Source: a virus (taxonomy: Duplodnaviria; Caudoviricetes). Taken from it: a stretch of 33,196 bases of DNA. Shown one piece after another: positions 1 through 33,196 of the stretch. The notes under the pieces are model-generated. The model was not told the DNA's origin, ran no database searches, and worked only from the letters and a program-made list of their open reading frames with translations. Where the stretch lies: the IMG/VR virus record IMGVR_UViG_3300020045_002688, positions 1 through 33,196 of that record; one strand, given 5' to 3'. Position 1 is the first letter of the stretch. Each line of letters opens with the position of its first letter. The translations under genes were made by a program, and so were the position numbers.

Positions 1-33
1 GTGTCTGTTATGGGTTTGACTTTTATTTCCATG

Positions 34-162
34 TTACGCAAATGCTTCTTCTACTAAACTCATGATGAGTTGCAAGCGGTCTGTACCAAACAAGTCTGTG
101 CTTCCGTTGTGTCTTCGGAGCGAAGCCTTGTAGTAACCGTTGCTTATTTCTGTGATTGTCAT
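34..162 (-). CDS. small early protein, 42 aa (MTITEISNGYYKASLRRHNG...)
   Basis: Hand-translated ORF downstream of TTGACC-16nt-TATACT; another ATG follows at 32 and runs off the window. Confidence 0.6.
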   Translation of the reverse strand: MTITEISNGYYKASLRRHNGSTDLFGTDRLQLIMSLVEEAFA

Positions 163-190
163 ACTTTCTTATTACTCTTGTAATGTACTT

Positions 191-218
191 AGTATACATG
201 GTGTAGGGATGTGGTCAA
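191..218 (-). promoter_or_regulatory. sigma70-type leftward early promoter
   Basis: TTGACC-N16-TATACT on the minus strand, with DnaA-box-like TTATATACA just upstream. Confidence 0.6.
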
Positions 219-246
219 GGGAGTTATATACAGGGTTGGGGAAAAC

Positions 247-270
247 AAAAAACTGCCAATTAAGGCAGTC
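247..270 (-). terminator. intrinsic terminator
   Basis: GACTGCC-TTAATT-GGCAGTT followed by a T run on the minus strand. Confidence 0.75.
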
Positions 271-281
271 GATTTCTATTC

Positions 282-343
282 TTTTCTCCCAGCACGAAGA
301 GCTTAAGATTCGTGTCGTCAAAACGATTTACTGGGCGAGAAAA
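282..343 (-). ncRNA. structured RNA element (three-way junction), function unknown
   Basis: TTTTCTC(G)CCCAGT/GCTGGGAGAAAA closing stem with two internal hairpins; G-U pair favours the minus strand. Confidence 0.45.
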
Positions 344-350
344 ATACAAA

Positions 351-407
351 TTAAAACTTACAGAACACAATAAAACTTATTAAAAGTAACATAAATATAT
401 AAAACAT
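351..407 (-). CDS. candidate 18-aa hydrophobic peptide MFYIFMLLLISFIVFCKF
   Basis: ATG 7 nt after TGATATAAC (415-423); could be an artefact of T-rich DNA. Confidence 0.3.
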   Translation of the reverse strand: MFYIFMLLLISFIVFCKF

Positions 408-424
408 AAAAACAGTTATATCAC

Positions 425-1498
425 TCATAATAAAATACGTTCAAATATATTTTTAATAACATTTACCGTGACTGCGTTTCCCAAACACTTATACCGCTGG
501 GTGTCGCTTACTCCTTCAGTCCAGCCATCAGGAAAGCCTTGGAGTCGTTCGCATTCAGTTGGTGTCAATTGTCTAATTGAATTTTGCGTCGACGTCATTG
601 GTCTATGGCTCGTACCCAAAGCATGGCTTTTACCAGTCGGGTATGTAACGTGCGTACCTTGAATAGAGCTTTTCTTTCTATCGTTTCGATAAGCATGAAA
701 ACCGTCGATCGTTTCTCTTATGTAATTCCCCGACCAGTTTGCGAACATTCTTGCCGTGAGTGTACCTGCGAGAACTTCTTTTTTAGACGCTTCGGGTTGG
801 TTACTACTTTTAACTGTTTGTCCGAAAGGAAATACTTCGGGTGCGGGTTTTCCTCTAAGATGTCCGATAATGAACACTCGCTCCCTATTCTGGGGGACTC
901 CGTGATTCTTGCTGTTAAGCACTTGCCATTGACAGTCATACCCCAGCTCATCAAGCGTTTGGATGATGGTTGCAAAAGATTTTCCACCATCGTGGCTGAG
1001 AAGTCCTTTAACATTTTCAAAGACAAATAGTCTAGGTTGTTTTGCTCGCAGTATTCTCGCAAGTTCAAAGAACATTGTCCCTCTGGTGTCTTCAAAACCG
1101 CCTCGTTTTCCTGCGATACTAAATGCTTGGCAAGGGAATCCGCCAACGAGTAAGTCGAAGTCGGGTAAGTCTTCGACAACGATTTTTGTGATGTCTCCAT
1201 AGTTGTGATGGGTTGGGAAATGTTTTTGATAAATGGCTGAGGCGTATTTGTCGATTTCGGAGTAACCAATACATAGTGGTCTTTCGTTAGTGATGTTTGC
1301 AAAGCATTCACTAATTGGTCTTTCCGTGGTTGTAATACCTTCCCTCTGCGTGGGCTGTAATCTCGTTCTTTTGTCTGTCGTCTTATAGATTTTGCCTCCT
1401 CCGACCGGACTTCCGTCAGCATCACAAAGTGATTCATACGCTAATTGTATACCTAATTCAAAACCTCCTATTCCGCTAAATGTTGACAAATACTTCAT
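425..1498 (-). CDS. dcm: DNA (cytosine-5) methyltransferase
   Basis: Motifs I FSGIGG, IV GFPCQ, VI ENV, VIII QNRERVF, IX RQLTPTECERLQGFPD, X GNAV. Confidence 0.95.
   Translation of the reverse strand: MKYLSTFSGIGGFELGIQLAYESLCDADGSPVGGGKIYKTTDKRTRLQPTQREGITTTERPISECFANITNERPLCIGYSEIDKYASAIYQKHFPTHHNYGDITKIVVEDLPDFDLLVGGFPCQAFSIAGKRGGFEDTRGTMFFELARILRAKQPRLFVFENVKGLLSHDGGKSFATIIQTLDELGYDCQWQVLNSKNHGVPQNRERVFIIGHLRGKPAPEVFPFGQTVKSSNQPEASKKEVLAGTLTARMFANWSGNYIRETIDGFHAYRNDRKKSSIQGTHVTYPTGKSHALGTSHRPMTSTQNSIRQLTPTECERLQGFPDGWTEGVSDTQRYKCLGNAVTVNVIKNIFERILL
718..1437 (-). CDS. nested alternative-frame methyltransferase-associated polypeptide (EcoHK31I beta-like)
   Basis: 239 stop-free codons in the +1 frame inside dcm; WGMTVNGKCLTARITESPRIGSECSLSDILE...KYFLS. 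Confidence 0.65.
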   Translation of the reverse strand: MNHFVMLTEVRSEEAKSIRRQTKERDYSPRRGKVLQPRKDQLVNALQTSLTKDHYVLVTPKSTNTPQPFIKNISQPITTMETSQKSLSKTYPTSTYSLADSLAKHLVSQENEAVLKTPEGQCSLNLREYCEQNNLDYLSLKMLKDFSATMVENLLQPSSKRLMSWGMTVNGKCLTARITESPRIGSECSLSDILEENPHPKYFLSDKQLKVVTNPKRLKKKFSQVHSRQECSQTGRGIT

Positions 1499-1504
1499 GG
1501 ATTT

Positions 1505-1586
1505 AATATATCACAGTAATCGAAAGATGAGTTGCACTTATCCACATAGTTGTGATATGTTTCCCGGTCGTCGGGCATGGTATAAT
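1505..1586. promoter_or_regulatory. divergent promoter region with DnaA box
   Basis: Minus TGATATATT (1505-1513) 6 nt before the dcm ATG; TTATCCACA 1538-1546; plus TGGTATAAT 1578-1586. Confidence 0.75.
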
Positions 1587-1592
1587 AGTAAG

Positions 1593-1745
1593 CGTAGTAG
1601 ATGAGTTGTAACGCGCTCTCCACTATGTTATATTAGCCGCCGCTATAAAATCTAAGTCCATGTAGGATGGAAAGGAAGGGGAGAAACCCCATACTCGACA
1701 GCGGCCGAGTACGTTACTTCCTTTCCGCCCTGTGTGGATTTTTAT
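1593..1745 (+). promoter_or_regulatory. structured 5' leader of the replication initiator
   Basis: Long stem 1654-1678/1717-1741 enclosing two hairpins, ending in a T-rich run. Confidence 0.55.
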
Positions 1746-1750
1746 TATCC

Positions 1751-2548
1751 ATGAAAGGATTTGGAATCTATGTCCAAAATGACCTCCTAGAACCAAAGCA
1801 CCATCGGAGCATGGGAAGTGCTATCTGGCTTTACTTGTGGTGTCTCGATAAGATGACATCTATCAGTGAGGATGGAATTGGTAAGGTACTGGGAGGGCGA
1901 CCAATCAAGCTTGAAGACATCGAAGGTGACCTCGACATCTCGGCACGAACGTATACACGTTATCTAAAAACTTTAGAAGAAAGTGGGTATATTCATGCTA
2001 CCAGAACACCTTATGGTTATGTTATAAAAGTAACTAAAGCCAAGAAACAATTTGGAAAGAGATACGCCAAAAATGACGAGAGATACGCCAAAAATGTCCG
2101 AGAGATACGCCAAAATGGCCGAAACAAAGAAGACAGTACAAAGACAATACAAAAGACTACTACCGAGCCAAGCTCGGAGGAATTAAAAGCTAAACAAGAA
2201 GAAGCTATGTGGAATAAGTACGCAGATGACTTTGAGGAGGAGTTACAAATTGACCCAGAGTTCAAACCGAAGAAACCAACTAAGGAGAAAAAAGTGTCAG
2301 ACGACATTCAGTCCGTCTTTGAACTGTTCTCGAATCCTGCCAAGGTGACATGGAGACTTCGCGAGATTGAACGAGTGGCAGCTCAAGCTCTCTTCGATAC
2401 CTACGGACTTGAAACGCTAAAGAAGAGAATCACCCGAATTGAATCCGAAAAGAAGAAGAATGCTACTGACCCATTCTTTCCCCTTGTTACTACCCCCAGC
2501 CAACTACTAGACAAAATGGAGGCTGTAGAGAGATACTTAAACATATGA
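1751..2548 (+). CDS. replication initiator (N-terminal winged HTH, lambda O-like organisation)
   Basis: AIWLYLW...LDISARTYTRYLKTLEESGYI HTH, internal iterons, helicase next; start moved from 1667 to 1751 because the upstream part is the structured leader. Confidence 0.8.
   Translation: MKGFGIYVQNDLLEPKHHRSMGSAIWLYLWCLDKMTSISEDGIGKVLGGRPIKLEDIEGDLDISARTYTRYLKTLEESGYIHATRTPYGYVIKVTKAKKQFGKRYAKNDERYAKNVREIRQNGRNKEDSTKTIQKTTTEPSSEELKAKQEEAMWNKYADDFEEELQIDPEFKPKKPTKEKKVSDDIQSVFELFSNPAKVTWRLREIERVAAQALFDTYGLETLKKRITRIESEKKKNATDPFFPLVTTPSQLLDKMEAVERYLNI
2058..2117 (+). repeat. three iterons AGAGATACGCCAAAA(A)TG, probable replication origin
   Basis: Copies start at 2058, 2079 and 2101 (21-22 nt period), followed by an A-rich stretch. 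Confidence 0.85.
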
Positions 2549-3387
2549 GTGAATTAGATAATCAAATTGCAGACGCAATCGACGAGCTGGAATCTCTAGC
2601 TGAGGTGAACATTGTAAAAATCTCAGAAGGTGCAGAATTAATGGCGCAAGATACATCAGCGAAGATTGAATCTGGTTTCAAACACATCGACGACTGTATT
2701 GCAGGAGGATTTCGTGAAGGTGACTTCAATGTTATCTCCGGTATTCCAGGAGAAGGTAAGACTACATTCTGTCGAATGCTAACTATGAACTTCCATGAGA
2801 AAAATATTCCTTCGCTTTGGTTCTCTTACGAGATGACACTTCGTGAGTTGTGGGACTCATTTGAAAACATGGGAGCGTCAAAAGAGATGGTGGGATTTGC
2901 ACCACAAGAATTAAACGACGACCTTGAGTGGGTATTTCGACACATCGACAAGGCAATCCGTGAACGACAAGTCAAGGCAATCTTTATCGACACCCTTGGC
3001 GATATAGTGAAGAGCGTGAAGTCTCAACAAGAGATGAATAACTACGCAAACTATCTCTCTCAGATTTGCAAGGACTTACGTCGCTACGCAATCAAAAACA
3101 ACATCATGATTTTTGTCATTGCTCACGCAGTAAAGAATACTCGAAGTAAATCAAACGAAACTGATAATGCAGACATCGCCAACTCAAACGGAATCCCAGC
3201 CGCAGCGACCAACATCTTCCATGTTTGGCGAGAAGAGACAGAAACCGAAAGCTCTACGATTGTGAAGGTTGGAAAGTCACGTCGAGACGGTACGAAGAAA
3301 AACTGGCGAGTGAAGTTTCAGTACAAAGACGGGGTACTCATTGAAAAGACATCAGCAAGTGACGTAGATAAAGATAAGTTATGGTAA
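2545..3387 (+). CDS. DnaB/RecA-family replicative helicase (ATPase domain only)
   Basis: SGFKHIDDCIAGGF, Walker A GIPGEGKTT, FSYEM, Walker B IFIDTL, KSRR finger. Confidence 0.9.
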   Translation: MSELDNQIADAIDELESLAEVNIVKISEGAELMAQDTSAKIESGFKHIDDCIAGGFREGDFNVISGIPGEGKTTFCRMLTMNFHEKNIPSLWFSYEMTLRELWDSFENMGASKEMVGFAPQELNDDLEWVFRHIDKAIRERQVKAIFIDTLGDIVKSVKSQQEMNNYANYLSQICKDLRRYAIKNNIMIFVIAHAVKNTRSKSNETDNADIANSNGIPAAATNIFHVWREETETESSTIVKVGKSRRDGTKKNWRVKFQYKDGVLIEKTSASDVDKDKLW

Positions 3388-3923
3388 CAGAACAAGCTAA
3401 ATGGATTCTATCCAACACCAAAGTTGACCCACTCAAGGTAGCTAACACATGGGATATAGAAGAGCGCGAATGCTGGGAGTATATTATCGACCTACATAGA
3501 GAACTAAACATCGCCGCCAAAGCACGTGATGAATCAACAGTAAGAGCAGAATCGAGAGACTGGGCTAATTCTATTCCTGAAGCCTACGAGACTAAGCGGC
3601 TCATCCTCTTAGAAAGATTAAAAAACGCAGCAACAGAAACGGAGAAGCAAGAACGCCTTACTCACTACAAGTTATTTACCAACCGACTTCAAAGCCTATC
3701 GCCTGAACAGATTGAGAGAGCAAGAAACTACCCGCTAAAAGACCTGCTCCACACAAACAAAAGCATTACCAAATGTCCTTTCCACGACGACCGCACAGCG
3801 TCACTAAATATAAAAAACAATTTCTACCATTGCCACGGATGTAACGTAAGTGGAGACACGATAGACTTCCTTATGAAACTGGACGGCCTCACGTTCAAAG
3901 AAGCTGTCTTGAAACTCACATGA
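3381..3923 (+). CDS. CHC2 zinc-finger (primase zinc-binding domain) protein
   Basis: CPFHDDRTASL...YHCHGC...GDTIDF; no TOPRIM domain. Confidence 0.9.
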   Translation: MVTEQAKWILSNTKVDPLKVANTWDIEERECWEYIIDLHRELNIAAKARDESTVRAESRDWANSIPEAYETKRLILLERLKNAATETEKQERLTHYKLFTNRLQSLSPEQIERARNYPLKDLLHTNKSITKCPFHDDRTASLNIKNNFYHCHGCNVSGDTIDFLMKLDGLTFKEAVLKLT

Positions 3924-4114
3924 AATACTATGTCACAATCAAACACCCAATCAGAGGAGATAACATTCACGCAATACCAACTGGCAAGATTAGACAAGGA
4001 CAGTCCGAGGTATCAGAAGTTGAAATTGAAGTTAGAATCATTACTCCAGGAGCAAACCTCACAAGCCTCTGGATAACCAAAAACGATATACACACCCCAC
4101 CCCTAGACACCTAA
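3920..4114 (+). CDS. hypothetical protein
   Basis: ATGA overlap with the upstream gene. Confidence 0.6.
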   Translation: MKYYVTIKHPIRGDNIHAIPTGKIRQGQSEVSEVEIEVRIITPGANLTSLWITKNDIHTPPLDT

Positions 4115-4140
4115 CCACTTATAAGATTAAGTAAAGAGAT

Positions 4141-4296
4141 ATGGAAAAAGAAATTGAGCTAAATATGGGAACTCAACCAATAAAAATGCGATACATGATT
4201 ATTGGCGGTCAGATGATAGATTTAGAGAAACCTTGTGAGGGAGAAGATTGTGTGACCATGGACTGGAAAGCAGATGGTACACTTGAAATCTCGTAA
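4141..4296 (+). CDS. hypothetical protein, 51 aa (MEKEIELNMGTQ...)
   Basis: Hand-translated ORF filling the gap. Confidence 0.55.
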   Translation: MEKEIELNMGTQPIKMRYMIIGGQMIDLEKPCEGEDCVTMDWKADGTLEIS

Positions 4297-4319
4297 GGCC
4301 ATCATGCTACAATAAAGAC

Positions 4320-4547
4320 ATGAAACTAGTACAAGTAACATGGTTGGACGCTATCGGTGGAGACGGCTGGTTATCTCTTGAAGAACTACGCCAAGAGAAG
4401 CCGCACACTCACCACTCAGTTGGATTCCTCGCTCACGAAACAGACGAGTGTTACACCATCTCCATGAGCTACGATGAAGAAGAACAAAATATGGGAGGCT
4501 GGCTCTGCATCCCCAAACCTTACGTCACTAAAATATTATGGCTCTAA
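4320..4547 (+). CDS. small conserved phage protein, leaderless
   Basis: LVQVTWLDA...SVGFL...IP pattern; TGCTACAAT ends 6 nt before ATG. Confidence 0.75.
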   Translation: MKLVQVTWLDAIGGDGWLSLEELRQEKPHTHHSVGFLAHETDECYTISMSYDEEEQNMGGWLCIPKPYVTKILWL

Positions 4548-5059
4548 AGAGAACAGGTTTCAAACCCAAGACACTAGACGAGGTCAAGGCTAAACAGGCT
4601 GCCAAGAGGCTAAAATCGCCTTCTAAGCGTGTTAAAGCAAAAAAACGACCATCGGTACGTCTCCTCAAAGATAAGCTGTGGAATGAGGTAAAACGAATAA
4701 CTCGAACCAGACACCCAAACAACTGCTACACATGCAACGCCCAGAACCTGGAAGGAAGCAATTTACAAAGCGGTCATGGCAAGCCTATGGGAGCGCTCCC
4801 GCTTAGATTCAAATACGACATCCGCAACATCCGACCTCAGTGCATGGTCTGCAATATCCACCGAGGCGGAATGACTGACATCTTTCTGGCACGATTAGAA
4901 CAAGAAGAAGAAGGACTCCAGTTCCTTAACGAAGCCTGCTACTTAGATGTGGATAGTAACGCTTGGAGAATCAGACAAGATATACCACAATTAGGCGGAA
5001 GAGATGCAACCATCTTTATCGAAAACTTACTAGAGCAGTATAAGAAATCGTATCTATGA
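4538..5059 (+). CDS. ninG: NinG/Rap-like endonuclease
   Basis: Basic N-terminus, CYTC...SGH...NIRPQCMVCN. Confidence 0.75.
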   Translation: MALKRTGFKPKTLDEVKAKQAAKRLKSPSKRVKAKKRPSVRLLKDKLWNEVKRITRTRHPNNCYTCNAQNLEGSNLQSGHGKPMGALPLRFKYDIRNIRPQCMVCNIHRGGMTDIFLARLEQEEEGLQFLNEACYLDVDSNAWRIRQDIPQLGGRDATIFIENLLEQYKKSYL

Positions 5060-5325
5060 TTATAAACATCACACCCAAACTATTCCTCGACCTCTCAACC
5101 GAATGGTCACAGCTCTTTGGAAAGTACAACTGGTATTCTTTTACCTTAATAAGCATCTACTTTGAGAATGACAAGTGGATAGGTAGTATAGAATTTGTAG
5201 CTACACTTCTAGGCTTTACACTGCGAATCAGATACAACCCAGACGAAGCACTGGCGCAGTTTGAAGAGTGGGAAAAAGAGGACGGAGAGCACATGACATT
5301 AGAAGAGTTTAAGAAAAGTCTATGA
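5056..5325 (+). CDS. hypothetical protein
   Basis: ATGA-coupled ORF. Confidence 0.65.
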   Translation: MIINITPKLFLDLSTEWSQLFGKYNWYSFTLISIYFENDKWIGSIEFVATLLGFTLRIRYNPDEALAQFEEWEKEDGEHMTLEEFKKSL

Positions 5326-5378
5326 TAGTTGGGCTAATTGGGTTTAAACAAGTCGGCAAGAGTACTGCTGCAAAATAA
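5322..5378 (+). pseudogene. orphaned 5' end of dNMP kinase (MIVGLIGFKQVGKSTAAK*)
   Basis: Paralogous to the first 18 aa of the ORF at 5544, including Walker A. Confidence 0.85.
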
Positions 5379-5535
5379 CAAAAACAGTAATCGCATATTT
5401 ACCATAAAAGGATTAACCAAAACTATGGCCGACTGGTGTGAAGAATATAACGTCAACTACAAGTTAGTTGAATGTAGAGTAAACAAATACAAATGGGACA
5501 TTGAGAAAGCATTAACAACACCAAAATTACAATAA
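5368..5535 (+). pseudogene. C-terminal remnant of an HNH homing endonuclease (DNA-binding HTH)
   Basis: QNNKNSNRIFTIKGLTKTMADWCEEY...WDIEKALTTP; catalytic part absent. Confidence 0.75.
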
Positions 5536-5543
5536 TAAATTAT

Positions 5544-6068
5544 ATGATAGTAGGATTTATCGGTTTTCAAAGGGTCGGGAAAACAACAGCTAGCAATTAT
5601 TTAATTGAAAAGTATGGCTTTGTGCGTCACAACATGAAGGATGCACTTGTGGCTGAGATTAAACAGAACTTTCCTGACTTGCTGCAACAGTTAGCCAATG
5701 AAGAAAACATAACCATTGACCAACTATTCGAAATGAAGCCACCCCTCATGCGAGCCTTACTCCAAAACTACGGTACAGAGGTACGACGAAGGGACAACGA
5801 TAATTATTGGGTTGAACAGTGGGCAAAAAAACTAACAACTAAAGACACTGTCGTGGACGATGTGCGCTTCTTGAATGAAGCACAAATGGTAAGGAACTAC
5901 CACGGCATCCTAATACGCCTAACCCGCCCAGACATCACAACAGGTGGAGAACACAAGAGCGAAACAGAACAGCTAGAGATAGAGGCAGACTACACTATCG
6001 AGTGTAAACCTGGGGAACACGAAGCATTATATAAACAACTGGACGAGATAGTGAACAGCGTGGTATAA
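5544..6068 (+). CDS. deoxynucleoside monophosphate kinase (T4 gp1-like)
   Basis: GFQRVGKTT, RALLQNYGTEVRR, DDVRFLNE, HKSE. Confidence 0.9.
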   Translation: MIVGFIGFQRVGKTTASNYLIEKYGFVRHNMKDALVAEIKQNFPDLLQQLANEENITIDQLFEMKPPLMRALLQNYGTEVRRRDNDNYWVEQWAKKLTTKDTVVDDVRFLNEAQMVRNYHGILIRLTRPDITTGGEHKSETEQLEIEADYTIECKPGEHEALYKQLDEIVNSVV

Positions 6069-6073
6069 TAGCG

Positions 6074-6263
6074 GCAGACTTACCTCCAGTTCTTAAAAGG
6101 TTCCACTTTCTTGATAACAGCCCCTTTAGCTATTCGCAAGATAGAGAGAGTGGTCAATACCAGCAAAGGCTTTAAGCTCCTGTAGTTTTGTTTCATACTT
6201 TCTTATATCCCACCCCAACCTTTTGAAACTACTGCGAGCCTACACATCTTCGAAGGTGTGGCT
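6074..6263 (+). ncRNA. candidate structured sRNA of about 190 nt
   Basis: TGGTATAAT 6061-6069; stems 6088-6102/6217-6230 and 6103-6111/6145-6153; hairpin 6237-6263; G-U pairs all favour the plus strand. Confidence 0.6.
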
Positions 6264-6288
6264 GGTACAATATAAATAATTTCAAAAA

Positions 6289-7278
6289 ATGAAAAGAATA
6301 CTAATAACAGGCGGAGCAGGATTTGTTGGACACCACTTTGTAGAATCTTTTATTAAGAACACCGATTACCATATTGTCATTCTCGACCGCCTTAACTATT
6401 CTGGCTCAGTAGATAGGTTGCGAGACATCAAAGCTTTTGACGAAAACCGTGTTACTCTCTTGACCGCGGACTTTACTCTCCCTGTTGAAGAGAATCTTGC
6501 TAAAGAAATTGGAAATGTGGACTATGTCTTGCACATTGGCGCTGAAAGCCACGTCGATAACTCAATTACTGACCCGCTCAAGTTTGTCCGAGCAAACGTA
6601 GAAGGTACAGCACACATGCTTAACTTTGCACGCACTATAACTAACCTCAAGTGCTTTTACTACTTTTCAACAGACGAAGTATTCGGCTCTAAAGATGAAG
6701 GCTTTTCAGAAGTCGGAGACCCACACTATCCATCAAACCCATACGCTGCCTCAAAGTCTGGTGGCGAAATGCTTATTCATGCTTACCGCAGAACTTATGG
6801 ACTACCTTGTGTGATTACGCGGTCAATGAATATTATCGGAGAGCGACAGCATCCAGAAAAGTATATACCTCTTGTGGTTCGTAAGGTAATAAACGGAGAG
6901 ACTGTTACCATCCACTCACATCCAGATAAAACAAAAGCTGGCTCTCGTTTTTACATCCATGCTCGCAACGTCGCAGATGGGTATCTACACCTGATTAAAA
7001 ATCAAATCCATGACGGTGAGTATCACATCACTGGAGAACAAGAAGTGGACAACTTTGAACTTGCCCAGATGATTGCAGAGATAATTGGCAAGCCACTGCA
7101 CTATGAGATGGTGGACTTCCATTCTAGTAGACCTGGACACGACCTACGCTATGCCTTGTCTCCAAAGAGTATGACCGATGTGGGGTGGACTACTCCGCTG
7201 ACCTTCAAAGAATCACTAGAGCGAACTATCAAATGGACACTAGAGCGACCAGAGTGGTATGAGAATCCTACTAGCTAA
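6289..7278 (+). CDS. rmlB: dTDP-glucose 4,6-dehydratase-like NAD-dependent epimerase/dehydratase
   Basis: GGAGFVG, AESHVDNS, STDEV, YAASK, RPGHDLRY. Confidence 0.9.
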   Translation: MKRILITGGAGFVGHHFVESFIKNTDYHIVILDRLNYSGSVDRLRDIKAFDENRVTLLTADFTLPVEENLAKEIGNVDYVLHIGAESHVDNSITDPLKFVRANVEGTAHMLNFARTITNLKCFYYFSTDEVFGSKDEGFSEVGDPHYPSNPYAASKSGGEMLIHAYRRTYGLPCVITRSMNIIGERQHPEKYIPLVVRKVINGETVTIHSHPDKTKAGSRFYIHARNVADGYLHLIKNQIHDGEYHITGEQEVDNFELAQMIAEIIGKPLHYEMVDFHSSRPGHDLRYALSPKSMTDVGWTTPLTFKESLERTIKWTLERPEWYENPTS

Positions 7279-8071
7279 CTACATTCTTGGTGGACAGACC
7301 GGCTCTGAAACGTGGGTAGCCTCACTCAAGGAGCAGCTAGAGACTAAGGGACACCAAGTCTATACGCGAACACCTCAACAAAATATTGACTTCACCCCAG
7401 ACCTTGCCATCATCAATCACAACACATGCTTACATGCTTTCAGACATCTACAGTGCAAAAAAATATTTACTTCTCACGGAGTAATACCAGACCTAGAACA
7501 ACCAGTAGAGGGAGCAGATGTGTACGTTTCTGTAAGTGAAGAAGTACAAGCCAACCTTAAAGACAAAGGTTTTGAAAGTGTAATAATAAGAAACGGCATA
7601 GATTGCCAATACTTCAAAAGTACAGAGCCAGTCAACCAAGAACTAAAGCGTGTCCTCTTCTCATCTAACTATGGAGGCACAGCTAGACTTAAAGTAAAAC
7701 TAGCCTGTGAAGAGTTGGGAATTCAGTTTGAAACAATCGGTGGAATACATAAAACCAAGAACGTACTGGAGGCAATCAATCGTGCTGACCTTGTTGTGGG
7801 GCTGGGCCGGACAGCGTATGAAGCTATGGCTTGTGAACGCAACGTGCTTGTCTATGACTACAATGGAGGAGATGGAGTTGCTACACTAGATACCCTTCCC
7901 CAATATAGACAAAACAACTGCTCCGGTAGATATAACAGACATGACTACTCAGTGGAAGATATAAAGAACCTGCTAAAACAATACAACCCAAAGTTAGGTA
8001 AGCATTTAAGAGGCTACATTATCGAGAACAACAATATGGAGAAAGTCGCAGACGAGTACCTAGAGTTGTGA
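7259..8071 (+). CDS. glycosyltransferase (GT-B, GT4-like)
   Basis: GSETW, SHG, VSVSE, IRNGID, GRTAYEAMAC. Confidence 0.85.
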   Translation: MRILLANYILGGQTGSETWVASLKEQLETKGHQVYTRTPQQNIDFTPDLAIINHNTCLHAFRHLQCKKIFTSHGVIPDLEQPVEGADVYVSVSEEVQANLKDKGFESVIIRNGIDCQYFKSTEPVNQELKRVLFSSNYGGTARLKVKLACEELGIQFETIGGIHKTKNVLEAINRADLVVGLGRTAYEAMACERNVLVYDYNGGDGVATLDTLPQYRQNNCSGRYNRHDYSVEDIKNLLKQYNPKLGKHLRGYIIENNNMEKVADEYLEL

Positions 8072-8085
8072 TATAATATAAACAT

Positions 8086-8232
8086 ATGCGAAGACATCAA
8101 CTCCGACAGCGAGGATTTAGAACACCGCCACCAAACGATAAAGAGGCGGTAGAAGAAGTAAAGGTCGAAGAAACTACTGAGGTAGAGAAAGAGACTCTTG
8201 TATCTAAAGTAAAGAAGGCTTTGAAGAAATAA
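8086..8232 (+). CDS. 48-aa protein with Arg-rich N-terminus
   Basis: MRRHQLRQRGFRTPPP...; TGATATAAT at 8069-8077; stop 1 nt before the TerS start. Confidence 0.7.
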   Translation: MRRHQLRQRGFRTPPPNDKEAVEEVKVEETTEVEKETLVSKVKKALKK

Positions 8233-8233
8233 C

Positions 8234-8656
8234 ATGGCTCAAGGTAAAGAATGGAAACCAGAAGAACGCGAAACAATTATTCAAAGTTTGAAAGAGTATC
8301 TCGAACTTGGTTTTAGTCGAAACAAAGCTTGTGCCTTCATAGGTTTGGCACCAGCAACGCTATCAAATTGGGTAAAAGAGGACGAAGCACTTGGAATGAG
8401 ATTGACTGGATGGGAAAACGCCATGAATAAGCTTGCTATGGCTAATCTTAGAGATGCTATGATGAAGGAAGGCGAGATGGATGACAATCGTAAGGACACT
8501 TCTAAATGGTGGGCTGAACGTAAGATGAAAGATGATGGATTTAGTACAAAAGTAGAACAAACTGTGACCGATACTGAGGGGAACACCGTGACTCCAATGC
8601 TTGTAAAGTTTATAACAGATGGAAAAACCAGCGACAATAGTAGAGATACCGATTGA
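8234..8656 (+). CDS. terS: terminase small subunit
   Basis: HTH (SRNKACAFIGLAPATLSNW), KWWAERK, position before TerL. Confidence 0.8.
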   Translation: MAQGKEWKPEERETIIQSLKEYLELGFSRNKACAFIGLAPATLSNWVKEDEALGMRLTGWENAMNKLAMANLRDAMMKEGEMDDNRKDTSKWWAERKMKDDGFSTKVEQTVTDTEGNTVTPMLVKFITDGKTSDNSRDTD

Positions 8657-9848
8657 GTTTAAACGACTCTTTGACCGTGACTGGCGTGAAGCTGCGGTCT
8701 ATGGCGGTAGATACTCAATGAAGTCACACACGGTGGCTCGTTTCCTTTTAATACGAGGGAGACAAGAAAAGATTAGAGTAGGTTGCTTCCGTGAGTTTCA
8801 AAACTCTATCAGTGAATCATCCCACCAGCTGCTCTCTGACCTTATTGTGTTCTATGGACTGTATGACTACAAAGTAACAGACAAGAGTATTGTAAATGAA
8901 AAGACTGGCTCTGACTTTCTTTTCAAAGGACTCCGCAACAACGCACAGTCTATTAAATCTATTGAAGGTATCGACATCGCGTGGGTAGAAGAAGCACAAA
9001 CTATCTCCAAAGAATCTATCGACATCCTTACCCCGACTATTCGTAAGCCCGGCTCTCAGATTGTTTACACATACAACCGCCTTCTTGAAGACGACCCCGT
9101 ACACCAACGCCTCGTCATTGAGGGTAGACCAAATACCCTCATCATCAATGTGAACTACGACATCGCATTAAAGTACAACTTCATGCCGGACGTTATTCGT
9201 AACGAGATGCAAGACGACAAGGATAATCGACCATCACTCTACAAGCATAAGTGGCTCGGTGAACCGTCAAGCATGGAGCGCAAGATTTACAAAGACTGGC
9301 GCTTCCTTGATGAGATACCTCATGAAGCACGGCTGGAGAAGTATGCGTTAGACTTCGGCTATACTAACGACCCCACTGCTATAGTTGCTATCTATTACTA
9401 CAACGGCGGGTATATCCTCGATGAAGTGGTGTACCAAAAGGGACTCAGTAATAAACAGATTGCTGACATCATGAACAGTCTTCCTCAAGCACACGTTGTG
9501 GCCGACAGTGCTGAACCAAAGAGTATCGACGAGCTTAGACTACACGGCATCACCGTACTTCCGGCCCAGAAGGGTAAGGACTCTGTGCGACAAGGTATTC
9601 AGTTCCTACAACGCCAAAAAATAAGTGTCACTAATCGTTCCTTCAATATCATCAACGAGTATAAGAAATACTTATGGCTTGAAGATAGGAATGGTAGAAT
9701 TATCAACGAACCACAAGACCTTGATAACCACGCTATGGATGCAATTAGGTACGGCTTTGAAGGGATGAGACCAAAAGAGAACGATGTTAAAAGAATGACG
9801 CGCGTTCACATGGCACGCAAGCATAACAATTCACCTAGAGCTTTATAA
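8619..9848 (+). CDS. terL: terminase large subunit (PBSX/SPP1-like)
   Basis: YGGRYSMKS, WVEEA, DFGYTNDP, DSAEP, NHAMDAIRY. Confidence 0.95.
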   Translation: MEKPATIVEIPIEFKRLFDRDWREAAVYGGRYSMKSHTVARFLLIRGRQEKIRVGCFREFQNSISESSHQLLSDLIVFYGLYDYKVTDKSIVNEKTGSDFLFKGLRNNAQSIKSIEGIDIAWVEEAQTISKESIDILTPTIRKPGSQIVYTYNRLLEDDPVHQRLVIEGRPNTLIINVNYDIALKYNFMPDVIRNEMQDDKDNRPSLYKHKWLGEPSSMERKIYKDWRFLDEIPHEARLEKYALDFGYTNDPTAIVAIYYYNGGYILDEVVYQKGLSNKQIADIMNSLPQAHVVADSAEPKSIDELRLHGITVLPAQKGKDSVRQGIQFLQRQKISVTNRSFNIINEYKKYLWLEDRNGRIINEPQDLDNHAMDAIRYGFEGMRPKENDVKRMTRVHMARKHNNSPRAL

Positions 9849-9849
9849 T

Positions 9850-9996
9850 ATGGAAGACTTAACAATCAACGAGAAGAAGATAGTGCTCATGCTGCGTACA
9901 CTACAGGCGCACGAACGTCTTGAAATCATGGCAGACCAAAAAGGAAGACGAGACTACTACATTGTGACAAAGACCTTGCGCGAAATACTGGCGTAA
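9850..9996 (+). CDS. 48-aa protein (MEDLTINEKKIVLMLRTLQAHERLEIMADQKGRRDYYIV...), DUF2292/YezD-like by pattern
   Basis: Fills the TerL-to-promoter gap exactly; family assignment from memory only. Confidence 0.65.
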   Translation: MEDLTINEKKIVLMLRTLQAHERLEIMADQKGRRDYYIVTKTLREILA

Positions 9997-10057
9997 CGTG
10001 GTATAATAAATACATCCGAAAAACGGACACCCCAAAAAGGGTTGTTCGTTATTTTTT
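9995..10057 (+). promoter_or_regulatory. promoter plus attenuator, copy 1
   Basis: AACGTGGTATAATA, CCGAAAAACGG 10016-10026, terminator 10022-10050 plus T6. Confidence 0.75.
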
Positions 10058-10063
10058 ATCTAT

Positions 10064-11821
10064 ATGGAAATCGTCAAAGAAATTAAAACAATTAAAGAGA
10101 ATTACGAAGGTTCCACCATTGACATTGTCGATGGTCTTCCTTATTCCCAATACCAGACGCTCCGCAAAGTTGAGTTCTACACTAACTCTCGTTACCTAAA
10201 CGGCAATACAGATATCCGTAATCGTATCAAGCCGTTCTACAACATCATTAACTTCCGCATCAATGTGGCAGTTCGTGCTACTGACTTTGATACCAAAGAC
10301 TTCCAGGTGTATTCAGAGAATCCAAAGCACTACATCAAGTCAATGATGTTTGGGAAGGAGATGAAGAACTGGATGAAGCGCACAAACTTCGCTGCCGTTA
10401 TCAACGAGTTTGGTCAAGTGCGACCTAAGTACGGAGGTGTCGTAATTAAGCGTGTCAAGAAAGAAGGTGAACTCTACATTCAAATCCCTGAATGGAAGAA
10501 CCTTCTCACCGACCCTGTAGACATTGAAAACGGTGTCATCGCAGAGCGTCACTTCATGACTCCTGTACAGATTCAGTCCAAGATGGGTGTCTGGAACAAC
10601 CTCGCAGATAATTACGAAGAGGTGGAAAAGGTATTTAAGAAATCATATGGCAAGGGCTACAGTACTGGCGACCGTGTGTGCGTCCTTGAGGTCGAAGGTG
10701 AGTTTGAAAAGGAATACGTCACAGAGAACGATAGTGATGAAAAGTACTCTCTACAACGCCACTTCTTACTCCTTGACCACGATGACAACCCTACAACTTG
10801 CCTCCACTCAGAAGAAAAGAGTAGCCGTGACTACATGTACCTACCATGGCTCAAAGCTTCTGGTCGCGCTCTTGGTATTGGTGTAGCCGAAGACGGCTTT
10901 GAGGCGCAGTATGCTGTCAACGACACTTTGCTTAAAGAGATGGACATTATGGAGATTGCGGCCCGTACCGTCTTCTGGACAGATGCTTCGACAGTAGAGA
11001 ACAACCTACTTGAAGACCTGGAGACTGGAGACATCCTCAAGGTAAATCCAGGCGAGACAATGCAAGTACTAAACAGTACACCAACCTCACTCCCCCAACT
11101 CGATAACATCCGCACCAAGTGGGATGAGCAGTACAGTAGAGCAACTTCGACATTTGAAGCTGTTACAGGCGAAACTATGCCCTCTGGGACACCTTTCCGC
11201 GCGATTGCTATCCAGAACCAAGAGAGCACAGCGATGTTCCAATACCGTATGGAAGAGGCTGGCATCTTCTGGCGTAAGGTTTTCTCTGATTGGATTGTTC
11301 CCCACTTAAAGGGCAAACTCTCACGAGAGCACATCCTTGCTTCTGATTTCACCGCTGAGGAACTACAAGTTATTGACGAAGCACTGGCTACAGACACAGC
11401 CAACAAGAAGGTGATTGAAAAGGCAATTGCCGGTAAAGTCACCACAACAGACGACTACAACAAGCTATTAGATGCTGAGAAGGAACTTTTAAATGTGAAC
11501 AAAGCGGTTCGATACCTCACTATCCCTAAAGATTACTTTAAAGACCTCGAAGCACAGATTGACATTAACATCACAGGCGAACAGCTCAATAAAGGAGTTA
11601 TGTTTGAAAGCATCAACAACATGCTTGTTACGATTTCTAACAGCTTCAATCCTCAGACTGGTTCATTTGCCATCCTCGAAGACCCTGTACTGTCTAAGAT
11701 ATTTGGTAAGGCGGTCGAGATGGCTGGCATTGGCATCTCTCCAGCTGAGTTAGTACAACGCAAGCCCAAGGAACCACAAATGCAAATGCCACAAGAAGCA
11801 CCTCAAATGACACAAGCATAG
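10064..11821 (+). CDS. portal protein
   Basis: 585 aa after TerL; FYNII, GIGVAE, VTGE motifs of podovirus portals. Confidence 0.85.
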   Translation: MEIVKEIKTIKENYEGSTIDIVDGLPYSQYQTLRKVEFYTNSRYLNGNTDIRNRIKPFYNIINFRINVAVRATDFDTKDFQVYSENPKHYIKSMMFGKEMKNWMKRTNFAAVINEFGQVRPKYGGVVIKRVKKEGELYIQIPEWKNLLTDPVDIENGVIAERHFMTPVQIQSKMGVWNNLADNYEEVEKVFKKSYGKGYSTGDRVCVLEVEGEFEKEYVTENDSDEKYSLQRHFLLLDHDDNPTTCLHSEEKSSRDYMYLPWLKASGRALGIGVAEDGFEAQYAVNDTLLKEMDIMEIAARTVFWTDASTVENNLLEDLETGDILKVNPGETMQVLNSTPTSLPQLDNIRTKWDEQYSRATSTFEAVTGETMPSGTPFRAIAIQNQESTAMFQYRMEEAGIFWRKVFSDWIVPHLKGKLSREHILASDFTAEELQVIDEALATDTANKKVIEKAIAGKVTTTDDYNKLLDAEKELLNVNKAVRYLTIPKDYFKDLEAQIDINITGEQLNKGVMFESINNMLVTISNSFNPQTGSFAILEDPVLSKIFGKAVEMAGIGISPAELVQRKPKEPQMQMPQEAPQMTQA

Positions 11822-11823
11822 TT

Positions 11824-12051
11824 ATGAATGACGAACTACTAAAACAATTCTACTCAAGCGAACACATGCGTGTGGAGGTCTACAAGTTCTTTAAAGCCAC
11901 CCTAGATGAGATTGCTCTCGAACGGGTCTACAAAGGACAAGACACCAAAGGTATCGCAGACGCAAAAGAAGTGCTAGTCAAAGCAGAAGCAAAGCTTCAA
12001 AACAAGTTCACCGTAGGACGTAATGTCAAAGACGGTCAACGCGCACTCTAA
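11824..12051 (+). CDS. small head-module protein
   Basis: Helical 75-aa ORF between portal and scaffold. Confidence 0.7.
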   Translation: MNDELLKQFYSSEHMRVEVYKFFKATLDEIALERVYKGQDTKGIADAKEVLVKAEAKLQNKFTVGRNVKDGQRAL

Positions 12052-12108
12052 AATCTCGGTTAGCAACTCCGTCCAAAAGTTGGTACCAATTTAATCTAGC
12101 CCATCACT

Positions 12109-12594
12109 ATGTTCAATGATGAAACACAAGAAGATGTAACTTTGGAAAATAACATCGAAGACAATCAGGAAGAAGTAGACGCTGAGGAATCAGCAGACGA
12201 AACTAACTGGGAGTCAGAAGCGAAGAAGTGGCGTGCTATAGCTGAACGCAAAGCGAAGAAGCTTGAATCACCCGCACCGAAGCAACCCAAAGCAGAATCA
12301 AACGGAACTCTTACAGAAGACGATATTCTTGTCATCACTACCATCCAAGATAAGGAACTCATTAATACCGCGCGAGAGATTGCAAAGTTGAAGGGAGTGA
12401 CCTTAGCTGAGGCGGCAGAATCTACAATGTTCAAGCTTGCAAAGGCTGAACGTGAGGATAACATCCGACAAGAAAAAGTGTCTATGGAAGCGTCCCGCGG
12501 TTCTGCAAACCGTGGCAAGAAGAAAGATTTTAAAACATCAGGACTATCCCCAGCTGAACACAAAGAACTCTGGAAGAGCAGAACTGGTCGCTAA
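12109..12594 (+). CDS. scaffolding protein
   Basis: Acidic N-terminus, coiled coil, directly before the capsid gene. Confidence 0.75.
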   Translation: MFNDETQEDVTLENNIEDNQEEVDAEESADETNWESEAKKWRAIAERKAKKLESPAPKQPKAESNGTLTEDDILVITTIQDKELINTAREIAKLKGVTLAEAAESTMFKLAKAEREDNIRQEKVSMEASRGSANRGKKKDFKTSGLSPAEHKELWKSRTGR

Positions 12595-12637
12595 ACACTC
12601 TCCTTGTCATGTTTAAGAACATTAAAACTAATTAAAT

Positions 12638-13546
12638 ATGGCTTTAGGTACAAACGGCTACACATTTGCCGACCTCGACGTAAACATCCCAGAAGTATGG
12701 GGTGAACAAATCAACGATTACTTCCGATACAGTCTCAAGCTCGCTCCTTTCTTCATTGACCGTAGTGATGAGCTTACAGACGGAGGTGACTCAATCTACA
12801 CTCCAAACCTTTCTGCACTTACTGTGTCTACAAAGACCAATAACGCAGAAGTAACCCTTTCATCACCTACATACACAACTCAAACACTTGTGGTGTCTAC
12901 ATGGAAGGAATCATCTTTCGTTATCGAAGACCGTGAAATGGCTCAACTTAAGAAGAGTTACTACCTACAGACTAAGATTGCAGAAGGTGGCGCATACGAA
13001 GTTGCACAAGACCTTGACGATGCTATCGCAGCTCTTTTCTCAGGTTTCTCAACCTCAGTAGGTGCTTCAAATACAAACCTTGCAGATTCTAACCTCCTCG
13101 CTGCTATCGCAACACTCGAAGCCGCTGGTGTACCAGGAATCTACACAGGTGAAGTTTCATTCATCCTCCACCCTAATACCTTCTACCGACAGATTGGTAT
13201 TATCGACAAGTTCACACTATGGCAAAACACTAAGAGTGAGGAACCTCGCATGAAGGCCCCAACTCCAATGCTTTACGGAATCCCTGTTATCGTTACTCCG
13301 GCCGTTGGTGTTACTCTTGGTTCACGTAACAACGTGCTTGCGCACAAGGACGCTATCCACTGGGCTCGTCTCTCAATGCCAGCTAAGGCTGCTATGGGTT
13401 ACGTTGGTTCAGAAGGAGTCCGTGTACAGCAATCATACGTTCACGAATACCTTGGGGAACTCGTTACCATCGACCTCTGTTACGGAGTCGTGGAAAACCG
13501 AGACAACGCAGCTGTGTTGCTCAAGTCTATCCAGACCGTTGCATAG
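12638..13546 (+). CDS. major capsid protein (HK97 fold, P22-coat-like)
   Basis: IPEVW, GDSIYTP, LYGIPV, DLCYGV; terminator follows. Confidence 0.9.
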   Translation: MALGTNGYTFADLDVNIPEVWGEQINDYFRYSLKLAPFFIDRSDELTDGGDSIYTPNLSALTVSTKTNNAEVTLSSPTYTTQTLVVSTWKESSFVIEDREMAQLKKSYYLQTKIAEGGAYEVAQDLDDAIAALFSGFSTSVGASNTNLADSNLLAAIATLEAAGVPGIYTGEVSFILHPNTFYRQIGIIDKFTLWQNTKSEEPRMKAPTPMLYGIPVIVTPAVGVTLGSRNNVLAHKDAIHWARLSMPAKAAMGYVGSEGVRVQQSYVHEYLGELVTIDLCYGVVENRDNAAVLLKSIQTVA

Positions 13547-13567
13547 TTATACACATAGCTACGAATC

Positions 13568-13589
13568 AAGCCCTTCACGGGGCTTTTTT
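13568..13589 (+). terminator. intrinsic terminator after capsid
   Basis: AAGCCCT-TCAC-GGGGCTT plus T run. Confidence 0.85.
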
Positions 13590-13607
13590 CGTGTTATAAT
13601 CTTTTAT

Positions 13608-13934
13608 ATGGCAAATACTCAAGTAGGAAAACTACACAAGAAGACGATTGTTAGAGGATTAGATGGTGGCATCAGAGACATGCGTGATGAAGCTAATGGT
13701 GGCTGGATTGTGCGCGGCGGTTCTGTAGTTAATCAAGAACGCTGGAACGATTATTTAAAAGCTCTTAAAGATAAGGAGGACTCTGCGAAGGCATTTGCTG
13801 AACCGAAGATTCGTCAAGATTACCCTGAGACAAAAGATGGCATCGCTGAATCATCACGAGTCGATAAACTTGAAGAGAAAGTTGAAGCTTTGGACTCAAA
13901 GCTAGACGCAATCCTAAAAGCCGTATCAAAATGA
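13608..13934 (+). CDS. hypothetical protein with C-terminal coiled coil, leaderless
   Basis: ATG 7 nt after TGTTATAAT (13592-13600); ATGA-coupled to the next gene. Confidence 0.75.
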   Translation: MANTQVGKLHKKTIVRGLDGGIRDMRDEANGGWIVRGGSVVNQERWNDYLKALKDKEDSAKAFAEPKIRQDYPETKDGIAESSRVDKLEEKVEALDSKLDAILKAVSK

Positions 13935-14998
13935 TAAAGATATTCTTCCTGCCAGGAGCCTATGACGGCTGTTACTACTACCGCGGATATATGCCAGCCA
14001 TCTACGGCAAGATGACTTGCGTAACAGACTTTTTAGGTGGTGGATGGGATAGGGATGAAATGATGAAGCGAGCCATGGAGTCTGATGTTATCGTCTTTCA
14101 GCGACCCAATGACGGCTACCGAGTCGAGCTGATGAAGCTTCTCAAGCAGAAGGGTAAGTTCATCGTCTTTGAAAATGATGACACGTACTTACCTGACAAG
14201 GGAGTACCACTCAATATGCTTGGAAGTGATAAGGCTCGCGCTCTAGCAATCCACTTGAGTGACAATCTAAACGAAGGGCTAAAGATTGCAGACCTAGTTA
14301 TCGCATCGACTCAGACACTCGCTGAGGAGTACCGAGAAACCGCTACATGCCCCGTGGTAGTGCGTAAGAATACGATTGACCCACTAGACGCATGGCCCCG
14401 GAAAACCCCGGCTGGAAGAATGCGGATAGGCTTTATCGGTTCCGTATCATCCAATGACGACTACACCCACATCGCTGATACCATTCGCTGGTTGGATAAG
14501 AATGAAAAGGTGACGTTCGTGGTGTTGGGACATAAGCGACACCACGAAGACTATAAAGGATACGAGAAGGACGATGAATTCTGGGATACGATAAAGAATG
14601 TTGAATGGCATGACTTCGTACCAGCCACGAGATACCATAAGAAGCTGGCAGAGATGCAACTACACATCGCCTTGATTCCTCGAAAAGATAATTACTTCAA
14701 TCGCTGTAAGTCAAACATAAAGTTCCTAGAAAGTGCTTTACAGAAAATCCCAGTTATTGCACAAGGATTCACCACAAAAGATAGTCCGTATCAGTTCGGA
14801 AAAGACAAGAAGTACATGCAAGTAGTGACCAGAGACGAGGACTGGTTGCCAACAATATTAAACACCATAAATGACTACCCCAAGTATGCTACACTAGCTG
14901 AAAAGGCGCACGATTACGTGCTAGAGGAATACAACATTAGAAATTACGCCAAGGAATGGCGACAAATAATTGAACAACACTATGAAAATCGAAAATGA
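13931..14998 (+). CDS. glycosyltransferase (GT-B)
   Basis: GCYYYR, VFQR, ENDD, IGFIGS, FNRCKSNIKFLE. Confidence 0.85.
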   Translation: MIKIFFLPGAYDGCYYYRGYMPAIYGKMTCVTDFLGGGWDRDEMMKRAMESDVIVFQRPNDGYRVELMKLLKQKGKFIVFENDDTYLPDKGVPLNMLGSDKARALAIHLSDNLNEGLKIADLVIASTQTLAEEYRETATCPVVVRKNTIDPLDAWPRKTPAGRMRIGFIGSVSSNDDYTHIADTIRWLDKNEKVTFVVLGHKRHHEDYKGYEKDDEFWDTIKNVEWHDFVPATRYHKKLAEMQLHIALIPRKDNYFNRCKSNIKFLESALQKIPVIAQGFTTKDSPYQFGKDKKYMQVVTRDEDWLPTILNTINDYPKYATLAEKAHDYVLEEYNIRNYAKEWRQIIEQHYENRK

Positions 14999-15407
14999 AC
15001 TACTCAAGGAAGAGAACTACTCAAACCCACGCTTGATTGAGATTACAAATGAAGAAGTGGGCGCACTCTACGAGCAAATCAAGGTACATCAAACAAACGT
15101 AAATCCTTTTCTTACCCGCTTTGAGGAGATTGAAGCTAAGAAGATTGAACTAAAAGCACCGTTTGACGAATACGTTAAAGAGACAAAGCAAGAGCTTGAA
15201 GATATGATGGAAAAGATGCAGTCAGAAGACCAGATGGCATCGAAGATTAAAGAAAAGCTTGTACCACTCGTGGAAGATGAGGTTATGCCACATCTTGGCG
15301 AACTGGATGAGTTCGTGGGTCTTGAAAAGATTGACGGCAAGTACTACGCTAAAGTAAATGACCGTATCGAAGAATGGGTGAAGTCAATTCGCTCTGCAAA
15401 GAAGTAA
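14982..15407 (+). CDS. coiled-coil hypothetical protein
   Basis: E/K-rich helical ORF overlapping the GT end. Confidence 0.7.
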   Translation: MKIENELLKEENYSNPRLIEITNEEVGALYEQIKVHQTNVNPFLTRFEEIEAKKIELKAPFDEYVKETKQELEDMMEKMQSEDQMASKIKEKLVPLVEDEVMPHLGELDEFVGLEKIDGKYYAKVNDRIEEWVKSIRSAKK

Positions 15408-15468
15408 ACGTGGTATAATAGATGTACCGAAAAACGGCAAGAGTAATGGCTCTTGTCGTTTTCTATTT
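15407..15468 (+). promoter_or_regulatory. promoter plus attenuator, copy 2
   Basis: AACGTGGTATAATA, CCGAAAAACGG 15427-15437, terminator 15431-15462. Confidence 0.75.
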
Positions 15469-15472
15469 ATAT

Positions 15473-16213
15473 ATGCAATTTAATGACACATCAGCTGCGA
15501 AGAATGGCCTTATCCAAGAGTGCGAAACATGGCTTTTTGGTAGTAATTACGGCGCTATCTCAGGCAGTGCTAATGTCTTAGCTACATTCACTCGATTACT
15601 AAATAATGGGCTTGATGAGGTATCAGGACTAGTCATGTCTGTCGATGGACGCTGGCAGTATGACGATAGTAACTTCACTGACTTTCCTATTGCTACCACA
15701 AACCTCGTTGTCTCACAGCAAGATTACCAGCTTTCTGTTTCTCACATCAAAATTCTCGGTGTAGAGATTAAGGACAATAATGGAGATTGGTATGCCCTCG
15801 CTCAGATTGACCAGCAAGAAATACGCCGTGCTGGACACGCATTAACCGAGTTCATGGATGAAGATGGGCGGCCTCAATACTACGATGTGGTGGGCGATTC
15901 AATTAAGCTCTACCCGGCACCAGCCACTGCGAATGTCACGACCACCGCTGGCCTCAAAGTGTACTTCCAGCGAGAGCCAGACTACTTTGTGAGCGCCGAT
16001 ACAACAAAGAAGCCGGGCATCCCCTCCATCTTCCACGACATCCCTGCCCTCCATGCCTCTGCTAAGTACGCAAAGAGTAACTCGATGGCAGAAAAGGCAA
16101 GAGAGTTGGACAACGAAATTATTAAACGAAACGAAGCTTTAAAGCGTTTCTACTCAAAAAGAAACGTCGATAAGAAACCAACATTAAAAGCACGTTATAA
16201 ATCAGCAGCATAA
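15473..16213 (+). CDS. head-tail adaptor
   Basis: QQDYQL, GRPQYY, IKLYPAP, PGIPSIFH; start MQFND after the attenuator. Confidence 0.75.
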   Translation: MQFNDTSAAKNGLIQECETWLFGSNYGAISGSANVLATFTRLLNNGLDEVSGLVMSVDGRWQYDDSNFTDFPIATTNLVVSQQDYQLSVSHIKILGVEIKDNNGDWYALAQIDQQEIRRAGHALTEFMDEDGRPQYYDVVGDSIKLYPAPATANVTTTAGLKVYFQREPDYFVSADTTKKPGIPSIFHDIPALHASAKYAKSNSMAEKARELDNEIIKRNEALKRFYSKRNVDKKPTLKARYKSAA

Positions 16214-16215
16214 AT

Positions 16216-16638
16216 ATGGCAGGATTTTATTCAAAAGGACTAGAGGTAGGGCTCAAAGCCGTCACCGGTGTAACCGCAGCCCCTACAGGCACTCTCAAAG
16301 GTGCTTTTATGGCGACCTCATACACCCAAAACCAAGAGACACATCAATTCTGGTCTGACATCTCAGCGTCTATCGCATCAGGCACAACAGTACGTACCAT
16401 CTCAGGCGCAGCGGTAAACGTGGACACCACCAACAACCGTGTTGAGATTGACTTCACAGACCCTACTGAGACCCCAGTGACAGCGACCACAAACCAGTTC
16501 GTGCTATACATGGATACAGGAGTAGCCGCAACTTCGCCCCTCATCGCTTGTGGTGCCCTTTCCGCCACCCTCTCACCAGTTGGAGGAACCCTCACATTAA
16601 CAGTGAACGCCGAAGGATTAGCCGCAGTTAGCTATTAG
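16216..16638 (+). CDS. virion structural protein
   Basis: T/A/G-rich beta protein in the tail module. Confidence 0.65.
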   Translation: MAGFYSKGLEVGLKAVTGVTAAPTGTLKGAFMATSYTQNQETHQFWSDISASIASGTTVRTISGAAVNVDTTNNRVEIDFTDPTETPVTATTNQFVLYMDTGVAATSPLIACGALSATLSPVGGTLTLTVNAEGLAAVSY

Positions 16639-16640
16639 TC

Positions 16641-17528
16641 ATGGCCATTGTTGTTGAATCAGTATCAGCGGTAGTAAGTGTCAGCGCAGCAGCTACCGTT
16701 ACTATTACCAAGCCAACTGGATTGGCTGTTGGTGATTTGATGATAGCGACTCTATCCGCTTTTGCAGGAGATGGTTCTGGCTCTGGTGACATAAATCTAA
16801 AGTCTGTCTGGACTGCCGCCTCGACTACAACATTTCTACCGGAACTAGCAAACTCAATCCAGTACAAAATTGCCGATTCCGCAGACGTAGCCGCTAGTAA
16901 CTTCGCTTTCACAAAGTCAACTTCAACAGACAATTTCTCAGGGCAGCTCATTAGGGCCTCGGGCCACAACACCCTAAACCCACTAGGATTTGCAGATACA
17001 TATGTAAATGATACAGCAGAAAGCGCTACGTTTGCTGGAACCTTAGATTCCTACACTCCAGGCTCAGATGGTGCGCTGGTTGTTATCCAAGTAAACGGAG
17101 TGTGGTCAACAGGTTCAACTGCAAGAACAGTCTCCGACTACACAACATCTGGTGTAACTCACACAGAAGGAATTGACACGTACACCTCAGACGGAAGCGG
17201 TGGGGCGTTTGTAGCCAGCGCTTATGGAATACAGACTACCGCAGCCGCAATAACAACCTATGGTGCAACTATTAGCACTTCAACACCCGACCACTATGGG
17301 CAAATTGCAATTTTCATTCCTCCTGTAAATGCAAGTGGCACTAACACCCTAGTCACTACCACTTCAACAACCTCCACACAATCAGGGACTAACGACGGAA
17401 TTGTTGGTAACACCCTCGCTACAGCCACCAGTGAAGCTTTCACACAGTCAGGAACAGGGACAAGCCCCACAACTTGGACAAATGAAAGTAAAAATACATC
17501 AACGTGGGCTAACGAAGAAAAATCATGA
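16641..17528 (+). CDS. virion fibre/appendage protein
   Basis: ITKPTGLAVGDLMIA module, S/T-rich, WTNE repeats at the C-terminus. Confidence 0.6.
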   Translation: MAIVVESVSAVVSVSAAATVTITKPTGLAVGDLMIATLSAFAGDGSGSGDINLKSVWTAASTTTFLPELANSIQYKIADSADVAASNFAFTKSTSTDNFSGQLIRASGHNTLNPLGFADTYVNDTAESATFAGTLDSYTPGSDGALVVIQVNGVWSTGSTARTVSDYTTSGVTHTEGIDTYTSDGSGGAFVASAYGIQTTAAAITTYGATISTSTPDHYGQIAIFIPPVNASGTNTLVTTTSTTSTQSGTNDGIVGNTLATATSEAFTQSGTGTSPTTWTNESKNTSTWANEEKS

Positions 17529-17812
17529 CAATAGAAGAACTCACTAACAAAGTCACCGAGCTAGAGGAACAAGTACGTTTATTGACCCGCGTGGAAAACG
17601 TACCCTTTATTGAAAATGCCAAGAGACGTATTGCTATCCCTGTTCTGGGTGAATCAATTTCAAAAAACACTACAGGAAGTACGAGCGGTCTTACAGAGTC
17701 GGTTGACGAAGCTGGTGTGTCTTCATACTCAGTAGCCGCAGCCTACAGTGGGTCGATAACTATCGCAGACGCTCAAGGTAATCGTTACAAGTTAGGTTAC
17801 TACACTGCATAA
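17525..17812 (+). CDS. small tail protein with N-terminal coiled coil
   Basis: ATGA-coupled ORF. Confidence 0.6.
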   Translation: MTIEELTNKVTELEEQVRLLTRVENVPFIENAKRRIAIPVLGESISKNTTGSTSGLTESVDEAGVSSYSVAAAYSGSITIADAQGNRYKLGYYTA

Positions 17813-17813
17813 T

Positions 17814-19571
17814 ATGAAACGTATACCAGAAAACAGAATACTCGCACAAAGTGGTTACAGCGATTCTTACAAAGACATTGTGGAGTCTTTTAACCTAGAT
17901 TTGTCATCGAACTATGGTGCCACCAGAGCAACAAGGACGAAGCTACTGACTGACGATACAGATGTTCCTGAGCTGACTCTACCGATTGCGTTTACTTTCT
18001 ATGATAGCCGTTACTGGGCACTTGCAAATAGCTACATTTTTGAAGGTGGCAGCTCACCGAGTGACCCTTTTACCCTTGAGGGTGCGGGCAACTCACCGGA
18101 CGGCGAAACAGCGACCGCTTACTCTGACATGGAAATCTTTAATGGTTCCCTCTACGTGTCTGGTAGCAATGAAGTAATGAAGTTCAATGGCACCGTATGG
18201 AGCACGCCTGTAACGACACAGCTGACAGCTTCACGTCCCCACCTCCTTAAAGCATATGGTAACGGAGGCACATCGAGACTTTACGTTACTGACGACTATA
18301 ACAAAGTACACTCCATTAACACCTCAGACGTTATTTCAGCCACAGGGACAGCTACTTATGACCCACTGCTTGATAGCGGGTGGACTATTTCAATGCTAGA
18401 GGCTGGACAAAGTTCCCTGTGGCTTGGACTCATCAATCGCTACACCGGTCGCGGCATGGTTATTGAATGGGACGGTGTTACTGAGAATATTGATGTCCAA
18501 CGCATCGAGTTAGAGGCTGGAGTGGTCGCTGGGACAATGCTAGATAACATCCCCGTTGTAGTAGACGCTCGCGGGCGTATTCTTGAATACAACGGTTCAG
18601 GTTTTGTAGAGAAAGACCGCTTCTTTATTAAGGAACAGTTTTACCTCTATAACACAACCTCACAACGTAATGACCGCTTCATCCACGTTAATGGAATCAC
18701 AACTACAGATTACGGAACGATTCTTATCGCTATGCAAAACGAGCAAGACAACTCCTTTGGCAACGAAGACACTGTTCCTTCTGGTGTATACGAGTACATT
18801 CCAGGAGTAGGCTTAAACCACCGTTACAGTATCTCTGATTCCCCAGTTGGTGCGACCACAACCACAGACTACGGTCAGCCACGACTCGGCCGAATGGGAG
18901 CCATCATGTTTACCCGCACTCGCTCTGTCACCGACAACGAAAATGGAACACTCCTGGTCGGAGCGAATGTGTACACAGCCTACACCGACATTCTTACCAA
19001 CACTACAAAGTCTGGCATCTATATTGACGACACGATTGACACCACTGCCAAGATGGGTAGTTTTACTACACGTAAGTTTTACTCAGACAGTATCGCAGAT
19101 GCGTGGCAGAAAGTTTTTGCTATTTACAGTAAGTTTAAAAACGAAACTGACAAAATCGTGGTAAAATATAGGGTAACAGAGGAAAACTCTACGAGTGCAA
19201 GCTGCGCATGGATGAGTGAGCTTACATTTAACACGACAGATGATGTTTCTGCATTTGCAATAGGTGACGAAGTAACCATCCTCACAGGTACGGGAGCTGG
19301 AGCCACTCTTCAAATCACAGACATCGAGCCCTCAGAAAGTACCTACTCAATCACCGTGGCAGAAAATCCATTTAATAGCACAGGTACGTTCGCCGCTCGG
19401 TTTGAAAACTTCAAAGTTGCGGGCACAATCCAAAATGCAGAGCAATACCAAGAGATTACCTTCCCTGGAGCAACAAATACTTTCATTCAACTAAAGGTAG
19501 ACATCTACTTCACCGGTAAACAAGAACTTAATAAACTACTCCTTATTCACAAACCAACAGTTATCGTATAA
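17814..19571 (+). CDS. tail hub/nozzle (beta-propeller, P22 gp10-like position)
   Basis: Propeller-like repeats (FYDSRYW, FNGSLYV, FNGTVW), precedes ejection proteins. Confidence 0.65.
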   Translation: MKRIPENRILAQSGYSDSYKDIVESFNLDLSSNYGATRATRTKLLTDDTDVPELTLPIAFTFYDSRYWALANSYIFEGGSSPSDPFTLEGAGNSPDGETATAYSDMEIFNGSLYVSGSNEVMKFNGTVWSTPVTTQLTASRPHLLKAYGNGGTSRLYVTDDYNKVHSINTSDVISATGTATYDPLLDSGWTISMLEAGQSSLWLGLINRYTGRGMVIEWDGVTENIDVQRIELEAGVVAGTMLDNIPVVVDARGRILEYNGSGFVEKDRFFIKEQFYLYNTTSQRNDRFIHVNGITTTDYGTILIAMQNEQDNSFGNEDTVPSGVYEYIPGVGLNHRYSISDSPVGATTTTDYGQPRLGRMGAIMFTRTRSVTDNENGTLLVGANVYTAYTDILTNTTKSGIYIDDTIDTTAKMGSFTTRKFYSDSIADAWQKVFAIYSKFKNETDKIVVKYRVTEENSTSASCAWMSELTFNTTDDVSAFAIGDEVTILTGTGAGATLQITDIEPSESTYSITVAENPFNSTGTFAARFENFKVAGTIQNAEQYQEITFPGATNTFIQLKVDIYFTGKQELNKLLLIHKPTVIV

Positions 19572-19573
19572 AT

Positions 19574-21136
19574 ATGGCAAAAGCACCAGCACCAATCAAG
19601 ACTAGCGCAGGAATGGAAACCGTTGAACAAACGGTTGCTCGTGCTAAGCAGATGGTCAGCACATCACCTAACGCAGCTGCGCCAGAACCCACAGCGCCAC
19701 CAGTGTCTAAGGTGGAGGCTCCAGCAACACCTGTTGTAACTCCAACTCCGATGAATACGACTCAAGCGATTGAGAGCTTCACAACTCTGACTCCTGAGAT
19801 ACTTCAACAACAGCGCGACCTAAAAGTGAAGCAAGGTGCTGTGGGGGGGCAAGCGGAAGATTTATACGCTGGACTTTTAGGACTCGGGACAAAAGGTGAG
19901 GCCACAATGAAAGCAGAGGAGGCGGCAGGTATCGGAAAGATGTCCACCGAACTTACTGACATTGAAAATGAATTGGCGCAAAAGAGCCTGTCATTTAGAC
20001 GAGAACGCGAACGCATTGAGACACAAGGGGGGTCTCTTGCTCAAGTTAACGCGACACTCTCTGATGTTGGTCGTAAGCAAAATCGTGAACTAGCAGACCT
20101 GGAGACAATCCGAGCAGCTCGCTCTAACTCGCTAATAAATGCTCAAAACCTCGTCAATCGTAAAATTGAGCTAGAATTTGGGGATAAGATTGCGCAAGTG
20201 AACGCGCTAAAGTTTATCTATGACGAGAACAAGGAAAGTCTTACCAAGGATGAAGACCGGCTATTTCAACAGACTATTCGACGAGAAGAGCGTGGCTTTG
20301 AGATTGCGAAACAGAAGTTTGTGCAACTAGAGAACGAAAAGGCTAAGTATCTAACCAATGCCGCACAAGCTGGTGCCGATAACAACACCCTGAAGACAAT
20401 CCAATCAGCACAAGACCTCGACCAGTTGTACACAATGCCAGGGATTCAGAACTTTGCGCTTTCACAAGCGGAGAAGCTTAGTATGGCTTTGCAAAGTGAG
20501 CAATTAGCTGGCATTCGTGAAGAAAGAGTGATGAGACAAGAGGCGGCAGCTGCTCGAAATGCAGCTATCGCAGCAGGTATGCTCTTACCAGAACAAGCGG
20601 AAACAGTAGATGGTATTGACTCTCAATTTAGAGCCGAACCGATTGTAAAGGAATACAATACAGCAGTTGCTAAGAAAGCAGGGGTAGATGCAGTACTTAA
20701 TAGTGGAGTGAAGGGTATTCAAGATATTACTTTGGTGTATGAGTTCATGAAATCTATTGACCCAACATCTGTCGTCCGAACGGAAGAATTTAATAACGTA
20801 GCGAAATCAGGTAATATCTTTGCAGGGCAGATGGCAAAATACAATGGGTACTTTGCTAAAGGTGGAGGCACTCTGCCCGAGAACGTAAGGACTTCACTAA
20901 AGGCTTCAATGGAGGGCTCATTTGCCCAGAAAGAGGGCCAGTACTACAATGTGAAATCTGAATTTGGAGAAAAAGTAAACCGCCGCATCGGTATAGCTAA
21001 CGGAGAAGAGTATCTAACCTCTTATGATTCGGCTGGCACTGGAACTCTTCAAACTAATGACAACGGAGATATTGTTATACCAGGAAGAGCATCCAACGAA
21101 CAGTTCTTTAGTTCAACACAAATCCTTTCACAATAA
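19574..21136 (+). CDS. DNA ejection / internal virion protein
   Basis: A/Q/E-rich helical; DITLVYEFMKSIDPTSVVRTEEF motif. Confidence 0.65.
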   Translation: MAKAPAPIKTSAGMETVEQTVARAKQMVSTSPNAAAPEPTAPPVSKVEAPATPVVTPTPMNTTQAIESFTTLTPEILQQQRDLKVKQGAVGGQAEDLYAGLLGLGTKGEATMKAEEAAGIGKMSTELTDIENELAQKSLSFRRERERIETQGGSLAQVNATLSDVGRKQNRELADLETIRAARSNSLINAQNLVNRKIELEFGDKIAQVNALKFIYDENKESLTKDEDRLFQQTIRREERGFEIAKQKFVQLENEKAKYLTNAAQAGADNNTLKTIQSAQDLDQLYTMPGIQNFALSQAEKLSMALQSEQLAGIREERVMRQEAAAARNAAIAAGMLLPEQAETVDGIDSQFRAEPIVKEYNTAVAKKAGVDAVLNSGVKGIQDITLVYEFMKSIDPTSVVRTEEFNNVAKSGNIFAGQMAKYNGYFAKGGGTLPENVRTSLKASMEGSFAQKEGQYYNVKSEFGEKVNRRIGIANGEEYLTSYDSAGTGTLQTNDNGDIVIPGRASNEQFFSSTQILSQ

Positions 21137-21137
21137 T

Positions 21138-22634
21138 ATGCAAACAGTATCTATCAAACAAGCTATTGAAATAGCGAAGCAAGACCCAAACTCTGCTTTT
21201 GCAAATCAGTTACGACGCTCCATTGAATCCGGTTCATTAGACCAGGCCGCTCAAAAACAAGGTGTTGATTTATCTGCATTCGGTAGACCAACAACTACCG
21301 CTTCGATTTCTGACATTGAATCAATGGCTGGTGAACAAAGCCTTTTAAGTAAGGTGGGAGAAGCCACAAAAAACCTTGTGGGTGGTGCTGTTTACGGTGT
21401 CTCGGCTCCAGGTAGAACTGTACAAAACATACTATCTAAAGGCGTAGAGAAGGCAACTGGTGTAGAAGGTTTTGGAGATGCGGCAACTCAACAAGAGTTT
21501 GAAGCACAAACTGGTACCGACTTAGAAACAAAATCAGGAAAAGTTGGAGAGTTTGTCGGTGAAACAGCATTATTTGCAGGGGCTGGCTCAGCCGCAGGAG
21601 CAGCGACTGCCGGAACATCCATGTTATTGCGCGCAGCGGCACAAGGGGGAGCGGCTGCGACTGTTCAGGCTTTAAAGACTGGTGATATTGGAAAAGATGA
21701 ATTGTACGCAGGTCTATTTGGTGCCGCCACAGTTCCGGCAGGTGATGCGGTGAAGGCGATGTCTAAAAACCTCACCACCAAACTTCCTGAATGGCTTGTA
21801 AAACCACTTGTTAAACAAACAAAAGAAGCAAAAATACAAGGTAAAGATATTGTTCCATACCTACTTGAAACGGGTCGAGTGGGTTCAGTAGATGACCTTG
21901 TTACTAAATCAATAGACGAACAAGCTATCCTTAATAATCAAGTAGATGAAATACTTGCGGCAGGGAAGGAAGCGGGTAAGAAAGTAAATATCTCACAAAT
22001 CGTAGATGATGTAGTAGATGACATCAATAAGGGCGGCGGAGAAATCACAAGAGATGAAGTACTAGAGACACTTCAAAGTATTGCATACAAGTCAAAAGGT
22101 TCTCTACAGTCAGAGAATCTCGATATTAGAACAGCAAACGCCTTACGTAGTCAGCTTGATGAGACCTTATATCAGGGGAAAGAGTATCTTCGCACAGCAC
22201 TCCCTAAAAACAAAGACATTCTTCGGGCATTTACTGGAAAGTTACGTAGCACCGTACAGATGACAGAGCCGACAACACGACCCCTCTTTGACAAGTGGTC
22301 TAAAGAAATTACCCTACAGAAAGCTCTTGAGAGTGCAGCAACTTCATCAGGTGGACGCAATGCTATCAACTTTATGGATTTAGTAACAGGTCTCGGAACA
22401 CTTGGAGCGACAAGCAATCCAGTAACCGCCCTCGCCGTTGCAGGAGGGAGGCGCGCGTTTGAATCACCACAAGTTAAGACTAATCTGGCTCAAGCGTTTC
22501 TTAAGACAGATAAAGTAGTAGCAGCGCTATCAAAAGCATCGCCAGAAACAAGAGCGGTTCTGTTACAGTTTGCATCTGAGTTACTTTCTGAGGACGACTC
22601 ACAAACCACCAGCGAAGATAACCTACCCCAATAA
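21138..22634 (+). CDS. DNA ejection / internal virion protein
   Basis: G/A-rich hydrophobic segments; start at 21138, 1 nt after the upstream stop. Confidence 0.65.
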   Translation: MQTVSIKQAIEIAKQDPNSAFANQLRRSIESGSLDQAAQKQGVDLSAFGRPTTTASISDIESMAGEQSLLSKVGEATKNLVGGAVYGVSAPGRTVQNILSKGVEKATGVEGFGDAATQQEFEAQTGTDLETKSGKVGEFVGETALFAGAGSAAGAATAGTSMLLRAAAQGGAAATVQALKTGDIGKDELYAGLFGAATVPAGDAVKAMSKNLTTKLPEWLVKPLVKQTKEAKIQGKDIVPYLLETGRVGSVDDLVTKSIDEQAILNNQVDEILAAGKEAGKKVNISQIVDDVVDDINKGGGEITRDEVLETLQSIAYKSKGSLQSENLDIRTANALRSQLDETLYQGKEYLRTALPKNKDILRAFTGKLRSTVQMTEPTTRPLFDKWSKEITLQKALESAATSSGGRNAINFMDLVTGLGTLGATSNPVTALAVAGGRRAFESPQVKTNLAQAFLKTDKVVAALSKASPETRAVLLQFASELLSEDDSQTTSEDNLPQ

Positions 22635-22680
22635 GCATCCATAAAGCGACACTCAGGATTGTGATAATAAAAGCTAACAT
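22501..22680 (-). CDS. antisense 59-aa two-helix membrane protein, candidate superinfection exclusion
   Basis: TTGACG-N17-TAGGGT-N6-ATG on the minus strand; MLAFIITILSVALWMLIGVGYLRWWF. Confidence 0.5.
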   Translation of the reverse strand: MLAFIITILSVALWMLIGVGYLRWWFVSRPQKVTQMQTVTEPLLFLAMLLIALLLLYLS

Positions 22681-22735
22681 ACCCAAACCCTACACCCACA
22701 AAAAGCAACCGTCAATGGTATAATTGTAGATAACT

Positions 22736-23533
22736 ATGAACCCACTCTTAAAACTAGCCCAACAAATTAAAGACGCTGAGGGTGTTACCCTTGCCGCAGT
22801 TATCGAAAAAGTGGAGAAAATCCGTGTCGATGAGGAGATGTCACAGAAGGATATTAAGAAGCTGGCACAAGCCCTCCTAACGCTGAAAAACACAGTAGAC
22901 GGTATTCCGCTAGATTCAGAAGTTAAGAAGCTTAAAACGGCAATTTCTGACGCTACAGAGCGAGTTACGAGGTCACTCAGTAAGGAGATTGGTGCTGTTC
23001 GTAACGAGTTGAAGGCGACTGAGGTTCGACTCCTTGAGGAGATGGTGGCGCGCATTCCCGACATTGTAACGGTAACTGAAAAGGTAACAGAGGTAGCCAA
23101 GGAACTAGACGAGCAAGAACAAAAGAAAGTGCTCGACAAAGTACTTGACCCAGAGTTTGTGGCAAAGGTACGAGATGTCATCGAATCCTTTGAAGAGGAC
23201 GAACGACTAGATGCGTCTAAGCTTAAAAACCTGCCTGAAATGCAGACCTTGCAAATGGGAGGGGGTGGCTCTAACCTTACTGTCTACAAAGATGGTGTCC
23301 AAGTAAATAGCTCAACTCGATTAAACTTTGTGGGTTCTGGTGTGGCTGTAACTACCGAAGCGGGTGGAACTAAGGTCACAATCACTGGAGGAAGTGGCGG
23401 TGGACAAGTTGACACCATCGTAGCTGGTACAGGTATCACCGTAGACTCTACAGACCCAGCCAATCCGATTGTGAGTGCAACAGGTGGAGGGGTCACAGAG
23501 TCATTAGCCATTGCTTACGCAGTATCATTATAA
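22736..23533 (+). CDS. coiled-coil stalk/fibre attachment protein
   Basis: Coiled coil, RLDASKLKNLP, Gly linkers, LNFVGSGV, C-terminal LAIAYAVSL; promoter 22716-22724. Confidence 0.65.
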   Translation: MNPLLKLAQQIKDAEGVTLAAVIEKVEKIRVDEEMSQKDIKKLAQALLTLKNTVDGIPLDSEVKKLKTAISDATERVTRSLSKEIGAVRNELKATEVRLLEEMVARIPDIVTVTEKVTEVAKELDEQEQKKVLDKVLDPEFVAKVRDVIESFEEDERLDASKLKNLPEMQTLQMGGGGSNLTVYKDGVQVNSSTRLNFVGSGVAVTTEAGGTKVTITGGSGGGQVDTIVAGTGITVDSTDPANPIVSATGGGVTESLAIAYAVSL

Positions 23534-23539
23534 AATCAT

Positions 23540-25297
23540 ATGTCAAAAATCAGATTAACCAGTCCAACCTTCGACGCTTCGGCTCAAACTATTGTCCACC
23601 CATCATTTTCTGATGTCGGACTCGCGGGTATTCAGCTCATTACCAACGTCACAGACGGGGTAATTATCTATAACTTTGCTGACGCAACAAAAGGTGGTAC
23701 TCTCGCCACAGATACACTGACACTCGAATACGATACTACTTCGATGTCTGACACGGACGACTTGATGATTCTGGTTGAAGATGGATTACAGCAAACGGTC
23801 ACAGCCGAACTCTCAGCTACTGATAACGCGGTACTTGACGCTATCGAAGCCGATACAACAACCATCGCTTCATCTGTCTACACTGAGGGAGCAACCGACG
23901 CTTCTATCACAGGAGTTCCGGCTCTCATGGAGATTGCAGGAAACACACTCCACCCTCTTCAGGGGCAAGTGGCAAACGGCGGGTATGGTCTTACAACAAT
24001 TATTCCAGGCCACGTAAGTACTGACAACTCTACTACTTCCGTACTCGCTGGTGGTGCTGTGTTCACAGGAGCGTGGGAAGAAGTAACCAACCACGGTATT
24101 ATCGTAATAACCTTAAAAGCTAGTCACGCTTCTGCTACTGATGGTCTCTCTGTGCAGTTTAGTACTGACGGAACTAATATAGATAACACTGACGAGTTCA
24201 CGGTCGCAGCCGCAACTGGTAAGACCTTTAGCTTCCAAGCTGCCGCCAAGTACTTCCGTGTTGTATACACCAACGGTGCCACCCTTCAAACCTACTTCCG
24301 TCTCCAGACAATCCTCAAGCCGTCATATGCAAAGCCTTCAAGTCACCGTGTATCTGACTCTCTTTCACTCCAGGATGATGCCGAACTTGTAAAGGCAGTT
24401 ATCGCAGGAGAAACCACCGCAGGTGGTGGAGCATTCGTAAACGTAAAAGTTACCCCTTCAGGAGCCATCACCGGAGCCTTTCAGCTCAATGATGGAACCG
24501 ACACCGCGCTTGTAACAGCAGCGGGTGAACTTAACGTACTGGCAACTGCTCAGCCTGGAGTAGACGTCGGAGATGTAACAGTCAACAACGCAGCAGGGGC
24601 AAGTGCTGTAAATATCCAAGACGGTGGTAACTCAATTACAGTAGACGCTCCAGTGGGCACTCCAGCATTCGTACGTCTATCAGACGGGGCCGCTGCAATC
24701 ACTACTTTACCTGTATCTCTCGCCACAGTTCCATCTCACGCGGTAACTAACGCAGGAACATTTGCTGTTCAAGTCGATGGTTCAGCTCTTACTTCACTTC
24801 AACTCTTAGACGATACCGTCTTTGCGGATGACGCTGCTTTCACGCTCGGAACCTCTAAAGGTTCTGTGATGGAAGGAGTGGCGGTCAACATGGACGGTAC
24901 AGACCCCACCGCAGTCTCAGCCGAAGGCGATGCTGCGGCTGTCCGCACTGACCCTAACCGCATCCTTCTTGTAAACCAACCTCACCCACGATTCTTCCAT
25001 ATCTCAGCCGACTACGCCTCAGCTCAGACTAACGTATCAGTTAAAGCTGCTCCAGGTGCTTCTCTCTCTATTTACATCACGGATATTGTCCTCTCTAACG
25101 GAGCTACTGCTGGAAACATCACACTTCTGGATGGTTCTGGCGGAACAGTGCTCTTTGAGATTTACCCTGCCGTGAACGGTGGTGCTACTATGTCACTCCG
25201 TAACCCGATTAAATTAACAGCTAACACCGCCCTTTGCTTAACATCGACTACTGTCACAACACACAGCATCTTTGTAAGTGGGTATATCGCAGCATAA
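23540..25297 (+). CDS. mosaic tail fibre/appendage protein
   Basis: A/T/G/V-rich with modules TFDASAQTI...IIYNFAD and VNIQDGGNSITVD. Confidence 0.65.
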   Translation: MSKIRLTSPTFDASAQTIVHPSFSDVGLAGIQLITNVTDGVIIYNFADATKGGTLATDTLTLEYDTTSMSDTDDLMILVEDGLQQTVTAELSATDNAVLDAIEADTTTIASSVYTEGATDASITGVPALMEIAGNTLHPLQGQVANGGYGLTTIIPGHVSTDNSTTSVLAGGAVFTGAWEEVTNHGIIVITLKASHASATDGLSVQFSTDGTNIDNTDEFTVAAATGKTFSFQAAAKYFRVVYTNGATLQTYFRLQTILKPSYAKPSSHRVSDSLSLQDDAELVKAVIAGETTAGGGAFVNVKVTPSGAITGAFQLNDGTDTALVTAAGELNVLATAQPGVDVGDVTVNNAAGASAVNIQDGGNSITVDAPVGTPAFVRLSDGAAAITTLPVSLATVPSHAVTNAGTFAVQVDGSALTSLQLLDDTVFADDAAFTLGTSKGSVMEGVAVNMDGTDPTAVSAEGDAAAVRTDPNRILLVNQPHPRFFHISADYASAQTNVSVKAAPGASLSIYITDIVLSNGATAGNITLLDGSGGTVLFEIYPAVNGGATMSLRNPIKLTANTALCLTSTTVTTHSIFVSGYIAA

Positions 25298-25304
25298 ACC
25301 ATAT

Positions 25305-26090
25305 ATGTCTATTCAAAACCAAGCAGAATACCTCGGAGCTTCAAAACAAGTCATTACGTGGAATAAAACAGCCGCTCGAACAACAGTTGCTGCCGTTCCG
25401 TTCTCACTCTTTGACGTTGCCGGAAATCCAGGAGCAGGAACCCTCGCTGTAGGAAATACAGCTAATGGCGTAGTACCAACAGACGCAACAAACGGCTACC
25501 CCGCGATTAACACTATTACAGGTACAGGCCAGCTTACGAATGTTAACTTTGCTAACACGGTAGCTTCACGGCTTGCACTCTATGACCGTGTATTTAGTGC
25601 AGGAGCATACGCTTTTAACGCTAACACTACCCTTGCTTCACAGCCAAGCTTTTCAGGTCGAGTCCCGAACACAGACTTCAAAGGTCTCGAACTTTGGATT
25701 GAAGCAGCTACGGCCTTTACAGGCAACCTATCTGTACAAATCAACTACCTAGACCAGGATGGAAACGCTGGCGACACAGGAGTCGTAGCGACCGGAGCCG
25801 CACTCATTATCGGCCGTATGATGCGTATCCCGCTTGCGGCAGGCGACTCGGGTATCTCACAAATCAATCAAGTGCGTGGAACTGTGGCGACAGTTGGAAC
25901 CTTTAACGTTCATGTAATGCGTAAGCTGTGGGAAGGCCGCGTGCTTACAGCTAACGGCGGAGACCGCCACAATCTATACCGAATAGGAATCCCACAAGTG
26001 TACGACACCTCTGCACTGTTCGTCGTTTGCACAGCAGACTCAACATCATCAGGACTTCCAACCGTAGACATCGAAATTTCACAATCATAA
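25305..26090 (+). CDS. virion structural protein
   Basis: Beta-rich ORF in the fibre module. Confidence 0.6.
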   Translation: MSIQNQAEYLGASKQVITWNKTAARTTVAAVPFSLFDVAGNPGAGTLAVGNTANGVVPTDATNGYPAINTITGTGQLTNVNFANTVASRLALYDRVFSAGAYAFNANTTLASQPSFSGRVPNTDFKGLELWIEAATAFTGNLSVQINYLDQDGNAGDTGVVATGAALIIGRMMRIPLAAGDSGISQINQVRGTVATVGTFNVHVMRKLWEGRVLTANGGDRHNLYRIGIPQVYDTSALFVVCTADSTSSGLPTVDIEISQS

Positions 26091-26092
26091 AC

Positions 26093-26335
26093 ATGGAATC
26101 AAAGAAGATTACAATAAACAATAACGATTATGATGCAGATAAAATCGTGCCGTTTTTATTGAAGGTGAAAGCCCAAAACGCACAAGAAGAAGAGGAGTTT
26201 TTGGCTGAATACTACTTCGGTAGTGATATGTCTGCGTGGGTAGAAAAAATAATCGCAGATAAGAAATTGAGCCTTAATGACTATTTAAGGTTAGAAGGAG
26301 CAATTATTGACCCGATAGATATGTTAGAGGAATAA
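26093..26335 (+). CDS. hypothetical protein
   Basis: Tightly packed ORF. Confidence 0.65.
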   Translation: MESKKITINNNDYDADKIVPFLLKVKAQNAQEEEEFLAEYYFGSDMSAWVEKIIADKKLSLNDYLRLEGAIIDPIDMLEE

Positions 26336-26336
26336 T

Positions 26337-26996
26337 ATGGCTTGGGTAGCAGAAGATACATTTGAAGGAGCGACAGACGAAGCAAACCTTACCGCTTGGA
26401 GCGGAGGAACCGGATGGGCCGGTGCCTGGGTTAACGCAGCGACTAACTTAGAGCGCTCAGACACAGCGACCGCTTACGATGGGTCTGTTTCTGCGCGAGT
26501 TGTGTCAAATGCGGGAAACACTTTCTATACACGCACATTATCGTCCTCAACAACTTCTGGTGTTGTATATGTGGCGCTAAGTAAAAGCTCTACATCAGCC
26601 GGAGAAAATTCTTTTTCTCTGCGGTCTTCTGCGGGCGGGAGAGCTATTGTACGTTTAACCGCTGCCGGAAATTTGCAAGCGTTTGGTAGTTCAGGTGCAG
26701 TCAACTTGCTGGCAGGATTCACAGTTAATACATGGTATGTCGTTAGAATTACTTTTGATACAACAGCGGGCACATTTACAGCCGCATATTCCACTGGTGG
26801 GTATGGAACTGGAGGAACATTTGGTACTGAAAGTTCATCCATTACGATGTTTGGTTCTGGTGCCATTGACCGAGTGGGAGCTGGCGGTGACACAGGAGCA
26901 AACTCTTGGGTAGATTACATATCTGGCACAACCCCTTTTTCCGGAGGCGGCGGCTCCCCAACCCCCCTCCTAATGATGATGGGTATGGGTTCATAG
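26337..26996 (+). CDS. lectin/LamG-like receptor-binding candidate
   Basis: DTFE start, NTWYVVRITFD, VDYI; Gly linker then PLLMMMGMGS. Confidence 0.55.
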   Translation: MAWVAEDTFEGATDEANLTAWSGGTGWAGAWVNAATNLERSDTATAYDGSVSARVVSNAGNTFYTRTLSSSTTSGVVYVALSKSSTSAGENSFSLRSSAGGRAIVRLTAAGNLQAFGSSGAVNLLAGFTVNTWYVVRITFDTTAGTFTAAYSTGGYGTGGTFGTESSSITMFGSGAIDRVGAGGDTGANSWVDYISGTTPFSGGGGSPTPLLMMMGMGS

Positions 26997-27025
26997 TGCA
27001 TGGTATAATATACCTATTATTACTT

Positions 27026-27289
27026 ATGACCGAAGCTTATTCGACAAAGGAGATGCTCACCGAGATACGGTTAGACCAAAAGGAACACAACGAACGCTCT
27101 ATTCGTATGGAAGAGACACTCCTTGCCGTACTAGAACAGGCGAAGAAGACTAATGGTAGAATTACGGTGCTGGAGGCAAGCACCACCGCTTTAAAGGAAG
27201 AACACAACAAGTTCAAAACCGTAGTCAAGACGCTCTCCTCAATCGGTGCTGCTGGCTGGGCCTTCATCACTTTTATAGTAGATAAATAA
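27026..27289 (+). CDS. XhlA-like holin/lysis membrane protein
   Basis: Coiled coil, KKTNGRITVLE, C-terminal TM helix; promoter 27001-27009. Confidence 0.65.
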   Translation: MTEAYSTKEMLTEIRLDQKEHNERSIRMEETLLAVLEQAKKTNGRITVLEASTTALKEEHNKFKTVVKTLSSIGAAGWAFITFIVDK

Positions 27290-27292
27290 ACT

Positions 27293-28321
27293 ATGCAAAA
27301 ATTACTAGTGCTTACCGCTTCCAAAGACACGCTCTCTTGGCAGTCTTTATCAAACAAGCTGGCATACATAAAGAGCATTTTAAATACAGGCAATGGAGCA
27401 AACTTCACCGTAGACATTCAGTACACCCCAGCGATTCCGAAAATAACTGGCGAGCGCATCGACCACACTTGGCTCAATGATTTAATCCGGCCCCACTTTA
27501 ATAACGGGTACGACTTCATTTGTTTCCACTTTTCAGAAAAGCAAAAGAATGCCTGGGGAATCCGTCCCTCACTTCGAGGCAGTAACCCAGATACCGATGA
27601 TGAAATGGGTGACTTCTGGATTTCAGCCGATGAGCACACTGAGCGTCTTGGCTTCAATAGATTTGAGCAGGTGCTACTACACGAACTGGCGCATGAGTTT
27701 TTCCAGGAGACAAATCAAAAGGACATCACCCACGAATACCACGACAAGCACAAGAATATCGCGGGCCTCTACAGTGCCCTGGATTGGACAAAGTACCAAC
27801 CTCGTAGAATGGCACTCAAGAAGCAGAAAAACCTCTTAGAAACGATTGTGGCGGCTCTCAAGGCCCGTCTAGCAGCCAAGAAGGTAACGACATTGCTTCA
27901 CCCCGTAGAAAAGTACCGCAAACTCATTTCTCAAGAGTATGGAGTGGTCAACGCAAACTTCTACCCACAGACCGGACACCACATCGGGACAGACTACGCA
28001 TGCCCAGTCGGTACGCCAGTCCTTGCTCCCTGGAATGGCGAAGTTATCATCTCTGGCACATCACCAGCACTCGGTAACTTCTGTCACTACAAGTACACCT
28101 TCGATGGTGTGACATATGTGGCACGATTAATGCACCTATCAGACGTACCAACTAAAGCCAAATATAAACGAGGCGAGCTGATTGAACTGTCCGGGAAGAC
28201 TGGAAAGATAACAGGGCCACATTTGCACGTTGACCTCTGGTATAATGATGTCAGACTCGACCTCTTAACGGCAAAGAACTGGATGAATTTAACAATAGAC
28301 CCACAAAAACATTATGCTTAA
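27293..28321 (+). CDS. endolysin: N-terminal zincin plus C-terminal M23 peptidase
   Basis: LHELAH; HIGTD and GPHLH M23 motifs. Confidence 0.85.
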   Translation: MQKLLVLTASKDTLSWQSLSNKLAYIKSILNTGNGANFTVDIQYTPAIPKITGERIDHTWLNDLIRPHFNNGYDFICFHFSEKQKNAWGIRPSLRGSNPDTDDEMGDFWISADEHTERLGFNRFEQVLLHELAHEFFQETNQKDITHEYHDKHKNIAGLYSALDWTKYQPRRMALKKQKNLLETIVAALKARLAAKKVTTLLHPVEKYRKLISQEYGVVNANFYPQTGHHIGTDYACPVGTPVLAPWNGEVIISGTSPALGNFCHYKYTFDGVTYVARLMHLSDVPTKAKYKRGELIELSGKTGKITGPHLHVDLWYNDVRLDLLTAKNWMNLTIDPQKHYA

Positions 28322-28466
28322 AGGATACAAAACATACTCAGTAGTAGCTATTGCAGTCATCTACGCACTATCAGCCTTTGCTTACGGTGCAATAGACGGA
28401 GTACAAGCCTTTCAAATCTTATCCACAGCTTTGATGGGAGCAGGACTTCGAGACGCTATCAAGTAG
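28314..28466 (+). CDS. small holin, 50 aa
   Basis: MLKGYKTYSVVAIAVIYALSAF...ALMGAGLRDAIK, two hydrophobic helices. Confidence 0.75.
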   Translation: MLKGYKTYSVVAIAVIYALSAFAYGAIDGVQAFQILSTALMGAGLRDAIK

Positions 28467-28477
28467 TATAATGAAAG

Positions 28478-28536
28478 TGTCAGTTCCAAGCTGGCAGTCA
28501 TAATGGGACAAGCCACTCACACTCCGAGTGGTTTTT
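28478..28536 (+). ncRNA. candidate pseudoknot sRNA of about 60 nt
   Basis: TATAAT 28467-28472; TGTCAG/CTGGCA stem; loop TTCCA pairs TGGGA; terminator 28511-28536. Confidence 0.5.
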
Positions 28537-28566
28537 CTCTACTTGCGTCATGTTACAATTATTGTA

Positions 28567-28698
28567 ATGAAAAACGAATCAACTCCTGATTGGGATTCAT
28601 GGTACGAAGATACTCACGGCGGTACTAATAAAGCGTCTTGGGAATTAGATGATGATGAAATCCCAGACCATGACAAAATGGAAGACGAAGATGAATAA
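28567..28698 (+). CDS. very acidic 43-aa protein, leaderless
   Basis: TGTTACAAT 28551-28559; MKNESTPDWDSWYED...MEDEDE. Confidence 0.65.
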   Translation: MKNESTPDWDSWYEDTHGGTNKASWELDDDEIPDHDKMEDEDE

Positions 28699-28699
28699 G

Positions 28700-28734
28700 A
28701 AAAGCCGCACCTTCCACAGTGCGGCTAATCTTTT
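28700..28734. terminator. bidirectional terminator at the convergence point
   Basis: AAAAGCCGCAC-N8-GTGCGGCT. Confidence 0.8.
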
Positions 28735-29278
28735 ATTTGCTCCAGCAATGCTTTGACCATTTCCATGGTTCCAGACCTTGCTCATCATATAGCATTTTGG
28801 CGTACTTGATATTATCACTTGGATTATTCATATCAAGACCTAGTGCTTTTACCCTCTTTCCATGATGAAGGGTGGAGATTTGAAATAAACCCTTGTCCCC
28901 CGACCCATTAGTTGGGTTGTAAGCGTCTATATCGTATCCACCTTCACACCTCATTACTTTGAGCATAATTGGTGCATCAGGAAACGCTTTCATTACTTCT
29001 TGCTCAATTCGCGCCTTGTCCCAGTTGTACACCACTTCTATCCTCACCTCCTTCTTTGGCGGTACGACCACAGTAATCGCTTCGACTTCTGTGTATTCAT
29101 ACGCCTCTGCTATTTGAATATCAACTAATATTCCTCCTAACAACGTTGCAATAATCACCCATACTAATCCAACTCTAGATAACGTCCTGGGCTTAGACAG
29201 GCACTCATGTAGTGAGCTTTTTAAGCTGTCTAAATTATTGTGTTTTAAAATAAATACTGGTCTTAAACTAATAATCAT
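28733..29278 (-). CDS. membrane-anchored lytic transglycosylase (SLT/lysozyme-like); start uncertain
   Basis: TM helix; MRCEGG, GLFQI, NIKYA, PW...CW. Confidence 0.8.
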   Translation of the reverse strand: MIISLRPVFILKHNNLDSLKSSLHECLSKPRTLSRVGLVWVIIATLLGGILVDIQIAEAYEYTEVEAITVVVPPKKEVRIEVVYNWDKARIEQEVMKAFPDAPIMLKVMRCEGGYDIDAYNPTNGSGDKGLFQISTLHHGKRVKALGLDMNNPSDNIKYAKMLYDEQGLEPWKWSKHCWSK

Positions 29279-29412
29279 TCATGTATGGTGAATGACTTTC
29301 TGCGAGAGCGCAACGGCAGGGCACTATCCCTGCCGCACTTCTGCCTCTCGCTTGCCTACATTATACCGCGTTTTGGAGGGTGTAAATGACTAGGCTGTGG
29401 ATAGAGCGAGTG

Positions 29413-29613
29413 TCAAGATTTCTCAAACTCCAACACATCGCCCCACATCTCGTACACAAACGCCACCAGTCGTTCGTTCTCTCTATCGTGTAAATCTTCC
29501 TGGGTGATTCCTTTTAAATAATATCCTCGCTCTTGCAGTACCTTAAAAATATTTCGTTGGAACTGTAAAAACTTATAGTAATCTTTCTCGTTCATTTCGT
29601 GGGCTAAATCCAT
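29413..29613 (-). CDS. hypothetical protein, leaderless
   Basis: TATAAT ends 6 nt before ATG 29613. Confidence 0.65.
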   Translation of the reverse strand: MDLAHEMNEKDYYKFLQFQRNIFKVLQERGYYLKGITQEDLHDRENERLVAFVYEMWGDVLEFEKS

Positions 29614-29626
29614 AGCACCATTATAC

Positions 29627-29656
29627 AAACAAACCGCCCTAATTAAAGAGGCGGTC
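29627..29656 (-). terminator. intrinsic terminator
   Basis: GACCGCC...GGCGGTTTGTTT. Confidence 0.6.
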
Positions 29657-29664
29657 TGGGGATA

Positions 29665-29714
29665 AGAAAACCACTGGGTCGCGGTCCAGTGGCTCTCCTT
29701 CCCAGAGGCGGGAT
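29665..29714 (-). ncRNA. candidate sRNA of about 50 nt with exposed AGGAG
   Basis: TGCTACACT 29721-29729; TCCC/GGGA hairpin; terminator AGCCACTGG...CCAGTGGTTTT. Confidence 0.4.
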
Positions 29715-29735
29715 AGGTTTAGTGTAGCATATCCT

Positions 29736-29936
29736 TTAACTGGAGCAAGCCAAGCACTCCTCTTGGGGGGCACGATGTAACCGCACCACCGGCTTCTCAT
29801 TCGCAAAGAAGTCATCTAATGAACTTACTTGCGGCTCAAGATTAAAATAACCATCCTTTTTTAACTTCTCAACCTCTTCTTCTGATAATGTTTTAGTAAC
29901 CGTGGCTCCAGTGGGAGAGATAATTTTGTATGGCAT
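29736..29936 (-). CDS. 66-aa protein with C-terminal CxxC
   Basis: Ends EECLACSS; TATAAT 29948-29953. Confidence 0.7.
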   Translation of the reverse strand: MPYKIISPTGATVTKTLSEEEVEKLKKDGYFNLEPQVSSLDDFFANEKPVVRLHRAPQEECLACSS

Positions 29937-30029
29937 ATGAACCTACAATTATACAGGTTAAATAATCTCTCGAAAAATTAACTTACGGAAACTGTAGTAA
30001 CAAAAAACGAAACTAGGAATATGTAAATA

Positions 30030-30196
30030 TCAAACCCCCTGAGCTAGTAGGCTATATCAGGGGGCTTCGTATGACGCGTGCTGCATTACTGTCAGTAGAG
30101 GCGGTGTCTAGTGCACTTTAATCCCCTTCACGAGTAGTACGAACTCTTGTCGTGTTGGTGGCCTGTTTAGGTTGCTACTACAACCGTCAAGGCAAT
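30030..30196 (-). ncRNA. candidate structured RNA of about 165 nt
   Basis: TGTTATAAT 30203-30211; several hairpins; AGCCCCCTGA/TCAGGGGGTT terminator; no plausible ORF. Confidence 0.6.
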
Positions 30197-30212
30197 GAAA
30201 ATATTATAACAC

Positions 30213-30317
30213 AAAACCACCGTCGCGTGGTGGTTTGTGTTACTGGTGCCGTTATATTTCCGACAGTATAGTCCAGCTTTAGCACGCGTTCAAGCCATGC
30301 TCCGGGCCAATGCCCAT
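30213..30317 (-). ncRNA. candidate sRNA of about 105 nt, or mRNA for a 12-aa peptide
   Basis: TGATAAAAT 30324-30332; three hairpins; terminator 30213-30236. Confidence 0.45.
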
Positions 30318-30319
30318 GA

Positions 30320-30400
30320 CTACATTTTATCACGCCACACATGCCAGGCCAAGACTGGCAAGATAATTAAGAAGAAATAGAAGATGTCTGATATTTTCAT
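30320..30400 (-). CDS. 26-aa single-pass membrane peptide MKISDIFYFFLIILPVLAWHVWRDKM
   Basis: Hydrophobic core with charged ends. Confidence 0.5.
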   Translation of the reverse strand: MKISDIFYFFLIILPVLAWHVWRDKM

Positions 30401-30408
30401 AATAAGGC

Positions 30409-30431
30409 GTACCCACGTATGAGGTGGGTAC
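30409..30431 (-). terminator. hairpin closing the SD-led operon
   Basis: GTACCCAC-N7-GTGGGTAC; weak T tail. Confidence 0.55.
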
Positions 30432-30437
30432 TAGGTT

Positions 30438-30611
30438 TCAGTCCTTTGTCTTCCAGACTGAGGTGGTTTGGTTATGGATAGAGTTAATCGAGTGGCTGTA
30501 GACAAACGTAGGGTCAAAGTCACATTTTCCCTTGCAGGAGATGAGAGTGACCACGCCGGTCTCATCAGAGAGCACGGCGTAGCATTTGCAGAGCTTACAA
30601 ACGACTTTCAC
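30438..30611 (-). CDS. 57-aa Cys-rich protein (MKVVCKLCKC...CKGKC)
   Basis: GTGA overlap, SD-like GGGAGAGG. Confidence 0.6.
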   Translation of the reverse strand: MKVVCKLCKCYAVLSDETGVVTLISCKGKCDFDPTFVYSHSINSIHNQTTSVWKTKD

Positions 30612-30904
30612 GGCACCTCTCCCTTTGGTTGCGATGCGTCCGACTCATCGAATAAACAATGGGCAGATTGCTTCCGAGCGCGAAGGCAGAGATGCTCCAT
30701 GAAGGTCTTGACGATTGCGTGGTAAAACGCTCGCGGCATTTGTTCATATTGGGGTATATACCTTTCGAGTTCGATGTGACACGTTGCACAGATTGGGAGC
30801 ACATGATTATTATTCTTGCGACCCCAAAATCTCCTGGGAAAGATGTGATGATGCGTGGCGGGCTTCCGTTCATCGCACCCAGGGCAGGTTATGATGGGTC
30901 GCAT
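30608..30904 (-). CDS. small HNH endonuclease-like protein, 98 aa
   Basis: CPGC...THHHIFP...ICATCH; SD AGGAGG before ATG 30904. Confidence 0.75.
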   Translation of the reverse strand: MRPIITCPGCDERKPATHHHIFPRRFWGRKNNNHVLPICATCHIELERYIPQYEQMPRAFYHAIVKTFMEHLCLRARKQSAHCLFDESDASQPKGEVP

Positions 30905-30912
30905 AATTCCTC

Positions 30913-31035
30913 CTAGCTGCAATACTCGCAGTTGCACCACATTGGGTGATAGCGAAGTAGCCATTTCCGATAGCGAAACTCTTTCGAGAAACGCTTGTGT
31001 GAATACCCTCCAGTGAGGGGTAGCTCAAGTTGCAT
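30913..31035 (-). CDS. 40-aa protein with N-terminal QLELPL and C-terminal HxxxCxCxxC
   Basis: TGATG-coupled; stop abuts the next SD. Confidence 0.6.
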   Translation of the reverse strand: MQLELPLTGGYSHKRFSKEFRYRKWLLRYHPMWCNCEYCS

Positions 31036-31100
31036 CAGCCCTTCCTTCCGTACCAAAAGCCCAGAAAGAAAGCGGCAACAACAGTTAAGGTGGCAATCAT
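31035..31100 (-). CDS. 21-aa membrane peptide MIATLTVVAAFFLGFWYGRKG
   Basis: SD AAGGAG; coupled on both sides. Confidence 0.6.
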   Translation of the reverse strand: MIATLTVVAAFFLGFWYGRKG

Positions 31101-31101
31101 G

Positions 31102-31275
31102 TTACTCTCCTTTTGTGAGGCGGTCATAGTGGTCTCGACGGTTGATTTCTTCATCAGAAAACATACCTTGAAACAAAGCGTCTGCATCGCGGCAACCGTA
31201 TGAACAGTACACTGGCTTTGGACGCTTGGTCTTGGCTTCGAGAATCTTGTTGCACCAACTACAGCATCTTTTCAT
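31102..31275 (-). CDS. 57-aa treble-clef zinc finger, YacG-like
   Basis: CSWC-x15-CSYGC; purine-rich SD region. Confidence 0.65.
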   Translation of the reverse strand: MKRCCSWCNKILEAKTKRPKPVYCSYGCRDADALFQGMFSDEEINRRDHYDRLTKGE

Positions 31276-31286
31276 CTCCTCTATCC

Positions 31287-31322
31287 TTTCAATGTACGAT
31301 GGTCTTCTCTGTAATTATACCA
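31287..31322 (-). promoter_or_regulatory. extended -10 promoter plus boxA-like element
   Basis: TGGTATAAT 31314-31322; GTACATTGAAA 31287-31297. Confidence 0.55.
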
Positions 31323-32216
31323 CTACAGCGGCATCAGAATGTTGATAGGAAGCTTCCCGTTGTTCATAACTACCGCTACACCAATTGCTGGTTTCCCGTA
31401 GTCTTTGGCGTAGGTCATAGCATAAGCGTTCTTGTCAACACCACATCCGACTTGAGTTCCAAAGATGTGAAAGTTGGAGCCTACCAAGTGCTCTGTGTAC
31501 GCTTGAGTATGTAAGTGGCCTTGTACGGTGCTCATTAAGTCCTTCTTACAACGAGCGCGGGCTGTTCCTCCTTCTCCATGAATGTACTGCACACCGTCGT
31601 AGACTTGTCGTTCTTTGAAGTTCCAACCTGGGACACCAAACATATCTTGGTAGCCTAGAATCCAGCGCCTAGGGATTCCACCAGTAAATGCTTTACGCAT
31701 AATCAGACGGTCATGGTTGCCAATTATCACATCAGCTTTAGGAAATGCTTTGTACCACTTAGCTAAATTATCTATAGCTTCATCTAGTTCATCTCCTGCA
31801 CTCATACCATCCGCGTCACTCTCGTGATAACTAATAGCGTGGTTGTCTACGATGTCTCCAATAAAGACAACGTGGGTGCATTTGTATTTCTTGTACGTGT
31901 CAATGCAGAACTCTAGGTATCCTTCAAGTGTAAAAGGTTCGTGCAAGTCACCAATTATTAAAACTGTCTCTGTGTTAGGTGGGGGTGAGATGTACTCTTC
32001 TTTTCTTTCTGATTTAAACTTTTTCTTCTCTGGAGTGTCGGATTTAAGTACAATGGTGTATCGCTTCTTCGCGCGTCTTACACCGCCCTGTACCGTGTCA
32101 TACGAAACATTAAAACGGTTGGCTAAATCACTAATAGTAAATTGGTTTGGATTGAGTTCTATAAACTCGATAATCTGGCGTAACTTTTCACTTTTAAAAT
32201 TGAATTGTTCACTCAT
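31323..32216 (-). CDS. metallophosphoesterase with N-terminal HTH, leaderless
   Basis: GDLH, GDIVD, GNHD, HG, GHLH; TGGTATACT-N6-ATG. Confidence 0.9.
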   Translation of the reverse strand: MSEQFNFKSEKLRQIIEFIELNPNQFTISDLANRFNVSYDTVQGGVRRAKKRYTIVLKSDTPEKKKFKSERKEEYISPPPNTETVLIIGDLHEPFTLEGYLEFCIDTYKKYKCTHVVFIGDIVDNHAISYHESDADGMSAGDELDEAIDNLAKWYKAFPKADVIIGNHDRLIMRKAFTGGIPRRWILGYQDMFGVPGWNFKERQVYDGVQYIHGEGGTARARCKKDLMSTVQGHLHTQAYTEHLVGSNFHIFGTQVGCGVDKNAYAMTYAKDYGKPAIGVAVVMNNGKLPINILMPL

Positions 32217-32240
32217 ACCAAAAGTATACCATCCGTCAAC

Positions 32241-32441
32241 TTAGATAACTCCCTTTATACACACCTTGCAAAGCTTTTCATCATAGTAGGTGTAGAAGCC
32301 GTGAACGCTATCACCGCCATACTGAGAGACCGTACACTTTCTTTTACACTGGTCACAGATAGCAGGCTCTCGAATTAGTACGCCTTTTTCTGGGATTGGA
32401 GCCACTAGCTTACTCTTACCTCTTGCATTAGTCGCGTTCAT
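32241..32441 (-). CDS. small Zn-finger protein
   Basis: CDQC...CKVC; ATGA-coupled start at 32441. Confidence 0.6.
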   Translation of the reverse strand: MNATNARGKSKLVAPIPEKGVLIREPAICDQCKRKCTVSQYGGDSVHGFYTYYDEKLCKVCIKGVI

Positions 32442-32527
32442 ACTTTCTTTGTTTTCTTCTTTGATAAAGGACACGGAGATAGGACTAAACCTTTCTTGTA
32501 ATTTTTACATCTTAAGCATTCGCACAT
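32438..32527 (-). CDS. 29-aa basic Cys-rich peptide (MCECLRCK...)
   Basis: Tight coupling on both sides. Confidence 0.5.
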   Translation of the reverse strand: MCECLRCKNYKKGLVLSPCPLSKKKTKKV

Positions 32528-32528
32528 G

Positions 32529-32642
32529 CTATATATCGTAGCACATCTCTACCTTCTGGCTGAGTAGCTCTTTGGGGATACAGCCCGACTGGATGTAGTT
32601 AGCGAGGGTATAAGCGAGGGTGAGGGAAATGATGGTTGTCAT
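32529..32642 (-). CDS. 37-aa hypothetical peptide
   Basis: Tight coupling on both sides. Confidence 0.5.
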   Translation of the reverse strand: MTTIISLTLAYTLANYIQSGCIPKELLSQKVEMCYDI

Positions 32643-32643
32643 A

Positions 32644-32859
32644 CTATTCCTTTACACATTTAACTGTGCCGCCATCATTCATATCAGAAATAATGGAAAG
32701 TCCATCAGGACACATCGGGAGCGATTCTGCCGGAAAAAACGTGAAGTAAGTTCTTATACCAAAACCAAAGCTTGCTCCAATTACACATCCTGTAATCGCC
32801 ATTTTTACTATTAAGGCAAGAACTTCATCTAAGGTAACTTCAATACTTTCTGTTGTCAT
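32644..32859 (-). CDS. small membrane protein
   Basis: TM helix followed by a Cys pair. Confidence 0.6.
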   Translation of the reverse strand: MTTESIEVTLDEVLALIVKMAITGCVIGASFGFGIRTYFTFFPAESLPMCPDGLSIISDMNDGGTVKCVKE

Positions 32860-32867
32860 ACTCTCTC

Positions 32868-33194
32868 TTACTCTGATAAATCTACATCGTACTTTTGAGC
32901 GATGGCCTTTGCATCACTACAAATCGGACCTTCGGCACACTGTCGACACCATGAGAAATGGTTACAAGTTTCCTTTACTGCTTCCATTTTTTCCCTATCA
33001 TACTCGTCGGCTTGGGACTTTAGGGTGGTGCGGAGCTTGTCTCGCCATGCTTTTTGAAAATCTCGTTTGTTAATGATGGCACCGTTAAAGACTAAGTCCT
33101 CGGTCAGTTTCCAAATCTCGTCAAACTCCTCTACAATATTTTCGATTGGGGTGTGTTTGTTTTGTTCTTCTAATCGCTTTACAAGGTCAGCTGT
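32868..33194 (-). CDS. hypothetical early protein, 5' truncated by the window
   Basis: Open frame to the edge (...ENIVEEFDEIW...KYDVDLSE*). Confidence 0.65.
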   Translation of the reverse strand, partial: TADLVKRLEEQNKHTPIENIVEEFDEIWKLTEDLVFNGAIINKRDFQKAWRDKLRTTLKSQADEYDREKMEAVKETCNHFSWCRQCAEGPICSDAKAIAQKYDVDLSE

Positions 33195-33196
33195 TT

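Follow-up and report, generated by a model that had tools for sequence, protein, structure and literature searches.

What do the two similar leaders that precede the portal and adaptor genes of this phage do? In the window (the whole stretch of DNA analysed, 33,196 nucleotides) each leader consists of an extended -10 box, the 11-mer CCGAAAAACGG and an overlapping terminator-like hairpin, which bears out the duplicated architecture described in the initial annotation (Table 1). The 14-mer AACGTGGTATAATA is present in two copies (9995-10008 and 15407-15420), as is CCGAAAAACGG (10016-10026 and 15427-15437), and the distance from the TATAAT hexamer to CCGAAAAACGG is 8 nt in the portal leader and 7 nt in the adaptor leader, as originally reported. 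CCGAAAAACGG occurs twice and GGTATAAT nine times in the window, against expectations of 0.01 (maximum 1) and 0.67 (maximum 5), respectively, from 300 first-order simulations of it. The identical 14-mer does not hold as a unit: in both copies its first bases fall within the stop codon that lies upstream, and only TGTGGTATAATA is retained by the closest relative.

Table 1. Features of the two leaders and neighbouring genes (window coordinates).
Feature	Position	Strand	Basis or remark
Terminase large subunit	8619..9848	+	directly before the 48-aa ORF
48-aa ORF, candidate trans-acting hairpin-binding protein	9850..9996	+	right after the terminase large subunit
Putative extended -10 promoter box (TGG-TATAAT), portal leader	9999..10007	+	sequence, enrichment over chance
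Small antiterminator-type hairpin, copy 1 (CCG-AAAAA-CGG; one U-A pair can extend it)	10015..10027	+	
Terminator-like hairpin (10022-10050) and U-rich tail, portal leader	10022..10057	+	
Likely portal, 585 aa, putatively gated gene 1, opens the head block	10064..11821	+	PHROG 332 connector, E 3e-5
Putative extended -10 promoter box, adaptor leader	15411..15419	+	
Small antiterminator-type hairpin, copy 2	15427..15437	+	
Terminator-like hairpin (14 pairs, 15431-15462) and U-rich tail, adaptor leader	15431..15468	+	top-listed by terminator scanner
Head-tail adaptor, 246 aa, putatively gated gene 2, opens the tail block	15473..16213	+	Pfam SU10_adaptor, E 4e-9, above cut-off

The identity of the likely portal gene is supported by its position after the terminase; among its homologues, one of 25 matches Pfam SU10_portal (E 9e-5, below cut-off). 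For the adaptor gene the most likely start is 15473, common to relatives, rather than 15422. A single base separates the terminase stop codon from the ATG of the 48-aa ORF, which makes co-expression of the two, through presumed coupling, likely. Inside the head block there is another strong terminator-like site (13568-13585), followed by a TATAAT at 13595. A palindrome related to CCG-N5-CGG is found at 1564-1574, beside another promoter.

Transcription would start near 10014 in the portal leader and near 15426 in the adaptor leader. Both assumed transcripts are predicted to fold into the terminator-like hairpin (-14.3 kcal/mol for portal, -18.6 kcal/mol for adaptor), with the AACGG-TCGTT pairing and the upper stems of unrelated sequence that had been claimed. 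The portal-leader hairpin (-14.0 kcal/mol) has 7 T within the next 8 nt and incorporates the small hairpin's 3' arm; it is absent from the + strand list of a gap-free terminator scanner, probably because its stem carries a bulge. If forced, the small hairpin is predicted to cost 6.0 kcal/mol in the portal leader and 8.2 kcal/mol in the adaptor leader, and these two copies have little or no lower stem (-3.6 and -2.2 kcal/mol).

In related phages the element comprises a stem of 3 bp showing compensatory changes and a loop of the form A-R-N-N-A; a further 3-bp stem, set off by a small internal loop, is usually present. The small hairpin measures 11-13 nt in the window and about 20 nt in most relatives. 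The five-base A-R-N-N-A loop is present in all 47 copies, where A1, R2 and A5 belonged to the search pattern and the loop length was seen directly. In the covariation set (47 copies, 41 distinct) 93% of cells are paired, against 33-48% in slid controls, and all 6 pairs show changes on both sides. The 100% pairing of the upper stem is partly circular because this stem belonged to the search pattern; the lower stem, which was not selected for, has 107 Watson-Crick, 23 G-U, 7 A-C and 10 other cells. Eight stem types occur among the copies, and the sequence is free to vary when pairing is kept. The G-U pair shared by the two window copies, which had been read as a constraint, is incidental. At the third position of the 3' arm the pair is G-U in 9/49 copies and G-C in 32/49. 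In genomes with two copies the same loop is found in 14/16 cases (3.3 expected), a figure inflated by kinship.

The relatives also keep a U-tailed hairpin which comes after the small hairpin and sequesters its 3' arm, the predicted overlap being 3-7 nt in 49/49 copies. These terminator-like hairpins average -14.3 kcal/mol, against -5.3 kcal/mol, and at least 5 T are found within the next 8 nt in 44/49 copies. The U-tail is missing in five (L152, L165, L246, L259, L262), four of which have the big hairpin directly adjoining the start codon; in most copies the hairpin ends 7-18 nt before the gene start. T-rich windows (at least 6 T in 8) precede 25/31 portals with the 48-aa ORF and 6/75 without it. 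The possibility that the A-run of the loop is kept only for pairing with the U-tail was ruled out, as the loops AAGAA, AAGTA, AAGCA and AGAGA exist. The promoter is not a fixed part of the element: no -10 match lies within 40 nt in 12/34 portal copies, and the distance from the -10 box to the hairpin ranges from 7 to 30 nt across copies.

For this comparison, loci with less than 150 nt before the portal or with truncated portals were left out, duplicates were removed by 100-nt leader, and locus L326 (genome G360) was left out of all analyses. A covariance model of 27 positions performed poorly: it gave the copies in the window itself E about 0.1, and false positives in coding regions were among its best matches in DUF2292 loci. 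A loose hairpin pattern run on viral contigs gave mostly chance matches. Rfam covariance models gave no match at E<=1 in the window and none at gathering score in 10 related loci. No description of the element, or of the small-protein families discussed below as antiterminators, was found in the literature searched.

The element tracks the 48-aa ORF. It precedes the portal in 34/35 loci with the ORF and in 2/81 without it, and the adaptor, at a distance of 5 kb or more from the ORF, in 16/16 loci with it and 0/41 without. In portal leaders with the ORF it was detected on the sense strand in 34/35 cases and on the antisense strand in 0/35. A scan of both strands gave 40 matches in 0.91 Mb of ORF-bearing loci and none in 2.38 Mb of other loci. 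Of the 40 matches, 38 precede a portal or adaptor; the other two are one match after the 48-aa ORF, before an inserted HNH-type gene, and one stray. When 32 window ORFs were compared with 115 loci, none besides the 48-aa ORF was both confined to and common in element-bearing loci. Two ORFs had been named as candidate regulators. ORF 9850, the 48-aa ORF, stands, while ORF 8086 was rejected, being found in only 1/34 loci with ORF 9850 (22 of the 34 extend far enough upstream). Fisher p-values overstate the co-occurrence, because the portal tree yields only 4 independent contrasts: 5 changes are needed and all contrasts are concordant (p = 0.125; FastTree, 107 of 116 loci after 9 with short portals were dropped, element state coded by hand).

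The 48-aa ORF has 18 close homologues and 136 cluster representatives at E<=0.001. Compared with L123 it carries 19 synonymous and 14 non-synonymous codon changes and, judging from such sequence comparison, is conserved at protein level. With net charges between -2 and +3 in 28 members, the family is not markedly basic, and the 48-aa protein has no arginine-rich stretch. The AlphaFold2 model (pLDDT 92.5) predicts a helix at residues 6-16 and strands at 22-28 and 37-43; in a DUF2292 model the helix is at 4-15 and the strands at 20-27 and 30-38. A helix followed by a two-strand hairpin is thus common to both, a comparison of secondary structure and not a superposition. Profile comparison by hhalign gave weak probabilities of 57% (E 1e-4) and 28%, and cross-HMM matches at E<0.01 were found for 1/136 and 2/33 sequences, with none in reversed controls. 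In the Atlas, the top named cluster of a homologue (0.78) is 25% DUF2292, but for the window protein itself the leads were unrelated ones of HTH type. The 48-aa family has no match to PF10055: none in the window at E<=10, none among 28 members, and none among 136 representatives at E<=0.1. According to these models the protein is DUF2292-like in topology and not a Pfam member. Nothing significant was detected with its model by Foldseek (PDB and viral best E about 1) or by a VIA fold search (best Z 3.3), and there was no match in a PDB sequence search or by tblastn against annotated phages. The family profile gave only two weak, unconvincing matches in 301 Patescibacteria-group genomes.

Both elements are probably RNA attenuators opened by the phage's own 48-aa protein, that is, a protein-dependent antitermination of the BglG/RAT type which would time the virion genes. 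The hairpin/terminator switch first suggested for this locus stands in so far as covariation, strand asymmetry, U-tails and co-occurrence with ORF 9850 argue for it. Host sigma-70-type polymerase would start at the extended -10 box or arrive from upstream. The small hairpin is predicted to form first and to be displaced by the terminator about 20 nt later, so that by default an aborted RNA of about 40-45 nt would be released. The 48-aa protein may bind the loop and flanking A of the small hairpin; once bound, it would block the lower terminator stem and allow read-through of that one terminator. Head and tail genes opened in this way would be transcribed only after expression of the terminase operon.

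In the main rival explanation translation is what the protein-hairpin pair gates, in place of transcription or to a greater extent: the big hairpin would cover the site where ribosomes land on a gene lacking a Shine-Dalgarno (SD) sequence, and the bound protein would expose it. SD-like motifs are found at just 1/35 gene starts in the window, and both the short distance from hairpin to start and the U-tail-less copies, four of them abutting the start codon, would suit such gating. It is nevertheless unlikely, since the U-tail is kept in most copies, T-rich windows go together with presence of the ORF, and a spacing of 55-180 nt between the element and the start of the downstream gene is frequent in unrelated phages. 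There is only a slim probability that the fold is shifted in cis, by a ribosome that terminates on the small ORF, or by a host DUF2292 protein, with the ORF a mere companion of the element. In one clade the hairpin does begin 6-7 nt after the ORF stop codon, and Patescibacteria genomes encode DUF2292 with a near-identical hairpin, but the distant adaptor copy still tracks the ORF, host loops are mostly of 4 nt (CAAA) where phage loops have 5, and the ORF is conserved as a protein.

Lambda N is an arginine-rich peptide, and its nut site combines boxA with a boxB whose loop starts with G on a 5-bp stem. The hairpin could likewise be a loading site for an N-like processive antiterminator acting through further late-region terminators, as its promoter-proximal position, its A-rich pentaloop and the second strong terminator-like site in the head block might suggest. 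This, too, has only a slim probability: the hairpin overlaps its own terminator in every copy, the element recurs ahead of each block, an arrangement superfluous for a processive system, the head-block site is followed by a TATAAT, and the 48-aa protein lacks an arginine-rich stretch. The boxB likeness drawn in the initial annotation does not survive either, as the phage loop starts with A and the preceding G is a stem base, replaced by A with a compensating U in two copies (among 41 distinct copies the loop is closed by G-C 39 times and by A-U twice). A start-site DNA operator CCG-N5-CGG for a dimeric repressor or activator, with a separate terminator, is hardly to be believed. The inverted repeat does lie just after the -10 box in the window, and the related palindrome at 1564-1574 is also beside a promoter; against this, stems vary freely when pairing is kept, G-U exceeds A-C by 23 to 7, the loop lacks symmetry and occurs on the sense strand alone, and the -10 box is at variable distance or lacking.

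The preferred reading, antitermination by the 48-aa protein, has parallels in known systems. In BglG/SacY/LicT-RAT a protein-stabilised stem-loop partly overlaps an intrinsic terminator and only one of the two forms (PMC3369931, PMC12591593). The phage element is likewise a single stem-loop with a predicted partial overlap, but RAT is 29-30 nt long and is read by a CAT domain under PTS phosphorylation, whereas the much shorter phage hairpin has a stand-alone 48-aa candidate and virion genes as targets. No CAT or PRD Pfam match was found among 45 window ORFs or 28 family members. ANTAR hairpins (EutV, AmiR, NasR) have stems of at least three pairs, conserved loop bases and terminator overlap (PMC3369931). 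The phage element is similar in its very short stems, conserved loop bases and terminator overlap; ANTAR targets, however, consist of a tandem pair of hairpins whose six-base loops carry A1 and G4, whereas here a single hairpin was seen, its five-base loop having A1 and A5. No second hairpin was seen in the alignment of copies, the window hairpin sits at the presumed start site, and Pfam detected no ANTAR domain among the 45 ORFs (record about 90% complete). In lambda N and in the Q-type late antiterminators Q21 and BaGTA BrrG, too, a phage protein relieves termination between a host-type promoter and phage genes (for BrrG, 10.1101/2024.11.20.624540). Q and BrrG act processively and need a -10-like element, whereas the phage RNA site overlaps its own terminator and is repeated per block. 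PHROG and Pfam scans of the 45 ORFs of this record, about 90% complete, gave no match to Q, N or sigma.

A similar hairpin with an overlapping terminator lies downstream of the genes for DUF2292 (YezD/OscA-type, PF10055), DUF3954 (PF13128) and PBSX XtrA (PF17356). After DUF2292 genes in Patescibacteria, a stem/internal-loop/stem hairpin with an overlapping terminator was found in 21/33 cases, against 0/65 control windows, and the same architecture follows DUF3954/XtrA-like genes in other phages. Among new matches in unrelated phages the terminator is present with a full lower stem in 17/25, against 4/29; several of these elements have no recognisable small protein nearby. DUF2292 shares the helix-strand-strand topology of the 48-aa protein. 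XtrA is located before the Xpf sigma-like gene (PMC8347963) and OscA is co-transcribed with cysP (PMC3596284). No paper giving DUF2292, DUF3954 or XtrA a role in RNA binding or antitermination was found. Tentatively, at a little under even chances, the 48-aa phage protein and the three families may form one undescribed superfamily of RNA-binding antiterminators of 45-70 residues that recognise a shared stem/internal-loop/stem hairpin, serving as a late switch free of sigma and Q in phages and acting on their own operons in bacteria, with loop sequence giving private specificity.

The underlying logic, a protein-held hairpin that excludes a terminator, is already known. If true, the proposal would provide a testable function for the widespread unknown-function families DUF2292, DUF3954 and XtrA, and the antitermination module, 48 residues of protein acting on a site of 11-20 nt, would be much more compact than those built on the multi-domain CAT and ANTAR proteins; natural loop variants might yield orthogonal parts. 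For the phage itself, it would explain how virion genes are timed in a small genome with only host-type promoters and no detected sigma or Q.

The small hairpin, a 3-bp stem (CCG/CGG in the window) closed by an A-R-N-N-A loop and overlapped on its 3' arm by a terminator-like, U-tailed big hairpin, is present before both the portal and the adaptor as the initial annotation had described, far beyond chance. Related loci (80 viral, 73 metagenome, 9 genome) were retrieved with a 90-sequence portal alignment. Duplicates and loci with too short an upstream stretch were removed, leaving 116 portal leaders, that of the window among them.

The element tracks one small gene. An iterated profile of ORF 9850, whose ATG lies one base after the terminase stop, was run on 154 loci and found 41 homologues, every one just 5' of the portal. 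Of the 35 distinct loci with a homologue, 34 have the small hairpin upstream of the portal at a distance of 10-70 nt, versus 2 of the 81 without one. In the exception (L164) the element lies directly 3' of the ORF and an HNH-type gene is inserted before the portal (L164:1771); L238 likewise has a gene with HNH-like features between element and portal start. In a stricter scan the two ORF-less matches fell in the terminase 3' end, without terminator overlap, and a two-strand scan confined the full element to ORF-bearing loci. At the adaptor site, at least 5 kb from the ORF, the element is found in 16/16 loci with the ORF versus 0/41 without, so a single linked cassette is insufficient as an explanation. 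A later locus, L301, possesses both ORF and element, while the other 8 loci of its set lack the ORF. Of the 32 window ORFs tested, no other tracks the element as ORF 9850 does. Phylogeny is the main limit on this co-occurrence: the portal tree contains 5 changes and offers 4 independent contrasts, every one of them concordant (p = 0.125). In 14 of 16 genomes the two copies have matching loops, including L186 and L263, whose two stems are not alike; both gene conversion and kinship may have added to this agreement.

Relatives without the 48-aa ORF often have TTG(C/T)GG within 40 nt upstream of the portal: 24/81 contain it versus 0/35 with the ORF, against a background of 0.015 per 40 nt, and one of the hits belongs to a promoter. 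Many adaptor leaders of such relatives contain the motif too, and it may be a different switch used at both positions.

Across 47 copies the small stem is CCG/CGG in 32, GAG/CTC in 5, CAG/CTG in 3, CTG/CAG and CCA/TGG in 2 each, and CGG/CCG, TCG/CGA and TGG/CCA in one each. This variation is compensatory. An A immediately precedes the stem in 46/47 copies. In most copies a further 3-bp stem lies beyond a 2-by-1 internal loop or bulged A; the search pattern had included the upper stem, not this lower one, which is weak in the window's own clade. In an ungapped alignment 93% of cells are paired versus 33-48% in slid controls, with two-sided changes at all six pairs. An RNA is favoured over a DNA operator because G-U exceeds A-C in the lower stem cells (23 vs 7), only the sense strand carries the hairpin, and the promoter is variable or missing. 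A U-tail follows the element in 44/49 copies. The portal leaders lacking it are L165, L246, L259, L262 and L152, and in four of them the big hairpin sits directly at the start codon; these five are natural test cases for translational control.

The terminator-like hairpin is the predicted fold of both assumed transcripts; imposing the small hairpin instead carries a penalty of 6-8 kcal/mol. Under that constraint pairing persists in the upper half of the big hairpin, which then no longer abuts the U-tail. If the polymerase is taken to cover 9 nt, the small hairpin is predicted to prevail up to a transcript length of about 40-42 and to be gone thereafter.

The AlphaFold2 model of the 48-aa protein has one helix and two strands (pLDDT 92.5); a fold search of solved and viral structures returned no significant match. 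The family comprises 136 representatives at 50% clustering, none matching PF10055. Several comparisons show a likeness to DUF2292, each of them weak; the protein is DUF2292-like, not a member. In an unrelated phage, a 52-aa ORF (L411:1327-1482) lies 16 nt 5' of a full element. It scores weakly, in a small database, against the 48-aa family (E 0.001) and a DUF2292 alignment (E 0.009), with only 25% in hhalign, and is a possible bridge between the two.

The same architecture was found within 260 nt of DUF2292 genes in 21/33 loci versus 0/65 control windows; the 33 are the best-scoring hits from Patescibacteria-group genomes, with the unpublished genome G360 left out. A typical element reads GCT-GA-CCG-CAAA-CGG-A-GGC, with an overlapping U-tailed hairpin. 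A covariance model built from the elements of this family recovered a DUF3954-linked element in provirus L144 (20.5 bits), a locus first located by the core motif and preceding a sigma-like gene; the window's own copies score lower. Scanning viral contigs with a pattern yielded 54 distinct new hits, of which 25 have a terminator; the full lower stem is present in 17/25 of these versus 4/29 of those without. Genes 3' of 19 followed-up terminator-bearing hits include major capsid, head protease, portal, tail protein and three sigma-like genes. Among 17 upstream ORFs scanned, 3 matched DUF3954 above cut-off, 1 matched XtrA, 1 matched DUF2292 below cut-off, and 12 had no family match.

Features of the window and of related portal leaders
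Feature	Position	Basis or remark
Terminase genes	starts 8234 and 8619
ORF 9850 (48 aa)	9850-9996 (+)
Portal (likely)	start 10064
Major capsid	start 12638
SU10-type adaptor	start 15473
Methylase, replication proteins, peptidase		PHROG/Pfam-type family matches
TTG(C/T)GG portal leaders	L154, L159, L161, L162, L166, L175, L178, L182, L183, L189, others

The window is an entire virus record of 33,196 nt, about 90% complete, and none of its 45 ORFs matched a sigma factor, Q or N family. An SD-like motif precedes only 1 of 35 window starts, and GGTATAAT occurs 9 times versus 0.67 expected. Patescibacteria often lack SD sequences. Assemblies holding portal relatives are labelled Saccharibacteria (2) or Parcubacteria (1), with another or no label for 6 of the 9 genome hits; we infer a patescibacterial host. 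A nucleotide-sugar epimerase and two glycosyltransferases lie among the packaging and head genes (6289-8071 and 13931-14998), possibly for virion or DNA glycosylation; homologues of gene 13931 are present in 60/115 relative loci. An inverted repeat CCCG-N5-CGGG (1563-1575) in the gap that separates the divergent methylase and replication genes, just 5' of an extended -10 box at 1579, is a possible DNA operator. A leader of about 220 nt (6070-6288), without an Rfam match, runs from a promoter box at 6062 to the epimerase gene opening the terminase block and may control the timing of small-protein synthesis. Beyond the capsid gene a terminator-like hairpin precedes a new TATAAT (13568-13611). 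Several -10 boxes, with 22717 and 27002 among the positions noted, lie within about 10-20 nt of an ATG, which points to very short leaders.

Sequence and comparison show the anatomy, the covariation, the co-occurrence and, in silico, the mutual exclusion. Beyond this, we consider it moderately probable that the big hairpin terminates transcription and that the small one is bound by the 48-aa protein, a switch that would time the virion genes after terminase expression. The main rival, gating of translation by the hairpin, draws on the five copies without a U-tail and on most hairpins ending 7-18 nt before the start codon; it is rather unlikely, and transcriptional and translational effects could act jointly. 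Processive antitermination fits less well and seems improbable, as does, to the same degree, a trigger acting in cis or supplied by the host. A DNA operator also fits less well and, given the sense-strand bias and G-U pairs, is very improbable.

The protein-hairpin switch resembles BglG/RAT and ANTAR antitermination in its mode of working, but element and protein fail the membership tests of both (compared with PMC3369931; the BrrG preprint, PMC3398947, PMC3596284 and PMC8347963 were also drawn on). Rfam gave no match in the window. The main text of a 2025 review (PMC12591593) contains no 'DUF', 'phage' or 'small protein', and no description was found in literature whose scope falls short of most subscription journals and of supplements, a frequent home of RNA-motif catalogues. 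This locus contributes a separate protein family and a presence/absence pattern that spans two sites. The element is genuine and conserved, a probable RNA switch whose candidate protein has good support, and the pair is a variation on an already known type of mechanism.

Follow-up and report, generated by a model that had tools for sequence, protein, structure and literature searches.

Which ribosomes read an operon of micro-proteins whose every start has a Shine-Dalgarno (SD) sequence when it sits in a phage whose other genes start without one? We studied this question for the complete virus record IMGVR_UViG_3300020045_002688, i.e., the whole stretch of 33,196 bases referred to as the window in the following. 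Its genes are those of a podovirus-like phage and comprise terminase, portal, capsid, DnaB/DnaD-like replication, glycosyltransferase and M23 lysis genes. The initial annotation had described an SD-led operon in an SD-free genome; the SD contrast stands, while the DNA is that of a phage and not a cellular genome. On the minus strand, a 239-aa ORF (718-1437) overlaps the cytosine methyltransferase gene (425-1498) in a different frame.

Pairing energies of the start regions were computed with a canonical 16S tail that ends in CCUCCUUUCU. Among 39 hand-curated core starts, the strongest pairing is -6.9 kcal/mol and the median is -1.5 kcal/mol, while the five cassette starts (c1 to c5) reach -9.4, -9.3, -12.0, -11.0 and -9.2 kcal/mol, respectively. 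That is, the energies separate 5/5 cassette starts from all core starts. When a shorter anti-SD tail is used, the cassette ranges from -5.7 to -10.2 and no core start (0/39) reaches -7 (Mann-Whitney p=2e-4). Core starts are rich in A, and in 28/39 a T occupies position -1. Among them, GGAG or GAGG is observed at start 26337 only, which agrees with its earlier description as a partial exception.

The cassette is located on the minus strand directly after the metallophosphoesterase gene, and its ORFs abut or overlap. All five tightly coupled ORFs of the initial annotation are present at the given lengths and with the leaders quoted for them (Table 1), and four are indeed Cys-rich (5, 0, 3, 6 and 5 Cys residues in c1 to c5). 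The leader motif said to resemble rRNA boxA is likewise found at 31297-31287. The usable SD of c1 is GAAAGGA, which overlaps the end of this motif; the GAGGAG adjoining the c1 ATG is spaced too closely for SD use. Of 19 extended -10-like sites in the phage, the one at 31322 alone (1/19) is followed by the boxA-like motif. Three matches of the motif occur in the window, where 1/3, the cassette's own, is preceded by a promoter. Hairpins are also found 3' of c4 in two further loci, L119 and L123. Bacteroidetes, for which a different promoter form is typical, were rejected as host because the promoters of the phage are of the TGnTATAAT type. Just downstream of the cassette, a structured intergenic stretch (30200-30345, minus strand, z -2.8) lies between two promoter-like sites; no Rfam family was matched in the window, including this stretch. 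A look-up of sequencing runs for positions 24000-33196 gave none, which speaks neither for nor against the cassette.

Table 1. Features of the cassette in window coordinates.
Feature	Positions	Strand	Description
Extended -10 promoter-like site TGGTATAAT	31314..31322	-	right after the metallophosphoesterase stop; site shared with orthologue L119
boxA-like motif GTACATTGAAA	31287..31297	-	16 nt after the extended -10; overlaps the first SD
c1	31102..31275	-	57 aa, CxxC...CSxGC zinc-binding-type protein
c2	31035..31100	-	21 aa, hydrophobic, likely single membrane helix
c3	30913..31035	-	40 aa, N-terminal QLELPL, Cys-rich C-terminus
c4	30608..30904	-	98 aa, minimal HNH-like zinc-binding protein
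c5	30438..30611	-	57 aa, Cys-rich, GTG start coupled to the c4 stop
Terminator-like hairpin, 8-bp	30409..30431	-	z -2.4; weak U-tail; closes the unit

With regard to the identity of the box, promoter and box are placed directly 5' of an Rfam tmRNA in 5/11 phage loci checked (4 distinct). In L151, L156, L160, L166 and L172, a TATAAT promoter and a GTTCWTTGAAA box precede the tmRNA at a distance of few bases, and L166 and L172 additionally carry a GOLLD RNA. A strict box match is also found in 4/15 Patescibacteria rRNA leaders (e.g., GTACATTGACA in G386). These 15 include four genomes whose anti-SD is missing or whose tail is altered, and 0/4 of them have the match. At the level of sequence, the occurrence before tmRNA and rRNA supports an identity as boxA, though non-uniformly. 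NusB is encoded in 46/48 Patescibacteria genomes, including G001-G003, i.e., the three MAGs discussed below for the related phage contigs they hold. Near-full-length Rho is encoded in 12/48. Since Rho was not found in G001-G003 or in a further genome, G327 (all incomplete genomes), the earlier idea of a boxA that shields the transcript from Rho is unsupported for the likely phage host.

A known leader of similar layout is that of E. coli suhB, where, according to the accessible part of the report, translation is repressed by a boxA located 6 nt away from the SD (PMC5725501). The cassette resembles it in that a boxA-like motif lies few nt from an mRNA SD and that the likely host group has NusB. 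It is unlike suhB as far as the repression there, in the same partial source, ends in Rho termination, while Rho is not found in the likely hosts. Furthermore, the box is of type GTWCWTTGAAA in the cassette vs. GYTCTTTAANA in the comparison with the suhB system, and a boxA function is putative here.

An orthologous cassette is found in L119 behind the same phosphoesterase gene, where the c1 slot differs, c5 is missing, and all four shared slots have an SD-like leader. Between both cassettes, we find dN 0.30 and dS 0.74 for c2, dN 0.18 and dS 1.39 for c3, and dN 0.23 with saturated dS for c4. Judged by these substitution patterns, c2-c4 are under purifying selection. The cassette ORFs are, c5 excepted, real genes. 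The SD of c4 has itself changed from AGGAGGA in the window to GGAGGTA in L119, where pairing is still -10.7.

Phage morons are autonomous promoter-ORF-terminator units. The cassette is like them in having its own promoter, a hairpin end, swappable small genes, a patchy presence and a slightly different GC content, and unlike them in using an SD signal that is unused by the rest of the phage and cannot be paired by the likely host, as well as in the boxA-like site at the first SD. It could be a moron imported from SD-using phages or relatives, with SDs that are leftovers and ORFs that the phage host translates without use of an SD. The GC content of such cassettes exceeds that of the remaining locus in 12/13 cases, c4 is found in two SD-using contexts (L530 and L536, 2/20 loci) and without SD in L528, genes are swapped between orthologous cassettes, and the presence of the cassette among related phages is patchy, all of which fits an import. 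Nevertheless, we consider this explanation improbable: SDs that are not used are expected to decay across such a divergence, while they are kept in all four slots shared with L119 despite synonymous sites near or at saturation, and homologs at 33-55% identity in the chromosomal family of G327 (see below) retain theirs as well. Of the earlier proposal that the cassette was imported from an SD-using organism, the c4 genes in SD-using loci remain in agreement; a simple recent import is weakened because c2-c4 are selected and their SDs are kept at this level of divergence.

Recurrence was assessed on 20 non-redundant c4 loci gathered by protein similarity alone. In 16/20 loci, the c4 homolog is preceded by an SD of -7 kcal/mol or lower; promoter, box and SD together are found in 6/20, and box plus SD in one more. 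In the close relative G513 (terminase 69% identical), the c4 homolog has an AT-rich leader and no SD. In 2.57 Mb of sequence assembled without use of the box motif, the real box is found between a -10 site and an SD start 5 times, compared to a mean of 0.32 and a maximum of 2 for 60 shuffled boxes; c4 loci account for 4/5 of these links. Survey of homologous cassettes, as had been suggested, finds the combination of SD and boxA retained.

Among seven capsid-related records, 3/7 have an SD cluster (G506, G507 and G001:C68), while none is clear in G505, G508, G510 and G511. The strict cassette pattern gave 0/5 in capsid-related records, and G506 and G507 emerged under a looser reading: G507 has a full promoter-box-SD unit with at least 6 SD-led ORFs, and G506 and G001:C68 show looser versions. 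The phage contig of G001 carries a promoter/loose-box/SD cassette of small ORFs 3' of its lysis gene. The same layout with small Cys-rich or HNH-like genes is observed in further SD-poor phages (L252, L269, L274, L286, L301, L307, L313, L317), which were selected by motif; loci chosen by motif scans are excluded from independent support. A loose motif scan of viral contigs yielded about 170 matches, and the 120 of them that were listed are mostly chance, tmRNA leaders and SD-using phages, with a minority of cassettes. For the 109 loci of a second motif scan, background SD use is measurable only at loci with flanks fetched.

Who could translate such genes depends on the 16S tail of the host. 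Relatives of the capsid protein are found in 3/185,579 species genomes, all of Patescibacteria type, where one record is titled 'bacterium' (63%) and two are titled Saccharibacteria (48%). The capsid-related contigs are separate phage contigs binned into MAGs of 0.6-0.7 Mb, such that the link from the window phage to a likely host runs via the binning of its relatives, which is fallible. The closest MAG is G001 (MCP identity 63-65%). In the G001 family, the anti-SD is absent in 26/26 readable 16S tails (from 61 genomes), such that the proposed inspection of the 16S 3' end reveals a likely host family without anti-SD. Against the two tail types of this family, the cassette SDs reach only -0.7 to -4.6 kcal/mol, and a search for uL1 gave no match in G001-G003. 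A Parcubacteria subgroup without anti-SD and without uL1 is described in the accessible parts of two papers (PMC9297842; PMC10783764). The MAGs holding the related phage contigs are like this subgroup as characterized there, and we infer that the host belongs to it. Within their accessible parts, both papers (PMC9297842; PMC10783764) report the loss, not retained SD-led genes or phage cassettes.

Most of the Patescibacteria tails read (from the phylum of G003) keep CCUCC, and six have fully lost it (G164, G179, G181, G198, G327, G366). Given the former, the phage's own host might keep a working anti-SD and translate the cassette itself, with SDs marking a separately controlled class of genes, a boxA that times or represses as at suhB, and proteins that act on this same host. 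SD-like leaders on some conserved Patescibacteria genes, the near-ubiquitous NusB together with the suhB precedent (accessible part of PMC5725501), and the use of an SD for one regulated gene in Bacteroidia (PMC13000453, in part) are in line with such a scenario. We still rate it as rather unlikely, given that the three MAGs have no detectable uL1 and the family of the closest one has no anti-SD; in addition, it leaves the persistence of SD-led genes in anti-SD-less families unexplained. The Bacteroidia differ in this respect: in the available portions of the respective studies (PMC13000453, PMC7797042), these SD-blind bacteria use an SD only on rpsU and mask their anti-SD by bS21. They are like the phage in combining an SD-free genome with a small strong-SD exception, and unlike it in that the 16S of the likely host family lacks an anti-SD instead of having a masked one (compared with the same partial sources, PMC13000453, PMC7797042).

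We also evaluated SD-led genes in Patescibacteria chromosomes. The promoter-box-GGAG pattern gives 35 matches in 31/401 genomes of the phylum of G003, mostly before orphan genes, compared to 2 for a reversed-pattern control, which is blind to ordinary promoter-plus-SD genes such that we rely on the shuffled-box control instead. In the family of G327, the anti-SD is lost in 23/24 tails, and the exception has a helix-45 sequence unlike the family. Here, RAAAGGAGGTR-N2-9-ATG is found in 37/43 genomes, with 125 matches vs. 11 reversed-pattern controls. The 11 SDs tested in G327 pair at -8.9 to -19.1 with the canonical tail and at -1.8 to -4.8 with G327's own. Among 327 long genes in 400 kb of G327, 4 have GGAGG at SD distance, while 19 SD-led ORFs of at least 30 aa are listed for these 400 kb, none of which was recognised as a core gene. 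In two homolog pairs of the family (55% and 33% identical), both members have the SD; in a third pair, one has. The strict box was found in 0/32 SD leaders of this family, and box plus SD gave one match in 5 anti-SD-less genomes. No perfect SD start was found in G001 (0), and G181 showed no excess over the control.

In a further genome, G353, the 16S tail is without CCUCC (ACUUCUUA), and on its contig G353:C3 (L438:6446-9363) genes for thymidylate synthase, a dCMP-deaminase-like, a cytidylyltransferase-like and an HIT protein are SD-led while neighbouring core genes are without SD; such nucleotide-metabolism genes would fit expression in a partner cell. In G281:C123 (L424-L426), units of box plus SD occur in tandem at a distance of about 0.7 kb, and 4/4 promoter-box sites in G092 are followed by SD starts.

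The reader of the motif might also reside within the same cell without being the 16S tail, namely a small RNA with CCUCCUUUC, a minority ribosome, or a protein that binds GGA to sort or silence these mRNAs. No transfer between cells would be necessary then, and a long and exact motif in anti-SD-less families suits a dedicated reader. Then again, the motif lies 4-11 nt from the start codon, which is the spacing of a 30S anti-SD, and G327 showed an anti-SD-less tail only, with no CCUCCUUUC within 300 nt after the 16S end. As we moreover know of no candidate for such a reader, we regard it as highly improbable.

The cassette is most likely translated by the ribosomes of another cell, plausibly of a microbe parasitised by the Patescibacteria host, and not by the likely host itself, a reading to which we give evenly balanced credence. 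Evidence for foreign translation comes from the cassette architecture, its recurrence in SD-poor phages, the selection on c2-c4, and the SD-led genes in anti-SD-less families. Because selected genes keep a signal of the 30S-anti-SD type, a foreign ribosome is the simplest reader if the host is without that sequence. The initial annotation had speculated on an mRNA tuned to the ribosomes of the host's host; the absent anti-SD of the G001 family and the SDs kept by the cassettes speak for it, and the tuning itself would hold only if the phage host is indeed of this kind.

Patescibacteria live attached to other cells, and the mRNA (or DNA) would have to cross from the Patescibacteria cell into its attached partner. 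The route may be the same as for the SD-led genes of Patescibacteria themselves, with a relaxase-less T4SS as one candidate. In the accessible part of a recent survey, the T4SS of Patescibacteria are widespread, mostly without relaxase, and thought to be co-opted (PMC12102498); we find the T4SS component PrgI/VirB3 in 4/5 genomes tested. Where the transcript is made and left untranslated, it might be handled by NusB/S10 at the boxA. Inside the recipient, the cargo would be aimed at DNA replication via a peptide predicted to bind the clamp, an HNH-like protein and possibly a YacG-like protein. It may stall or cleave the DNA of the recipient cell, thereby freeing nucleotides for phage replication, which is the most speculative step. 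More generally, and only tentatively since we would rather lean against it, Patescibacteria may export mRNA (or DNA) to the cells they parasitise, addressed by SDs and unreadable to their own ribosomes, and phages may use this channel to place replication-blocking micro-proteins into cells they never infect.

No title or abstract on SD/boxA cassettes in Patescibacteria phages, or on partner ribosomes that translate Patescibacteria genes, was found in the literature searched, which covered few subscription papers. New here are the phage form, the retention of SDs under selection across saturated divergence, the family-wide counts, and the replication-directed cargo. The reading bears on how Patescibacteria manipulate their carrier cells. 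If translation by partner cells holds true, the SD is a sequence tag that lists candidate Patescibacteria effectors genome-wide, and the relaxase-less T4SS gains candidate cargo. It would also represent a three-level parasitism with cross-cell gene expression, i.e., a virus that manipulates the host of its host. Even under the alternatives, a new explanation is needed for cells that have neither anti-SD nor Rho and yet keep a conserved class of SD/boxA genes.

Finally, we evaluated the cassette proteins. For c1, a homolog (47% identical) heads a promoter-boxA-SD cassette in L534, while a word-index search gave no homolog for c1 or c3. One Atlas cluster for c1 carries a YacG label on 14% (score 0.90). 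An identity as YacG gyrase inhibitor was not confirmed: c1 has no match in Pfam, NCBIfam or PDB (structure model pLDDT 54); the Atlas resemblance remains a lead.

The N-terminus of c3, QLELPL, matches the sliding-clamp-binding hexapeptide Q-phi-x-L-x-L, and similar N-termini are QLELSL in L119, QLNLPL in L534 and QLELPL in the c4 homolog P0003. According to the accessible part of a preprint, this hexapeptide binds clamps in Hda and Pol IV and is weak on the B. subtilis clamp (bioRxiv 10.64898/2026.05.27.728225). The start of c3 is like QLSLPL of Hda as given there (bioRxiv 10.64898/2026.05.27.728225), and unlike in Hda and Pol IV the motif heads a 40-aa phage peptide whose clamp binding is a model prediction. 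When modeled with E. coli DnaN as a stand-in clamp, c3 scores 0.69 compared to 0.00 for the best of 3 controls, which passes a mark reached by 51/78 solved and 2/108 mismatched pairs but may reflect model memory since similar clamp-peptide complexes are already solved. Residues 1-12 are placed in the known peptide pocket, with a run-to-run contact agreement of at least 72% and a partner pLDDT of at least 49. We thus treat c3 as a predicted clamp binder. In P0003, a c4-family domain directly follows the QLELPL peptide, a fusion that would tether the HNH-like domain to the clamp.

The c4 family comprises 559 clusters, and its CxxC...HH...N...CxxCH motif is near-invariant across 82 sequences. Used as lone query, c4 retrieved no viral locus, while alignment queries did. 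It matches Pfam HNH_5 with E 0.004, and its homolog P0003 passes the HNH cut-off. The structure model has a pLDDT of 92 with McrA, Cap5 and Gme HNH as best folds, all weak (E above 0.1). By motif and weak fold likeness, c4 is HNH-like and a putative nuclease. Within 401 Patescibacteria-type genomes, the family yields only 9 weak generic HNH matches. The least secure ORF is c5, which is so far unverified: beside its SD, Atlas recognition is low, no homolog was found, and the cassette of L119 is without it. A second small HNH-like family (R..HH...S.GG.N...NI..V....H.A.H.LF) is observed in SD cassettes of the unrelated contigs L274, L286, L313, L317, L325 and L343.
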